In this document: positions 1-64,000 of the stretch, piece by piece
Layout: each line of letters begins with the position of its first letter
Position numbering within the stretch: the stretch's first letter is position 1
NCBI GenBank assembly: GCA_041394945.1
Contig: JAWKHH010000005.1
Span: forward strand, 312,740 to 376,739
Direction of reading: 5' to 3'
Origin: Bryobacteraceae bacterium
GTDB taxonomy: Bacteria; Acidobacteriota; Terriglobia; Bryobacterales; Bryobacteraceae
DNA length: 64,000 bases
Program-made: the position numbers and the translations under genes
The notes under the pieces: generated by a model
Told to the model about the DNA's origin: nothing
Seen by the model: only the letters and a program-made list of their open reading frames with translations
The model's database searches: none

Positions 1-1661
1 GTGTAGCGGGTAGACGCCTGCACGCGGACCGGCGCCGACCCCGAGGGCGGAAGCTTTGTACTGCCGATCTTTACCTGATTCGCGCCGATCACCGACCAAT
101 GGAGCCGCGCTTCAGCGCCGGGCGTCACCGTCGTGGGGCTCACCTCGAACGACAGGATCTTCGGGCCGGCGGTTACCGGCTGGCGCTCATCGTTGGTCTG
201 GTCGTTGGGACGATCCTCGTCGTTCGAAGACTCCTCTTCCTTTCGTTGCTGGTTTCGCGGCGCCACGGTAACCCGCAACACGCGTTCCTGACGTCCAGCC
301 TTGTTCATGGCGACGAGCGAATAGGCGGTGGTTTCCTCCGGGCTCACCGACATCGTTCCGGAAGACGGCTGCTCAAGCCCGCCGACATACACCTGCGTCG
401 CGTCCTTGACGGACCATGTGAGCTTCGCGCTTTCCCCGGCCCGCACCGTTTCGCGGTCGGCGCGGAAATACTCGATCGAGGCCGGCGCTCCGCCGCCGCG
501 GGGCCAGAAGACCGCCGCGGCCACCAGCGCGAACACAACGCCCGCCACGGCCGCTAGCCACTTTGGAAATCCTCCCACCGGCGCCGGTTTTGGCGGCGCC
601 GGACTTGGTAGGGGCGGCTTGGTGGGCGACGGCTCGGTCTTGGCCACCGGCGGCGCCGGTTTCGGATCAGGCGCCGGCGCGGGTGCGGCCGCCTCCCCGC
701 GCAGAGCGCGCTGAAAGGCCTCCATGGTCGCGAACCGCTTCTCCGGCTCGAGCGCCAGCGCCTGCAGGAGGGCGCGCTCCTGCATGTCGCCGATCCCGGC
801 GCCGAGCGAAGACGGCGTGGGCAGCGGATGACGGTAGCGGTCCGGCGCGGGCAGCGGCATTTCGCCGGTGATGGATCGATACATGGTCGCCGCGACGGCG
901 TAGACGTCGGTCCAGGGGCGTTGGTCGCCGCGCGTTTCGTACTGCTCCGGCGGCGCGAACCCGGGTTTGAGGATCACCGAAATATTGCGGCTCTGCTGGC
1001 CCATCGAGTAGCGGGCCGCGCCGAAGTCGATCACCTTGATCTGCCCGCTCCACAGCACGAAAATATTATCGGGACTGATGTCGCGATGCAGCAGCCCGGC
1101 CTTGTGGACTTCACGAAGGGCGTCCATCACCGGCGTCATCACGCGCAGCGCCATATCCCAGTTCACCTTGCCGCCGGAGCGCGCCAGGAACTCCTCGAAG
1201 GTGATGCCGTCCAGATGTTCCAGCACCATATAGGCGGTGCCGTTGGCCGGGAAGTAGTTCTTCACGGCGACGATGTTCGGGTGATTCTCGAACTGCGCCA
1301 CTACGCGAGCCTCTTCGAGGTACCGCTCGAGGCCCCAGTCATAATCGTTGCGGACGTTCGGCGAGTGCGCGAATACCCGCGGATCGCCTGTGGCGCGCAC
1401 ACCGACTCCAGACGGGAAGTACTCCTTGATCGCGATACGGCGGGCGAGATTCAGATCCCAGCCGAGGTAGGTGATGCCGAACCCGCCGGCGCCCAGGCAG
1501 CGGCCCACCAGGTATTGCTCCTTGAGCACGAAGCCAGGGTCCAGGTACATCGTGGACTGCGCCGGGGACCCGTGCCGCCACTCGCACTTCGGGCACACAT
1601 CGCCCTCGCCAGTGAACTGCATGCATCCAAGACAAAGACCGTTTGGAATGGCAGCATCCAT
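1..1661 (-). CDS. Hanks-type Ser/Thr protein kinase with a TM helix and extracellular repeat domains; C-terminus runs off the window start
   Basis: The minus-strand frame is open from ATG 1661..1659 to position 1. It is absent from the ORF track because it has no in-window stop. Motifs read from the sequence: GxGxxG (LGAGGFGITY), IAIKEY, HRDISPDN, VIDFGAAR and APPEQY. A Pro-rich linker and a TM helix (WLAAVAGVVFALVAAAVF) follow, then two related ~90-aa repeats. A zinc-ribbon-like CxxC...CxxC lies at the extreme N-terminus. Confidence 0.75.
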   Translation of the reverse strand, partial: MDAAIPNGLCLGCMQFTGEGDVCPKCEWRHGSPAQSTMYLDPGFVLKEQYLVGRCLGAGGFGITYLGWDLNLARRIAIKEYFPSGVGVRATGDPRVFAHSPNVRNDYDWGLERYLEEARVVAQFENHPNIVAVKNYFPANGTAYMVLEHLDGITFEEFLARSGGKVNWDMALRVMTPVMDALREVHKAGLLHRDISPDNIFVLWSGQIKVIDFGAARYSMGQQSRNISVILKPGFAPPEQYETRGDQRPWTDVYAVAATMYRSITGEMPLPAPDRYRHPLPTPSSLGAGIGDMQERALLQALALEPEKRFATMEAFQRALRGEAAAPAPAPDPKPAPPVAKTEPSPTKPPLPSPAPPKPAPVGGFPKWLAAVAGVVFALVAAAVFWPRGGGAPASIEYFRADRETVRAGESAKLTWSVKDATQVYVGGLEQPSSGTMSVSPEETTAYSLVAMNKAGRQERVLRVTVAPRNQQRKEEESSNDEDRPNDQTNDERQPVTAGPKILSFEVSPTTVTPGAEARLHWSVIGANQVKIGSTKLPPSGSAPVRVQASTRY

Positions 1662-1663
1662 AT

Positions 1664-2908
1664 TCAGCCTGCTTCGAACATGTTATCCGGACTTCCGACG
1701 TAGAATCGGTCTCCGGGCTTGAGTTCTTCCCTGGCGCCTGGCTGGAGACGCCGGTTGCCGGCGGCGAAGAACGTCCCGTTCGAGGACCATAGATCCTCGA
1801 GCCAGACGCGGCCGGAGCTATCGCGGGTCACCTGACAGTGGCGTTTCGAGACCATGGCGGCATCGCCCGGGAAGACGAGATTCGCCGCGCCGGCGTCGCG
1901 CCCGAACACGCACGGGGCATCGCCGAGCGGAATCGCCTGGCCGCTGAAGGTTCCCTGCAGTCCGCGCAGCGATCTGCTCTTTGGGATCGCGGCGGGAGGC
2001 GGAGCCGGGGATGGAGCCGGTGGCCTTGGCGGCGGCACGGGTCCCGGGCGAACCACCAGCGACGTTACCTTGCGGGCGGCGTTCGACACACCCACGCGCG
2101 CGCGGCGGTTGGATGCCGTGAACAGCAGTGCGCCCATCGCCGCCAGAAGTGTGATCGCCTGCCCGCCGATCATCCATCCCGGCATGCCGGGCGCCGCCGT
2201 GGTTTGGGTAGCGGCCACGCACGCGCTCGAAGCTCTCTTGTACTTGATCCCGAGCCGGTCCAGTTCCGGCATGAGCTCGTCGGTTTGAATCGAGAGATGA
2301 ATGGCCTCCACGCCACGGACACTCGCGGTATTGATGCCCAGCACTTCGCCGCACTGGTTAAACAGCGGACCGCCGGAGTTGCCGGAGTTCACGGCGGCAT
2401 CCACCTGCAGAAACCCGATATGGGGAAGGCCCTCGGCGCCGCCGCGCAGCAGCTTACTCACCACGCCTTTGTTCACCGAGGGGTCCAGCGCCGAAGCCGC
2501 ATCGCTCACGAAGATCGACCCGCCCGGGAAGCCCGCCACCCAAACGTCCTGGCCGGGCTTGACGAACTCGCGCGCGGAAAGCACCACCGGCGATACCGGC
2601 AGTGGGCGCGCCAGCTCGAGCACGGCGAGATCCTTGGCCGGTTCATTCCAGAGCACCTTGGCCGGAATGTATTTTTGGCCGGCGATCGTCACAGTCGGCT
2701 GGATCGCCATGTACTGAGCGTTCTTGCAGCAGACATGATTGTTGGTGACGACGTGGCGGTCCGTGACGGGAAAGCCGCTTCCGCTCGCGCGGCTCCGGCC
2801 GGCTCGCAGCTCGATGTAGGCTGTGTGGCGGAGCATCTCGTCGACATCGGCCTGCGGCCATGCCGGCGCGGTCAGCATGGCGAGCGCGAAGAATCGGGCG
2901 AGGCTCAT
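1664..2908 (-). CDS. Trypsin-like (S1 family) serine protease with a TM segment and a C-terminal FHA domain
   Basis: From ORF 1664..3214(-); the true start is MSLARFF with a signal peptide, and GGAG lies upstream. Protease motifs: TNNHV, DLAVLEL, GNSGGPLF. The C-terminal FHA domain reads GRD...SKRHCQV...SSNGTF. The start ATG overlaps the upstream stop as ATGA. Confidence 0.7.
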   Translation of the reverse strand: MSLARFFALAMLTAPAWPQADVDEMLRHTAYIELRAGRSRASGSGFPVTDRHVVTNNHVCCKNAQYMAIQPTVTIAGQKYIPAKVLWNEPAKDLAVLELARPLPVSPVVLSAREFVKPGQDVWVAGFPGGSIFVSDAASALDPSVNKGVVSKLLRGGAEGLPHIGFLQVDAAVNSGNSGGPLFNQCGEVLGINTASVRGVEAIHLSIQTDELMPELDRLGIKYKRASSACVAATQTTAAPGMPGWMIGGQAITLLAAMGALLFTASNRRARVGVSNAARKVTSLVVRPGPVPPPRPPAPSPAPPPAAIPKSRSLRGLQGTFSGQAIPLGDAPCVFGRDAGAANLVFPGDAAMVSKRHCQVTRDSSGRVWLEDLWSSNGTFFAAGNRRLQPGAREELKPGDRFYVGSPDNMFEAG

Positions 2909-3885
2909 CGCCTGGCTCCGTCCGCGGCGCCCGTGCTGTCGGCCGCCGCCGCCGGCGGAACAGGCGCGGCGTAGACGTAGCGCCAATACCCGGCGCCGAG
3001 AAGCGCAGCCAGCAGGAAAGCGGCCACGGCGGCCACGGCCCACCGGCGTTTCGGCGCGGCCGGCGGGACTACGCCGGCGGTTTCCGGAGCGGGCTCGGCC
3101 GGGGGCTCGGGCTCCCGCGACTCGACGCTGCCGTATGCCGAAAGCGCGAGGATCGTTACGTTGTCCTGATTCTCGCGGCCACGAGCGAGCGCTTCGCCCA
3201 CGAGCCGCTCGCATTGCTCTTGCGGCGGCCCGGTCATGTACGACAGCATTTCGTCGGCGGTGAGCGTCCGATAGAGTCCGTCGGTGGCGAGGTATACCGT
3301 GTCGCCGGCGTCCAGCCGCAGCGGTCCGTTCAGGTCCACATGCGGGATCGATTCGGCGCCGACGTGCGAGATGAGCGCTTCCCGCTGCGGGTCCGACAGA
3401 GCTTCGGCAGCCGAGAGCTGGCCCGCGGCGACGCGTGCGTCGAGAATGGTCGCGTAGTTGTGGACGGCGTTGAGCTGCGAAAGCTGGCCGCCGCGCAGGA
3501 GCAGCAGCGCGCTGTCGCCGACCGAGACCCAGTGGAGTTCGTCGGCGTGGAGCACCGCGGCCACGATCGTGGTTCCCATCTCCCCGCCCGCGCCGGATTC
3601 CAAGGCCAAGGCGTAGACAGCGGCGTTGGCTTCATGCACGGACCGGTAGAGCGCATCGCGAATCGGCTCGTCGGTATTCTTCCGCCGATAGGCATTCAGG
3701 AACGCGGCGGCCGCCGTTCGCGAGGCTTCGCCGCCGTGCTGCATACCGCCCATGCCGTCGGCGAGCACGGCCGCCACGCCGCCATGCGACACGAACGCCT
3801 CATCGCCGGTGTTCGAGAAACAGAAGGCGTCCTGCTGCTGGGATCGGCGGCCGATGTGCTGCGCGTTTCCGAAAGCGTAGGTCAA
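2905..3885 (-). CDS. PP2C-family Ser/Thr protein phosphatase, C-terminally membrane-anchored
   Basis: ORF 2905..3885(-). PP2C motifs: FCFSNTGDEAF...VLADGMGG and DNVTILAL. There is a C-terminal TM helix. It sits 4 nt from the upstream FHA gene. Confidence 0.8.
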   Translation of the reverse strand: MTYAFGNAQHIGRRSQQQDAFCFSNTGDEAFVSHGGVAAVLADGMGGMQHGGEASRTAAAAFLNAYRRKNTDEPIRDALYRSVHEANAAVYALALESGAGGEMGTTIVAAVLHADELHWVSVGDSALLLLRGGQLSQLNAVHNYATILDARVAAGQLSAAEALSDPQREALISHVGAESIPHVDLNGPLRLDAGDTVYLATDGLYRTLTADEMLSYMTGPPQEQCERLVGEALARGRENQDNVTILALSAYGSVESREPEPPAEPAPETAGVVPPAAPKRRWAVAAVAAFLLAALLGAGYWRYVYAAPVPPAAAADSTGAADGARR

Positions 3886-3889
3886 AGGC

Positions 3890-4429
3890 TCAATCCCACT
3901 GAAATTCCTCGCCGACGAGCGCCACCAGCATCAACTGGGTCTTGCCGAGCCGGACGACGTCGCGATGCTTCATCACTCCCGGCGAGTGGACCACCTGGCC
4001 GTTCAGATAAACCAAACCGGAGGCTTCGCCCGGGATCAGCCAAAACTGTTTCTCCTCCGGCTCAAAGGCGACCGCGGCATGGCGGACGCGAGAGACGGTG
4101 GGATCGGAACCGACCGAGACATCCATCGACGGGTCTCGCCCGATGAAGTTCTTCTCCGTGCGGAGGCGATAGTCGCGCCCGCGGTCCGGTCCCTCGATGC
4201 AGACGAGCCAGCCGACGACGGGCTGAATGCCGAGTTGTTCCTCCACCAGCCGCACGGTCTTGCCGGCCAATGGCGCCGCCGGCGCGCCGCCGGCAGCCGG
4301 TGGACCCTCCGCGGGCGGCCGGATCGCCACTGTCCTTCCCGGAGGAGGCATATCGATCGGCGTCGCGCAGTAGGGGCACGCGCTGTTCTTCTGCTCATCG
4401 AAGAAATGTCCGGACGCGCATTGAATCAT
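3890..4429 (-). CDS. FHA-domain protein with an N-terminal zinc ribbon
   Basis: ORF 3890..4429(-). The N-terminus reads CASGHFF...CPYC (zinc ribbon). The C-terminal FHA reads IGRDPSMDVSV...VSRVHA...NGQVV. Confidence 0.7.
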   Translation of the reverse strand: MIQCASGHFFDEQKNSACPYCATPIDMPPPGRTVAIRPPAEGPPAAGGAPAAPLAGKTVRLVEEQLGIQPVVGWLVCIEGPDRGRDYRLRTEKNFIGRDPSMDVSVGSDPTVSRVRHAAVAFEPEEKQFWLIPGEASGLVYLNGQVVHSPGVMKHRDVVRLGKTQLMLVALVGEEFQWD

Positions 4430-4434
4430 CGATC

Positions 4435-5262
4435 TTATTTCCTTTCTTGTGCCGCGGGGGCGCGGTTGTTGTCGCGATTGAACTGTTCCCGGAACTCCGG
4501 CGCGGGCTCGAAGGAGAGCTTCATGTTTCCATCGAGTTTAGCCGTTCCCACCATGACGGCCGTCTTCTCCGCCGCGATTGAGGTGGATGGCAGACGGTAG
4601 AATCCGCCCTCGTGATTCAGCGCCGCCGGCCCGATCTGCGCCGGTTGCGGGTTTCCGTTCGCCGCCAGGAACTTGTAGTAGACCTCCACCTCGCCGCCCG
4701 TCGGGAAGTCACGCACCATCCAGGATTCGAAGCACGGGCCACGGCCGCAGTTGGTGTAGATATCACCTTTGAAGTAGATGCCCTGGGCCTTGGTGGCGTC
4801 CACGGCGGGCTGCCCCTTGGCGCGGTTCTGGCCGCGCCAACGCAGATAGATGTCGACGTTGTGGTTCCGCGAGAGCCATTGCATGGTCACCACCATCGGC
4901 CGGCGCAACCGCAGGTCGCGGTTTTCGTCCTGGAGCTTCTTGGCCTCGCGCTTGGATTGCTCCAGCCGGTTGAGCGCATCGGCGAGCTGGCGCTGCTTCC
5001 GGCGGAATTCCTCGAGCAGTTTCTCGAGCTGCTTGCTGAGATCGGGGCCGGCGTTCGGCAGGTTCCGCAGCTTCTCCTGGAGATCCTTCAGTTCCCGCAT
5101 CGCCTGCTGGTACTGCTGCTCCACATCTTTCGCCGAGGCGCCGCCCGGATGCCAGTAGGGGAGCAGAGTGATCATCAGGAAGCAGAACGCCCCCAGCGCC
5201 CCGCACAGGATATCGAGCAGCGAGACGTTGAAGATGTTCACCTCGCGCCGGCGCGACTTCAT
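4435..5262 (-). CDS. ExbD/TolR-like membrane protein with an extended coiled-coil periplasmic region (275 aa)
   Basis: ORF 4435..5262(-). The N-terminal TM segment EVNIFNVSLLDILCGALGAFCFLMITLL resembles the ExbD/TolR signature (NLTPLIDV...). A ~90-aa heptad-rich coiled coil (LKDLQEKLRNL...KKLQDENRDLRL) and a ~120-aa globular domain follow. The gene immediately follows the MotA/TolQ-like gene. Confidence 0.5.
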   Translation of the reverse strand: MKSRRREVNIFNVSLLDILCGALGAFCFLMITLLPYWHPGGASAKDVEQQYQQAMRELKDLQEKLRNLPNAGPDLSKQLEKLLEEFRRKQRQLADALNRLEQSKREAKKLQDENRDLRLRRPMVVTMQWLSRNHNVDIYLRWRGQNRAKGQPAVDATKAQGIYFKGDIYTNCGRGPCFESWMVRDFPTGGEVEVYYKFLAANGNPQPAQIGPAALNHEGGFYRLPSTSIAAEKTAVMVGTAKLDGNMKLSFEPAPEFREQFNRDNNRAPAAQERK

Positions 5263-5265
5263 CGC

Positions 5266-6024
5266 CTAGCCCTCGTACAGCCGGTTGATGAGGTTGCGAA
5301 GCGTGTAGTCGCCGGCCCGATTCACCGCCGATTCTTCCTGCTCCTGAACCAGTTGCATGATAAACACGAGGATCGCGCTTTGCACCAGCGCCACCATCGT
5401 CGTATCGAAGCCGACGCCGAGCGTCCGCGCCACCTGCTTGATGTCGAGATCGCCGGTGGACTGGCCGGCTTCCGAGAGCGACGCTCCCAACGAGTACACC
5501 GTGCCGATGAAGCCCAGGGTCGGCACCATCCACGCGATAAACCGCACGATCCCGTAGCGCAACTCCACCCGGTTGGCGATCAGCTCCAGGTGGCTGTTCA
5601 TCACGGTGGCCGTCTGGTCCGTGGACCGGCTTGCCTGAAACTGCAGAATGCTGAGGTTGATCAGCGAAGGCAGATAGCCGCGCTCGCCGTCGAAAGCGGC
5701 GGCCACGGCATGCCGGATGGGCGGCAGGTCCCGCGAGCGCAGCACAGTCTCCTCATCCTCGGGAAGGAATCGCCGCCCGAACAGCGCGGTCTCATGAACG
5801 CCCGCCCGCCACCGGATGAACAGTTCGCCCAGGCCGATGAAGAACAGGATGTGCATCAGGTTCTGAATGGTGAGCGGGTAGGGGAACTTGGTGGAAGGGT
5901 AGTCGAGAAGCAGCACCGCCGCGCGTCCCGGAAGGATCAGCGTACCGAGAGCGATGAAGGCGATCGCGGCCAGCACCGCGAGGATCATGACTTGCTTGCG
6001 ATCGGGGGAGTGCCAGAAATTCAT
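5266..6024 (-). CDS. MotA/TolQ/ExbB-family proton-channel protein
   Basis: From ORF 5266..6084(-); start taken at MNFWHSP (ATG 6024..6022). It has three TM helices. The C-terminal signature GFIGTVYSLGASL...GFDTTMVALVQSAILVFI is typical of TolQ/ExbB. Confidence 0.75.
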   Translation of the reverse strand: MNFWHSPDRKQVMILAVLAAIAFIALGTLILPGRAAVLLLDYPSTKFPYPLTIQNLMHILFFIGLGELFIRWRAGVHETALFGRRFLPEDEETVLRSRDLPPIRHAVAAAFDGERGYLPSLINLSILQFQASRSTDQTATVMNSHLELIANRVELRYGIVRFIAWMVPTLGFIGTVYSLGASLSEAGQSTGDLDIKQVARTLGVGFDTTMVALVQSAILVFIMQLVQEQEESAVNRAGDYTLRNLINRLYEG

Positions 6025-6026
6025 GG

Positions 6027-6461
6027 TTAGCGTCCACAGGTCCCGCACTGGGAGCCCATCGCCTTGATGGCGCCGCAGGCGCACCGCACAAGACGGGTGC
6101 TGTCGGAGAATTCGCGCGGCGCTTTCTGAATGGGTTGGGGTTTTACGGGTTGGGGTTTGACCGGCGCCGTCTGGTCCAGCGGGCGCGCCGGGTCCTTGCG
6201 GCGGATCGCCGCGGCGAGCGCGTCCACGGTGATGGCCACATTGCCGAATTTCACCTGGTCGTTGGGAAGGAGGCGTTCCTGGCGAACGGGTTGTTCGGCG
6301 CCACCGCGAATCAGGAACGTACCGTTGCTCGAATTGCAGTCCGTGATCAGGATCTGGCCGCCGTCATCGACGGTCGCTTCGGCGTGGAAGCGGGAGACAG
6401 ACGGGTCGGCAATCGGAATATCGGCGGCAGGGTCGCGGCCGATCTTATATGTCTTTGCCAT
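6027..6461 (-). CDS. FHA-domain protein with a C-terminal zinc ribbon
   Basis: From ORF 6027..6560(-); start at MAKTYKIGRD with GGAGG 8 nt upstream. The FHA reads IGRD...SRFHA...SSNGTF. The C-terminal zinc ribbon reads CACG...CGTCG. This is the first gene of the operon; 350 nt of non-coding DNA lies upstream. Confidence 0.7.
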   Translation of the reverse strand: MAKTYKIGRDPAADIPIADPSVSRFHAEATVDDGGQILITDCNSSNGTFLIRGGAEQPVRQERLLPNDQVKFGNVAITVDALAAAIRRKDPARPLDQTAPVKPQPVKPQPIQKAPREFSDSTRLVRCACGAIKAMGSQCGTCGR

Positions 6462-6812
6462 TCGTCCCGCTCCTCCCAGAATGCGGCTAGTCCCTCTCGA
6501 CTCGCACGTTGGCCCGACCGGCAACCAAGTCGGCGGCCGGGTCAGCGGCGAACCCGGCAAAAACCTATTGAATCATGGAGTCGCGGCTCATTCAAGCGAG
6601 GTTGTACTGGGCTTGCCGGACTATGCCGCTGACGCGCGGCGAATCATCCGGCAGATCAGCTTCACCCCGAGCATAGGAAACGCCGGCGACGGTGCGGCCG
6701 CGAAGTTCCCGCCTGGCCGCCGGCAGCGAGCGCGTCAATACCGTGCGGAAATGGATTGGAGGGCGTCGCGGTGCAGGTCTGCCGGTTGCCGGTGGAGGCG
6801 ATCAGGCGGAAT

Positions 6813-7361
6813 TCAGTGAACCATGATCGGGACTGTCGCCACCGTCTCGTCCCACATGATCTTCAGCGTACCCTCGCCGCCGCCTGCCGTCGAGATGTCG
6901 ATCGTCAACTGTTCGGCCGCCGGGCCGCGGGCGACCTTCATTCCGGTCCGGCCGTAGTCCATGGCTTGGTCGTATTTGAATGCGCCCCACTGTTTCACGG
7001 TCTTATTGAGAATGAGCGTCCACTCCTTCTCGTTCGGGATCGTGAAGAGGCTGTAGCTGCCCTTGGTGACATGCATGTCGCCGATCATCAGGTCGCCTTC
7101 GGTTTCGAGGATCGTGGCTTCGTCGGCGCCGGTGCGCCACACTTTGCCCCACGGCTCCAGTCCTCCGAAAATGGTGCGTCCTTTCTTAAACGGACGCCCG
7201 TAGGTGATGGTGATCTTCTTGCCGCCCACGGTCCAGGACTTGGTTTCGTGCGGGCTGGCGCGCTGCTTCTGAGCATGGGCCGGTCCGGGCGACACCAACA
7301 GGGTGAGCGCGCCCACGGCGAGAAAGGCGACGCCGGCGGCGAGACGGATTGTAGCATTCAT
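6813..7361 (-). CDS. Secreted protein, DUF2911-like
   Basis: ORF 6813..7361(-). Signal peptide, then GKVWRTGADEAT and ITITYGRP motifs recalled for DUF2911. The family assignment is from memory only. Confidence 0.5.
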   Translation of the reverse strand: MNATIRLAAGVAFLAVGALTLLVSPGPAHAQKQRASPHETKSWTVGGKKITITYGRPFKKGRTIFGGLEPWGKVWRTGADEATILETEGDLMIGDMHVTKGSYSLFTIPNEKEWTLILNKTVKQWGAFKYDQAMDYGRTGMKVARGPAAEQLTIDISTAGGGEGTLKIMWDETVATVPIMVH

Positions 7362-7374
7362 GACTTCACATCCT

Positions 7375-8364
7375 TCAAGACTTTACATCCTTTCCCCGAG
7401 CGAGCAGGGAATCTTCAAAATGAAATTCGACCGGCGGCAGCGTATGGTTACGCAGGCGCCAGCGGTATGTTTCGGCCAGACCCTCGGCGAACGGCGTGGC
7501 CTGGAACCCGAGCACGCGCCGCGCCTTCCGAGTCGACATCGTGATCGGCGGCATGTCGTAGTAGAAGCCGAAGTAGAGCGGCGGCTGCATCACCTGCCCA
7601 CCCGCCGCTGCGATGATGCGGCGGGGCACGCGCACAAGACGCGGTTCGATGTCCGCGGCGGCGGCAAACGCCCGCACCGCCTGGAGCTGGGTGATCGCGG
7701 CCGGCTCGGCGATGTTGAACGCCTGGCCCGCGGCGCCGGGAGTGGTCAGCGCGGCCATGCACGCGGCGACGATGTCGTGTACGTAGACGAACTGCATCAA
7801 CCGGCGGCCGTCGCCGGGGATGATGATTGGCCGGCCGGCGCGGAGCCGGTCCCAGAAGAACTGCTCGCGGTAAAAGGGATTCTCCGGACCGTAGACGTAT
7901 GGCGGACGCAGCGTCACCGCCGGCAACCCCTGGCGGCGATGCATGCGGAACAAGGCGCGTTCGCTTTCGGCCTTGTTGCGGACGTATCGGTCGGGGTGAT
8001 CGGCCGGGGCCAGCGCGTCGCGCTCGGAATGGTCGAGCCCGTCGCCATAGGCGGCGACGCTCGAAATGAAGATGTAACGCGTGAGCGAATCGCCGCAGGC
8101 GCGCGCCGTGCCGGCGACCTGTTCGGCGGTGGTGCCGTGTTCCCAGTCGTAGACGTTGTCGAAAACGGCGTCGAAGCGGCGGGAGCCGATGGCGGCGCGG
8201 ACGGCGGCCGGATCGTTGCGGTCCGCCTGCAGATTTCCCACGCCGCGCCCCAGCCGGTGCGATCGCTTGCGGTGCAGGACGGTGACGTCGTGACCGGCCG
8301 CGCGCAACGCCTTGACGAGCGCGCGCCCGATGAACAGGGTGCCGCCGATCACGAGTGTCTTCAT
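7375..8364 (-). CDS. NAD-dependent epimerase/dehydratase (SDR family)
   Basis: ORF 7375..8364(-). Rossmann motif VIGGTLFIGRAL; the SDR catalytic Tyr-Lys region is present. Confidence 0.8.
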   Translation of the reverse strand: MKTLVIGGTLFIGRALVKALRAAGHDVTVLHRKRSHRLGRGVGNLQADRNDPAAVRAAIGSRRFDAVFDNVYDWEHGTTAEQVAGTARACGDSLTRYIFISSVAAYGDGLDHSERDALAPADHPDRYVRNKAESERALFRMHRRQGLPAVTLRPPYVYGPENPFYREQFFWDRLRAGRPIIIPGDGRRLMQFVYVHDIVAACMAALTTPGAAGQAFNIAEPAAITQLQAVRAFAAAADIEPRLVRVPRRIIAAAGGQVMQPPLYFGFYYDMPPITMSTRKARRVLGFQATPFAEGLAETYRWRLRNHTLPPVEFHFEDSLLARGKDVKS

Positions 8365-8402
8365 CGGGGGAGGAGCCGCTACCAGATGTTATCCTAACAA
8401 CT

Positions 8403-9185
8403 ATGCAGCAGCGCGGTGGGGCGCCCGTCCCCACGCTCCTCGCAGACGACGAACAGCTTGCCCTCGACGAGTTGAGCTACCTGCTCAAGGACTTCCCGGA
8501 GATCGAAATCGTCGGCACGGCGTCGAACGGCGTCGACGCCGTCGAGGCCATCGCCGACTTCGAACCGGACCTCGTCTTCCTTGATGTGCAGATGCCCGGC
8601 CTTGATGGGATGGGCGTGATTCGCAAGGTTCGCGAACAGGGCGGTCCGATGCCTTACTTCGTGCTCGCGACCGCGTACGATCAGTATGCCGTGGAGGCCT
8701 TCGAGCTTGAGGCGCTGGACTATCTGCTCAAGCCGGTGGACCGGGAACGGCTCTCGCACACCATCCAGCGGGCACAGTCGTGGCTTGCGGAGAAGGCGGC
8801 TAAGTCCGCCCAGGCCGACGCCGCGGCCGGAACTCGTTCCGCGCTCCAGCGGACCAAGGTGCTGATCCGCGCGCAGGGTCGCAACTTTGTCGTCGACGCC
8901 CACGAGATCGTCTACGCGACCATTGATGACGGGCTCATCACCGTGGTGGCGAGCGGGTTGGAAGGGATCTCGAACTACCGGACGATCGAGGAGCTGCAAT
9001 CGAACCTGGACGCCGAGGTCTTCTGGCGCGTGCACCGTTCCTACCTCGTGAATATCAACCGGATCAAGGAAGTGATTCCGTGGTTCAAGTCGTCGTTCCA
9101 GTTGAAGATGGACGATAAGAAACAAACGGAGATTCCGGTGAGCCGGGTGCAGACGAAGCGGCTCCGCGCGCTACTTAAACTGTGA
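8403..9185 (+). CDS. LytTR-family two-component response regulator
   Basis: From ORF 8355..9185(+); ATG at 8403 chosen (a GTG at 8355 is possible). The receiver domain reads LLADDEQ...DLVFLDVQMPG. The C-terminal LytTR domain reads VDAHEIVYA...SYLVNINRI. No cognate histidine kinase is adjacent. Confidence 0.8.
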   Translation: MQQRGGAPVPTLLADDEQLALDELSYLLKDFPEIEIVGTASNGVDAVEAIADFEPDLVFLDVQMPGLDGMGVIRKVREQGGPMPYFVLATAYDQYAVEAFELEALDYLLKPVDRERLSHTIQRAQSWLAEKAAKSAQADAAAGTRSALQRTKVLIRAQGRNFVVDAHEIVYATIDDGLITVVASGLEGISNYRTIEELQSNLDAEVFWRVHRSYLVNINRIKEVIPWFKSSFQLKMDDKKQTEIPVSRVQTKRLRALLKL

Positions 9186-9234
9186 CGGCGCCCGAGGGGT
9201 GTAAACTGGAAGCACGAAAGGAGCGTTCACCCGA

Positions 9235-10503
9235 ATGCATCTGAGCCGGCGACACTTTCTGGGAACTACGGCGGCCGCGGCGGCATTGCCTTTGCACGTC
9301 GAAGGCGCGCCCGCGCGCATGCCGAAGGCGCACTTCACGGTGCACCCGTTCATTGAGGCGAATCCGAAAGCGATCTTTATCAAGCGTACGCAGGCGCCCG
9401 CAAAGATGGACGAGGCCGCCAAGCTTCGCGAAGGCGTTGCGTTCGCGCGCGAAGTGTTCCTGCCGGCGGAAGCGGCCGGCGTACCGGTATCGCACCGGGT
9501 GATCCTGAAGCCGAACTTCACGAGCGTCCGCAACCGGCGCCCGAACGAGGACAACTGGGGCACGGGCACGGACCCGCAGTTCTACGAAGGCATCATCGTC
9601 GGCCTGAAGGAGCTCGGGCTGAAGAAGTTTCACTTCCTCGAAGCGAACAACTTCCACACCTGGAACTTCCGCGGCATGGCCGACATCAACGACCGGCACG
9701 GCGTGGAAGTGAACGAGCCGGACCGGCGGCCGCGCAACTTCCGCGAGAACTTCGAGATGAACTGGTCCAAGGTGCCGGACCCGGTGGTGTACACGCACAT
9801 CCCGCACTATGCGCCGCTCAACGAGCCGGACACCTGGCTGCTGAACATCGCCAAGTGGAAGTCCCACGGCATGTGCATGACGCTCTCGGCGAAGAACGTG
9901 CAGGGCTTGGTGGTGAAGCCGTACGTGCGCTTCTGCCCGGGTTGGGATATGGTCACCGGCGCGCCGGAGTTCATGCAGGAGAACATCCACGGGAAAGTGG
10001 AAGACCGGGTGAGCCGGTTCTTCGAGAATCACAAAAAGCTCGGGTACGCGCGCTATGATTCGCGGGCCAAACTGGCGCCGATCAACCAGGAGATCTGGGC
10101 GCACAAGACGTGCGACAACACGCAGGTTGTGAACCCGGGGTTGAACATCATCGAAGGCATCTACGGCCGCGACGGCGACGGCTTCGGCGTGGGGCAGGAT
10201 TACCTCACCAACCTGGTGATGTTCGGCAAGGACCGGTTCCGGCTCGACATGATCGGCATGTATCTCGGCGGCCACGAGCCCGGCAACATAAACCTGTTCC
10301 GTATCGCAAAGGAACGCGGGATGCTCGACACGTTCAATCCGTGGGAAGTGGATCTCTATGAGTGGGTGAACGGCGAGCCGGTGAAGCGCAAGCTCACCGA
10401 CTTCGAGCGCACTCCGTTGAAGACCTACTACCTGCAGCGCGACGGCGAGCCGTTATACCATCTGGTGAACGAACGCTTCGACTACGACAAAGTGAAGGTA
10501 TAG
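9235..10503 (+). CDS. Tat-signal secreted protein of unknown function (possibly DUF362-like)
   Basis: ORF 9235..10503(+). Twin-arginine signal RRHFLGTTAAAAALP. No recognised catalytic motif; the family assignment is tentative. Confidence 0.55.
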   Translation: MHLSRRHFLGTTAAAAALPLHVEGAPARMPKAHFTVHPFIEANPKAIFIKRTQAPAKMDEAAKLREGVAFAREVFLPAEAAGVPVSHRVILKPNFTSVRNRRPNEDNWGTGTDPQFYEGIIVGLKELGLKKFHFLEANNFHTWNFRGMADINDRHGVEVNEPDRRPRNFRENFEMNWSKVPDPVVYTHIPHYAPLNEPDTWLLNIAKWKSHGMCMTLSAKNVQGLVVKPYVRFCPGWDMVTGAPEFMQENIHGKVEDRVSRFFENHKKLGYARYDSRAKLAPINQEIWAHKTCDNTQVVNPGLNIIEGIYGRDGDGFGVGQDYLTNLVMFGKDRFRLDMIGMYLGGHEPGNINLFRIAKERGMLDTFNPWEVDLYEWVNGEPVKRKLTDFERTPLKTYYLQRDGEPLYHLVNERFDYDKVKV

Positions 10504-10533
10504 ACTCTGCCAAACCAGACTTTCGAGGGCGGC

Positions 10534-10986
10534 ATGGACGCCAAGGGCTTGAAGTTCGCCATCGTGGTGAGCCGTTTCAACAGCTTCATCACCGAGCGGC
10601 TGCTCGAGGGGGCGCTGGACGCGCTGAAGCGCCATGGCTGCGCCGACTCCGACGTCGACTTGGCGCGCGTGCCGGGATCGTGGGAGATGACGCTTGCGGC
10701 GGGTGAGCTTGCGCGGAAGAAGAAGTACGACGCGATCATCGCGCTTGGCTGCGTGGTTCGCGGCGAGACGCCGCATTTCGACTACGTGGCGGGCGAGGCG
10801 GCGAAGGGCCTCGGCCAGGTGGGCGCACAGCACGGGATCCCGGTGGCCTTCGGGGTGCTGACGACCAATACGGTGGAGCAGGCGATCGACCGTGCCGGAG
10901 CGAAGAGCGGCAACAAGGGCGCCGACGCGGCGCTTACGGCGATCGAGATGGCCAACCTCATGAAGCAGCTCCGGGCCTCGGCCTGA
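10534..10986 (+). CDS. ribH: 6,7-dimethyl-8-ribityllumazine synthase
   Basis: ORF 10534..10986(+), 150 aa. Classic RibH sequence ([10 protein letters not shown]...[20 protein letters not shown]). Confidence 0.9.
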
Positions 10987-10987
10987 C

Positions 10988-11410
10988 ATGCCTTCGCGGT
11001 TTCGCTCCCGGCAGATCGCTCTGCAAACCCTGTTCGCGTGCGATGTGCGCCACATCCCGGTGCAGCAGGCGTTCGAGGAATTTTACGGATCGCTGGCGCG
11101 GGAGGAGGATGGGCCCGAGCCGGAGCCAGACCCGTTCGCCGAGCGGCTTGCCTTGGGCGCCGCGGCGAAGACCGGTGAGATCGACGCGCTAATCGCCAGG
11201 CACTCCGAGCACTGGCGGATGGACCGGATGCCGATCGTCGACCGCAACATCCTGCGTCTGGCTGCCTACGAGATGAAGGAGATGGCGACGCCGTCGGCGG
11301 TGGTGATCGATCAGGCGCTGGAGCTGGCGCGGCGGTTCTCGACGGACGATTCGATCGCGTTCCTGAACGGGGTGCTGGATGCGGTGAACCGCGAGCTTCA
11401 TCCGGTGTGA
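10988..11410 (+). CDS. nusB: Transcription antitermination factor NusB
   Basis: ORF 10988..11410(+), 140 aa. NusB-like; immediately follows ribH, the conserved ribH-nusB arrangement. Confidence 0.9.
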   Translation: MPSRFRSRQIALQTLFACDVRHIPVQQAFEEFYGSLAREEDGPEPEPDPFAERLALGAAAKTGEIDALIARHSEHWRMDRMPIVDRNILRLAAYEMKEMATPSAVVIDQALELARRFSTDDSIAFLNGVLDAVNRELHPV

Positions 11411-11502
11411 CGGCTGGACGGCGGCGCGTCGGTCGTCCGCGCGATCGATCCATTCGGGCGTGACTTCGCGATCGCGCTCGCCCCGTATGAAAACGACACG
11501 GC

Positions 11503-12117
11503 TCACGGTGTACGCAGGCGGCGAACGACGTCTTCATCGCACAGAGAGTAGTGGCGGACGTTCCAGGAGTAGATCGCCTCTACTTTTGCCTTGAGGGCGC
11601 AATGCGCCAGCATCGAATCGTAGATGCCGCCTCCGACAACTCCTCGGGCGGCTGAATGTTCGAGCGCATCGACGTATTCCTCGCCGGTAAGCGCGATGAT
11701 GGAAAGGCGCTCGCAGATGCTTCCGATAAAGCGCTCGCGGATGCTTCCGATAAAGAGGATCGCCTGCTCGCTGCTGATGCGATGCTTACCGGGCATGCGA
11801 GTCAGCGTTGAGTACACCTCGGCGAGACTATGTGCTCCGCAGCAGCCAGTTGCCCTATCGAACTGGATGAATCGGGCTCTGCGGATCTCTTCCAATACTT
11901 CATCGGTTGCGGAGGCGGGGAGGGGTTGCCCAGCGTAAAGAACCCAGACGCCGTGTTCCTTCCTGAGCGGACCTGTTCCTCGCACAGGACGGAGGGTTAT
12001 CTGTTCTCCGGCACTCTCGATCTCTAGGGAGTCGCCCGGCTCCAAATGTCGCGCTTCACGCAAAGGCTTGGGAATCACTACGCGGCCGGCTTTGTCGATG
12101 ATGAGACGGGCGCTCAT
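11503..12117 (-). CDS. Single-polypeptide fusion of an AbrB/MazE-type antitoxin domain and a PIN-domain (VapC-like) nuclease
   Basis: ORF 11503..12117(-), 204 aa. The N-terminus LIIDKAGRVVIPKPLRE is an AbrB/SpoVT swapped-hairpin. The C-terminal ~130 aa carry PIN acidic residues (FDRATG, AEVYSTLTR, IYDSMLAHCA, SWNVRHY). Confidence 0.55.
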   Translation of the reverse strand: MSARLIIDKAGRVVIPKPLREARHLEPGDSLEIESAGEQITLRPVRGTGPLRKEHGVWVLYAGQPLPASATDEVLEEIRRARFIQFDRATGCCGAHSLAEVYSTLTRMPGKHRISSEQAILFIGSIRERFIGSICERLSIIALTGEEYVDALEHSAARGVVGGGIYDSMLAHCALKAKVEAIYSWNVRHYSLCDEDVVRRLRTP

Positions 12118-12327
12118 TCTGGTAAAACACCGTGGGTTATCCCACTACGCAGCCCCACCATAGCCGATCGCGACATGGGCGATCCGGATGAAGGCCGCCG
12201 AGTCCCTCATCCTGCGAAGCGGCCTGTGTGACTGAGCAAGCATTCTCCAAGTCTTGGAGATTGGCGCTCAGCGGGCCGCTACGGTCGGCGAAAGCTCTAT
12301 TGGAGGGCGGCCTTACTCCCGCATTGA

Positions 12328-13562
<1,235 letters not shown>

Positions 13563-13614
13563 CGGCGTGTTTCTCCTTCGCTTGAGTCTACTGCAGGAGA
13601 ACGCGGGCGCCGGT

Positions 13615-16600
13615 TCAGTCGCGGGCGATGGGTTGTTCGCGATTGGCTGTGGGCTGGCCGGCCACGTCCACTACACGATCCAGGACGCGGCGCGTGGGCC
13701 GCTCGTCCATCTCGTCGTCCGTTCCCGGCTTCTCCGGCTCGGGCGTCATCCCCACGGGCTTCGCGCGTTCGAGAACCGGGCGGATCGTCGGCACCAATTG
13801 GCGGAAGATCTGGACGGCGAGCGCGCTGGTGAAGGAGTGCGACTCGGCTTCCTTGCCCGGCACATAGGCGGTGATGGTGCCATAGAAGCGGTCGCCGATG
13901 ACAAACACGAACGCAGCCGTCCGGCTCATCACGCGCGATCCGATGAGGGCGCCGTTCGATGCATAGCTTTCGAGGCGATTGTCGCCGGTGCCCGTCTTGC
14001 CGCCCAACTGCAGGATGCGGCCGTCTGAGAGCTTGACGCTCTGGAAGGCGCGGCGCGCCGTGCCCTGCTCCACGACGCCGAACATCTCCTGGCGGACCAC
14101 GGCGGCGACGGCAGCCGGCAGGATCCGCTCCGGCCGAGCGGGTTTGTGCCGGAGGACGGTTTCCATGGGTGTGGCGCGGGCGAAATGGAGCCGCTCGAGC
14201 TTCATCACCGGATAGCGCACGCCGCCGTTCTGGATGATGCCGGCGAGTTCGGCGAGGGCCGCCGGGTTATCACCGGAACTGCCGATGGCGGTGGCGTAGG
14301 AAGGCGTCAGCGTCGGGAACGGATAGCCGTGCCGCCGCCAGGTTTCGCCGACGCCCTTGAAGGCGTCCACTTCGAGGAGGATCTTGATGCGAAGGTCCTG
14401 CGCGTGCTTGTGCTTCGGCCGGAAGAGCCATTTGTAGACTTCCTGCCGCTCGTGCTCGCTTGCCCGGCTCGCCTCTTCGAAGGTAGCGTCCTTGTGTTCG
14501 AGGAGATAGCGCAGCAGCCAGAGTTCGAGCGGGTGGACGCGGGCGAGGTAGCCGCGGTCAGCGAGGTCGAACTTATCGGGGGCGTAGCGATCGTAGAGCT
14601 TTTCCAGGTCCACGCGGGCGAGGGCTTCGTCCGGGAGCTTGGCCTCGAGAAAGTCGAGCATGCCTTCGAGGTTGCCCTCGGGGAGCACGGTGCGGTAGGC
14701 CACGGCGAGGCGGTAGGGCGTGGGGCGCATCTTGCGCGAAAGGATCGCCAGGGCTTCTTCGGCGGGCTTTCCCTTGTAGCGGCGATAGAATCGCAGTAGG
14801 AATTCGCGACCTTCACGGTCGGCGAATCGCTCGAGGTACTCTTTCCGGCCTGGATGATACACGTCGTAGAGCAGCGCGGGAGTTACTCCGGGAAGCCGGA
14901 ACTGGTGGTAACTCACGATATCGCGCATCATGCGGATGAAGACGAGGTTCGTGGAATTGCGGAGCGCCTCGCGCACGGTGAGGAACCTGCCGTTGTCGCC
15001 GCCGTTGAAGTTCGAGAAGTAGTGCAGCCCGCCGCCGGTAAAGAAGCCTTCGCCGGGAGAGCCGGAGTATTTCCGCGTCATCGCCGCTTCGAGAATGCCG
15101 GCCAGGGACCGGTCTCCAGTGGCCGCCAGGTATTCGATGGTCCACTGTGTCAGGGGGTCGGCGGGCTCGCTCCTCGGATCCACCGCGCTCTTGCGAGAAT
15201 AGGTATCCCGGAGGCCGGCGATCAGCTCCAGGTAGGTGACCAGCGTGCGCAGCTTCGCCGTCGACCCCAACTCGATCCTCGTGCCTTCGTTGAAGTTGAG
15301 CGGCTGATCCAGGTTGTCGGCCTGCACGCGAAGGAAGTTCGCCCCTTCGCCGGCCTCGTAGAGATTGAAGCTGTAAATCACGGAATCGAGCCCGCCGTCG
15401 GGAAGCATCTGCCTGCCGAGGAGCCCGGCCTTGGCCGCATAGCCGCGGTCGGCGAGTTTCGTCAGGACGTTGGTCGCGCCCTGCACGGCGACGCGATCGA
15501 GGCTCGTATGGGCGGTGAGGTCCAGCCGGTCGAGTTCGTAGATGCTCGGGATACCGAGCATCCCGAGCAGCGTGGCGCGGACGGCATCTGTGGCCTTGCG
15601 TTCGTAGAACGGGGCCGGCACTGCCTCCGGCGCCTTCGTGCGAAAGTTCAGCTCGACCTCCAGCGCGACGTCCCGGAGACGGGGGGAGATGACGCCGGAC
15701 TCACCGAGCAGACGCAGATAATTGTCGACGCGCTGGTTGAGCGCTTCGCGGTTCCGCTGCAGGTAGAACGTCGGCCGGTTTGCTGCGAGCAGAAGGCTGA
15801 GCGCGCGACGGTAGGCCCGCGCCCGTTCCCGTTCGCGCTTGCGGTCCAACTTGCCATCAAGCGTCCCGGCGCCGGCCTCGCGGGCGGTGAGCAGCCGGTT
15901 CGTTTCCGCGAAATCGGCGCCGAACCACGCCCAAAGGCCGTCGCCCAGGCCGGACACCTCGCCGTAGCCGGGGAGCGAGGCGAGCGGCAGGGAGTTGATA
16001 TAGTCGCTGGCGATCTGGCGGCGGGTTTCGTAGGTGGTCTCGCCCAACTGATACGCCCGTAGCGACGCTGAAATCATCTGGCGGAACTTATCGCCGGCGC
16101 CTTGCGTGCGGCCTTCCGGCGAATGGCGCAGCTTTTCGATCTGCGTGGCGAGCGTGCTTCCGCCGCCGGCGCCAGTGCCGCCGACGAGTTGCTTGCGGCT
16201 TTGATCGAACACCGCGCGGGCGAGGCGATCCCATTCGACGGCCGGATTGCGGTATGGCGTCGACACTTCGAGCATGTCCCGGTTCTCCACGAACAGCAGG
16301 CTGTTCACCACCAGCGGGGGAATCCAGTCGAAATCGGGGTAGGTTCGCTGCGGGAAGCGCGCCGTGAAAAGCGGCCGGCCAAGCGTATCGAGGATTTCGA
16401 GGCCGGCCTGCGACTTCTCGCGGTAGGTGGGAAACAAACCCACGAGCGTCATCTTGCGGAGCCAATCCGACGAACGCGCCTGCGCCTCCACGGAGAAGCC
16501 GCGCTCGCCGAGACGGTTCGTCCACTCGTCGAGCCGCGCGTAGCCGAGCCGTTGATCGTACGGGCCTTCGCCCGCCCACGGCAAGGACGCAGACCCCGGC

Positions 16601-16815
16601 TCCACGCGGTAGCTCATCCGCCGCGCCGCCGCCGCGAACAACCGAGACTGCAGGTACGACGAACGCGCCTCCGCGACCACGCCGGCCATCAACGCCGCCG
16701 CGGCGAGGCTTCCGAAAATAACTTTTTTAGAACCCAGCCGGAGCGGACCCCTCTTGCCGGCTGGCCTCGGAACGGCCGCATCCTCAGCGGGCCGATCCTC
16801 TGGTTGGAAAAGCAT
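13615..16815 (-). CDS. Class A penicillin-binding protein (GT51 transglycosylase plus transpeptidase), unusually long at 1066 aa
   Basis: ORF 13615..16815(-). N-terminal TM anchor. GT51 motif GGSTLATQIEKL. Transpeptidase motifs STAK (SxxK), STN (SxN) and KTGTG. Large insertions separate the domains. Confidence 0.7.
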   Translation of the reverse strand: MLFQPEDRPAEDAAVPRPAGKRGPLRLGSKKVIFGSLAAAALMAGVVAEARSSYLQSRLFAAAARRMSYRVEPGSASLPWAGEGPYDQRLGYARLDEWTNRLGERGFSVEAQARSSDWLRKMTLVGLFPTYREKSQAGLEILDTLGRPLFTARFPQRTYPDFDWIPPLVVNSLLFVENRDMLEVSTPYRNPAVEWDRLARAVFDQSRKQLVGGTGAGGGSTLATQIEKLRHSPEGRTQGAGDKFRQMISASLRAYQLGETTYETRRQIASDYINSLPLASLPGYGEVSGLGDGLWAWFGADFAETNRLLTAREAGAGTLDGKLDRKRERERARAYRRALSLLLAANRPTFYLQRNREALNQRVDNYLRLLGESGVISPRLRDVALEVELNFRTKAPEAVPAPFYERKATDAVRATLLGMLGIPSIYELDRLDLTAHTSLDRVAVQGATNVLTKLADRGYAAKAGLLGRQMLPDGGLDSVIYSFNLYEAGEGANFLRVQADNLDQPLNFNEGTRIELGSTAKLRTLVTYLELIAGLRDTYSRKSAVDPRSEPADPLTQWTIEYLAATGDRSLAGILEAAMTRKYSGSPGEGFFTGGGLHYFSNFNGGDNGRFLTVREALRNSTNLVFIRMMRDIVSYHQFRLPGVTPALLYDVYHPGRKEYLERFADREGREFLLRFYRRYKGKPAEEALAILSRKMRPTPYRLAVAYRTVLPEGNLEGMLDFLEAKLPDEALARVDLEKLYDRYAPDKFDLADRGYLARVHPLELWLLRYLLEHKDATFEEASRASEHERQEVYKWLFRPKHKHAQDLRIKILLEVDAFKGVGETWRRHGYPFPTLTPSYATAIGSSGDNPAALAELAGIIQNGGVRYPVMKLERLHFARATPMETVLRHKPARPERILPAAVAAVVRQEMFGVVEQGTARRAFQSVKLSDGRILQLGGKTGTGDNRLESYASNGALIGSRVMSRTAAFVFVIGDRFYGTITAYVPGKEAESHSFTSALAVQIFRQLVPTIRPVLERAKPVGMTPEPEKPGTDDEMDERPTRRVLDRVVDVAGQPTANREQPIARD

Positions 16816-16852
16816 CTCCTTCGTCCCAGTTTAGTAGAATCGTGTCCAGCCC

Positions 16853-18691
16853 ATGGCGGCCCGCGCATTATCTTTCCTTCAATTGGCGGCGTTGGTCGCC
16901 TTGGCGGCCCCCGCGGACCGTCGCGCCGCCGAATGGACGCTCGCCATGGGCGGTCGCGTGCGGCTGGCCGGCCAAACCGCCGCGATCGACGATCCGGCCC
17001 GGCTGCCGGAGGGCGATTTCGCCGTCGAAGCGCTCGACTGGGTGAACGTAAACGCCGATCCGCCGGACCTCGAACGGCTCACCGGTCTCCGCGCCCTGAA
17101 GGAACTGCACCTGCCCGGACCCTTCTGGAACCGAAACGCCGATGGCGGCCGCGACGGCAGCCGCGACTTGAAGTACCTGGCTCCGGTTGCGACGCTCGAA
17201 GTGCTCACCTTCAGCGATCATTTCCTGGACAAGATCCGATTCAAGGACGCCGGGCTCGAAGAGATCGGCGGGTTGACCCGGATGCGCGAGATGGTGCTGC
17301 GCCAGAGCGACGTCCGGGGCCACTCGATTGGCGCGTTCGTGAACCTTCAGCAGTTGGACGTGAGCCTCACGCCGTTCGACGACGAGGGCATGGCGCAACT
17401 GGCCGGGATGAAACACCTTCGGCGGCTGCGCGTTGCCGATACCGCCATTTCCGACGCGGGCGCCGCCGTGCTGGCCGGGCTCACAGCGCTCGAAGAGCTC
17501 GACCTGGGGGGGACGGCCGTGACGGACGCCGCACTGGTTCACATCAGAGGGTTGAAGAACCTGCGCCGGCTGGTGCTAATGGGCACCGCCGTTACCGACG
17601 CGGGGGTGGAGTCCCTGCGCGGTCTCGCCGCGCTGGAAGACCTGAATCTTTACCGGACGCGCGTTTCGAACAGCGGAGCGGCGGTCCTGCAAGGGCTGCG
17701 GTCCCTGGCGCAAGTGGACGTGCGATACACGCGCGTGAGCAGCGCGGGCGTGGACGCCCTTCGGGCTGCGCTGCCGAAGGCGCGATTGTTCTTTTCGAAG
17801 CAAGCGCCGCGCCCGGACAAGCTCGATCTCGACGCAGTCGTCGCGCGCAAGCAGACGCGGCGGCTCGATCTCGAAGGGGCCGATATCGCCGACGACGGTA
17901 TCGCCCGGCTGGCGGCGCTCGAGGCGCTCGAAGACTTGTCGCTGGCGAGCACGGCGGCGACAGACCGGGGCGTCGCGGAGATCGCGCAATCGCCCAAGCT
18001 TCGGCGGCTGGATCTTTCGAACACGAACGTCGAGGGAGATTGGCCGGCCGGCGCCTTCCCGGCGCTGGAGGAGCTTTCGCTGACTGGGACGCCAGTGACG
18101 AACTCGGCGCTCGAATCGATAGCCGCGCTGCCGCGGCTGCGGCATCTCTCGCTTGCCGCCACCGACATCGCCGACGGAGCGCGGCTGGACCTTTTCGTAA
18201 AGCTCGAATCGCTGGATCTCTCGGCCACCGATCTCACCAATGACGGCCTCGCCCGGCTTGGCGCGTTGAGCGCGCTGCGCGAGCTCTACTTCCCGGATGG
18301 CCGCTTCACCGGCGACGGCCTCGCGCAGATCGCAAGGCTCACCGGGCTCGAGACGCTGGACCTGCGGCGAAATCGCATCGACGCGGCGGGACTCGGCCGC
18401 CTGGCCGCGCTCGGCCGTCTTCGTCGACTGTGGGTCGACTACGCCGAGATCGACGCCGCCGCGCTCGCCAAGTTGGCCGGGCTGTCGAGCCTCGAGGAAC
18501 TAAGCCTCGACAGCACCCATATCGGCGATGCCGCGGTGGAGACGCTGGCGGGATTCAAGAAGCTGCGCCGGCTGAATCTCTATCACACGCTCGTGACGCC
18601 CGAAGGGCTGGCGAAACTGAAGGCCGCGCTCCCGGAGTGCGAGATCGTGTTCGACAAAGAATCCAGCCTGCCGAACCGGAGGAGAAGCTGA
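16853..18691 (+). CDS. Secreted leucine-rich-repeat (LRR) protein
   Basis: ORF 16853..18691(+). Signal peptide; ~20 repeats of L..L.L..T.xxD.gl..L. It is divergent from the PBP gene, 37 bp away. Confidence 0.7.
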   Translation: MAARALSFLQLAALVALAAPADRRAAEWTLAMGGRVRLAGQTAAIDDPARLPEGDFAVEALDWVNVNADPPDLERLTGLRALKELHLPGPFWNRNADGGRDGSRDLKYLAPVATLEVLTFSDHFLDKIRFKDAGLEEIGGLTRMREMVLRQSDVRGHSIGAFVNLQQLDVSLTPFDDEGMAQLAGMKHLRRLRVADTAISDAGAAVLAGLTALEELDLGGTAVTDAALVHIRGLKNLRRLVLMGTAVTDAGVESLRGLAALEDLNLYRTRVSNSGAAVLQGLRSLAQVDVRYTRVSSAGVDALRAALPKARLFFSKQAPRPDKLDLDAVVARKQTRRLDLEGADIADDGIARLAALEALEDLSLASTAATDRGVAEIAQSPKLRRLDLSNTNVEGDWPAGAFPALEELSLTGTPVTNSALESIAALPRLRHLSLAATDIADGARLDLFVKLESLDLSATDLTNDGLARLGALSALRELYFPDGRFTGDGLAQIARLTGLETLDLRRNRIDAAGLGRLAALGRLRRLWVDYAEIDAAALAKLAGLSSLEELSLDSTHIGDAAVETLAGFKKLRRLNLYHTLVTPEGLAKLKAALPECEIVFDKESSLPNRRRS

Positions 18692-19530
18692 TGCTGCCAA
18701 TCGTGCTGCTTTTCGCCGAGTGGGTTACCGACGCGGATCTCGCCAAGGCCGCCCGCGACGCCGAACTTCGCAAGCTCGATCTATCGCACACGGCGATCAC
18801 CGATATCGGCCTGGAGAACCTGAAGCCGGTCACCGGGCTCCGGGAACTGAACCTCTACTTTGCCGAGCACATCACCGACGACGGCATCGCAAACCTCGCC
18901 GGCATGCGCGACCTCGAAGTACTGAACCTCCACGGCACACGCGTGACGAGCAAGGTTTTCGACCATCTGGCGAAGCTGCCCAACCTGCGGTGGCTCGATC
19001 TCGGACACACACAGATCGACGATGAGGGCTTCGATTTTCTCGCCGGGCTCACGAAGCTCGAACATCTGGCGATCGGCGGCAACCGGCTCACCGGCGCGTG
19101 TCTGGCGCAACTGAAAGTGCTGCCGGCGCTGCGTTCGCTTGACGTGGGCGGAATCCAGCGCGTCGACTCCGGGCTGTGGGGACTCGCCCTGAACGAACAA
19201 AACCTCCGCCGCCTGGGCGAACTCACGGCGCTGCGGCGGCTTTCGCTTGCCCGCGCGACGATCAATGATCGCGGCGCGGACCGCCCTGGAAATCCCGAAG
19301 CCGAGCGCAGCGAACTGCGCGATCTTTCGCTGCTCGCCGCGCTCGAACATCTGGAGTATCTGGACCTGACGCGCCAGCCGGTAACCGCCGAGACGCTTCG
19401 CTCGCTTGCCGGGATGAAAGCGCTGCGGGAACTGCGCCTTGGTTTGGTGAAGGACGCCAACGAGGCGGACATCCCGAAACTGCCGTCGCTGCGGAAGATC
19501 TACATGAACGGCTCCTGGATTACGAAGTAG
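18691..19530 (+). CDS. Leucine-rich-repeat (LRR) protein, translationally coupled to the upstream LRR gene
   Basis: Internal start MLPIVLLF of ORF 18430..19530(+). ATG 18691 overlaps the upstream TGA as TGATG. GGAGAAG RBS upstream. LRR repeats continue. Confidence 0.65.
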   Translation: MLPIVLLFAEWVTDADLAKAARDAELRKLDLSHTAITDIGLENLKPVTGLRELNLYFAEHITDDGIANLAGMRDLEVLNLHGTRVTSKVFDHLAKLPNLRWLDLGHTQIDDEGFDFLAGLTKLEHLAIGGNRLTGACLAQLKVLPALRSLDVGGIQRVDSGLWGLALNEQNLRRLGELTALRRLSLARATINDRGADRPGNPEAERSELRDLSLLAALEHLEYLDLTRQPVTAETLRSLAGMKALRELRLGLVKDANEADIPKLPSLRKIYMNGSWITK

Positions 19531-19531
19531 G

Positions 19532-20845
19532 CTATCGCCCGGCCGGCGCGGCCGAGACTCCCATCGTCCGGTAAAGCCATGCCTCCACTTCGGCCACCTG
19601 CTCAGGAACATTGTTGTGTCCGGTTTCGAGCGCGAGCATCAGCTTCTTGGGCCCGGGGATCACATTGTAGGCGGAATACATCGACGTCGGCGGGCAGGTC
19701 TCGTCGTTGAATCCCCAGGTGTAGAGCCCGGCAACCTTCACGCGGCGGGCGAAGTTGACGACGTCGTAGAACTTCGACGTTTCGATCTTATCCTGCGAAC
19801 GATGCGCGAGCGGCCCCGCAGTGGCGCGGAACATATGCGGCCAGCCGCCGGCGCGGCCTTGCAGGTATCCGGTGACGTCGGAGAGCGCCGGATAGTAGGC
19901 GGCCAGAGCCTTCACGCGCGGATCGAGGCCGGCGGTGACGATCGACAACGCGCCGCCCTGGCTGCCGCCGGTGACGACCAGATGCTCGCCGTCCCATTTC
20001 GGATGCGACACCAGGAAGTCGTTGGCGCGAACACAGCCAAGGTAGACGCGGCGGTAGTAGTAACGGTCTTTGCTGTCGAGGCCGAACGTATTGTAGTTGG
20101 CCAGCGCGCCGCGGCCGAGCGAGTCGTAGACGCTCTGGTCCATGGTGACCGGGATGCCATGGATCCCAATCTGGAGCGTGATGACGCCCCGAGCCGCCAT
20201 GGCCGCGAGTCCGCGATAGGGCCGCACGCCCGCGCCGGGAACGGCCAGCAGCGCCGGATACTTGCCGGGCGCTCTCGGCTCACACAGGATGCCGTAGAAG
20301 CGCGAGGGCGCGAAGCCCATCCCGATGTTCTGCAGGTTGAGGTGGTAGCAATCGGCGCCGGAATTGCCGTATCCGGGCAGCAGAGTGAGCTGCGGGTCCA
20401 TGGGGATCCTCGCGAGCGCGGCTTTGCCTGCGGACCAGAAGGCGTCGAAGTCCGGCGGATCCTGCTGGGTGGGCTGCAGCGACTCCGGGCGGAACGCCGC
20501 CGTCGCCAGCGCGCGGTAGGTCCGACCGTTCCGCTCGACGGTGGCGATGCAGCGCAGGAAGCCGGGCTCCCGCATGGTTCCTCCATCGACGATCAGCCCT
20601 TCGGCCGGCAGCGCCACCGTTCGCTCCACCGCCGGCGGCATCATCTCCGGGCCGACACGGTAGCTCACCTGGACGCCGCTGAGCGGCTGGCCATCCAGGA
20701 TGGCCGCGATGCGGAACTTCACCGGCTCACCGGGCTGGTAGCGCCAATCGGAATGATCGGTGGAGACCTGGAGATGGATGGTCCCCACGCGGTCCTGGGC
20801 GAACGCGCAAAGCGCGAGGAGAGAAGCGAGAACAAGCCGGTTCAT
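19532..20845 (-). CDS. Acetyl-xylan esterase / cephalosporin-C deacetylase-like alpha/beta hydrolase (AXE1 family), secreted
   Basis: From ORF 19532..20857(-); start at MNRLVLASLL with a signal peptide. Nucleophile elbow GGSQGG. Matches AXE1 family length. Confidence 0.7.
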   Translation of the reverse strand: MNRLVLASLLALCAFAQDRVGTIHLQVSTDHSDWRYQPGEPVKFRIAAILDGQPLSGVQVSYRVGPEMMPPAVERTVALPAEGLIVDGGTMREPGFLRCIATVERNGRTYRALATAAFRPESLQPTQQDPPDFDAFWSAGKAALARIPMDPQLTLLPGYGNSGADCYHLNLQNIGMGFAPSRFYGILCEPRAPGKYPALLAVPGAGVRPYRGLAAMAARGVITLQIGIHGIPVTMDQSVYDSLGRGALANYNTFGLDSKDRYYYRRVYLGCVRANDFLVSHPKWDGEHLVVTGGSQGGALSIVTAGLDPRVKALAAYYPALSDVTGYLQGRAGGWPHMFRATAGPLAHRSQDKIETSKFYDVVNFARRVKVAGLYTWGFNDETCPPTSMYSAYNVIPGPKKLMLALETGHNNVPEQVAEVEAWLYRTMGVSAAPAGR

Positions 20846-20859
20846 AGGAACCACCAAGC

Positions 20860-21402
20860 TTATCGCGTTTGCGTCTTGCTCCCGCGCCGAGCCGCTTCCA
20901 CCGTGTTAGTGGGATCGGCCCCGGACCATGTTATGTCGGCGGTAGGCCCGTAGGTGGAGGGCACCGGGCGATCGAGCAGGCGCAGGTAGACGGTGAGCTG
21001 GGTGCGATGATGCGCGGTGTGGAGCACGCGACGCCAGAAGATCCAGATGCGCTCCCGGCTCACATCGAAGAACGGGACCTCTTCCCGCCACCACTCGGCT
21101 GCCCGCTCCGCGATGCGCGGGAGCCGGGCCGCAGCGAGCTCTTCGTAGCGGGCGGCGGCGGCTTCGATGCTCATCGCGGGAGGCAGCACGGACGCGGCTT
21201 CGGGCTCGGCGAATCCGAGAAACTCCGCGAAGAAGCGGCGTTCCGAGAGTAGCTGGTGCTTGCAGATATCGCGGACTGAGGACGATCGCGGGTGCGGCCG
21301 CCAATCGAGATCGGCGTCAGCGAAACAGCGCCATACCGACGCGGTCTTCGCGGTCTCGCTGGCATAGGTGTCCACGAGATGGCGGAGGGCGGCGTCAGCC
21401 AT
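20860..21402 (-). CDS. DinB/YfiT-like (DinB_2 superfamily) metal-dependent protein
   Basis: From ORF 20860..21492(-); start at MADAALRHL with GGAGAAG upstream. The HTAHHRTQL motif is typical of the DinB_2 four-helix bundle. Confidence 0.6.
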   Translation of the reverse strand: MADAALRHLVDTYASETAKTASVWRCFADADLDWRPHPRSSSVRDICKHQLLSERRFFAEFLGFAEPEAASVLPPAMSIEAAAARYEELAAARLPRIAERAAEWWREEVPFFDVSRERIWIFWRRVLHTAHHRTQLTVYLRLLDRPVPSTYGPTADITWSGADPTNTVEAARRGSKTQTR

Positions 21403-21407
21403 GGCGG

Positions 21408-22985
21408 TCACTTCTCCAGATGGAAGTTGCCGACGAACATCGCGTCGATGCCCGAGGAGTAGAAGCTGCGCACGGCGTCGCGCGGCGTGCACACCAGGGG
21501 ATCGCCGAACAGGTTGAACGACGTGTTGTAGAGCACCGGCAGCCCAGTGGCCTCGCCGGCGGCGAGGAGCAGGCTGTGATAGAGCGGGTTGTCCTCGCGA
21601 TGCACCGTATGAAGCCGCACCCAGCCATCGCCAAGCACGGCCGGCTCAAACGTCTTGCGGTGCTCCGGCCGAACGCGGCTCACGGTGGCGAGAAACCGCG
21701 AATTCTGGGCGGGTTCGAAGTATTCGGCGGCGCGTTCGGCGGGTACGGACGCGGCGAACTTGCGATAGTCGTCGCGGTGCTTGATGAACTTGTTCAGGTT
21801 CTCCGTGGAGTAGGGGTTGCGCGGCGAAGCGAGGATACTGCGGTTGCCGAGCGCCCGCGGGCCGAACTCCATGCTGCCCTGCATCCAGGCGATGATCTTG
21901 TAGTCGTCGAGCTCGGCCACCGCCTTCTGGATGAGCTCCCCTGTCGTCAGCAGGAGGCGGAAACGGAGCTTGCAGTTCTCGAGCACCTGCTTGATCTCTT
22001 CGGCGGCGTAGGAAGGCCCGAGGCACAGATTGCCGATGCTGACGCGCTCGTGCTGGCCGCACACGATGTGCCATCCCCACATCGCCGCGCCGAGCGCCGT
22101 GCCAGAGTTGCCGGAGGCGGGCTGAACGAAGACGTTCTTCCAGTCGCCGCTGCGTTCGAGCGCGGAGACCACCAGCGCGTTGAAGCCCATGCCGCCGGCG
22201 AGCGCGAGGTTCTCGCCGCTCCCGGCCATGCCGACGATAACGGCTTCCACCGCACGCTGCAGCCCGGCGGCCAGGTGCGCCCGCCGCGGCGCCGGGAATT
22301 CGGCTTCGTCGTCGAGGCCGAGTTCGCGATAGAACTTCGGACCAAACCCGCCCCGCGCAATGCGGTGGCTATCGAAGTAAGACCAGTCGACGCGCGGCCA
22401 GCCCTCGGGCCCCCTTTGCAGGATCTTGCCGAAGGATTCTCGATAGCGATCGTCGCCGGCCGCCGACATCCACTGCAGTTTGTGCTCGTCGGCGTTGGGC
22501 GTGTAGCCGAGGAACTCGGTCACACGGCTGTAGAGGTCGGCCACGGAATCGGGGAAGTAGAGCTCACGTTCGAGTTCGAGGCGTGTTCCGCGCGCTTTCC
22601 AGCGAGCTCCGCATCGAAGATCGCCCTTGCGGTCGATGGTGAGCACGGTGGCGTCCTCGAACGGAGACGCGAAGAAGGCGGAAGCCGCATGGGCGGTGTG
22701 ATGATCCATCATCACCACACGCGCGTTCGGGAACAACGCCCGGAGCCGAAGGTGGAGCGACGTCTCCTCCGGGTCGCCGGCGGGCCGCACGAGCACGACG
22801 CAATCCACCTGGTCGCGACCGGCGCGCGCTTCGCGGAGGCACGCCGTGATCGCCTCCATGGGCAGTTCGCCGGGGCGCGTGTAGCGCGCGATCTTTCGCT
22901 GCTCCACGGCGGTTCTGAGTTCGCCGTTGCGGATCAATGCCGCCGCCGCATCGTTCAGGATGCCGCCGATTCCGAGAATGATCAT
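21408..22985 (-). CDS. Carbamoyltransferase (NodU/CmcH family)
   Basis: From ORF 21408..23294(-); start at MIILGIGGILNDAAAAL (ATG 22985..22983). N-terminal ASKHA-like segment and C-terminal carbamoyltransferase domain (LYNTSFNLFGDPLV). Confidence 0.75.
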   Translation of the reverse strand: MIILGIGGILNDAAAALIRNGELRTAVEQRKIARYTRPGELPMEAITACLREARAGRDQVDCVVLVRPAGDPEETSLHLRLRALFPNARVVMMDHHTAHAASAFFASPFEDATVLTIDRKGDLRCGARWKARGTRLELERELYFPDSVADLYSRVTEFLGYTPNADEHKLQWMSAAGDDRYRESFGKILQRGPEGWPRVDWSYFDSHRIARGGFGPKFYRELGLDDEAEFPAPRRAHLAAGLQRAVEAVIVGMAGSGENLALAGGMGFNALVVSALERSGDWKNVFVQPASGNSGTALGAAMWGWHIVCGQHERVSIGNLCLGPSYAAEEIKQVLENCKLRFRLLLTTGELIQKAVAELDDYKIIAWMQGSMEFGPRALGNRSILASPRNPYSTENLNKFIKHRDDYRKFAASVPAERAAEYFEPAQNSRFLATVSRVRPEHRKTFEPAVLGDGWVRLHTVHREDNPLYHSLLLAAGEATGLPVLYNTSFNLFGDPLVCTPRDAVRSFYSSGIDAMFVGNFHLEK

Positions 22986-22996
22986 GATTTTTTCTT

Positions 22997-24427
<1,431 letters not shown>

Positions 24428-24484
24428 GAATCTTTTATTGTAAACCGGCTCTCGGCCCAACCCGACTGCTACAATCCGGGTGAA

Positions 24485-24835
24485 ATGACTCGCCGCTTCG
24501 CTGTCTTTTTTCTCGCTCTGGCTTCGGTGGGCGCCGCGCAGGTTTCCGCTGGCGACATGATTTTCGACGTTCGCAATGGCGACCAGGAAGGCAAGCTGAT
24601 GCTGAAGGAGACCGAGCTTGCTTTCGAATCGTTGACCGACTCGCGGCACTCCCGGAACTGGACCTATTCGGACATCCGCGAACTGTCGCGGAAGGGTAAA
24701 AAGGAGCTTCGTGTCCGCCCGAACAAGGGCTCGCGCTACGACTTCCAGTTCAAAGACCGCACGATGCGCGACAACCTGTACAAGCTGATTTCGGACCGAA
24801 TCGTGGCCGCCCGGCAAGGCGCCGCCAGACGCTAG
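24485..24835 (+). CDS. Small secreted hypothetical protein (116 aa)
   Basis: Internal start MTRRFAVFFLALASVGAAQVSA (signal peptide) of ORF 24152..24835(+). No recognisable domain. Confidence 0.45.
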   Translation: MTRRFAVFFLALASVGAAQVSAGDMIFDVRNGDQEGKLMLKETELAFESLTDSRHSRNWTYSDIRELSRKGKKELRVRPNKGSRYDFQFKDRTMRDNLYKLISDRIVAARQGAARR

Positions 24836-25265
24836 CCCGCAAATCTCACCGGCTTTCTGCTGCGACGCGCGATAAGGCCGTGTCTACATCGTTGCGCTTG
24901 CTCACCGTGCTCAACAGACTGTCCCAGTATGCCTCCGCGCGTTGAGCGGCGCGCGTCTCGTATCCGCAGCCTTCTCACGCGTCTCGCGACGAAACGCGGT
25001 GAGATATGCGGGCTAGCGGCCTCCGGCGCGAGTACTCGCGAATCGTCGTCGCCGACATCGCCTCCGAGGGGAGGCCTGCCGAAACTCTTCAACAAGAAGA
25101 CCGTCAACCTTGGCGGCAAGCACTGCCCGCACGAAAACGACATCCGGAACCCGAACGGCTCGACCGCGGCTGCCAGGACTTCCCGCGGGCGACCCACTTC
25201 GATGACTCATCGGCCGGAAGGCCTCAAACCCGCTGGCCTCGACCTACGGCCGGCGGCTGGCTGCG

Positions 25266-25634
25266 TCAGCCCATGTTGTAGAAGAAGTGCTCTCGGACGA
25301 TCTTGCCCTTCTTCACGTCGTAGAGCGCCATTTCCTGCATCTGATGCCGTTTCCCGGTTTCCTTGTTCGTCACGTCGTACTTGAACTCGACGGCGAACTG
25401 GCTCTTGCCGAGGTAGGGGCCGTTGGCTTCCGCGGAGTGAATGTCGTGCGCATTGAGCCACCATTGATTCTTGCCTCGGATGGCTTCGATGCCGGTCATC
25501 TCCCTGGGCATGCCCGGTGCGCTCGCTGACTCGACGCTTACGATGTCGGGAGAATAAAACTTCTCAATCGCCTGCATGTTCTTACCCTTGCGGCAGAGGG
25601 TAACCAGACCCTTGGCAACGTCGGCTACGGTCAT
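25266..25634 (-). CDS. SnoaL/NTF2-like fold protein
   Basis: From ORF 25266..25676(-); start MTVADVAKG with AAGGAG RBS upstream. ~122 aa, size and hydrophobic pattern of the NTF2-like superfamily. Confidence 0.55.
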   Translation of the reverse strand: MTVADVAKGLVTLCRKGKNMQAIEKFYSPDIVSVESASAPGMPREMTGIEAIRGKNQWWLNAHDIHSAEANGPYLGKSQFAVEFKYDVTNKETGKRHQMQEMALYDVKKGKIVREHFFYNMG

Positions 25635-25761
25635 GTGGATCAAACGCTCCTTGTTTGAGATTGGGTATCGAGACAAGGGTAAGGGAGGGCACGGGGAGTG
25701 TCAACGAAAATGTGGCGCCCCGGCACCTTTGTTTGGTGGTCCGCCCACCCGGACGAAGGTT

Positions 25762-26307
25762 TCAGAAGCTGGCCGGTTCGTTGGAGCCGACAGGTTGTTC
25801 GGTGTCGAAAAGTGTCGAATTGTGTTCAACCGGGTCCACTGGGGCGGGCAGTTGAGGAATCGCGGTAGCGGAAAAGGTGAGCGGCGACGGCGGCGCGTTC
25901 TCAAGGGCACGGTTGAGGTCGTACTGGGAGTAGGAGAGGGAGCGATCGGTGTCCTTCCCGGCGGAGAAGCCACTGGGTTGGGCAGCGGAGACGCGATCGA
26001 CGACGGCGAGCGATGCGCGGAGGCGGACGGAAGGATTCACGTCGGGGTTCTCGATGAGGCCGCGGAGGGCTTGGGCGGCACTCGCACCGATACCGCGGAG
26101 GCTTTCCTGGAGCTGCTCGGCGTGTTCGTGTTTGAGTAAGTGAAGCGCGGCGCGGAACTCGGGGATGAATCGGATCCAATTGTAGATTGTCGAGCGGTGG
26201 ATTCCCGTGCCTCGGGCGGTTTCCGAGACGGAGACTCCGGCGGCGAGCGCCTGGAGCGCGTTGAGTTGTTGCGGCGACAACTTGGGTTGATTGGATGGTT
26301 GTGGCAT
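25762..26307 (-). CDS. Helix-turn-helix domain protein (IS630 or sigma-region-4-like HTH at the N-terminus), function unknown
   Basis: From ORF 25762..26436(-); start MPQPSNQPKL with GGAGG upstream. HTH reads LSPQQLNALQALAAGVSVSETARGTGIHRSTIYNWIR. No DDE transposase follows. Confidence 0.5.
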   Translation of the reverse strand: MPQPSNQPKLSPQQLNALQALAAGVSVSETARGTGIHRSTIYNWIRFIPEFRAALHLLKHEHAEQLQESLRGIGASAAQALRGLIENPDVNPSVRLRASLAVVDRVSAAQPSGFSAGKDTDRSLSYSQYDLNRALENAPPSPLTFSATAIPQLPAPVDPVEHNSTLFDTEQPVGSNEPASF

Positions 26308-26799
26308 GGTTACACTCCTCCGCTGCGAGGTTACGTCATGGGTTGGCGCGGTTGGAGCGGGTGGACGCTCAAGTGGTTGATCAGGAACGGAAAATTCTGG
26401 TGATTCGCCTGTGAACGTCACGGGCCGGCCAGTCATGTAGAGTAGAAGCTACCCGATGCTGGCACCGGGACGCTGTTCCTGGCGCGGACCTTCCCGGACG
26501 GCGGCGCAACCGCGATGCGGTGACGCCACAATGACCGCGCTGCCGCCTCCCGTAAAGCAACCATGCACCGGTGCAAAACGGCGACGGAAGCGACAACGAC
26601 GCCGGGTGATGAGACATCCATGGCATCCGCCACATATGGATGACATTGACGCAACGCCGCCGAGAGATCGAAAGCGCCGTAGGCAACGTCAGATCGAGGG
26701 GCTGGAACCTCTGGTCTTAGAGAATCCGCCGGCGCAACGAACCGGGGCGGCCAGTGAGGCTGAAGCCTACCCCACAGCCGGGGATATAATGCTTTCAAG

Positions 26800-29448
26800 A
26801 TGCGGAGTCGTGTCGTCTGCGTGCTGGCCTTTGCTCCCGTGTGCTGGGCAGACGCGAGTTTCTTCGAAACGAAGATCCGGCCGTTGCTGGCCGCGAACTG
26901 CTACTCGTGCCACGGCGCTTCGGCGATGGGCGGATTGCGTCTCGATACGGCTGAAGGGTTCCGGAAGGGCGGCAAGTCCGGACCGGCGGTAGTGCCGGCG
27001 AAGCCGCTCGAGAGCCTGCTGATCCAGGCGGTGCGCCGGACACACGAACGGCTAAAGATGCCGCCCACAGCGCCCCTTTCCGCGGAACAAGTGGCTCTGT
27101 TGACGGAGTGGGTTCGGCAAGGCGCGGATTATCCGGAGAGCAAGGAAGCGACGGCATCGGCGGGCGAGTATGTCATCACGGATGCCCATCGATCCTTCTG
27201 GAGTTTTCAGCCAGTGCGGAAGCCCGAACTACCCCGCGTGAAGGAGCCGGGGCTTTCGCCGGTGGACCGGTTCGTTCAAGCGAAATTGGAAGCGGCGGGA
27301 ATCGAGCCAGCCCCACCCACGGACCCGCGAACATGGCTGCGCCGCGTAACGCTCGACCTGACGGGATTGCCTCCGACACCCGAAGAGATGGATGCGTTTC
27401 TCGGGGACCGGTCCGGCGGGACGCGAGAGCGGGTGGTGGAACGGCTCCTGGCTTCGCCGCATTACGGCGAGCGGTGGGGCCGCCATTGGCTCGACTTGGC
27501 CCGGTACTCGGACGGTCAACTCGCGGCGGGAGTGGATACACCGTTCGCCAACGCGCACCGGTATCGCGATTGGGTGGTGCAGGCATTCCAAAAGGACATG
27601 CCGTATAACCGCTTCGTGCTGGCGCAGATCGCAGCGGACCTGCTGCCGGAAGCCGAACGCGGAGAGTTGATCGCGGGCATGGGATTTCAATCGCTCGGGT
27701 CCCGCGGGGACGATCAGGTGGATGTCACGTCGAAAGTGTTTCTCGGCCTTACCGTCGGCTGCGCGCAGTGCCACGATCACAAATACGACCCGATTCCGAC
27801 GCGCGACTACTACTCGATGCTCGGCATCTTCAAGAGCAGCACCGTCACCGAGTATCCGCTTGCGCCGGAAGCGGAAGTGAAGCGGTACAAGGAGCAGAAG
27901 GCGAAGATCGACGCCATCAAGGAAACGCTCGACGATTTCCTGGTGGCCGAGCAGAAGCAGTTGGTGGACATGCTGGCGAGGCACACGGCGCGCTACATGG
28001 TGGCGGCGTGGAAGACGAATCGCGGAGAGACGGCCGATCGCACCGGTCTCGACGGCGAGACCCTCGAACGCTGGGCGGCCTACCTGAGGAACCCGGAGCG
28101 CGAGCATCCTTACATGAAATCGTGGTTCGAGCTCATGGCGCGAGGCCCTTCGGAGAGCGAAGTGCGCGAAGAGGCCGAGCGCTACCAGGCATTCGCGCTG
28201 AAGCTTTTCGACGATGCCAAGGAAGTGGAAGACAAGAACTACGTCGCGTTCGGGGGGCGCAAGGGCATCAAGGATGAGAAGACGCGGCAGTACACGAATA
28301 TCGTTTCGCTGCCCGTGCTCGAGTTTTATCAATGGCGCGAGTTGGCGGGCGGGCCCTACAACGTGGACGGGCACAAGGTTCCGGCGGGAGTCTACTACTA
28401 CAGCCAGAAAGAAATGGAACGCTGGCTCAGCGGCTTCGCGCTGGACCACGTGAAGCAGCTTCGCGCGGAGATCGCGACGCTCGAGAAGGACTTGCCTCCG
28501 ATGTATCCGTTCGTGCACTCGCTCGCCGACGCGGCGAAACCGGCCGATGTGCGCATCGCCATTCGCGGCGATGCGAAGAACCCCGGCGCGATCGCGCCGC
28601 GCGGATTCCTGCAAGTGTTGAGCAAGGGCGAGCCTGCGCACTTCGATCACGGGAGCGGGCGGTTGCAACTGGCGCGGGCGATCGCGTCGGCCGGGAATCC
28701 GCTGACGGCGCGGGTGATCGTAAACCGGATCTGGCAGCACCATTTCGGGAACGGGATCGTGCGGAGCCCGTCGAATTTCGGGCAGATGGGCGAGCGGCCG
28801 ACGCATCCGGAGCTGCTCGATTATCTGGCGGCGCGGCTAGTGGAATCGGGATGGTCATTGAAGGCGATTCAACGCGAGATCGTGCTGTCGGCGGCGTATG
28901 CGCGCGGCACGGCGGGGGACGCGAATGCGAAGGAGAAGGATCCGGACGGCCGGCTGCTCTCCCGTTTCCGCGTGCAGCCCCGGCTCGACATGGAGGCGCT
29001 GCGGGATTCGGTGCTGGCTGTGTCGGGCAAGTTGGATCGCACCGTGGGCGGGCCGGCCAAGCCGATCGCGGACGACAACTTCCGCCGGTCTTTGTACCTG
29101 ACGGTGAGCCGGACGCGCCTGGACCCGGCGCTGGCGTTGTTCGATTTTCCCGATGCGAACGCGACGGCGGAGCAGCGGGCGGTGACGGTGGGTCCGCTAC
29201 AGGGGTTGTTCTTCCTGAATAGTTCGTTCGTTTCGAAGCAGGCCGCGGCGCTCGATGAGCGGCTTCGGCGTGAGGCGGGCGAAGAAGCGGGGGCGCGAAT
29301 CGAGCGGGCGTACAAGCTGCTTTATGGCCGGCCGCCGGATGCGGAGGAGAAGAAATTGGGTCTCCAGTATGTGGCGGGAGATGGCGGCGAGTGGCGGCAG
29401 TATCTGCAGGCGTTGTTGGGATCAGCAGAGTTCACGAGTTTGAATTAG
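26800..29448 (+). CDS. PSCyt1/PSCyt2/PSD1 (DUF1549 and DUF1553) planctomycete-type cytochrome-domain protein
   Basis: ORF 26800..29448(+). Signal peptide. N-terminal CxxCH haem-binding motif (CYSCHG). A second Cys pair at VGCAQCHDHKYDP is typical of DUF1549. The C-terminal DUF1553-like region ends LGSAEFTSLN. Confidence 0.8.
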   Translation: MRSRVVCVLAFAPVCWADASFFETKIRPLLAANCYSCHGASAMGGLRLDTAEGFRKGGKSGPAVVPAKPLESLLIQAVRRTHERLKMPPTAPLSAEQVALLTEWVRQGADYPESKEATASAGEYVITDAHRSFWSFQPVRKPELPRVKEPGLSPVDRFVQAKLEAAGIEPAPPTDPRTWLRRVTLDLTGLPPTPEEMDAFLGDRSGGTRERVVERLLASPHYGERWGRHWLDLARYSDGQLAAGVDTPFANAHRYRDWVVQAFQKDMPYNRFVLAQIAADLLPEAERGELIAGMGFQSLGSRGDDQVDVTSKVFLGLTVGCAQCHDHKYDPIPTRDYYSMLGIFKSSTVTEYPLAPEAEVKRYKEQKAKIDAIKETLDDFLVAEQKQLVDMLARHTARYMVAAWKTNRGETADRTGLDGETLERWAAYLRNPEREHPYMKSWFELMARGPSESEVREEAERYQAFALKLFDDAKEVEDKNYVAFGGRKGIKDEKTRQYTNIVSLPVLEFYQWRELAGGPYNVDGHKVPAGVYYYSQKEMERWLSGFALDHVKQLRAEIATLEKDLPPMYPFVHSLADAAKPADVRIAIRGDAKNPGAIAPRGFLQVLSKGEPAHFDHGSGRLQLARAIASAGNPLTARVIVNRIWQHHFGNGIVRSPSNFGQMGERPTHPELLDYLAARLVESGWSLKAIQREIVLSAAYARGTAGDANAKEKDPDGRLLSRFRVQPRLDMEALRDSVLAVSGKLDRTVGGPAKPIADDNFRRSLYLTVSRTRLDPALALFDFPDANATAEQRAVTVGPLQGLFFLNSSFVSKQAAALDERLRREAGEEAGARIERAYKLLYGRPPDAEEKKLGLQYVAGDGGEWRQYLQALLGSAEFTSLN

Positions 29449-29458
29449 GGGAGCGAGC

Positions 29459-30829
29459 ATGAATCGACGCGGATTTCTCGAAACCCTCGGCGGCGGCTTC
29501 GGCATGGCCGCGTTGCAGGGCTCTTTGCAAGGCGCGGCGTTGGACGGAGGTGCGACCCGGCAGCCGCACTTCGCGCCGAAGGCGAAGCACGTGATTTTCC
29601 TGTTCCTCAACGGCGGCATCTCACAAGTGGATACTTTTGATCCGAAGCCGGCGCTGGTGAAGTACGACGGGTCGCCGATGCCGGGCCCGAAAATCAAGAC
29701 CGATCGGGCATCGGGCAACCTGATGCGGTCGCCGTGGAGTTTTCAGAAGTACGGGCAGTCGGGAATCGAGGTGAGCGAAATCTTCCCGAACATCGCCAAG
29801 CGGATCGACGATTTCTGCTTGATCCGTTCCATGTATACCGATTCGGGCAATCACGGCCCCTCGCTGCAGATCATGAACTGCGGGCATCAATTGCCGGGGC
29901 GGCCATCAATGGGATCGTGGGTCACGTACGGGCTGGGCTCCGAGAATCGGAACCTGCCGGGGTTCGTGGTCTTGTGTCCGGGATTCCCCGTGCTGGGCGC
30001 GTCGCTGTGGACGTCGGGCTACATGCCGTCCATCTATCAAGGGGTGCATATCCAGAACGGCGCCGTGGAGCCGGAGAAACTGATTCAGAATTTGCGAAAC
30101 ACGGAAGTTACCCCTGCCGAGCAGAAGAAGCAACTGGCGCTATTGGACCGGCTGAACCGTAAGTATCTGGATCGAACGGGGGATGATTCCGGATTGGAGG
30201 CGGCGGTGGCGTCGATGGAATCGGCATACCGGCTGCAATCGGAGGCGACGGACGTGTTCGACATCCGCAAGGAGCCGGACGCGGTGCGGCAGCGGTACGA
30301 CATTTCCGACTTCGGCCGCGGGTGCCTGATGGCGTTGCGCATGGTGGAGCGGGGAGTTCGCATGGTGCAGATCTACTACGGGAACGGACAGCCATGGGAT
30401 AATCACGACGACATCCGGGTCCACTCCAAGCTGGCGCAGAAGACCGACGGAGCGATCGCGGCGCTGGTGGACGATTTGAAGTCACGCGGGTTGTTTGAGG
30501 AGACGCTCATTTTGATCGGGTCCGAATTCGGGCGGACGCCGATGATCCAGAACTCGGGGCTCGAGAAGCTGGGGCAGGGCCGCGATCACAACACGCCAGG
30601 CTTTACGGTGCTGTTGGCTGGAGGCGGAATCAAAGGCGGGATCACCTATGGGGCCACGGACGATTTCGGGTTCAAGGCGGTGGAGAAGCGGACACACGTG
30701 CACGATCTTCATGCGACCATGCTGCATTGCCTGGGCTTCGACCATACGAAGCTGACTTATCGGCACGCGGGGCGGGACTTCCGGCTGACCGATGTGCATG
30801 GGAATGTGATTCGGGAGATTCTGGCGTAG
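29459..30829 (+). CDS. DUF1501-family (sulfatase-like) protein with a Tat signal
   Basis: ORF 29459..30829(+). Tat motif NRRGFLETLGGG. This is the conserved partner of DUF1549/DUF1553 genes, 10 nt downstream. Confidence 0.8.
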   Translation: MNRRGFLETLGGGFGMAALQGSLQGAALDGGATRQPHFAPKAKHVIFLFLNGGISQVDTFDPKPALVKYDGSPMPGPKIKTDRASGNLMRSPWSFQKYGQSGIEVSEIFPNIAKRIDDFCLIRSMYTDSGNHGPSLQIMNCGHQLPGRPSMGSWVTYGLGSENRNLPGFVVLCPGFPVLGASLWTSGYMPSIYQGVHIQNGAVEPEKLIQNLRNTEVTPAEQKKQLALLDRLNRKYLDRTGDDSGLEAAVASMESAYRLQSEATDVFDIRKEPDAVRQRYDISDFGRGCLMALRMVERGVRMVQIYYGNGQPWDNHDDIRVHSKLAQKTDGAIAALVDDLKSRGLFEETLILIGSEFGRTPMIQNSGLEKLGQGRDHNTPGFTVLLAGGGIKGGITYGATDDFGFKAVEKRTHVHDLHATMLHCLGFDHTKLTYRHAGRDFRLTDVHGNVIREILA

Positions 30830-30941
30830 TTCACCAAGGACTCGCCAGCACAACGGGGCTGACGCGGCGCCCAGAGGGGACTACAAAGCAGCCTTCGTTT
30901 CGGGAAGAATGGCCTACACCACTTTTTTGTGGTGTCCCCTA

Positions 30942-30976
30942 TTGACAAACTAGCCAACCCAGGGCAAACTTACTTC
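30942..30976 (+). promoter_or_regulatory. Putative sigma70-like promoter upstream of the tRNA-like gene
   Basis: TTGACA at 30942, a 17-nt spacer, then CAAACT. Weak call. A 7-bp hairpin (ACACCAC-TTTTTT-GTGGTGT) lies just upstream. Confidence 0.25.
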
Positions 30977-31085
30977 TGGAGACAAACCATGTTCACGCTC
31001 ACCAAACGTCGTGGCTCTGAAAACCACGCGGGTGCGGCCTCGATGAGCTACCGCATACCGGTGGCCGTGGACTGTTTCCATCCCC

Positions 31086-31159
31086 TCGGACATAGCTCAG
31101 TGGGTAGAGCAACAGGTCCACAAGCCTGTGGGTCGCGGGTTCGACTCCCGCTGTCTTGG
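31086..31159 (+). tRNA. tRNA-like gene with an anticodon loop containing CAC (possibly tRNA-Val), atypical 8-nt loop and imperfect acceptor stem
   Basis: D-arm GCTCAGTGGGTAGAGC and T-arm GCGGGTTCGACTCCCGC are canonical. The variable loop GGGTC matches tRNA-Val. The anticodon stem ACAGG/CCTGT encloses the 8-nt loop TCCACAAG. The acceptor has one C-U mismatch and two G-U pairs. Confidence 0.45.
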
Positions 31160-31439
31160 CCGTTCGACTGGAAATCGAACACCAGCAACTGACGGCGACC
31201 CGGTCCCGGCTCCAGCCTCTGGCAGCGTTCATCCGGCTCTGAGCTTCCCTTCCCTCATTCGTAATCCCGGCGTTCGATGACGTGAGCGCTCTCCGTGCGG
31301 TGGCGGGCGGAGGCGTGCGCGGGCGGGTAACGCCGGGCCACGTGTGATACCGGGGAAGACCGCTCGGGTGGGTGCGGAGCCGGGTCCGGGAAGCCATTCC
31401 AAAGTTAGTGAACTTGCAAAGAAAGGAAGGTGTACTGAC

Positions 31440-32561
31440 ATGTTGTATTTGCGGCGCGTCCGGGTCGGCGACCGGGAGCGCGCCATTGTCATCCGCAAGC
31501 GCCGGTTTGAGCGCATCCTGGGGCCGGGCGAGTACTGGCTGTTCGGCTCGGCTGTCGAGGTGGAGGTCCGCCAGGTGGCCGAGGTGGTTTACTCGGGCGA
31601 GTGGGCGGACTATCTGATCCGCGAACATGCCGAGTTGATCAGCGCCTACTTCACGCGCGTGGACACTACGGATGCGCAGGTGGCGCTCGTGTACTTCGAC
31701 GGAAAGCTCGCGCGCGTGGTGGGTTCTGGCCGGCGTGAGCTCTACTGGCGCGGAGGGCCGGAAATCACCGCGCAGGTAGTCGACGCCCGCTCCGAGCCCG
31801 AAGTGCCGGCGGCGCTGGTTGCGCCGTTGACGCGGCTGGGCAAGGCGCCGGTGTCGGCGACGGTGGTCGAGGAGGGGAAGGCCGGATTGCTGTTTCTCGA
31901 CGGACGGTTCGCTCGGCAGCTCGCGCCGGGAGCCTACGCGTTCTGGACGGCGGTGGCCGCGCCGCGCGTGGACGTGATCGATCTGCGTCTGCAGACGCTC
32001 GAGATCCCGGGGCAGGAGATCCTGACGCGGGACAAGGTCTCGCTCCGCGTGAACGTGTGGACCGAGTTCCGGGTGACGGACCCGGTTCGCGCGCGGCAGG
32101 CGGTGAAGGACTTCGCCGAGCACTTGTATCGCACGGTGCAGTTGGCCGTGCGGCAGACGCTCGGGCGCCGGACGCTCGAGGAGATCCTGGCCGAGAAGAC
32201 CACGGTCGATGAGACGGTGGCCGAGGCGGTGCGCCGGGAGATGGAAGGGTTCGGGGTGCGGGTGGGCGCGATCGCGCTGAAGGACATCGTTCTTCCGGGC
32301 GAGATGCGCGAGATCCTCAACCAGGTGGTGGCGGCGGAGAAGCAGGCGCAAGCCAACCTGATCCGCCGGCGGGAGGAGACGGCGGCCACGCGGTCGCTGT
32401 TGAACACCGCGCGCCTGATGGAGGACAACCCGACGCTGGTTCGGCTGAAGGAGCTCGAGACGCTCGAGAAGGTCGTCGAGAAGGTGGGTTCGCTCACCGT
32501 CGGAGGCGGCCTGGAGAGCGTGCTTCGGGATCTGGTGTCGATCGGTGGCGGGAAGCAGTAG
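31440..32561 (+). CDS. SPFH/band-7 (stomatin/prohibitin/flotillin-like) domain protein
   Basis: From ORF 31344..32561(+); ATG 31440 with GGAAGG RBS. SPFH core reads VSLRVNVWTEFRVTDP...RRTLEEIL...AIALKDIVLPGEMREILNQVVAAEKQAQAN. No obvious TM helix. Confidence 0.7.
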   Translation: MLYLRRVRVGDRERAIVIRKRRFERILGPGEYWLFGSAVEVEVRQVAEVVYSGEWADYLIREHAELISAYFTRVDTTDAQVALVYFDGKLARVVGSGRRELYWRGGPEITAQVVDARSEPEVPAALVAPLTRLGKAPVSATVVEEGKAGLLFLDGRFARQLAPGAYAFWTAVAAPRVDVIDLRLQTLEIPGQEILTRDKVSLRVNVWTEFRVTDPVRARQAVKDFAEHLYRTVQLAVRQTLGRRTLEEILAEKTTVDETVAEAVRREMEGFGVRVGAIALKDIVLPGEMREILNQVVAAEKQAQANLIRRREETAATRSLLNTARLMEDNPTLVRLKELETLEKVVEKVGSLTVGGGLESVLRDLVSIGGGKQ

Positions 32562-32586
32562 TGGGGCAGGCGAACGGCGCGCCTGC

Positions 32587-32991
32587 TTACGCCTCGAGGA
32601 AACGGCTGATCCGGCCGCGGACCCGATCGACGTCTCGGAGTTGGCACTCCCAGACGATCAGCCGTTTCCAGCCCAAGGTCCGCAACCGGGCCCGGACTTC
32701 AATGTCGCGGGCCCGATTGCGGGCGACCTTGCCAATCCAGTACTCCCGATTGCTTTTAGGAACGCGTGCGCCCCGTTTACAGCGATGTCCGTGCCAGAAA
32801 CATCCATGGACAAAGATCACCTTGCGGAGGCGAGGGAACGCGAGATCCGGTTTCCCCGGAATGTCCGGGCGATGCAAACGGAAGCGGTACCCCAGTCCGT
32901 GAGCAATTCGGCGAACGGTCAACTCTGGAGCTGTATCGCGCCCCTTGACGGCCCGCATGATGCGGCTGCGCAGGTCGGCGGGTTCTCTCAC
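32587..32991 (-). CDS. vsr: Very-short-patch repair endonuclease Vsr
   Basis: From ORF 32587..33174(-). Start set at GTG (VREPADLRSRIMRAVKGRDTAPE) by analogy with the E. coli Vsr N-terminus; ATG at 32958 is the alternative. Core reads KPDLAFPRLRKVIFVHGCFWHGH. Confidence 0.8.
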   Translation of the reverse strand: MREPADLRSRIMRAVKGRDTAPELTVRRIAHGLGYRFRLHRPDIPGKPDLAFPRLRKVIFVHGCFWHGHRCKRGARVPKSNREYWIGKVARNRARDIEVRARLRTLGWKRLIVWECQLRDVDRVRGRISRFLEA

Positions 32992-33065
32992 CTTAGTAGC
33001 CTGATCTTGAGGCCATGCCGGGTGGCAAACACGCTTCGTTGCTTCTGCCGCGGGGAAATCATCTT

Positions 33066-34211
33066 TCAGGCTGCTTCCCTGGCTGTATCTTCCACACTCC
33101 CGACCAAGGGTTCCAGCAAGTGCTTCGCGAGAAATCGGACCACCGGAACGACCACGCCGTCGCCGGCGAGGCAATAGGCGTCGTTGTAGTTCTCCGGCAA
33201 CAAGTAGCCTTCCGGAAGGCCCATCAGACGAGCCGCTTCACGGGGCGAAAGCAACCTCGACCGGACGCGATCGCCTTCTACGATCATGATCGTTTGTCTG
33301 CTCGATCCCCCGGCGGGCGTTCGCAGGCAGCCCGACATATCATCAAAGCGGACCTCGGCGCGCTGAACGCGCCTGCCCTTGTCGTCGACCCTCGTCCTTC
33401 GATAGATGCCGCCAACTACCCGCGTGCCCATGCGGATCGCCCGATCGAGTTTCCCGCGGTTGGCCGGGCTCATCATGCCGATCAGCTTCTGTGTCTCTGC
33501 GGTTGTGTGCCAGCGTACGCCGCCTGGCTCGGCCTCGATCATGTCGGAGAACCGCGTCGTGCGGGGCGGCGGCTCCGGCAATCTCCACCAAAGCCAGGAC
33601 TCCTTCGTTGCGGGCGGCAAACTGTCACAGGTGGTCAGGAGGCTCCGCGGATACCAGCAGTTCCCTGGGACCGCATCCACCAGTTGCGCCGCGGTTGGGA
33701 GATCCCGGCGCGCGGCGACAACGAAAAGGCGGGGACGGGATTGTGGAACGAAGCGGGCGGCGTCGATCACCAAGGCGCCGAACAAATAACCGCCCCGGTG
33801 CAAAGCGCCGGCAATCGCGGCGAAATCGCTGCCGCCGTGAGAGGTAATGGCGCCGCATACATTTTCGAGGACGATGAGCGAGGGGGCTCGCTTCTCTTCG
33901 GACAAGATCTCGACCAAACGCCAAAATCGCCAGAACGTTCCGGATCTCTTCCCGTTGAGTCCGGCGTAATCGCCGGCCAAGGAGAGGTCTTGACATGGGA
34001 AGGAAGCCCATGCCAGATCGGCCTGGCCGGGAAGGTCGGCCGAGGTCAACGCAGCGACATCGGCGATCTTGAGATGATCGGCGCCCCAATTCGCTTTGTA
34101 GCTCGCTCCCTTGGTCACGTCGATGTCGTTTGCGAACAGACAGTCCCAGTTCCGGCCGAGTCCGGCCCGGGCCATTCCGCCTCCAGCAAAAAATTCGTAG
34201 AACTTCGGCAT
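33066..34211 (-). CDS. dcm: DNA cytosine-5 methyltransferase (Dcm-like)
   Basis: From ORF 33066..35129(-), whose 5' 900 nt are antisense to tyrS. Start at MPKFYEFFAGGGMARAG (motif I FxGxG). Motif IV FPCQDLS; motif VI ENV; C-terminal target-recognition and motif X regions present. Confidence 0.8.
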   Translation of the reverse strand: MPKFYEFFAGGGMARAGLGRNWDCLFANDIDVTKGASYKANWGADHLKIADVAALTSADLPGQADLAWASFPCQDLSLAGDYAGLNGKRSGTFWRFWRLVEILSEEKRAPSLIVLENVCGAITSHGGSDFAAIAGALHRGGYLFGALVIDAARFVPQSRPRLFVVAARRDLPTAAQLVDAVPGNCWYPRSLLTTCDSLPPATKESWLWWRLPEPPPRTTRFSDMIEAEPGGVRWHTTAETQKLIGMMSPANRGKLDRAIRMGTRVVGGIYRRTRVDDKGRRVQRAEVRFDDMSGCLRTPAGGSSRQTIMIVEGDRVRSRLLSPREAARLMGLPEGYLLPENYNDAYCLAGDGVVVPVVRFLAKHLLEPLVGSVEDTAREAA

Positions 34212-34370
34212 TTGGATCAGTCTCGCCGGACAGGCGGCCATCCCGAACACGGTGTGACGGACGACGCAACACAGCGGCTGCTGATGGCATTTGAGCATGG
34301 CGGCGACGCCGCGGGCAAGGTCGCCGCCATCGCGTACCCGCGACGATCGTAGACTGAAAGAATCCCGACA

Positions 34371-35645
34371 ATGACCGACCTGATCGCCGAATTGCGCTGG
34401 CGCGGCTTTCTCGCGCAGACCACCTGTGAAGATATCGCCGCATTTCTCGCCGAGCGCCGGACCATCTACGTCGGGTTCGATCCGACGGCGGCCAGTCTTC
34501 ATCTGGGCTCTTTGATCCCTGTGATGGGCCTCGCCCACGCGCAACGCCACGGCCACCGCCCGATCGCGCTGGTGGGCGGCGGCACCGGTCTCATTGGCGA
34601 CCCCAGCGGCAAGAGCACGGAGCGCGTGCTGCTGACGGCGGAGAAGGTGGATGAGAATTGCGCCGGCGTGCGCCGCCAGCTGTCGCGGTTCATCGATCTC
34701 TCCACACCGGAGCAAGGGCTGCTGATCAACAACGCCGAGTGGCTGGCGCCGCTGAAGCTGGTCGAGTTTCTGCGGGATATCGGCAAGCACTTCTCGGTGA
34801 ACGAAATGATCAAGCGGGACTCGGTGCGCATGCGGCTCGAGGAGCGCGACCACGGCATCTCCTACACCGAGTTCAGCTACATGCTGCTGCAAGCCTATGA
34901 TTTCCTGCATCTGCACCGCGTGCAAGGCTGCACAGTGCAGATGGGCGGCAGCGATCAATGGGGCAACATCCTTTCCGGCGCGGACCTCATTCGCCGCATT
35001 GAGGGCGGACGCGCGGAAGGCGTCACGTTTCCGCTGCTCACCACCTCGACGGGCAAGAAGTTTGGCAAGACGGAAGAGGGCGCTGTCTGGCTGGACGCGG
35101 ATCTCACCAGCCCGTACCAGATGTATCAATACTGGATCCAGACCGCCGACGCGGACGCCATCGCCTACCTGAAGCTATTCACGTTCCTGGACCAGGCCGC
35201 GGTGGAGGAACTGGCCAACGAACTGCGGGCGCATCCGGAATCGCGAGCAGCGCAGAAGGCGCTGGCGGCCGAGTGCACGGGCATCGTCCATGGGCGGGAA
35301 TCGGTAGGCGCGGTGGAAGGCGCCACACGCATCCTGTTCGGCGCCGCGGATGTAGCGCCCGACGCGGCGACGATCGATCTGTTGGCGCGCGAGGTACCGT
35401 CGTCGGGAGTGACGGCGGTGGAGTTGGAGACCGGCATCCCGATGGCCGATCTGCTCGTGCGAGCAAAGCTCGCGGAGAGCAAGGGCGCGGCGCGGAAGCT
35501 GATCGACCAGGGTGGCGTCTACGTGAACAACCAGCGGTGCGACCCCGGCCGGAAAGCGGTCACGACGGCGGACATCGCCTGGCCGGAGGCGATTCTGCTG
35601 CGCGCGGGCAAGAAGTCGTACCATCTGCTGCGAGTAGCGCGATGA
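34371..35645 (+). CDS. tyrS: Tyrosine--tRNA ligase
   Basis: ORF 34371..35645(+). HIGH-class motif HLGS; KMSKS as KFGKT; C-terminal S4-like domain. Confidence 0.9.
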   Translation: MTDLIAELRWRGFLAQTTCEDIAAFLAERRTIYVGFDPTAASLHLGSLIPVMGLAHAQRHGHRPIALVGGGTGLIGDPSGKSTERVLLTAEKVDENCAGVRRQLSRFIDLSTPEQGLLINNAEWLAPLKLVEFLRDIGKHFSVNEMIKRDSVRMRLEERDHGISYTEFSYMLLQAYDFLHLHRVQGCTVQMGGSDQWGNILSGADLIRRIEGGRAEGVTFPLLTTSTGKKFGKTEEGAVWLDADLTSPYQMYQYWIQTADADAIAYLKLFTFLDQAAVEELANELRAHPESRAAQKALAAECTGIVHGRESVGAVEGATRILFGAADVAPDAATIDLLAREVPSSGVTAVELETGIPMADLLVRAKLAESKGAARKLIDQGGVYVNNQRCDPGRKAVTTADIAWPEAILLRAGKKSYHLLRVAR

Positions 35646-37636
35646 AGGCCGCCGCCTTGCTGCTTTCCGTGGCGGCAATGCTACCGGCGGCGGAGACGTT
35701 CCCTGCCGGACACTGGGCGTCGAAACGCGGCAAGCAGTGGAGCGCGGCCGGTTTGCGCGAGGCGCGCGAGTACGCACAAGGTCTGAAGACGGCAGCGGTG
35801 ATGATCGTCCAGGACGGCGGCATCGTGGACCAATGGGGCGACACCGCCGCGAAGTATCCGTGCCATTCGATGCGCAAGAGCCTGCTCAGCGCTCTCTACG
35901 GCGCTTTGGCGGCGGAGGGCAAGATCCACCTCGACGCGACGCTCGAGTCGCTCGGCATCGATGACAACGCGCCCCGGCTCACCGCGATCGAGAAGCATGC
36001 GACCGTGCGCGACCTGCTCGAGGCGCGCTCGGGCATTTATCATCCGGCGCTTTACGAGACGGCGTCGATGAAGATGATCAAACCCCCGCGCGGATCCATG
36101 GCGCCGGGTTCGCACTGGGTGTACAACAACTGGGACTTCAACGCGCTGGGCACGATCTTCGAGAAGGCCGCCGGCCGCCGTATCTACGAGGAGTTCGGAC
36201 GGCGCATCGCCGGACCGATTGGGATGGAAGACTTCACGGTTGCCGACGGCGAGCGCGTCACCGGCGACGCTTCGGAGCACGCGGCCTACCCGGTGAAGAT
36301 GTCGGCGCGGGATCTGGCCCGCTTCGGTCTGCTGTTCTTGCGCGAGGGGAACTGGCGCGGGAGCCAGGTGTTGCCGGCCGAGTGGGTGCGGGAGTCGACG
36401 AGATCGTACTCCGACGCCCGCGGCTACGGCGGCTCGGGTTACGGCTACATGTGGTGGGTGGACGGAGGATGGTACAGCGCGCGCGGGGCCGGCGGGCACA
36501 TGGTGGCCGTGGTTCCGGCGCTGGATCTCGTTGTGGTGCATCGCGTGAACACGGCCGAGGCGGGCAACTCGGTTCGTGAGAGCGCGGTCCGCACGCTGAT
36601 GCACAAGATCGTGGCCGCGGCGGGGCGTCCGGATGTGATTCCCGCGTACGAGCCGCGGCTGGCTCCGCCGTGCCTGACGCCGAAGGCCGATTGCACGGAG
36701 CGGCTCTACATCGGGGAGCGCTATGTTTCGATCTATCGCAACTACCCGGTCCAGACCGGCGCGCATCCGGGCATCCAGCGCGCGTTGGTGATGGTCCACG
36801 GCGCGGGGCGCAACGCGAATGACTACTACGGCACGGCGATGGCGGCGGCGGTGGCGGCGGGCAAGTTGGAACGGACGATTCTGGTGGCGCCGCACTTTAA
36901 GGCCAACGACGGCAAGGGCTGCAAGGACCCCGGCGAGCCCGAAGAGGCGCTGTTCCCGTGCGGCGGATGGCGCGAGGGCGAGGCAGCGCTCAACCGCGAC
37001 GCAGGCCGCGCGGTCCACTCCTACGATTTCGTGGACCGGGCGCTGGAGCTGTTCAACGACAAAGACCGGTTCCCGGACCTTCGCGAGGTGGTGGTGGCGG
37101 GCCATTCGGCGGGCGGCCAGTTCGTGCAGCGGTATGCCGGAATCAACCGGGCGGAGTCGGCGATGCGCGTCCCGGTGCGCTACGTGGTCGCCAACCCATC
37201 CACTTATATGTACCTGAGCGACATCCGGCCGCGCTCGACGACCACTTGTTCGCCACAGGGCGGCTGCACCGTTCCGTTCGCGCCCTACTGGGACTCGGAG
37301 AATTGCACCACTTACAATCAGTTCAAATACGGGCTCGAGAAGCTGACGGGGTATGCGGCCGGAGTGGGCGCGGAGGCGATCCGCGGGCAGTACGCGAAGC
37401 GGGCGATCACCTACATGGTGGGCGAACTGGACCGGCAGCGGGACCCCAGTCTCGACAAGACGTGCCCGGCGATGGCGCAGGGGCCGAATCGATACGAGCG
37501 GGGGGTCAACTTCTGGAACTACGCGAAGGAGCAACTCCAGGCGGCGCATCCGCTGGCGGTGGCTCCGGGGTGCGGGCACTCGGCGACGTGCATGTACGCG
37601 GGCGCGACTGGACTGAAGGTTCTGTTTCCAGAGTAG
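35642..37636 (+). CDS. Beta-lactamase-family serine hydrolase fused to a C-terminal alpha/beta-hydrolase domain, secreted
   Basis: From ORF 35273..37636(+); ATG 35642 overlaps the tyrS TGA as ATGA. Signal peptide MKAAALLLSVAAML. Class-C-like SxxK (SMRKSL). C-terminal GHSAGG nucleophile elbow. Confidence 0.7.
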   Translation: MKAAALLLSVAAMLPAAETFPAGHWASKRGKQWSAAGLREAREYAQGLKTAAVMIVQDGGIVDQWGDTAAKYPCHSMRKSLLSALYGALAAEGKIHLDATLESLGIDDNAPRLTAIEKHATVRDLLEARSGIYHPALYETASMKMIKPPRGSMAPGSHWVYNNWDFNALGTIFEKAAGRRIYEEFGRRIAGPIGMEDFTVADGERVTGDASEHAAYPVKMSARDLARFGLLFLREGNWRGSQVLPAEWVRESTRSYSDARGYGGSGYGYMWWVDGGWYSARGAGGHMVAVVPALDLVVVHRVNTAEAGNSVRESAVRTLMHKIVAAAGRPDVIPAYEPRLAPPCLTPKADCTERLYIGERYVSIYRNYPVQTGAHPGIQRALVMVHGAGRNANDYYGTAMAAAVAAGKLERTILVAPHFKANDGKGCKDPGEPEEALFPCGGWREGEAALNRDAGRAVHSYDFVDRALELFNDKDRFPDLREVVVAGHSAGGQFVQRYAGINRAESAMRVPVRYVVANPSTYMYLSDIRPRSTTTCSPQGGCTVPFAPYWDSENCTTYNQFKYGLEKLTGYAAGVGAEAIRGQYAKRAITYMVGELDRQRDPSLDKTCPAMAQGPNRYERGVNFWNYAKEQLQAAHPLAVAPGCGHSATCMYAGATGLKVLFPE

Positions 37637-37650
37637 AATCGCCGCGGGAG

Positions 37651-37740
37651 TGGCGGAGGAAGAGGGATTCGAACCCCCGGTACCCTTCCGGGCACAACGG
37701 TTTTCAAGACCGCCGCCTTAAACCACTCGGCCATTCCTCC
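37651..37740 (-). tRNA. tRNA-Ser (anticodon TGA), class II with a long variable arm, CCA encoded
   Basis: Reverse complement reads GGAGGAA TG GCCGAGTGGTTTAAGGC G GCGGT CTTGAAA ACCGT [TGTGCCCGGAAGGGTACC] GGGGGTTCGAATCCCTC TTCCTCC G CCA. The acceptor stem is perfect. Confidence 0.85.
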
Positions 37741-37839
37741 GCGGTCATTCCCATCGTAGCAGCGGTGGCCGCAAATGGGGATCTCTGGTCCGATCCCGAT
37801 TTTTGGTTTATAGTTGACAGTGAGGGCGAGCTCCCACCC

Positions 37840-38076
37840 ATGAAGAAAAAGAAGCCCACCGCCAATCTGCCCGCCGACGCTCCGATCGTCGCGCCTGAGA
37901 TTCTCGAGCAGGCTAAGATCGCCGCCGACACGGACAAGCTTGCCATGCGCGCCAAGTGCGTGGTTTGCGGCGGGGAGACGTCCGCCAACTCGTCCGAGCA
38001 GCTCTGCTGGGTCTGCCGCCGCCTCAAGATCAGCGCCTGGCGCGACTCCGATCTCCAGATGGGCGCGCAGGAATAG
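37840..38076 (+). CDS. Small zinc-ribbon protein (78 aa), hypothetical
   Basis: Internal start MKKKKPTANL of ORF 36958..38076(+). Contains CVVCGG...CWVCRR (CxxC-x15-CxxC). TTGACA lies at 37814 upstream. Confidence 0.35.
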   Translation: MKKKKPTANLPADAPIVAPEILEQAKIAADTDKLAMRAKCVVCGGETSANSSEQLCWVCRRLKISAWRDSDLQMGAQE

Positions 38077-38083
38077 CGTTTTC

Positions 38084-38992
38084 CTACTTTCGCTCCGCCA
38101 ACACCCGCTCGTAGATGTGAGCCGCCACGGCGACATCCTGCACGCCGAGTCCATTCGACTTGAAGACGGTGATCTCACCGGGTGAGGTGCGCCCTGGAAG
38201 GCGTCCAGCGGCGATTTCCTGCAGCTCCACCACGCGGGGCGAATCCAGATCCACACCCCCCAACAGCAGGTCGCCAGATTCGATCCGGGCCTGATCGCGG
38301 GAATCCACCGCGATCCGCGCCGCGGCGGCCAGCAAATCGGCCGGCAACTCGCGCCGGGTCGGGTTGTTCGATCCGGCGGCGTTGACGTGGCATCCCGGCG
38401 CGATCCAAGCCGCGTCCACCACGGGGTCCTTGGAAAAAGTGATCGTCACTACGATATCGGCCCCTCGGACCGCCTCTTCGGCCGTCTCCGGCGCAACCGC
38501 GCCGAACCGATCCGCGAAGGCCCGCCGCCGCCCGGCGTTCCGGCTCCAGACCCGTGCTTCACGGATCGGGCGGACGGCGCGAATCGCGGCCAGCTGGGTC
38601 TCGGCCTGAAAGCCGGCTCCGATCACGGCGAGCACGGTGGCGTCTTCCCGCGCCATGAGCCGCGTGGCCACGCCCGACGCCGCACCGGTGCGGATCTGGC
38701 CGAGGTGGTTGGCGTCGAATAACGCCAAGGGCCGCGCCGTGGCGGCATCATACAAAAGCACGTGGAAGTGCGCGCCATGCTTGGGGTGCGTGGAGTAAAT
38801 CTTCGTGCCGAAATAGCCGCCCCAAGCCCCTGCCAGTTGGTGGAGAACGCTTCCCGTGGGCAGCATGAGGCGGCGGCGCGGCTGATTGACGGCTTCGCCG
38901 GTGGCTAACCTCACGAAGGTATCCTCCACGAGACGAACGGCGTCGGCCATTGGGAGGTGGCGCAGGACGTCTTCCTCGGTGAGTACGAGCAT
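38084..38992 (-). CDS. Ornithine cyclodeaminase / mu-crystallin family protein
   Basis: From ORF 38084..39082(-); start MLVLTEEDVLRHLPM. Rossmann motif VIGAGFQA. Family-typical length of ~300 aa. Confidence 0.7.
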   Translation of the reverse strand: MLVLTEEDVLRHLPMADAVRLVEDTFVRLATGEAVNQPRRRLMLPTGSVLHQLAGAWGGYFGTKIYSTHPKHGAHFHVLLYDAATARPLALFDANHLGQIRTGAASGVATRLMAREDATVLAVIGAGFQAETQLAAIRAVRPIREARVWSRNAGRRRAFADRFGAVAPETAEEAVRGADIVVTITFSKDPVVDAAWIAPGCHVNAAGSNNPTRRELPADLLAAAARIAVDSRDQARIESGDLLLGGVDLDSPRVVELQEIAAGRLPGRTSPGEITVFKSNGLGVQDVAVAAHIYERVLAERK

Positions 38993-39310
38993 GCTCAGAT
39001 TGTAGAGCTTTCCGCTTACGAGTGGTATTGCCATAGGCAGAGTACTAGATACCCCATCCAAGCGAAGTACGTTGTTTTTCAACGCCCTAGTGGATCGCAG
39101 CCCGCGCGGGTACCATCGCTTGCGGTGAATCCGGATAGGAGTCCCTGAAACCGTAATCCCAACAAAAAAAGGAACTTCGGCCCAGTGGTTCGACCCGGTC
39201 GGTCTATGGGTGGGACGCAGCCTCAGTGGTTATTCTGCACTTGGCACTGAACAACACCCGAGGGAAATCTCAGGTAATGGCCGGTGCGACATCAAAGAGG
39301 AGTTCATCCA

Positions 39311-39946
39311 GTGAAACGGATCATTTCGGTTGCTTTGTTTGCCGCGACGGCTCTCACCGCGGGAAGCTTTACTATTGACGACTACTCGGTCGGCCAGGGG
39401 CCGATCATCACCAGCACTGTACCCACCACGATCACCGACGGTCCTCTGGCGATCGGTGGCGGCATCAGCCGCCTGATCACTCTCGAGACGCTCGCCGCGC
39501 TGCAGCCGCCGGCGTTCCAGGTGGAAGCCGGTTTCGGCGTCTTCGACGTCAACAATGGAACGGGCGATGACAGCCAGGTGACGGTCGACTACACAATTCC
39601 CGCGCTGCCGATTCCGCCGGGTGCGAGCAACGTGGAATTTTTCCTCACAATCGTCCAGTCGGACGCGAACCCCACCAGCGTCGATCTGAGCGGCGTCGCC
39701 TCCGGCAGCTTTTCGATCGCGCCGAACACGCTGAACCAGACCGTGTTCTTCTCCGTCCCGGGAGTCGCTTTCGGTCCCGGCACCCTGACGCTCACTTTCA
39801 ACGGGGCCCCCGGTTGGGATCTTTCGGTGGATTCGTTCGGCGTGCAGTGGAAGGATCGCAGCCCGGTTCCCGAGCCGAGCACCATTGGCCTGATCGGCGC
39901 CGGTCTGATCGGCCTCGGAATTCTGCGCCGGAAGCAAATCGCCTAA
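39311..39946 (+). CDS. PEP-CTERM sorting-domain protein (exosortase substrate), paralog 1
   Basis: From ORF 39284..39946(+); GTG 39311 sits 8 nt after AAGAGGAG. Signal peptide. C-terminal VPEPSTIGLIGAGLIGLGILRRKQIA is the PEP-CTERM motif with TM helix and basic tail. Confidence 0.7.
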   Translation: MKRIISVALFAATALTAGSFTIDDYSVGQGPIITSTVPTTITDGPLAIGGGISRLITLETLAALQPPAFQVEAGFGVFDVNNGTGDDSQVTVDYTIPALPIPPGASNVEFFLTIVQSDANPTSVDLSGVASGSFSIAPNTLNQTVFFSVPGVAFGPGTLTLTFNGAPGWDLSVDSFGVQWKDRSPVPEPSTIGLIGAGLIGLGILRRKQIA

Positions 39947-39995
39947 TCGCACGGCAAAAGCGGCCTCGGCAACAAGAGCACACTATTTCGCATGC

Positions 39996-40037
39996 GGGCA
40001 GGGTCCACCCACAACATGGTGGGCCCTGCCCTTTTCG
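39996..40037 (+). terminator. Rho-independent terminator after PEP-CTERM paralog 1
   Basis: GGGCAGGGTCCACC-cacaacat-GGTGGGCCCTGCCC followed by TTTTCG. 14-bp stem with one mismatch. Confidence 0.55.
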
Positions 40038-40213
40038 CTGTTGCGAACCGCCACTTCCTACAAGTACCAGATAGTACTCCCGTCGCTGGATACCGGAAAA
40101 ATTGTCTTGAATCAACGCAGTACACGGTGTACCCTACTTTGGGGTGATTATGTCTCCCAAAAAAGGGACTAGGCACCGAGCAGGACGATGAAGATGAGGA
40201 GTAGTTAAACATA

Positions 40214-40852
40214 ATGATGAAGAAAGTGACGGTATTGCTGGGCATGTCTGCGCTGTGCTTTGCAGGCAGTTTCCAGATCGATGACTTCTCGACTGACCAG
40301 GGACCGATTTCCACCGCCGTGGTCCCGGATACGGTCACCGATGGTCCTACCGGCATCGGGGGAACAATCACACGTGAGCTCGTGCTGAATACTCTTGCAG
40401 CGCTTCTGCCGCCGGAGTTCACGGTCCAGGTCAGCTTCGGCACCCTGGACATCACGAATGGAAGCGGCGACGACAGTCAGGTGCGGGTGATCTATGAAAT
40501 CCCGGCGATCATGATTCCCGCGGGCGCCACCAATGTGGGCCTGTTCCTGGAGATCGTCCAATCGGACGGGAATCCGACGGATGTGATGGTGAGTGGGACC
40601 GCCGGGGCGTCCGGATCGTTCTTCATTCCCGGCAACACCATGAACCAGATTGTCCATTTCAACATCCCGGCGGCGTCGTTCGGGCCCGGTTCGATCATCC
40701 TCGAGTTCGATGGCGCACCCGGATGGGACCTGACCGTTGATTCGCTCGGCGTGAACTGGGACGACCCGAGCCGCGTTCCCGAGCCGGGCACCACGGCGCT
40801 CCTCGGCCTTGGCCTCGCGGCAGTGGCGTTTGTGCGGCGATCGCGGGCGTAG
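40214..40852 (+). CDS. PEP-CTERM sorting-domain protein, paralog 2
   Basis: ORF 40214..40852(+); GAGGAG RBS 12 nt upstream. Colinear with paralog 1 (shared IDD(F/Y)S, DGP, GDDSQV, IVQSD, GAPGWDL segments). C-terminal VPEPGTTALLGLGLAAVAFVRRSRA. Confidence 0.7.
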   Translation: MMKKVTVLLGMSALCFAGSFQIDDFSTDQGPISTAVVPDTVTDGPTGIGGTITRELVLNTLAALLPPEFTVQVSFGTLDITNGSGDDSQVRVIYEIPAIMIPAGATNVGLFLEIVQSDGNPTDVMVSGTAGASGSFFIPGNTMNQIVHFNIPAASFGPGSIILEFDGAPGWDLTVDSLGVNWDDPSRVPEPGTTALLGLGLAAVAFVRRSRA

Positions 40853-40878
40853 GCCGGTTTCGCGAGTATTCGTCAACC

Positions 40879-40917
40879 AAAGGGACCCCGCTTTCGCCGC
40901 GGGGTCCCTTTCTTATC
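40879..40917 (+). terminator. Rho-independent terminator after PEP-CTERM paralog 2
   Basis: AAAGGGACCCCGC-tttcgcc-GCGGGGTCCCTTT followed by CTTATCT. Confidence 0.55.
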
Positions 40918-40959
40918 TCCAGCCGATTTGTGTTTCAAAGTACTTGATATAATCGAGCC

Positions 40960-41562
40960 ATGTCGGCGATACCGCGCCAGAACGATCCGATCGCAATCCA
41001 CGAGCGCGCTCTCGACAACATCCGGTACATCCGCGCGGCGATGGAGAGGGCGGAACCTTTTACCGCGGTTCCCGGCTGGGGCGGCGTTTCGATGGGCTGC
41101 GTCGCGCTCGTCGCGGGGGTCGTGGCATCGCGACAGCCGACGCACCGCCTCTGGCTTCTGTGCTGGTTTACGGCGGCGGTTGCGGCGATCGCCATCGGCG
41201 CGTATCTCATGAACCGGAAGGCGCGGCAGAAAGGCGTCCCATTGTTCGGCGCCGCTGGACGCCGCTTCGCGCTGAGCTTTCTGCCGGCGATCGCGGCGGG
41301 CTGGGTGCTGACGCTGGCGCTGGCGCGCGACGGGAGGTGGACGCTGCTACCCGGCATGTGGTTGTTACTCTACGGCGCGGCAATCATCTCGGCGGGAACT
41401 TACTCGATTCCGATCGTGCCGGCCATGGGCGGATGTTTCTTTGCGCTCGGGCTGGCGGCGCTGCTGATTCCGCCGGGCTGGCAGGACGCGATTCTGCTCG
41501 CCGGCTTCGGCGGTTTTCACATTGTCTTTGGGGTGGTGATCGCAAGGAGGTACGGTGGCTAA
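40960..41562 (+). CDS. Integral membrane protein (~5 TM helices), hypothetical
   Basis: ORF 40960..41562(+). Hydrophobic segments throughout; no known motif. Confidence 0.5.
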   Translation: MSAIPRQNDPIAIHERALDNIRYIRAAMERAEPFTAVPGWGGVSMGCVALVAGVVASRQPTHRLWLLCWFTAAVAAIAIGAYLMNRKARQKGVPLFGAAGRRFALSFLPAIAAGWVLTLALARDGRWTLLPGMWLLLYGAAIISAGTYSIPIVPAMGGCFFALGLAALLIPPGWQDAILLAGFGGFHIVFGVVIARRYGG

Positions 41563-41926
41563 GGCAGTTGGCGCCGTCGCGGCGCGTGGCGATTCGCGGT
41601 CGGCGGCCGTAGAGATCCAAGGTCCGCGCCGCGTTGGCGAACTGGACCGGGTGATTCACGAGCGGATCCGGCTGGGCGTGGTGAGCGCGCTCGCGGTGAG
41701 CGATTCCTTGAGCTTCAACGAACTCAAGCACATGCTCGATACGACCGACGGCAACCTGAGCGTCCACACGCGGAAACTCGAAGAGTCCGGCTATATTGAA
41801 TGCGCCAAATCGTTCGAGGGACGCACGCCGCGCACCGACTACCGGTTGACCAAGGCGGGCCGGGCGGCGCTCGAGAAATACCTGGCGCATATGGAAGCGA
41901 TCATCGCCGCCACGCGTGGCGGCTGA
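41555..41926 (+). CDS. Winged-helix transcriptional regulator (MarR/HxlR/PadR-like)
   Basis: ORF 41555..41926(+); GTG start 4 nt after AAGGAGG; overlaps the upstream gene by 8 nt. HTH reads LSFNELKHMLDTTDGNLSVHTRKLEESGYIE. Wing reads RTDYRLTKAGR. Confidence 0.6.
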   Translation: MAKAVGAVAARGDSRSAAVEIQGPRRVGELDRVIHERIRLGVVSALAVSDSLSFNELKHMLDTTDGNLSVHTRKLEESGYIECAKSFEGRTPRTDYRLTKAGRAALEKYLAHMEAIIAATRGG

Positions 41927-41944
41927 GCGCGTCATGGGACTGCC

Positions 41945-41966
41945 GGTGCATTAAGGGACTTGCACC
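41945..41966 (+). promoter_or_regulatory. Palindromic candidate operator between the winged-helix regulator and the TonB-dependent receptor gene
   Basis: GGTGCA-ttaagggact-TGCACC. 6-bp perfect inverted repeat arms with a 10-nt spacer, 19 nt after the regulator stop and ~100 nt before the receptor ATG. Confidence 0.35.
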
Positions 41967-42068
41967 GAAGCGCGCGGAGTGATAAAAGAAGATCAATCCG
42001 CGATGCCAGCGTAAAGCTTCGTACATCGTCTTCAGGGGCGCGCGGACCGAAAGTGAGGTCTCGTTCCC

Positions 42069-45000
42069 ATGCGTCTCCGCATTCTCGCCGCATGTCTGTC
42101 CGCTGCGGTCTTCGCACCGACAATTTCCGCGCAAACAACTTTTGCCAACATCACCGGCGCTGTCGCCGATTCCGCCGGGGCCGCCGTGCCGGGCGCCGAG
42201 GTCGAAGCCACGCACGTCGCGAGCAACTACGTGTACAAGGCTCAGTCGAACGCCACCGGCACCTATACGATCGCGCAGTTGCGCGAGGGCGTCTACACGC
42301 TGCGGGTTCGCTCGGCGGGTTTCCAGGAGTATGTGGCCCAGAACATCGTCTTGGCGTCGCGGGAGCAGCGCCGCATTGATGTGCAGCTTCAGGTGGGCAC
42401 GGTAGAAACCAAGATCGAGGTGAGCGCCGGAGCGACGCTCATCGAGACTGAGACGGCGCGCATCGGCGATTCGAAGAGCGCCACGCAGTTGAAGTCGCTG
42501 CCGCTGAACACGCGGTCGCTGTACAACTTCCTCGCGCTGACTCCGGGCGTGCTTGCGGCCGGCGGCCAAGCGACACGCCGGTTCGCCGGCAGCCGCGTGA
42601 ACCAATCCGAGCAGTCGATCGACGGGATCACGGTGAGCAACGGTTACGACGGCACGCAGATCTCGCCGCTCGTGAGCTATATCGAAAGCTACGAAGAGGT
42701 GCGCGTCGACATGGCCAACAATAGCGCCGACATCGGCAGCGTGGGCCAGGTGACCGTGATCTCGAAGTCGGGCTCGAACGACGTACATGGCGTCGCCTTC
42801 GACTACTATTCGACCCCGTGGTTCCGCGCGCGCAATCCGTTCGCCGCGCAGCGGGGCACCGGCATCACGCACCAGCCGGGAGTCTCGCTCAGCGGACCGG
42901 TGGTGCTGCCGAAGATCTACGACGGGAAGAACAAGACATTCTTCTTCTTTTCGTTTGAAACATCGCGGGGCAGTTCGATCCTCCAACTCCTCAACCCAAC
43001 CGTTCCGCTGGAGCCGTGGCGGCAGGGCGATTTCTCCTCGCTCGCCTCCAACATCAATGTGCGCGACCCGTTCGCGAGCAACCAGCCGTTCCCCGGGCGC
43101 CAAATTCCCGCTTCGCGCATCAACCCGGTTTCCGACCGGATTCAGGATCGCTTCTATCCGCTGCCGCAGGCCTCCGGCGAGACCGTGCTGCGCGCCCGCA
43201 ACTACAATGAGCAGAAGTTACGGCCGTACGATCCGAATACCTACTACACCATCCGCGGCGACCACCGGTTCTCCGAAAAGTCATTCCTGTTCGCGCGGTG
43301 GACCTGGAACCGGTCCCACTCGCGGGCGTTCGAAGGCAACCTCCCGACCATCGGGCAGCGCTGGCAGACGCGGGACACGCGGGCGATCAGTGGGTCCTAC
43401 ACCTACGCGTTCACCCCGACCGTGATCTTCGAATCGCGCTATGGATTCGCGTTCAACGACAATCCGCGCAACGGGCCCATCGTCGGCAGCGAAGTGGTCG
43501 GCGATCTGGGGCTGGTGGGGCTGGTCGACAATATCCCCGACATCAATGGGCTTCCCGACATCGGCTTCCAGGGCCTGGCGCTCACTGGAATCGCGCAGAC
43601 GCCGTGGCGGCACCCCGGCTTCAAGAACTTCCAGCACCAGTGGCAGGAGCATGTGAACTGGTTCAAGGGGAAACACTCGATCAAAGCCGGCGCGATCATC
43701 GGCCGCGTGAACTTCCAGGACAGCAATGCCCCGGCCGCGCTTTTCGGGCAGTTCCGCTTCTCGAACCGCTTCACCGGCTTCCCGTACTCGGACTTCCTGC
43801 TCGGTATCCCGACCACGGCGGCGCGCGCCTTCCCGCAACTGCTCATCAATCGCACGCGCTGGTCCTACGACTTCTTCGTAACCGACGACTTCAAAATGCG
43901 GCAGAACCTGACCGTCAATATCGGCATGCGGTACGAACTGCACCCATCCTGGAGCGAGGCGAATAACCGGCAGAGCGTATTCGACATCAACCGCGGCGTG
44001 ATCGTGGTTCCGGATGGCGGGCTCTCCGAGGTGAGCCCTCTGATGCCGCGCGGGTATGTGGATATCGTGGAAGCGAGTTCGGTGGGCCTGCCGGGGCGAC
44101 GGCTGCTGAAGATGGACCGCAATAACTTCGCCCCGCGCATCGGGCTCGCGTGGCGGCCGCTCGGGCCGAACACGGTCTTCCGCGCGGGCTACGGGCTCTT
44201 CTATGACGTAGTGCCGCGCGCGGAAAGCGCCGGCGGCGCGCCGTTCCAGATCAATGAGCCGACATTCACCAATCCGGCCAACAACCCGACCGTGATCTTC
44301 CCGCAGGCGTTTCCGTCCACCGGCTCAGCCGGCCCGCGAACGGTGGGTCTGCCGGCGGGCATCCGCGCGGATCTACGCAACGCCTTCTCGATGCAGTACA
44401 ACGCCACCATCGAGCATCAGCAATGGGATACCGGCTTCCGGCTGTCCTACATCGGCACGAACACGCGACAGGGCGAGTGGGGTTACAACTACAATCAGCC
44501 AGTGGCCAACGGCCAGGCGTTCATCGACAAGCCGCGCCCGTTTCCGAACTACCCGGCGATCACCTACATCAGCAACGGCGCCGGGCACCAGTATCACTCG
44601 ATGATGTTCGAAGCCGAGCGGCGGTTCGCGCGCGGCCTGGCGTGGCAGTTCTCCTACGTACTGGCTCGCGACATCGGCGATCTCGATCGCGGCGCTCAGC
44701 CGGAGGACGCCTACAACCGGCTCCGCGAACGCGCCGTCTGGCACGACATGCCGACGCACCGGGTGACGGGTAACCTGATCGCTCAGCTTCCGTTCGGGCG
44801 CGGCAAGCGGTATTTCTCGAGCGTGGGCAAGGCGGCGAACCTGCTCGTCGGCGGGTGGGAAACCAGCCTTATCACGAGCTACTATTCCGGCCAGCGGGTG
44901 ACGCCTCTGTGGACGGGCCCGGATCCAGTGGGCATCGCGTTCACGTCGAGCCGGACCGCGCCTAACGTCACCATCCGCGCCGATCACCTGCACAACGCCA

Positions 45001-45344
45001 ACCTGCCCTCCGATCAGCGCTCCGTGGACCGCTGGTTCGACACCACCGCGTTCGGTCCGGTGGCGGCGGGTCGGTTCGGGACGTCGGCGAAGAACGTCAT
45101 CATCGGGCCGGATTCGAAGGTTTGGCACGTCGGCCTGTACAAATACTTCGATATCAGCGAGCGGTTCCAGTTGCGCTGGGAGCTGACTGGTTCGAACGCC
45201 TTCAACCATCCGAACTATTCGAACCCGGCGAGCAACCTTTCGCAGGCGGCGTCGTTCGGCGTGATCAGCGGCGTCGGCGGCGCTTCGGAACTCGACATGT
45301 CGGGTTCTCGGACGTTCCGGACCGGCGTCCGGGCGGAGTGGTGA
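42069..45344 (+). CDS. TonB-dependent receptor with N-terminal carboxypeptidase-regulatory-like domain
   Basis: ORF 42069..45344(+), 1091 aa. Signal peptide. CarbopepD_reg-like TGAVADSAGAAVPGAEVEATH...GTYTIAQLREGVYTLRVRSAGF. Plug and beta-barrel regions. C-terminal aromatic residue (W). Confidence 0.8.
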   Translation: MRLRILAACLSAAVFAPTISAQTTFANITGAVADSAGAAVPGAEVEATHVASNYVYKAQSNATGTYTIAQLREGVYTLRVRSAGFQEYVAQNIVLASREQRRIDVQLQVGTVETKIEVSAGATLIETETARIGDSKSATQLKSLPLNTRSLYNFLALTPGVLAAGGQATRRFAGSRVNQSEQSIDGITVSNGYDGTQISPLVSYIESYEEVRVDMANNSADIGSVGQVTVISKSGSNDVHGVAFDYYSTPWFRARNPFAAQRGTGITHQPGVSLSGPVVLPKIYDGKNKTFFFFSFETSRGSSILQLLNPTVPLEPWRQGDFSSLASNINVRDPFASNQPFPGRQIPASRINPVSDRIQDRFYPLPQASGETVLRARNYNEQKLRPYDPNTYYTIRGDHRFSEKSFLFARWTWNRSHSRAFEGNLPTIGQRWQTRDTRAISGSYTYAFTPTVIFESRYGFAFNDNPRNGPIVGSEVVGDLGLVGLVDNIPDINGLPDIGFQGLALTGIAQTPWRHPGFKNFQHQWQEHVNWFKGKHSIKAGAIIGRVNFQDSNAPAALFGQFRFSNRFTGFPYSDFLLGIPTTAARAFPQLLINRTRWSYDFFVTDDFKMRQNLTVNIGMRYELHPSWSEANNRQSVFDINRGVIVVPDGGLSEVSPLMPRGYVDIVEASSVGLPGRRLLKMDRNNFAPRIGLAWRPLGPNTVFRAGYGLFYDVVPRAESAGGAPFQINEPTFTNPANNPTVIFPQAFPSTGSAGPRTVGLPAGIRADLRNAFSMQYNATIEHQQWDTGFRLSYIGTNTRQGEWGYNYNQPVANGQAFIDKPRPFPNYPAITYISNGAGHQYHSMMFEAERRFARGLAWQFSYVLARDIGDLDRGAQPEDAYNRLRERAVWHDMPTHRVTGNLIAQLPFGRGKRYFSSVGKAANLLVGGWETSLITSYYSGQRVTPLWTGPDPVGIAFTSSRTAPNVTIRADHLHNANLPSDQRSVDRWFDTTAFGPVAAGRFGTSAKNVIIGPDSKVWHVGLYKYFDISERFQLRWELTGSNAFNHPNYSNPASNLSQAASFGVISGVGGASELDMSGSRTFRTGVRAEW

Positions 45345-45348
45345 GATT

Positions 45349-45391
45349 CTTGTGACGTCATGTTAGCAGATTATGCTAATCTGTAATCGCT
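45349..45391 (+). promoter_or_regulatory. Putative promoter/operator of the vapBC module
   Basis: TTGTGA(-35-like), 16 nt, TATGCT(-10-like). Embedded inverted repeat CAGATTA-tgc-TAATCTG that could be the RHH antitoxin binding site. Confidence 0.3.
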
Positions 45392-45643
45392 ATGGTGCGA
45401 ACACAGATTCAGCTCACGGACGACCAGGTATCCTCTCTCCGCCGCACTGCGGGTCTGCGAGGGGTGTCCATGGCGGAGTTGATCCGCATGAGCCTGGACA
45501 CCTTCATCGCGCGGGAAGGCGCAACCAGCCGTGACGCTAAGGTGGAGCGCGCCCGCAGCGTCGTGGGGCGGTTCGCTTCCGGAACCGGCGACACGGGCCG
45601 GGAGCATGACAAGTACCTGACCGCCGCGTTCGGCAAGCAGTGA
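45392..45643 (+). CDS. vapB: Ribbon-helix-helix (CopG/VapB-type) antitoxin
   Basis: ORF 45392..45643(+), 83 aa. N-terminal RHH reads RTQIQLTDDQVSSLRRTAGLRGVSMAELIRMSLD. Stop overlaps the vapC GTG. Confidence 0.7.
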   Translation: MVRTQIQLTDDQVSSLRRTAGLRGVSMAELIRMSLDTFIAREGATSRDAKVERARSVVGRFASGTGDTGREHDKYLTAAFGKQ

Positions 45644-46035
45644 CGTTCGTCGATACGTCGGCCATCTACGCGCTGCTCGATCGCGACGACGACCAGCACG
45701 CCAGGGCGGGCCGCTGCTGGTTCGAGCTGCTCGATTCGGAAAGCCCGATGTTCACCACCAACTACGTGGTGGTGGAGTGTTGCGCTTTAGCCCAGAGCCG
45801 GCTGGGGCTCGAAGCCGTGCGAGCCATCGAAGACGACCTGCTGCCCGTGCTTGACGTGGTTTGGGTGGATGAGCCGGTTCACCGGCTCGCCATCACCGCC
45901 ATGCTTGCCGCGCGTCGCAGAAAGCTGAGCCTGGTGGACTGTGTGAGCTTCACGGTGATGCGGCGCCTCGGCCTCACGCGCGCGTTCGCTTTCGACGATC
46001 ACTTCGCTGAGGAAGGCTTCTCCTTCCCGAGCTGA
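45640..46035 (+). CDS. vapC: PIN-domain ribonuclease toxin VapC
   Basis: ORF 45640..46035(+). FVDTSAIYALLDRDDDQH, VVVEC, DCVSFTVM, FAFDDHF give the four PIN acidic positions. 4-nt overlap with vapB. Confidence 0.75.
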   Translation: MTFVDTSAIYALLDRDDDQHARAGRCWFELLDSESPMFTTNYVVVECCALAQSRLGLEAVRAIEDDLLPVLDVVWVDEPVHRLAITAMLAARRRKLSLVDCVSFTVMRRLGLTRAFAFDDHFAEEGFSFPS

Positions 46036-46037
46036 CT

Positions 46038-46799
46038 CTACCGCCCCTTCCAACAAGCGGGGCGCTTTTCGAGAAACGCTCCGATCCCTTCCTGCGCATC
46101 CTCGGCGAGCGCATTCATCGACATCACTTCCTTGGCATACGCATACGCTTTCGGCTGGTCGAGATCGATCTGCGAATAGAACGCCTGCTTGCCCAGGGCG
46201 ACGGTGAACGAACTCGCTACGGCGATCTCGCGGGCCAGCCCAAGCGTCGATTCGCGGAGCTGCTCGTGGGGTACGGCGCGGTTGGCGAGACCCCACTCCA
46301 CCGCCGTCTCGGCGTCTACGCGGCGGCCCGTGAGCAGCATCTCCATCGCGCGCTTGCGGCCCACGGCTCGGGTGAGCGCGACCATTGGTGTGGTGCAGAA
46401 CAACCCGATCCGTACGCCCGGGGCCGCGAAGGCGGCGCGTTCCGAAACCACGGTGAGGTCGCAGGTGGCGGCGAGCTGGCACCCGGCTGCGGTGGCGAGC
46501 CCCTGCACCTCGGCGATCACCGGCGGGGGGATGGACTGCACGGTCTCCATCAGCCGCGTGCAGACGTCGAACAGGCGGCGGTAGCGGGTGATCGCCTGCC
46601 CGGTCATTTCGCTGAGGTCGTGCCCGGAGCTGAACACGGGACCTTCGGCGGCCAGGATCACCGCGCGGGCATCGGCGGCCGCCTGGAGGGCGGCGATCAG
46701 GTCCGTCATCAACTCGAGCGAAAGAGCATTGCGCTTCGCGGGCCGATTCAATGTGACGATGGCGATTTCGCCATCGCGGGCAGCGGCTACATGGCTCAT
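46038..46799 (-). CDS. Enoyl-CoA hydratase/isomerase (crotonase family)
   Basis: From ORF 46038..46829(-); start MSHVAAARDGEIAIVTLNRP. Crotonase oxyanion-hole segments FSSGHDL and ATAAGCQLAATCDL. ATGA overlap with the upstream synthetase. Confidence 0.8.
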   Translation of the reverse strand: MSHVAAARDGEIAIVTLNRPAKRNALSLELMTDLIAALQAAADARAVILAAEGPVFSSGHDLSEMTGQAITRYRRLFDVCTRLMETVQSIPPPVIAEVQGLATAAGCQLAATCDLTVVSERAAFAAPGVRIGLFCTTPMVALTRAVGRKRAMEMLLTGRRVDAETAVEWGLANRAVPHEQLRESTLGLAREIAVASSFTVALGKQAFYSQIDLDQPKAYAYAKEVMSMNALAEDAQEGIGAFLEKRPACWKGR

Positions 46800-48355
46800 C
46801 CTTTCACCCGTTTCTCCTGGCCGGCCCACGCCGCCGAGCGAAGTTCATTCTTGCGAATCTTCCCGGTGGCGGTTTTGGGCAGTGGCCCGAACTCGACGAT
46901 CTTCGGACACTTGAAATGGGCCAGCCGTTCTCGGCAGAAGGAGATCAGTTCCCCGGCGCTCACCTCGTGGCCGTCCTTGAGCAGCACGTGCGCCTTGGGC
47001 ACCTCGCCCCACTTGTCATCCGGGAACGCGACCACGGCGGCTTCGAGCACCGCCGGATGATCCCAGATGGTGCGCTCCACCTCCACCGACGAGATGTTCT
47101 CGCCGCCGGAGATGATGATGTCCTTCGACCGGTCGCGGATTTCGATGTAGCCGTCCGGATGCCACACGGCCACGTCGCCCGAGTGGAACCAGCCGCCACG
47201 GAAGGCGTCCGCCGTGGCCTCGGGGTTGTTGAGGTAGCCTTTCATGACGTTGTTGCCGCGCATGATCACTTCGCCCATGGTGCCGCCGTCGCGCGGCACG
47301 TCGTTCATCTCGCCGTCGACCACGCGGAGGTCAACGCCAAACATCGCGTACGGAACGCCCTGCCGCGCCTTCTTGCGGGCGTGATCCGGGATCGAAAGCG
47401 AGTTCCATTCGGTACGCCAGGCGCAGATCGTGTGCGGACCGTAGGTCTCGGTGAGCCCGTAGAGGTGCTCCACTTCGGCGCCCATCTCGATCGCCGCGCG
47501 AATCACGGCCGGCGACGGCGGCGCCCCGGCGGTAGTGATGCGGACGGTGTGGGGAAAGCGGATCCCTCGCGTCGAGCAGTAGTTCGCCAGCGAGTTCACC
47601 ACCACCGGCGCGCCACCCATATGCGTAATGTGCTCGCGTTCGATGAGCTCAACAATCCGCTCCGGGTCCACGCGTGGAAGGCAGATGTGGCGGGCCCCGG
47701 CGAGCGTGACGGCCCAGGAAAAGCACCAGCCATTACAGTGGAACAGGGGGACGGTCCAGAGGTAGGCGGAGTCCTCGCGGATTCCCATCTCCACCACTTC
47801 CGCCGCCGCGTTCAGGTATGCGCCGCGATGAGTATGCATCACGCCTTTGGGAAAACCGGTGGTGCCCGAAGTGTAGTTGATCGAGATGGTGTCGTTCTCT
47901 TCCGGTTCCGGGATATTGGTGAGCGGAAGCCGGCCGCGGGCGATGAATCCCTCGTAGTCGTCGCTTGCCAGGCGCAGGTGCGGAAGGTTCGGCAGTTCGG
48001 GTTCGATCAGCGGCAGGAGGTCCGGCTGGGTGAGCAGCACTTTGGCCTCGCAGTGGTTCAGCATCCAGGCGAGCTCGGCGCCCTTGAGCCGTGTGTTGAG
48101 CATCACAAGAACGGCCCCGATGAGCGGAACGCCGTAGTGCGGCTCGAGCGCGGTGGGCGTGTTCTGCGCAAGCACGGCGACGCGATCGCCCTTCTCCACC
48201 CCGGCCGCCCGCAAGGCCGCGCCTAGCCTGTGGATCCGTTCGTGGAACTGCGCATATGTGAAACGGCGGTCTCCGTCGACCATCGCGATCTTGTCCGGGT
48301 ACACCAGTGCCGATCGTGCGAGAAACGACAGCGGAGTGAGGGGCGATATCATCAA
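46796..48355 (-). CDS. AMP-forming acyl-CoA synthetase/ligase
   Basis: ORF 46796..48355(-). AMP-binding motif YTSGTTGFPKGV. TGD/hinge and C-terminal PKTATGKIRK conserved lysine. Confidence 0.8.
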   Translation of the reverse strand: MMISPLTPLSFLARSALVYPDKIAMVDGDRRFTYAQFHERIHRLGAALRAAGVEKGDRVAVLAQNTPTALEPHYGVPLIGAVLVMLNTRLKGAELAWMLNHCEAKVLLTQPDLLPLIEPELPNLPHLRLASDDYEGFIARGRLPLTNIPEPEENDTISINYTSGTTGFPKGVMHTHRGAYLNAAAEVVEMGIREDSAYLWTVPLFHCNGWCFSWAVTLAGARHICLPRVDPERIVELIEREHITHMGGAPVVVNSLANYCSTRGIRFPHTVRITTAGAPPSPAVIRAAIEMGAEVEHLYGLTETYGPHTICAWRTEWNSLSIPDHARKKARQGVPYAMFGVDLRVVDGEMNDVPRDGGTMGEVIMRGNNVMKGYLNNPEATADAFRGGWFHSGDVAVWHPDGYIEIRDRSKDIIISGGENISSVEVERTIWDHPAVLEAAVVAFPDDKWGEVPKAHVLLKDGHEVSAGELISFCRERLAHFKCPKIVEFGPLPKTATGKIRKNELRSAAWAGQEKRVKG

Positions 48356-48372
48356 CGGAGATTGTATCTCTC

Positions 48373-49962
48373 ATGAGCCTTCGAACTCCGCCAATGACTC
48401 GCCGCCGCCTGCTGGCCGCGCTCGGCGCCGCCTCGCTCTCCCGGCCAACGCACGCCCAGGAGAACGCACCCCGCTACAACACCTATTTCGGCGACCTCCA
48501 CAATCACAACAACATCGGCTACGCACAAGGGTCGCTCCGGCGCACCTTCGAGATCGCGCGCAACCACCTTGACTTCTTCGCATTCACGCCGCACGCGCAA
48601 TGGCACGATATCGGCCATTACGAGAACAACGTGGAGCACAAGTGGATCAACGGTTTCGCCGTCACGCGGGCGCGCTGGCCGGAAGCGCTCGAGATGGCCC
48701 GCGAATTCGACGTGCCGGGCAAATTCATCTGCATTCCGGGCTACGAATGGCACTCGTCGGGCCTCGGCGACTACAATGTTATCTACCCGAGCCTCGACGC
48801 CGAGCTCTTCGTCCCCTACGATCTCAAACAGCTACAGGATTTCGCCCGCAAACATGGCGCAATCATGATCCCGCATCATCCCGCGTTGCACCAGGGAAAC
48901 CGAGGCGCCAACATCGGCCGGCGGGATCCCGCCGTTTCGCCGGTTCTCGAGATCTATTCGGAGTGGGGGAACGCCGAGCACGACCGAGCGCCGTTCCCCT
49001 ATTCCCGCCACACCGAGCCCGGCCGCTGGACGCGAAACACGTACCAATCGTTCCTCGCGCAGGGGCATCGGCTGGGCGTGGTCGCCTCCACCGACGATCA
49101 TCTTGGCTATCCGGGCGCCTATCGCGAAGGGCTCGCCGCCGTGAAGGCCACCGCGCTCACGCGGGAAGCCATCTTCGACGCGATCCGCAACCGCCGAACC
49201 TACGCCGTCACCGGCGACCGTATCGGGCTTGACTTCTCGGTCAACGGCAACATCATGGGCTCGGAGATCCTGTACGCGCGCAAACGCGAGATCGCGGTCG
49301 GGGCCGACGGATGGGACCAGATCGATTTCGTCGAGATCATCAAGAACAACCGCGTGGTCCACAGGGACTTTCCGCAGGATCGCGTTCCCGGCGCGGCGAG
49401 TTGGGAGAAGCCCGTCGTGCTGCGCTTCGAATACGGCTGGGGACCGTGGCCCGCGCTCGGCATCACCCGAGTATGCGATTGGCTGTTCACGATCAAGGTG
49501 GAAAACGGCCGCATCGAGGCGTCGCAGACCGGTTTCCAATCCGGCCCGCTCGAAGAGGATCGGCGCGATCGCGTCGTGGAGCGCCGCAATACCTCGATCA
49601 CCGTCCAATCGTTCACGGCGCTACGCCAGATGATCGACGATCGATCCACCAAGGCGATCGTGCTCAAGATCAAGGGCACACCGGAGACGCGGGTGACGCT
49701 CGCCTTGAAGAAGCCGGTGGACAAGGCGGTGAGCTATACGCTCGGAGAGCTGGCCGAATCGAGCGAGACGGTGTACACGGGCGATTTCCCCAAGGAATCC
49801 GCGCTGCTGCACCGCGTGGCGTTCGCCGAAAATTACCAGACCGCGTTCACCTTCACCGACGAGGACGAAGGCAAGGGCGTGAACTGGTACTACGCGCGCG
49901 TCACGCAGGCCAACGGGCAAATGGCGTGGTCGAGCCCGGTGTGGGTGGAGGCAGCGGGGTAG
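48373..49962 (+). CDS. Tat-secreted metal-dependent hydrolase-like protein (possibly DUF3604/PHP-like)
   Basis: ORF 48373..49962(+). Tat motif TRRRLLAALGAASL. His-rich N-terminal segment YFGDLHNHNN...FTPHAQWHD...PHHPALH suggests a metal centre. Family assignment tentative. Confidence 0.55.
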   Translation: MSLRTPPMTRRRLLAALGAASLSRPTHAQENAPRYNTYFGDLHNHNNIGYAQGSLRRTFEIARNHLDFFAFTPHAQWHDIGHYENNVEHKWINGFAVTRARWPEALEMAREFDVPGKFICIPGYEWHSSGLGDYNVIYPSLDAELFVPYDLKQLQDFARKHGAIMIPHHPALHQGNRGANIGRRDPAVSPVLEIYSEWGNAEHDRAPFPYSRHTEPGRWTRNTYQSFLAQGHRLGVVASTDDHLGYPGAYREGLAAVKATALTREAIFDAIRNRRTYAVTGDRIGLDFSVNGNIMGSEILYARKREIAVGADGWDQIDFVEIIKNNRVVHRDFPQDRVPGAASWEKPVVLRFEYGWGPWPALGITRVCDWLFTIKVENGRIEASQTGFQSGPLEEDRRDRVVERRNTSITVQSFTALRQMIDDRSTKAIVLKIKGTPETRVTLALKKPVDKAVSYTLGELAESSETVYTGDFPKESALLHRVAFAENYQTAFTFTDEDEGKGVNWYYARVTQANGQMAWSSPVWVEAAG

Positions 49963-49999
49963 GTTCGCGGTCGGCCGGCGCAGCCTGCCGTTCCCGGCG

Positions 50000-50908
50000 C
50001 TACCCGGACAGCGCGTCCCGCACGGCGCGCGCGGTGTTAGCGTGGATCTCAACGGTATCTTCGGTGCGCATGGCGTAACCACCGGCCAGCATCACCGCGA
50101 CGGGAATCCCGCGACGGCGCGCCTCGCCGATCACGAGCGCGTCCCGCCGCGCAAGCCCATCCATTGTTAGCGAGAGCCCGCCGAGCTGATCTTCCCCGTA
50201 TGGATCCGCCCCGGCGACATACAGCAGTATCTGCGGCTGAAACCCATCGAGCGCAGTGGTCAGCGCCGTCCCGAGCTTATGCAGGTACTCGTCGTCGCCC
50301 GTGCCGTCGGCGAGGTGGATGTCGATGGTCGAAGGCGGCTTCACCTCCGGGTAGTTTTGAAATTGGTGGATCGACAGCGTGAACACCGAGTCATCGCCCG
50401 CGAAAATGGCCGCCGTCCCATTGCCATGATGGACGTCGCAATCGGCGATCATCACCCGCTCCACCAGTCCCCGCCGCTGCACCGCGCGCGCCGTCACGGC
50501 GATATCGTTGATCGCGCAAAAACCTTCGCCGTGGCCCGCGAACGCATGATGGAACCCCCCGCCGACATTGAACCCGGCTCCGGCTTCGAGCGCATGCCGC
50601 GCCGCGAGCACAGACCCGCCGGCGGCCAGCCAGAATGCCTCCACCATCCGGCTCGAATACGGAATTTCGAGCTTCAGGATCTCCTGATATCCGAGCGTGC
50701 CGAACTTCAACCGCTGCACCCAACCCCGGTCATGCGCGGCGAGGACATCCTCGTCGTCGATCGGCTTCGGCTGGACAAAGTCGGCCTCGCCGGCGAAGCC
50801 GGACGCCAGTAGCCGTTCGCGAATCAACCGGTACTTGCGCGCGGGGAAAACGTGCTCGCCGAGATTCAGATCGTAGCCGGCGTGATAGATCAGCTTGAAT
50901 GGAAGCAT
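50000..50908 (-). CDS. Histone-deacetylase-family protein (AcuC / acetoin-utilisation-like deacetylase)
   Basis: From ORF 50000..50971(-); start MLPFKLIYHAGY. HDAC motifs GGGFHHA, DCDVHHGNGT, GGY. The ATG overlaps the pta stop as ATGA. Confidence 0.75.
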   Translation of the reverse strand: MLPFKLIYHAGYDLNLGEHVFPARKYRLIRERLLASGFAGEADFVQPKPIDDEDVLAAHDRGWVQRLKFGTLGYQEILKLEIPYSSRMVEAFWLAAGGSVLAARHALEAGAGFNVGGGFHHAFAGHGEGFCAINDIAVTARAVQRRGLVERVMIADCDVHHGNGTAAIFAGDDSVFTLSIHQFQNYPEVKPPSTIDIHLADGTGDDEYLHKLGTALTTALDGFQPQILLYVAGADPYGEDQLGGLSLTMDGLARRDALVIGEARRRGIPVAVMLAGGYAMRTEDTVEIHANTARAVRDALSG

Positions 50909-51867
50909 CAACCCTGATCCGCCTGCAAGGCGGTGACCAGAGCCACGCCGTAGATGTCGTTGGCAGAACACCCGCGCGAAAGATCGTTGGCCGGCCTGGC
51001 CAGGCCCTGGAGAAACGGCCCGATCGCCGCCGCCCCGCCCAGCCGTTCCACCAGTTTGTAGCCGATGTTCGCCGCGTTGATGTCGGGGAAGATGAGCGTG
51101 TTCGCCCTGCCGGCGACGGTGGAGCCGGGCGCCTTGGAGCGTCCGACCGCCTCGACCAGCGCCGCGTCGGCCTGCAACTCCGCGTCCACATGGAGTTCCG
51201 GCGCCCGCGCCCGCACGATGCGGAACGCCTCCACGACCGTGTCGGACTTCTTGTGCTTCCCGCTACCCTTGGTCGAAAACGAAAGCATCGCCACCACGGG
51301 CTCGATTCCGAACAGCGCCCGGGTGCTCGCCGCGGTCGCGATGGTGATGTCGGCCAGTTCGGAGGGCGATGGGTCGATCACCATCGCGGGGTCGGCGATG
51401 GTGAGCACCCCGTGGCGTCCGAAAGACCGGTCCCGCACGCAGAGCAGCATGAAGGTGGAAACGGTCTTCACTTTCGGCAGCGCGCCGATGGAATGCAGAG
51501 CCGCCCGAACCGTATCCGCGGTGCTGTTGGCCGCCCCGCCGACGAAGCCATCGGCGTCGCCTGCCGCCACCATGAGACACCCTTGGTACAGCGGCAGCAT
51601 GGCGAGCTCGCCGGCCTCCATGCGCGTCATGCCCTTGGCGCGCCTGCGTTCGTGGAGCAGATCCGCGTACCGGCCGAGACGCGGGTCGGCGGCCGCGTCG
51701 GTGATCAGCACGGGCTCGACAAGGCTTTCGCTCCGGAGGCGCTGCGCCGCTTCGCGCACCCTTGGGTCGTTGCCCTCGGGAAACACGATCCGCTGTCTCC
51801 GGGGAAGCCGGCGCACCCGTTCCGCCTGCAGCGCGAGAAATTCCGTAGCCGAGTCCGGCAGGGCCAT
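50908..51867 (-). CDS. pta: Phosphate acetyltransferase (short Pta type)
   Basis: From ORF 50908..52041(-); start MALPDSATEF. PTA_PTB-family segments FPEGNDPRV and ADINAANIGYKL. 319 aa. Confidence 0.8.
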   Translation of the reverse strand: MALPDSATEFLALQAERVRRLPRRQRIVFPEGNDPRVREAAQRLRSESLVEPVLITDAAADPRLGRYADLLHERRRAKGMTRMEAGELAMLPLYQGCLMVAAGDADGFVGGAANSTADTVRAALHSIGALPKVKTVSTFMLLCVRDRSFGRHGVLTIADPAMVIDPSPSELADITIATAASTRALFGIEPVVAMLSFSTKGSGKHKKSDTVVEAFRIVRARAPELHVDAELQADAALVEAVGRSKAPGSTVAGRANTLIFPDINAANIGYKLVERLGGAAAIGPFLQGLARPANDLSRGCSANDIYGVALVTALQADQG

Positions 51868-51932
51868 ATTCAATCCAGAATACCTGAGCGGCTGTTCCCT
51901 TCCGCGAACGGGTGATGTATTCTGTTCAAACC

Positions 51933-52656
51933 ATGTTCTGTCCAAACTGCGGCGCTCAAAATGACGATACCGTTCAGTTTTGTTCGGCGTGCGGGAAGTC
52001 GATGACGGAAGCCGGCTCGCCCGGCGGCGCGACTCCGCCACCCTACACGCCTCCTCCCTACACCGCCGGACCGGCCGCCGCGCCGTTCGAACCGGGAAAC
52101 GTTACCGTGCAAACCGGCAAATGGATCAGCGATGGATGGAATCTGGTTACCGGAGACTGGGTCACCTTCGGCCTGGCCGCGCTCGTAATGCTGGTGATCA
52201 GTTCGGTAGTGCCATTTATCCTGCAAGGGGCCCTCATTACGGGGCTGCACATCATGGTGAAAAGGAAGATGTTGGTTGGCCAAACCGAGATCGGGGACCT
52301 TTTCAAGGGCTTCAACTACTTCGTTCCGGCGTTGATCGTGAATCTCCTGGTGACGGTCTTCGCCATGATCGGGATGCTCGCCTGCATCATCCCCGCGTTC
52401 GTCGTCGGGGCGATGTACATGTTCCCGTACCTGTTCGTCGTGGATCGCAAGATGGAGTTTTGGCCCGCCATGCAGGCCTCGCACGCCATCGTGAAGAAAG
52501 ACTACCTCGGCTTCACCCTCTTTTTCCTCGCTTTGGTTGGCCTTCAGATCCTCGGCGCGCTCGCCTGCATCGTCGGCATTCTGATCACCCTGCCGATGAT
52601 GTTCGCCGCCATCACAGCGGCCTACCGCGACATCGCCGGGTTCCAATCGGGCCCCG

Positions 52657-52664
<8 letters not shown>
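51933..52664 (+). CDS. Zinc-ribbon domain membrane protein (N-terminal CxxC-x13-CxxC, Pro-rich linker, 4-5 TM helices)
   Basis: From ORF 51912..52664(+); ATG 51933. MFCPNCGAQ...CSACG, then PPPYTPPPYT, then hydrophobic helices. Confidence 0.5.
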
Positions 52665-54085
<1,421 letters not shown>

Positions 54086-54231
54086 TCAGTCCGCCTCGCC
54101 GCCAGACGGCGAATCTTGCGTGGGAGGATCCCGACCCGTGGACGAAAGTACAGTCAAAATCGTCGCCGCTATCCTTGCGGTCCTTTGCGTCGTCGCTATC
54201 ATGATGCGCCGAAAGGGGAAAAAGCCAAAGA

Positions 54232-54714
54232 GTGCCAGCGAAGACGAGTTCTAAAGCATCCTCCGCAAGTTCGCCGGCTCCGCCTCCGATCGATGCCCAT
54301 TACTGCAAGTTCCGGCTTCGCATCGGACCATCGAAGATTCACCGGTGGGGTGTCTTCGCCGCTCAAGACATCCCTCGCAACCGGAAGATCATCGAATATA
54401 CCGGCGAACTGATCAGCCGGCGCGAAACCAAACGCCGGGCCGACGCGAGCGAGCACATCTACCTGTTCACGGTAAACTCCTACTGGTGCAAGGACGGATC
54501 GGTGGGCGGCAGCGGCGCTGAGTACATCAACCACTGCTGCGAGCCGAACGTCCGCGCCGTTGTCATCAAAGGTCACATCCTCTACATGGCGATGCGCGAC
54601 ATCCGCGCCGGCGAGGAACTCACCATCGACTACAATTTCGACAAGCACGTCGAAAAAGTCTCTTGCATCTGCGGCGCATCCAAGTGCCGCGGCACCATCA
54701 ACGTCGTCGACTGA
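54232..54714 (+). CDS. SET-domain protein (putative protein-lysine methyltransferase)
   Basis: ORF 54232..54714(+); GTG start. SET motifs RWGVFAAQDI, NHCCEPN (NHSCxPN), ELTIDY. Post-SET Cys cluster CICGASKC. Confidence 0.65.
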   Translation: MPAKTSSKASSASSPAPPPIDAHYCKFRLRIGPSKIHRWGVFAAQDIPRNRKIIEYTGELISRRETKRRADASEHIYLFTVNSYWCKDGSVGGSGAEYINHCCEPNVRAVVIKGHILYMAMRDIRAGEELTIDYNFDKHVEKVSCICGASKCRGTINVVD

Positions 54715-54752
54715 CCGCCCGCAGCGGGCCTGCTGGCTACCGGCGTGCAGGA

Positions 54753-56213
54753 ATGAGTCCGAAAGGACTCATTGCCATGAACCTCGCTGTCACGTGCGTT
54801 CTGGCTCTCGCCGCGATTCCTCTCCTCAAGGCGAATCCTCCGATGCGGGAGCCCCCCTCCAACCCCGCCGTCGAGCATGCCTTTGACGAGGCTCTTCGAC
54901 AATCCTACGAACAACTCTTCGCCACGGCGGCCGGTCTCGAATTCTCGAAACCGCAGATCGAACGCAGGCGCAAATTCGAAGGGCAGGCCGGCGGCGACTG
55001 CAGGGAAAAGTTCAAGACCCTCGAGAAGCGCTTCGAGAATCGCGGGAGCGATCTCGAAAAGGACCTGAAGCGCCGGACAAGATCCCTCTCCGACACCGAA
55101 CGGAGCGGCATTCGGTGCGAAATCCTCGAATGCCGCGCCCGGCGCGCCCAGGCCGATCATTTCCAAAGCACGGTGATCCCCAATGCCTACGCCAACCGGA
55201 TCGCCAAACTCACTCTCATTGAGGAATGGCCCGCCGAGGAGCTGCGCATCGCTGAGGCCCTGCGTTCGGGCGAGTATCGGAACCGGCGGTGGGCGGATGT
55301 CAAAGACATCGGCTTCCGCGGCGTTGGCGACGGCCAGGAAAAAGATATCAAGAAAGGCAGCGAAGCGATCGAGGAGATGCGCCGCAACGGCATGCTTCCT
55401 CGAACGCTCACCGACTCCGAAGTGACCTCCTACGTCAACGGGCTCGCTGAAACGATCGCCGCACACAGCGATCTCCGGGCGCCAGTGAAAGTCACTCTTC
55501 TCGATTCCCCCGAAGTGAATGCGTTCGCCCTGCCGGGCGGCTTCCTGTTCATCAATCGCGGTTTGCTCGAGGCCGTCGAGAGCGATTCCCAGCTCGCCGG
55601 CGTGATCGCCCACGAGATCTCCCACGCCGCCGCCCGGCACGGACACCGTTTGATGCGGCGCGCCACGATCGCCAGCATCTTCTACCAGGCGGCCCAAGTG
55701 GCCGCGCTCGTCTTCACCGGCGGCGCCGGCATTGGAACCTACTACGCCATGCAGTACGGCTTCTATGGACTGGGCCTTGTCCTCAGCCTCGATCTCCTTG
55801 GTGTGAGCCGCGACTTCGAACTCGAAGCCGACCAGTTGGGCATTCAATACGCCTGGAACGCCGGCTACGACCCGCGCGGATTCATCCAGTTCTTTGACCG
55901 GATGGCCACCCGAGAAGGCTACATCCGTGGGGCGAGCTGGTTTCGCACCCACCCGCCGTTCTACGAGCGGATGGTCCACTCCGAACGCGAGATCCGATTC
56001 CTGCCGCCGCGGGAACAATGGATGGTCCGGACCACCGCCTTCGACGCCATGCGCGACCGTCTCCGCACACTGCCCGTACCCAAGGGTCCACCCGTGCCCG
56101 GCCGAACGCACGGCAAAACGCCTTCCCTGAGCGCTCCGAGCCTCGATTGCCCCAAGCCGAAGCTCGACTACTCAGACAACGATCCCCTCGAGAAGCTCTG
56201 CGCTCCGCTTTAG
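54753..56213 (+). CDS. M48-family zinc metallopeptidase
   Basis: Internal start MSPKGLIAMNLAV of ORF 54663..56213(+). N-terminal TM or signal. HExxH as IAHEISHAAARH. Downstream Glu in EADQLG. Confidence 0.75.
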   Translation: MSPKGLIAMNLAVTCVLALAAIPLLKANPPMREPPSNPAVEHAFDEALRQSYEQLFATAAGLEFSKPQIERRRKFEGQAGGDCREKFKTLEKRFENRGSDLEKDLKRRTRSLSDTERSGIRCEILECRARRAQADHFQSTVIPNAYANRIAKLTLIEEWPAEELRIAEALRSGEYRNRRWADVKDIGFRGVGDGQEKDIKKGSEAIEEMRRNGMLPRTLTDSEVTSYVNGLAETIAAHSDLRAPVKVTLLDSPEVNAFALPGGFLFINRGLLEAVESDSQLAGVIAHEISHAAARHGHRLMRRATIASIFYQAAQVAALVFTGGAGIGTYYAMQYGFYGLGLVLSLDLLGVSRDFELEADQLGIQYAWNAGYDPRGFIQFFDRMATREGYIRGASWFRTHPPFYERMVHSEREIRFLPPREQWMVRTTAFDAMRDRLRTLPVPKGPPVPGRTHGKTPSLSAPSLDCPKPKLDYSDNDPLEKLCAPL

Positions 56214-56247
56214 CTCCGCTTCCGCCGGCGCGAGCAAGCGCACGCCG

Positions 56248-57261
56248 CTATGGTTCGGATTCCAACGGGGCGAACAGGATAGCCTCCATCGCCCGGATCA
56301 GTTCCGGGATGCCCTTGCCTGTCACGGCTGAGATCGCATAGAAAGGCAGCCCACGGCGTTTCGCCATCCGCCGCAGGTTGTCGACCCGCTTGGCGTCCTG
56401 CGCGACATCGACCTTCGACGCCGCTACGATCATCGGCTTCGCCGCCAGTTCGGGGCTGAAGCTTTCCAGTTCTTTCATTACCACGCGAAAATCATGCGAC
56501 GGCTGGCGCGCCGTGTACTCGGAGACGTCCACCAGGTGAACGAGCAACCTGGTCCGCTCGATGTGTTTCAGAAAACGGGCGCCCAATCCGGCGCCTTCGT
56601 GCGCGCCTTCGATCAGGCCCGGAATGTCGGCGACCACGAAAGTCCGGCCGTCTTCGAGGTTCACCACACCCAGGTTCGGCTCCAGCGTGGTGAACGGATA
56701 GTCGGCGATCTTGGGACGCGCGGCCGAGACGCGTGAGATCAGAGTGGATTTGCCGGCGTTGGGGAACCCGACGAGCCCGGCGTCGGCCAGAAGCTTCAAT
56801 TCAAGCCGCAGGTGCTTCGCCTCGCCGGGGAAGCCGTCCTCATGCTCGGTGGGCGCCTGGCGCCAGGGTTTGGCGAAGTGGATATTGCCGCGCCCGCCGC
56901 GGCCGCCGTGCGCCACCACCACGCGCTCGCCGTGGGCCGTGAAGTCCGCCACCAGTTCGCCGGAGTCCTCATCGTAGACGACGGTCCCTACCGGCACCGG
57001 CAGTTCCACCGGTCGCCCGTCGCGGCCCGTCCTCATGCTACCCTCGCCGTGCCGGCCGCGCTCGGCCTTGTGCTCCGGATTGAACCGGAAATGGAGGAGG
57101 GTGTTGTAGTGCTGATTGGCCACCAGCACGACGTCCCCGCCCTTGCCTCCGTCGCCGCCGCTTGGCCCCCCGCGTGGAACGTACTTCTCGCGGCGGAAGG
57201 CGAGGCACCCGTTGCCCCCGTCGCCGGCTTTCACCTGGATGCGTACTTCGTCGATGAACAT
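56248..57261 (-). CDS. obg: GTPase Obg/CgtA
   Basis: ORF 56248..57261(-). Gly-rich Obg N-terminal fold. G1 [10 protein letters not shown]3 [10 protein letters not shown]4 ASKVD. Confidence 0.9.
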
Positions 57262-57326
57262 GACGGAAAAACGAAAAGCCGCCGCGGTTCACCCTGCGGC
57301 GGCCTCAACGAACTTGGATGCGGAAA

Positions 57327-57584
57327 TCAGGCGTCGGTTCGAATGCTGATGAACTTGCCGAGCCGTCCGCGGTCCCGGAACTCCACCACGCCGGGGACTT
57401 TCGCAAACAGCGTGTCGTCCTTGCCGATGCCCACGTTCTCGCCGGGATAATACTTCGTACCCCGCTGCCGGACGAGGATCGAGCCGCCGGTGACCGTCTC
57501 GCCGCCGAATGCCTTCACTCCGAGCCTCTGCGCGTGCGAATCGCGCCCGTTCTTGGAACTGCCCAGCCCTTTTTTATGCGCCAT
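57327..57584 (-). CDS. rpmA: 50S ribosomal protein L27
   Basis: ORF 57327..57584(-), 85 aa. [16 protein letters not shown] signature. Confidence 0.9.
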
Positions 57585-57611
57585 TGATCAAACTCCTCTC
57601 CCCTGCCGTCC

Positions 57612-57920
57612 TTACGCCTGGATCTCGTTGACCTTGACGGCGGTGTAATACTGCCGGTGGCCGATCGTCCGCTTGTACTGCTTCTTGCGCTTGAACTTGA
57701 AAACGATCACCTTGGCCGCGCGGTCCTGCTCGGTGATGGTACCGAGCACCTTCACGCTGTCCGTAGCTTCACCGGTGGTCACCGCCCCGTCGTTCACCAG
57801 AGCAACCACGCGCCCGAGTTCCACCTGAGAGCCAACCTCGCCCGGTAGCTTGTCGACGCGAACCGTCTCGCCAGTGGCGACCCGATACTGCTTGCCGCCT
57901 GTCTCGATGACTGCGTACAT
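57612..57920 (-). CDS. rplU: 50S ribosomal protein L21
   Basis: Internal start [12 protein letters not shown] of ORF 57612..58013(-). 102 aa. Confidence 0.9.
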
Positions 57921-58231
57921 GGTCTTACCTCGAATTCCGATTATTCGGTGGTCAGGCGCAAGCCCGACCTCAGCCGTTACGGAGAGGGGATCGCGCAGAA
58001 ACCGAATTCTCATTTTGCCACGATGGGCCGTGGTCGTGCAAATCGGCCGCCCGCGGGGGTGCGCAAGGCCGGTCCGGCTACCGCTCCGGCGGCGACGAGC
58101 CCCAGAGGCTGAACAGCATCCCTACAATCGCGATCGCCGGGATAAACATGGTGAGATACATGGCTGGTTCCTGCTTCCACATTGATACGCGCAATCCACT
58201 CCCTAGAACAGGTCACCAACCGGGAATTTTC

Positions 58232-59725
58232 TCAGCGCCTGCCGACATACTCGCCGAACACGCGCCGCATCGCGTCGGAGATCTCGCCCACCGTGCACGC
58301 GGATCGCCCCGCCTTGAGGATCGCAGGCATCAGGTTCTCACCGCCCCGCGCGGCCTCCTCCACCGACGACAGGGCCGCTGAGATCGCTGCCGCATCGCGG
58401 TCCTTCTTCCATCCCGCGAACCGCTCCACCTGCGCCCGCTCCAGTTCCGGATCCAGCCGGAATGTGGGTAGCGGCGCTTCCTCCCGTCGATACCGGTTCA
58501 CACCCACCACCACGCGCTCGCCAGACTCCACGTCCCGCTGATAGCGGTAGGCTTCCCATTCGATTTCCCCCTGCGGCCACCCCGCCTCAATCGCCGCCAG
58601 CATCCCGCCCATCTCCGTCACCCGCCCGATGATCGCTTCCGCTTCCGCCTCGATCCGGTCCGTCATCTCCTCGATCGCCACGGAACCTCCCAAGGGATCT
58701 GCCGTCGCGGCGATACCGGTTTCGTAGGCGAGGATCTGCTGCGTCCGCAGCGCCAGGCGCGCGGATTCCTCGGTCGGCAACGCCAGAGCCTCATCGCGTC
58801 CGTTCGTGTGAAGGGACTGCGTTCCGCCAAGCACCGCCGCCAACGCCTGTACCGTCACCCGCACCAGGTTGTTGTCCGGCTGCTGTGCGGCCAGCGATGC
58901 GCCGGACGTCTGCGAATGAAACCGCAACATTGCCGACCGGGGATCGCGCACGCCGTACCGCCCGGTCATGATGCGCGCATACAGCCGGCGCGCTGCGCGG
59001 AACTTCGCCGTCTCCTCGAGCAGATCGCTCGACGCATTGAAGAAGAACGAAAGGCGCGGCGCGAACGCGTCCGGGGTCAGTCCGGCCGCGATGGCCGCGT
59101 CTACGTAGGCGATCGCGTTCGCGAGCGTAAACCCCACCTCCTGCGCCGCCGACGAGCCCGCCTCCCGAATGTGATACCCGCTGATCGAGATACTGTTCCA
59201 CTGCGGCAGCTCCCGCGCCGTCCAGGCGAACAGATCGGTGATGATCCGCATCGCGGCGCGCGGCGGGTAGATATAGGTTCCGCGGGCGATGTACTCCTTC
59301 AGGAGATCGTTCTGAATGGTGCCGGAGAGCTTGCGGCGATCAGCCCCCTGCCGGTCCGCCGCCAGCACATAGAAGGCGAGCAGAATCGCGGCCGTCGAGT
59401 TGATCGTCATCGACGTCGTGATCGCTTCGAGCGGAATCCCTTCGAACAGCCGCTCCATGTCGGCCGCCGAACAGATGGCGACGCCCACACGCCCCACTTC
59501 GCCTGCCGCCAGCGGATGGTCGGAATCGAGCCCCATTTGGGTGGGAAGGTCGAAGGCAACAGAGAGTCCGGTGGTTCCCTGCGAAAGCAGGTAGCGATAG
59601 CGGGAGTTGCTCTCCTCAGCCGTACCGAAGCCCGCATACTGGCGCATCGTCCAGAGCCGACGCCGGAACATTTCCGGGTAAATGCCGCGCGTGTATGGGA
59701 ACTCGCCGGGGTTGTCCGAACTCAC
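58232..59725 (-). CDS. Methylmalonyl-CoA mutase family protein, large-subunit catalytic (TIM-barrel) domain only, no B12-binding domain
   Basis: ORF 58232..59725(-), 497 aa. Acyl-CoA mutase substrate-domain signatures [26 protein letters not shown]. Ends before any Rossmann B12 domain. Confidence 0.75.
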
Positions 59726-59743
59726 CCCTTCAGTCTACCCGCG

Positions 59744-60253
59744 TCAATCGGTGGGCGTGACCCAGGCGCGGTCGATCTCGACGAGTACGCTCCGCTGCAG
59801 CAGGGTGACGGAAAGCACCAGGCGAAGCGAGCGCTTCACCTCCACCACCTTGCCCTCTAGGCCCGCCAATGGACCGTCGTCAATCCGGACGGTTTCTCCA
59901 GCTAACGGGTGGTCCTCGCAGGGCTCACACTCAAGCTCGTTATCGCAGACCTTGCGCAGCGCGTCGATCTCTTCTTCGTCTACTTCCGCGCATCCCCGCC
60001 CGAAACCAACGATGTCCACCACTCCCGGGGTCGCCAGCACCGCGCCCTTGGTCGCCGGATTGAACCGGCAGAACACATATCCCGGAAATAGAGGTAAATC
60101 TACGGCTTGGATCCGATCGCTCCACTTCCGCCGACTCCTGTAGAGCGGAACGAACGGCTCGTATCCCCGGCTTTCGAGCAAAGATCCCGCCATTTTTTCA
60201 TGGCGTGACCTGACTCGCAGGGCGAACCACGGAAAACAGCCTCGGTCAAACAT
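59744..60253 (-). CDS. NusG-family transcription antiterminator paralog (NGN plus KOW domains)
   Basis: ORF 59744..60253(-), 169 aa. WFALRVRSRHE...PLFPGYVF (NGN). GETVRIDDGPLAGLEGKVVEV (KOW). It is upstream of the mutase-family gene, not in a nusG-secE-rplK context. Confidence 0.65.
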   Translation of the reverse strand: MFDRGCFPWFALRVRSRHEKMAGSLLESRGYEPFVPLYRSRRKWSDRIQAVDLPLFPGYVFCRFNPATKGAVLATPGVVDIVGFGRGCAEVDEEEIDALRKVCDNELECEPCEDHPLAGETVRIDDGPLAGLEGKVVEVKRSLRLVLSVTLLQRSVLVEIDRAWVTPTD

Positions 60254-60497
60254 AGCCCTCTCGCGCGCTCTTCAAACGTCGATTCGATGAAAAACGCCTC
60301 ACTCCTTGCGTTAAGTGCCCCTCCCGGCGCAGGCAGCTAACCGCAGTATCCGGGCAAACCACCCTCATGTCAAGACTGAACTGAGAGCCCACGCTGGAAT
60401 CAGCTCATTGGAGTGTAAAATGCGATAAAAGTACTAATATTCCCGGCGTTAAAGTACCGGAACGAAAACTCGAATCGTTCTAGTCCAATAGTCCCGG

Positions 60498-61770
60498 TTA
60501 CTCGACCGTCCGGACCAGCTTCTCGAGTACGCCCAAATCCTGTGGCCGTGTTGACGATGTTGCGATCCTTGGTCCCAACGGTCGCGATACCAGTTGCAGT
60601 TCTCGAAGACATCGTAGTGATCCTTGCGCCACTTCGTGAATCGTTCGCGACACTTCGCGAGCTTCTTCGCCTGTCCACGATCCAGGTATGCCGGTTGTCA
60701 CGGATAGCGCGCCATTCCGTGCCGTCGCGCCACGCCGCTGTCGCGCCCATCCCCTGTAGATAGGCCGCGTCTCGCGTTCGCTTCCTCTCGCCGAGCGCCA
60801 CACCGGCGAAGCTCTCCCGTTCCACGGCCGCGGCGCGGAGGGCTCCATCATGTCGAGCAAAGTGGGCATAATGTCCGGCGAATGGAAACGCGCATCCATC
60901 ATCCGCCCAGATTCTCGAAGTAATCGGCCGGCGGGGTGGCCCAGGCATCGGCATAGGGATCGCGCTGCTCGGAGTAGTTGGGCCGCGCCGGGAGCTTCTT
61001 GTTGCGGAATCACTCCGCATACTCGGGCGGAACGTTGTTCCAGGCCCAAGGATCGTGCGGTGGACACCACGAAAGAACCATGGCGAACGGCTGCTCTTGT
61101 TTCGATGCTCCCGGCACCCAGTCGATCGCCATGTTGGTTTGCGAATCCGGTTCGTAGATCTTGCGGATCTCCCGACGCGGCGTATCCCGGAAGTAAGGCG
61201 AATCGTAGTAAGTGTGGTTGAAGTTGTATGCCGCCCAGTAACCATCGAACCCCATGTGGTTTGGCCCCGGAGGTGCGAAGCCGTTCCGCGTCTCGTCGTG
61301 ATGGCCCAGTTCGTTGGCCCAGAGATGCCACTTCCCCAGGTATGCCGTCCGGTAGCCCGCCTGTGTCGCCACGTGCCCGAAGCACTCGTGGTTCGGGCTC
61401 ATGCGCAGTTCGTTGATCACCATCCCCGTGGACGACTGCTACTTCACCGGTCATCAACGTCGCGCGGTACGGCGCACATACCGGCGACGAGGCCACCGCC
61501 GCGCCGAAGCTGAAGCTCTCGGCGACGAGCCGGTCGATGTTCGGCGTCTGTGCGTGTTCGTCGCCCGCATAGCCCCAGCGATGGTGCCCAAGCTGATCGG
61601 CGAAAACGAAACAAGGTTCGGCCGGCGCTGCCGGGCTCCGGCCTTTCCCGTAGCCAGCGTGGCGCCGCCGAGGGCCGCGGCGAAGGTCCGGCGATCGATC
61701 GTCGAATGCGCGTGAGCGCGGCTCACCCGGCATGCTCCAGGTGAAACGGGTCCTCTTGGCCGCCGCGCGA
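60498..61770 (-). pseudogene. Tat-secreted sulfatase disrupted by at least 3 frameshifts
   Basis: Sulfatase pieces lie in three minus-strand frames. Tat signal plus RPNLV is in ORF 61454..61822. CFVFADQLG...CAPYRATLMTG (C-x-P-x-R active site) is in ORF 60498..61733. YRTAYLGKWHL is in ORF 61010..61423. DIMPTLLDMM returns to the first frame near the 3' end. Confidence 0.55.
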
Positions 61771-61839
61771 TGGTCGATGCATCTTCAGCAACGATCTCGC
61801 GCCGATCGTAGCGGCCGCACAACCCGGGCCGCTGGCGGG

Positions 61840-64000
61840 TCAGAATTCCAGCTTGAAAATAATCTGCTGGTACAGCCGCCCGCCCTGACCCGAAAAGCTC
61901 CCCTGGTTCCCATTGATCTTTCCGAAGTTCTGCGGGTTCCGGAAGTCCACCGTGCTGTTCGGCGGATTGAAGAAGTACCGCTTGAACGGGTTGTTCACGT
62001 CGTAGCGCAGCGTCCCTTTCAGCCGCTCGAGGAATACGAAGGTCTTCGAGATGCTCAACTGGTGCCAGAACATCCCCGGACCGGTGACGATGTTGCGGCC
62101 GGAGTTGCCCGCCGTGAACGAAGCCGGGTAGGCGAAGGCGCTGATATCAGCCCACGGAAGGGCGCAGGCAACCTGGTGCCGGCAGGGGCCGTGCGCGTCC
62201 CACGGGATCTTGATGTCGTCGTAGGTCTTGCCCGGAGCCATGTTGGCGCGCGCCGCGCCGGGCAGGAAGACGTTGCTCGCGCCGGTGAAGCCGAAGGTAA
62301 GCGGTACGCCGTTCTCGAGCGTCTGGATGGCGTTGAGTTCCCAGTTGCCGAGCACGCCGTTCACGAACCAGTTCGCATCGGTCATCCACCTCTTGCCCTT
62401 GCCGAACGGCAGCTCCCACAGCCCGTAGGTTACCCAGCGATGCCGCACGTCGTAGCTCGAACGCGCTTTCTCGAGCCGCCGGTTGTAGAAAGTGATGCCC
62501 GTCCCGGTGCCGTCGTCGGAAGCCTCGTCGATCGCCTTGGCGAACGTGTAGAACGACGCCAGCGAGAACCCGCTCGACATCCGCTTCTCCACCTTCACCG
62601 TCCCTGAATGGAACGAGGAATGGCCATAGTTGGAGTAGTGGAGAATCGAGCCGAAATGCGGGAAGGGCTTGTAGTTCTGCACGTTCCGGCGGATGGTGTC
62701 GAGCGTCGTGAAATCGCTTGCGACATTCAGCGGAACGGCGTTGATGTCCCACCGGTTCAGCAGTCCCACGCCGGCCGACCCCTGGTAGTTGAGGTCGAGG
62801 AGCATGTTGCTCCGCAGTTCATACTGGAATCCGCCGTTCCAGTTCATCGTGTACGGCATCCGCATGTTCGGGTCGTACCAGGAAACACTGCGGCCGGAGT
62901 AGTTCGTGCCGACGAACGGAGCCGATCCATCCGCCGCGGTGTTGAACCGCACCGCTCCCGGCCCGTTGCGGAGGTAGAACGCTACGTCCGGATTGCCCAC
63001 CGGCGGCTGGACGGTCGCGGTCGCGAAGTACTCTTCGAAGTTCTCGTTCAGGCCGTTGGTCCACAGGTCGAGCGTATTCACGGCGAAACCGCCCCGGAAC
63101 ACGAGCCTCGGGTTAATCGTGTAAGCCATGCCGATGCGCGGCTGCCAGTTGTTGAGGTCGCGCTTCGAAAGCAGCCCCTTCGGATGCGTGAGCGCGCCCT
63201 GGCGGCCGGTGAGCGCGTCGACCGCGGTGGGGTCGAACTGGCTCTGCTGTCCCCACTTGGTTGAAAACGGCGACTCGTACTGCCACCGAAGCCCCAGGTT
63301 CAGCGTCAGTTTCGGCGTGACCTTCCAGTCGTCCTGGAAGTAAGCCGCGTGTCCCCACCAACGCGGCAGCCAAGTCGCCAGGTCGCGCGTGAAATCGGAC
63401 CGGGTGACGCCGCCCAGCATCAACGAGGCAAACGCATTGCCCGTGTTCGGCGTGAAGGGTTGTTCGGTGCCGCCCATGCGGTAGACGCCCGACGGCTCCG
63501 ACGCGACCCGGACATTGTGCCGCGTCCGCATCAGCTCGTAGCCGGCTTTCAGCGTGTGGCGCCCGCGCACGACGGTAAGGTTCTCCTGAATGCTGAAGTT
63601 CTCGGCGACCTCCTGCGAAGGCCCGCCGGGGAAGTTGAAGATCAGCATTCCGCCGCTGGCGTTGCGGAAGTTGGGCATGGTGTCCGCGCTCACGCCGGGG
63701 ATTCCCAACTGCTGCGCCCAGTTCGCGCCAGCGCTTTCCGGAACGCGGGTGAAGTTGCGGCGGTTGCCTCCGAACCGGATCTCGTTCACCATCGTCGGAG
63801 ACAACGTGAGGGTGTCGGAAACCACGAGCTGGTTCTGGTTGATCGGGATCGGCGTTACGTTGAAGTCGAAAATCGGATTCTGCACCGCCACCTGCCAGCG
63901 CCCGTTGAACGAGCGATGGCGAAAATACGATTCGCGTGCGAAGATCTTGTGCCGGTCCGAGAAGGAATGGTCGATCTTCCAGTCGAGCCCGGTGCGGTAG
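61840..64000 (-). CDS. TonB-dependent receptor (beta-barrel portion; N-terminus beyond the window end)
   Basis: ORF 61840..63891(-) is only the first in-window start codon. The same frame stays open upstream to position 64000 (...YRTGLDWKIDHSFSDRHKIFARESYFRHRSFNGRWQVAVQNP). It is colinear with the barrel of the receptor at 42069-45344. C-terminal IFKLEF. Confidence 0.7.
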   Translation of the reverse strand, partial: YRTGLDWKIDHSFSDRHKIFARESYFRHRSFNGRWQVAVQNPIFDFNVTPIPINQNQLVVSDTLTLSPTMVNEIRFGGNRRNFTRVPESAGANWAQQLGIPGVSADTMPNFRNASGGMLIFNFPGGPSQEVAENFSIQENLTVVRGRHTLKAGYELMRTRHNVRVASEPSGVYRMGGTEQPFTPNTGNAFASLMLGGVTRSDFTRDLATWLPRWWGHAAYFQDDWKVTPKLTLNLGLRWQYESPFSTKWGQQSQFDPTAVDALTGRQGALTHPKGLLSKRDLNNWQPRIGMAYTINPRLVFRGGFAVNTLDLWTNGLNENFEEYFATATVQPPVGNPDVAFYLRNGPGAVRFNTAADGSAPFVGTNYSGRSVSWYDPNMRMPYTMNWNGGFQYELRSNMLLDLNYQGSAGVGLLNRWDINAVPLNVASDFTTLDTIRRNVQNYKPFPHFGSILHYSNYGHSSFHSGTVKVEKRMSSGFSLASFYTFAKAIDEASDDGTGTGITFYNRRLEKARSSYDVRHRWVTYGLWELPFGKGKRWMTDANWFVNGVLGNWELNAIQTLENGVPLTFGFTGASNVFLPGAARANMAPGKTYDDIKIPWDAHGPCRHQVACALPWADISAFAYPASFTAGNSGRNIVTGPGMFWHQLSISKTFVFLERLKGTLRYDVNNPFKRYFFNPPNSTVDFRNPQNFGKINGNQGSFSGQGGRLYQQIIFKLEF

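Follow-up and report, generated by a model that had tools for sequence, protein, structure and literature searches.

A putative TolQ/ExbB-class motor encoded with phosphothreonine-signalling genes in Acidobacteriota and other bacteria

What might a channel protein of the MotA/TolQ/ExbB family be doing in an operon filled with Ser/Thr kinase, phosphatase and FHA genes? The question is raised by positions 1-6461 of the window, that is, the whole stretch of 64,000 nucleotides analysed here from Bryobacteraceae bacterium, a soil acidobacterium. ORF listing and start-codon analysis place seven co-directional genes there on the minus strand, numbered g1 to g7 in order of transcription (Table 1) and spaced by 2, 3, 5, 4, -4 (an ATGA overlap) and 2 nt, in agreement with the preliminary description, which had reported seven minus-strand genes with gaps of 2-5 nt or a 4-nt overlap. 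Its domain calls for g1, g2, g4, g5, g6 and g7 are likewise supported by Pfam matches, readable ribbons and hydropathy, with HMM-confirmed domains in six of the seven products, g3 being the exception. We found no published description of a TolQ/ExbB-type motor paired with a Ser/Thr kinase, a phosphatase and three FHA proteins.

Table 1. Genes and features of the operon, with positions in the window
Feature	Residues	Window positions	Strand	Size, evidence or remark
g1, cytoplasmic FHA protein		6027..6461	-	144 aa; Pfam FHA, E 7.2e-16
g1 C-terminal Zn ribbon	~124-143	6030-6092	-	read directly in the sequence as RCACGAIKAMGSQCGTCG
g2, A subunit, divergent MotA/TolQ/ExbB-family channel protein		5266..6024	-	252 aa from ATG 6024
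g3, B-subunit analogue		4435..5262	-	275 aa
g3 TM helix with invariant Asp17	1-35	5158-5262	-	sequence conservation
g3 periplasmic coiled coil	44-118	4909-5133	-	coiled-coil analysis
g3 beta-sandwich head	120-255	4498-4905	-	nearest solved folds are TerD proteins
g4, cytoplasmic Zn-ribbon and FHA protein		3890..4429	-	Pfam FHA, E 4.3e-8
g4 Zn ribbon	1-24	4358-4429	-	read directly in the sequence as CASGHFFDEQKNSACPYC
g4 FHA	96-162	3944-4144	-	Pro-rich linker joins ribbon to FHA
g5, PP2C Ser/Thr phosphatase		2905..3885	-	326 aa; TTG start; Pfam PP2C_2, E 4.6e-15
g5 C-terminal TM anchor	282-300	2986-3042	-	hydropathy
g6, bitopic protein		1664..2908	-	414 aa; Pfam Trypsin_2, E 8.6e-25; FHA, E 5.1e-13
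g6 parts	signal peptide 1-19; protease ~40-200; TM 246-264; Pro-rich linker; FHA 334-405		-	hydropathy and Pfam
g7, receptor Hanks-type Ser/Thr kinase		1..1661	-	at least 553 aa; runs off the window's left end; Pfam Pkinase, E 1.1e-27
g7 parts	N-terminal Zn ribbon CLGCMQFTGEGDVCPKC; kinase ~50-330; Pro-rich linker; TM 368-386		-	sequence reading, Pfam, hydropathy

Dozens of genomes share this gene order, with proteins 30-65% identical, which puts the seven-gene arrangement far beyond chance. About 45 genomes of Acidobacteriota, Binataceae and "delta" retain the order FHA-A-B-FHA-PP2C-(protease-FHA)-(PP2C)-kinase, in which A and B stand for g2, g3 and their counterparts. This conservation, which extends across classes and whole orders of Acidobacteriota, disposes of an earlier reservation that the order might not be conserved in relatives. 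The protease gene is optional (carried by about 29 of 47 full loci); the constant core is A and B, joined in the present clade by a Zn-ribbon protein encoded directly 3'. The flanking genes vary from one related genome to another, and in the relatives' loci the kinase gene is the last of the operon, followed by unrelated genes. The tolA or tonB gene that might have been expected just outside the window did not materialize: neither these nor pal or motB are found near the operon, as judged from the regions 3' of the kinase gene in relatives and from the 10 kb upstream, and the latter contain no Tol, Ton, Mot, flagellar or gliding genes.

The g2 product has the TolQ/ExbB fold and matches Pfam MotA_ExbB (PF01618; E 4.7e-10, 39.7 bits vs a cut-off of 22.9); the NCBIfam TolQ model returns 14 bits vs a cut-off of 221, and a g2 profile barely matches the solved MotA/PomA sequences (E about 0.4). 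Upstream GTG codons at 6048 and 6084 are possible alternative starts. Polar residues in the final two TM helices are invariant among homologues, and the C-terminus extends about 25 residues past the last helix. Conservation of the A subunit is extreme, with 55-90% identity across phyla and the periplasmic loop included. A phospho-acceptor specific to the FHA lineage was sought in it and none was found; the cytoplasmic Thr93 and Ser134 are conserved and equally invariant in lineages without FHA.

The g3 product had been described as ExbD-like with a coiled-coil periplasmic extension, of which the coiled coil stands and the homology does not: Pfam and NCBIfam searches produced zero ExbD/TolR HMM matches, and there is no detectable profile similarity to ExbD, TolR or MotB. 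Only two features suggest the label: a single Asp-bearing TM helix at the N-terminus and the gene's place after the MotA-like one. We hence reject an "enlarged ExbD", as the ExbD domain is absent and g3 typifies a separate, unannotated family. Its members share 17 invariant positions in their first 28 residues and a single N-in TM helix, within which a stretch, 'E[IV]NI..LLD[IV]L', resembles E. coli TolR, whereas the periplasmic part varies freely: stalk length and head differ between proteins of 195-893 aa, one has Sel1-like repeats, and in one locus (L048) B is fused directly to a beta-helix. Of 80 loci, 79 have B directly 3' of A, usually at a spacing of -4 to +30 nt. The Binataceae and "delta" genomes encode two B paralogues in tandem, as would be expected if B forms a dimeric axle.

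The remaining products comprise readers, an eraser and a writer of phosphorylation, several of them marked by Zn ribbons. In g1 the phosphothreonine-binding motifs GR, SxxH and NG are readable, and its C-terminal ribbon, 'VRC.CG[AS][IV]K...CP.C', is present in 43 of the 45 homologues whose genes immediately precede the one for the MotA-like protein. The N-terminal motif of g4, 'C..GH[FY][FY]D..KH..CP[WY]C', is kept in 44 of 47 genes 3' of g3, while that of g7, 'LC.GCM...CP.CG[YW]', occurs in 36 of 39 orthologues, which when full-length measure 744-887 aa; the periplasmic repeats of g7 match no family. Catalytic motifs are intact in all three enzymes: AIK, HRDISPDN and DFG in the kinase g7; the metal-binding DGMGG, ATDG and DN in g5; and the His (TNNHV), Asp (KDLAVL) and Ser (GNSGGP) triad in g6. 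Its TM helix makes g5 a membrane PP2C, and it matches the NCBIfam Stp1/IreP model at E 3.6e-39, under the model's cut-off. Hydropathy and a positive-inside RR place the trypsin/HtrA-like protease of g6 in the periplasm and its FHA domain in the cytoplasm; relatives also encode vWA-TM-FHA proteins with the vWA domain in the periplasm.

Related loci in other lineages show what can be exchanged around the core. In Verrucomicrobiota, A and B are accompanied by a Zn-ribbon-TM-beta-helix protein and the entire FHA/PP2C/kinase set is missing. The N-terminal ribbon of g4 is homologous to that of this verrucomicrobial third gene; after the same ribbon, the gene 3' of B continues as an FHA domain in 44 of 47 loci and as a TM helix with a periplasmic beta-helix in about 24 verrucomicrobial loci and one gammaproteobacterial locus. 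On a 1.3-Mb megaplasmid of Rhizobium leguminosarum, a variant that is 41% identical likewise has FHA, A and B genes together with those for PP2C, kinases and a periplasmic protein anchored through FHA. Since this variant lacks Zn ribbons, docking through them cannot be how the coupling works in every case.

Taken together, we propose that g2 and g3 represent a previously undescribed clade of TolQ/ExbB-class "5:2" motors of the inner membrane, ion-driven and probably proton-driven, coupled to a phosphothreonine switch, a reading to which we assign a probability of about one half. The genes resemble the PknB/PstP/FhaA/FhaB set of Actinobacteria and the PpkA/PppA/Fha1 set of T6SS, in which a receptor Hanks kinase, a membrane PP2C and FHA readers are encoded beside the machine they control; the best NCBIfam matches of g5, g7 and the FHA domains are Stp1, Stk1 and FhaB/FipA, all under equivalog cut-offs. 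PpkA has a vWA domain, paralleled by the periplasmic vWA domain in relatives. Here, however, the machine is a TolQ/ExbB-class motor rather than RodA/PbpA or T6SS, every cytoplasmic component bears a Zn ribbon, and there are two FHA-anchored periplasmic enzymes or binders. In GldLM/PorLM, the motor behind gliding and type IX secretion, the subunit at the centre of the ring extends as a long dimeric periplasmic stalk, with terminal beta-sandwich domains carrying the output. The likeness to g3 is one of concept: our searches recovered neither a sequence nor a fold relationship to GldM, GldL is a two-TM protein unlike the TolQ/ExbB-like g2, and T9SS genes are absent.

The simplest alternative, an ordinary TolQR/ExbBD pair with its TolA or TonB partner elsewhere and signalling genes adjacent by chance, can draw on the fold of g2 and the TolR-like stretch noted above. 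As in the Tol-Pal and Ton motors, the B gene here comes immediately after A, and its product spans the membrane once, N-in, with an invariant Asp in the TM helix. The alternative is nonetheless effectively refuted: the equivalog models miss by a wide margin, g2 has an additional N-terminal TM helix and the conserved periplasmic loop, and in g3 the coiled coil and beta-sandwich replace the ExbD/TolR domain. Moreover, TolA, TonB, TolB and Pal are missing from an operon that incorporates FHA, PP2C and kinase genes, a linkage kept in the approximately 45 genomes and seen again in Rhizobium, and 1.3 Mb of related loci hold only one canonical ExbD gene. Alternatively, information could run in the opposite direction: rather than generating force, the A/B complex would monitor the proton-motive force, ion flux or the state of the envelope and pass its own conformational state through the Zn-ribbon/FHA adaptors to the kinase and phosphatase, with targets elsewhere. 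Signalling parts far outnumber effector parts in the operon, the conservation of A down to its periplasmic loop is what a universal cue would demand, and no outer-membrane partner is encoded in the loci examined or the 10 kb upstream. Yet we regard it as unlikely, since the verrucomicrobial A-B pairs do without kinase, PP2C and FHA but come with a large periplasmic beta-helix protein, which, fused as it is to B in L048, resembles an output and not a signalling relay; a long, variable stalk with a swappable head is also typical of force-transmitting parts.

Two specialized systems deserve comparison. Among characterised TolQR-type motors, Agl-Glt of myxobacteria alone has FHA and Zn-ribbon modules in the cytoplasm, and it offers a precedent for the coupling we propose: GltG has an FHA domain predicted to lie against the AglR pentamer on its cytoplasmic face, and a Zn ribbon is found at the N-terminus of GltJ (PMC11761067). 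Its two different B subunits, AglQ and AglS, parallel the tandem g3 paralogues of Binataceae, the best NCBIfam match of the g1 FHA is GltG (E 1.7e-10), and the vWA-TM-FHA proteins of relatives recall the vWA adhesin CglB, which the abstract of PMC9946355 includes in Agl-Glt. A related surface-motility or adhesion motor is nevertheless improbable. The GltG match spans the FHA domain only, at 40 bits vs a cut-off of 650; the Agl-Glt modules sit in TonB-like bitopic TonB-C proteins, whereas here they are small soluble adaptors; and the ribbons of the two systems are not detectably related, our Zn-ribbon profile failing to retrieve the GltJ ribbon structure. Agl-Glt has neither kinase nor PP2C, and conversely all Glt periplasmic and outer-membrane components are missing here, with no TonB-C, GltA/B/H/K-type outer-membrane proteins or AglZ/MglA in or near any of 80 loci. 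We think as little of a Zorya-type anti-phage system, in which the MotA-like complex would sense disturbance of the envelope, with kinase and protease as effectors. The PADLOC match of g2 to ZorA is weak (E 6.8e-5, 20 bits), the matches of the kinase to PD-T4-6/MADS models and of the protease to defence-associated trypsin models are generic domain matches, and against the variability of the flanking genes must be set an order conserved over entire acidobacterial orders and an A subunit far more conserved than is expected of fast-evolving defence genes. The cytoplasmic tail that forms the coiled coil of ZorA is missing from g2, the coiled coil here being periplasmic and on B; ZorB binds peptidoglycan, and neither such a domain nor ZorC/D/E is present. 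There were no phage matches, and the sole plasmid match is the Rhizobium megaplasmid. The view that this is no characterised Tol, Ton, Mot, Agl, T6SS or Zorya module is thus upheld, all equivalog models scoring far under their cut-offs.

Returning to the proposed phosphothreonine-coupled motor, we advance the following mechanism. A pentameric ring of g2 would form the channel around a central dimeric axle, provided by the near-invariant TM helix of g3 with its Asp17, and the flow of ions, presumably protons, would be converted to mechanical output through the coiled-coil stalk and the beta-sandwich head that it carries into the periplasm. The small, rubredoxin-like Zn ribbons may serve as cytoplasmic docking modules for accessory proteins; in this lineage they are fused to the FHA domains of g1 and g4 and to the receptor kinase g7. 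On sensing a periplasmic signal, g7 would write phosphothreonine marks, which the FHA domains of three proteins (g1, g4 and the membrane-bound protease g6) would read and g5 would erase; overall, this could switch the motor or fix its position, and could recruit the periplasmic protease to it. Such gating by phosphorylation is plausible, though purely our inference. As for the motor's output, a process in the cell envelope is the most likely candidate, with adhesion or the handling of periplasmic polysaccharide or peptidoglycan as guesses.

The seven genes at the left end of the window, which stems from a Bryobacteraceae (Acidobacteriota) metagenome-assembled genome, are named g1 to g7 in transcription order. 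Their limits (see table) come from listing the ORFs, translating the left end and checking the start codons. Successive genes are 2, 3, 5 and 4 nt apart up to g5, g5 and g6 overlap by 4 nt, and 2 nt separate g6 from g7. Since these coordinates and spacings match it, the layout given in the preliminary description, namely seven minus-strand genes with gaps of 2-5 nt or a 4-nt overlap, is correct, and its domain calls for g1, g2 and g4-g7, including that of a MotA/TolQ/ExbB channel for g2, are borne out by Pfam matches above cut-off together with readable motifs. A promoter/terminator scan of window 1-7400 yielded no signal above the shuffled expectation. The start of g2 is ambiguous within window 5266-6084: from the ATG the protein has 252 aa and its gene lies 2 nt from g1, the in-frame GTG codons at 6048 and 6084 would both overlap g1, and many homologues carry about 20 additional, poorly conserved N-terminal residues.

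Coordinates of the operon genes, of neighbouring features in the window and of variant genes in loci of related genomes (L numbers)
Feature	Position	Strand	Remarks
g1 (FHA, C-terminal Zn ribbon)	6027-6461	minus	
g2 (A subunit)	5266-6024	minus	ATG at 6024
g3 (B-subunit analogue)	4435-5262	minus	
g4 (Zn ribbon, FHA)	3890-4429	minus	
g5 (membrane PP2C)	2905-3885	minus	TTG start
g6 (protease-TM-FHA)	1664-2908	minus	
g7 (receptor Hanks kinase)	1-1661	minus	at least 553 aa within the window; continues past its edge
Periplasmic repeats of g7	1-560		g7 residues ~390-553; cut by the window edge
Genes upstream of the operon, 1-6			DUF2911, epimerase, LytTR response regulator, DUF362, ribH, nusB
Genes upstream of the operon, 7-10			MazE-like protein, ORF without Pfam match, ORF with sub-threshold amidohydrolase match only, class A PBP
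ORF with MazE/AbrB-type N-terminus	11503-12117	minus	204 aa
Penicillin-binding-protein-like ORF	13615-16815	minus	1066 aa
Zn-ribbon-TM-beta-helix gene	L022:11748-13769; L002:10984-13005		~24 more loci
g3 homologue fused to beta-helix	L048:10772-13453		Chthoniobacter; 893 aa
Tandem g3 paralogues	L085:10765-11358 + 11419-12003; L084:2250-2843 + 2887-3477		also L073, L088
vWA + FHA insert	L013:12168-13634; L044:12254-13693		also L035, L051, L053
Rhizobial variant	L089, record 155393-172061		plasmid pRlBT01d

The signalling proteins of the operon can be read domain by domain. The FHA domain of g1 (E 7e-16; 58.8 bits, above the Pfam cut-off) is followed by a Cys4 ribbon at the C-terminus, and in g4 a Zn ribbon and a Pro-rich linker precede the FHA domain (E 4e-8; 33.9 bits, above cut-off); neither protein has a TM helix. 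The PP2C phosphatase g5 (PP2C_2, 56.2 bits, above cut-off; top NCBIfam match Stp1/IreP, E 4e-39) retains the DGMGG, TDG and DN motifs and bears a C-terminal TM helix (282-300). g6 starts with a signal peptide and a trypsin/HtrA-like protease domain (E 9e-25) that retains its His, Asp and Ser; next come a TM helix (246-264), an Arg-rich stretch and a Pro-rich linker that leads to the FHA domain (E 5e-13; 49.7 bits, above cut-off). The signal peptide, and the placing of Arg-rich sequence after the TM helix, predict a periplasmic protease and a cytoplasmic FHA domain. The kinase g7 opens with a Zn ribbon; its Hanks kinase domain (E 1e-27; Pkinase 97.5 bits, above cut-off) has the catalytic motifs AIK, HRD..N and DFG and is followed by a Pro/Thr-rich linker, a TM helix (368-386) and periplasmic repeats. 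Thus, the FHA domains of g1, g4 and g6, the PP2C of g5 and the Hanks-type kinase of g7 constitute a generic signalling triad; Zn ribbons are common to every cytoplasmic accessory protein of the operon, and the bitopic proteins place a periplasmic enzyme or binder opposite a cytoplasmic FHA domain. The phosphothreonine-binding motifs GR, S..H and NG are intact in g1 and g6; the FHA domain of g4 (residues ~96-162) reads 'SRVRH', an S-x3-H spacing as against the canonical S-x2-H of those two, and may bind differently or without need for phosphate. The repeats of g7, about 75 residues each (e.g., IEYFRADRETV...LRVTV and ILSFEVSPTTV...), are Ig-like in appearance and match no Pfam or NCBIfam model.

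At the center of the operon, g2 matches PF01618 (MotA_ExbB) with an E-value of 4.7e-10 and 39.7 bits, the gathering score being 22.9. In its predicted structure (all structural statements here derive from single-chain AF2 models), TM1 is long and extends into a cytoplasmic helical domain, after which comes a C-terminal TM hairpin, as in the family; g2 is thus an A subunit of the TolQ/ExbB fold. The last two TM helices contain the invariant polar residues T175 ('PTLGFIGTV', which aligns with 'PAMGMIGTL' of PomA) and D207 and T209 ('GFD.TM'), which are probably equivalent in function to ion-path residues. At the sequence level g2 is remote: its family profile reaches solved PomA/MotA chains with an E-value of only ~0.4, confined to the "P..G..GT" helix, and as against ExbB it has an additional N-terminal TM helix (12-30) and a conserved periplasmic loop, LLDYPS..FPYP.TIQN. 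The 252-aa protein ends about 25 residues past the last TM helix. Over 84 loci, identity to the window protein has a median of 64.7% and a minimum of 55%, compared with medians of 33-49% for the other six operon proteins. No Ser/Thr of g2 specific to FHA-linked lineages was found; Thr93 and Ser134 are invariant with and without FHA linkage.

The partner g3 is a different matter. In an alignment of 45 members its first 35 residues are near-invariant (consensus MKARNREVNIFNMSLLDILCGALGAFCFMM, including Asp17, which is present in all 45), and beyond residue 35 both sequence and length vary freely. A basic N-terminus (MKSRRRE) precedes a TM segment at 13-31 by sequence; in the AF2 model (pLDDT 87.3), residues 11-33 form the TM helix, 44-118 a coiled coil and 120-255 an all-beta sandwich. 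Given the basic N-terminus and single TM helix, the stalk and head are placed in the periplasm. The gene adjoins that of the A subunit on its downstream side in 79/80 loci. Hence, g3 resembles a B subunit in topology, TM Asp and gene position, yet lies outside the ExbD/TolR family: PF02472 does not match the full-length protein or its N- and C-terminal pieces at E-values up to 10, NCBIfam is likewise negative, and a PDB sequence search with the family profile and the 41-aa N-terminal consensus recovered no ExbD, TolR or MotB, only coiled-coil noise. An hhalign comparison with ExbD/TolR gave a probability of 0.2%, a weak test, as that alignment comprised three sequences only (two from E. coli and one locus ORF). 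The compact alpha/beta periplasmic domain of ExbD/TolR is also absent from the g3 model. Homology of g3 to ExbD/TolR was dropped after these Pfam, NCBIfam, PDB and three-sequence hhalign comparisons. The "ExbD-like" partner of the preliminary description therefore stands as regards its N-terminal TM segment, Asp17 and position after the A gene, and falls as regards any ExbD/TolR sequence or profile match; the coiled-coil periplasmic extension that it had proposed is seen in the model. All 225 word-indexed matches to the family are named hypothetical, and an exhaustive profile search recovers 670 clusters at 50% identity (E up to 1e-10), the best 150 matches all lying within the family with no bridge to ExbD; a word-indexed search with the N-terminal consensus for C-terminal output domains returned short gene fragments only. 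By these searches g3 represents a family of its own with no existing annotation.

Relatives are encoded by at least 570 species-level genomes (pattern scan, one genome per species) from soil Acidobacteriota, Verrucomicrobiota, Binatota, Bdellovibrionota and Proteobacteria; the A subunit forms more than 1,500 clusters at 90% identity. The carriers include Bryobacterales, Terriglobia, Vicinamibacterales, Chthoniobacterales/Udaeobacter, Binataceae, Bdellovibrionales, "delta" and gamma proteobacterial MAGs and the cultured Paludibaculum fermentans. We labelled the six-frame ORFs of the 80 best-scoring loci of the at least 570 by phmmer with the window proteins, a crude gene call that agrees with precomputed Pfam annotation at four loci and under-samples the more divergent contexts. 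In 47/80 loci the order is FHA - A - B - FHA - PP2C - (Trypsin-TM-FHA) - (second small PP2C) - kinase, with the protease gene present in ~29 of the 47; the second PP2C_2 gene is found in most relatives and is missing from the window operon. In some Bryobacterales a vWA + FHA protein (~480 aa), paralleling the Trypsin-TM-FHA design of g6, is encoded between the g4 homologue and the PP2C. The kinase of the relatives (744-887 aa) is the last gene of the operon, and the flanks differ from genome to genome.

The variants of the module reveal what is constant and what is exchangeable. In Verrucomicrobiota and one gammaproteobacterial MAG, A and B occur without the FHA/PP2C/kinase set; in 27 such loci g3 is followed by a third gene, usually with overlapping stop and start codons. 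Its product (~673 aa) begins with a Zn ribbon, crosses the membrane by a TM helix and continues via a Pro/Ser linker into a periplasmic right-handed beta-helix (PF13229, E 2.5e-38; NosD-like), a topology like that of TonB/TolA. Its ribbon (RIRCSCGRVYDP.KH..CPECG) aligns to the N-terminus of g4 (C..GH[FY][FY]D..KH..CP[WY]C), whose motif is kept in 44/47 loci; related ribbons occur at the C-terminal end of g1 orthologues (43/45) and at the N-terminus of kinase orthologues (36/39). Given the ribbon common to g4 and the verrucomicrobial third gene, the constant core of the clade is A plus B plus a Zn-ribbon protein. Searched against the PDB, the Zn-ribbon profile gave rubredoxin-like knuckle matches only and no link to the GltJ ribbon. 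In one Chthoniobacter genome, the C-terminus of a g3 homologue continues directly into the beta-helix, elsewhere a separate gene; by this Rosetta-stone fusion the beta-helix shares the periplasm with the g3 head. MAGs of Binataceae and of 'delta proteobacterium' encode two tandem g3 paralogues of ~195 aa each, with the same invariant TM segment, short coils and different beta-sandwich heads; recalling AglQ/AglS, they may form a heterodimeric B subunit and fit a dimeric axle. A further variant on the 1.33-Mb megaplasmid pRlBT01d of Rhizobium leguminosarum BT01, unannotated in PLSDB, has an A subunit 41% identical to g2 and again the order FHA-A-B, the B being a g3-like partner. Its neighbours encode two PP2Cs, kinases including one of 1180 aa with a PDZ domain, a 1610-aa secreted Gly/Asp-rich protein without Pfam match, and a protein with a signal peptide, periplasmic domain, TM helix and FHA; none of the proteins of this locus has a Zn ribbon. 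A search of phages gave no matches.

With these data in hand, several readings of the operon may be weighed. The preliminary description hinged on two points, that no ordinary TolQR/ExbBD pair with adjoining tolA/tonB be involved and that the gene order be conserved in relatives; because the order recurs in relatives, the operon ends at the kinase and the flanks differ, both hold. TolA, TonB, TolB and Pal are absent from the window flank and from conserved positions in the 80 related loci, where 1.3 Mb of sequence contains a single canonical ExbD; among the ten genes upstream of the operon there are no Tol, Ton, Mot, flagellar or gliding genes. An ordinary TolQR/ExbBD pair is effectively excluded by the conservation data and by equivalog scores far under cut-off (NCBIfam TolQ gives g2 14 bits against 221). 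A chance juxtaposition of A-B and the signalling genes is ruled out by the same conservation. Nor does g2 belong with the MotAB/PomAB stators (PomA model 13.7 bits, cut-off 341): MotB has an OmpA-like peptidoglycan-binding domain that g3 lacks, and no flagellar genes are nearby. As regards two unusual ORFs of the window, the first 47 residues of the 204-aa one match the MazE/AbrB-type antitoxin fold and the other 150 have no Pfam match; the ORF could represent either an antitoxin-toxin fusion or a pair of genes called as a single one. The unusually long penicillin-binding-protein-like ORF matches a transglycosylase model, and a transpeptidase model only weakly and in part.

The module could also be a Zorya-like defence system; however, the PADLOC matches are generic (ZorA, 20 bits, channel region only), the long cytoplasmic C-terminal tail of ZorA is not found in g2, there is no ZorB, ZorC, ZorD or ZorE, and the conservation is too high. 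An adhesion or motility motor of the Agl-Glt kind could likewise be envisaged; against this, no Glt outer-membrane or periplasmic components occur in the related loci, the GltG model scores 40 bits (FHA region only) against a cut-off of 650 and GltJ 13.5 against 450, and GltG and GltJ combine an FHA domain or Zn ribbon with a TM helix and a TonB-C domain, whereas g1 and g4 have no TM helix. Nor is this the T6SS PpkA/PppA/Fha1 system (VI_FHA model 30.6 bits, cut-off 120): the operon and its flank hold no T6SS core genes. Thus, the earlier statement that this is no characterised Tol, Ton, Mot, Agl, T6SS or Zorya module agrees with each of these comparisons. Finally, A and B together could act as a sensor whose signal goes to the kinase, not as a regulated motor, a reading against which stands the kinase-free verrucomicrobial form with its large periplasmic partner.

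At odds of roughly one in three, the module may be an ion-driven 5:2 rotary motor of a new class, the axle of which would carry interchangeable periplasmic tools on a coiled-coil stalk and which in many lineages would be engaged via a eukaryote-like phosphothreonine clutch, wherein a receptor kinase writes, ring-bound Zn-ribbon-FHA adaptors read and a PP2C erases. In the most likely mechanism, A and B would assemble as an ion-driven 5:2 motor, with the stalk and head of g3 as its output. The Zn ribbons and/or FHA domains might dock on the cytoplasmic face of the pentamer, for which a published AlphaFold model of the GltG FHA on the cytoplasmic face of the AglR pentamer (PMC11761067) offers a precedent. 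The g7 kinase would write phosphothreonine, the likeliest sites being the juxtamembrane linkers rich in Pro and Thr, with those of g7 and g5 as predicted targets. The mark would be read by g1, g4 and g6 and erased by g5, thereby switching or positioning the motor and recruiting the protease. The periplasmic partners, namely the beta-helix, protease, vWA and Sel1-like repeats, lead us to guess at an envelope or polysaccharide process.

The 5:2 motors of the MotA/TolQ/ExbB class are a small set, serving flagella, nutrient import, outer-membrane maintenance, gliding, type IX secretion and Zorya phage defence, and every further member has shown a new use of the proton-motive force beyond the inner membrane. 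The superfamily of the A subunit and the logic of the signalling triad are known. Full-text searches of the literature outside subscription-only papers recovered no account of this operon, of proteins of the g3 family or of any MotA/ExbB motor tied to FHA/PP2C/kinase genes; the papers covered include two from 2025, a phylogenetic survey of MotAB with its non-flagellar relatives and a study of periplasmic force transducers. The clade is notable for its abundance in dominant, poorly studied soil phyla, for its unusually conserved A subunit and for a B subunit in no annotated family. Through the fixed linkage of motor with kinase, PP2C and FHA, control of a membrane motor by bacterial Ser/Thr signalling becomes open to direct test, and genetics are possible via cultured carriers, namely Paludibaculum fermentans and, for the rhizobial variant, R. 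leguminosarum BT01. If the reading as a motor with a phosphothreonine clutch is true, this would be the first motor of the superfamily shown to be hard-wired to Ser/Thr phospho-signalling, serving a new envelope function.
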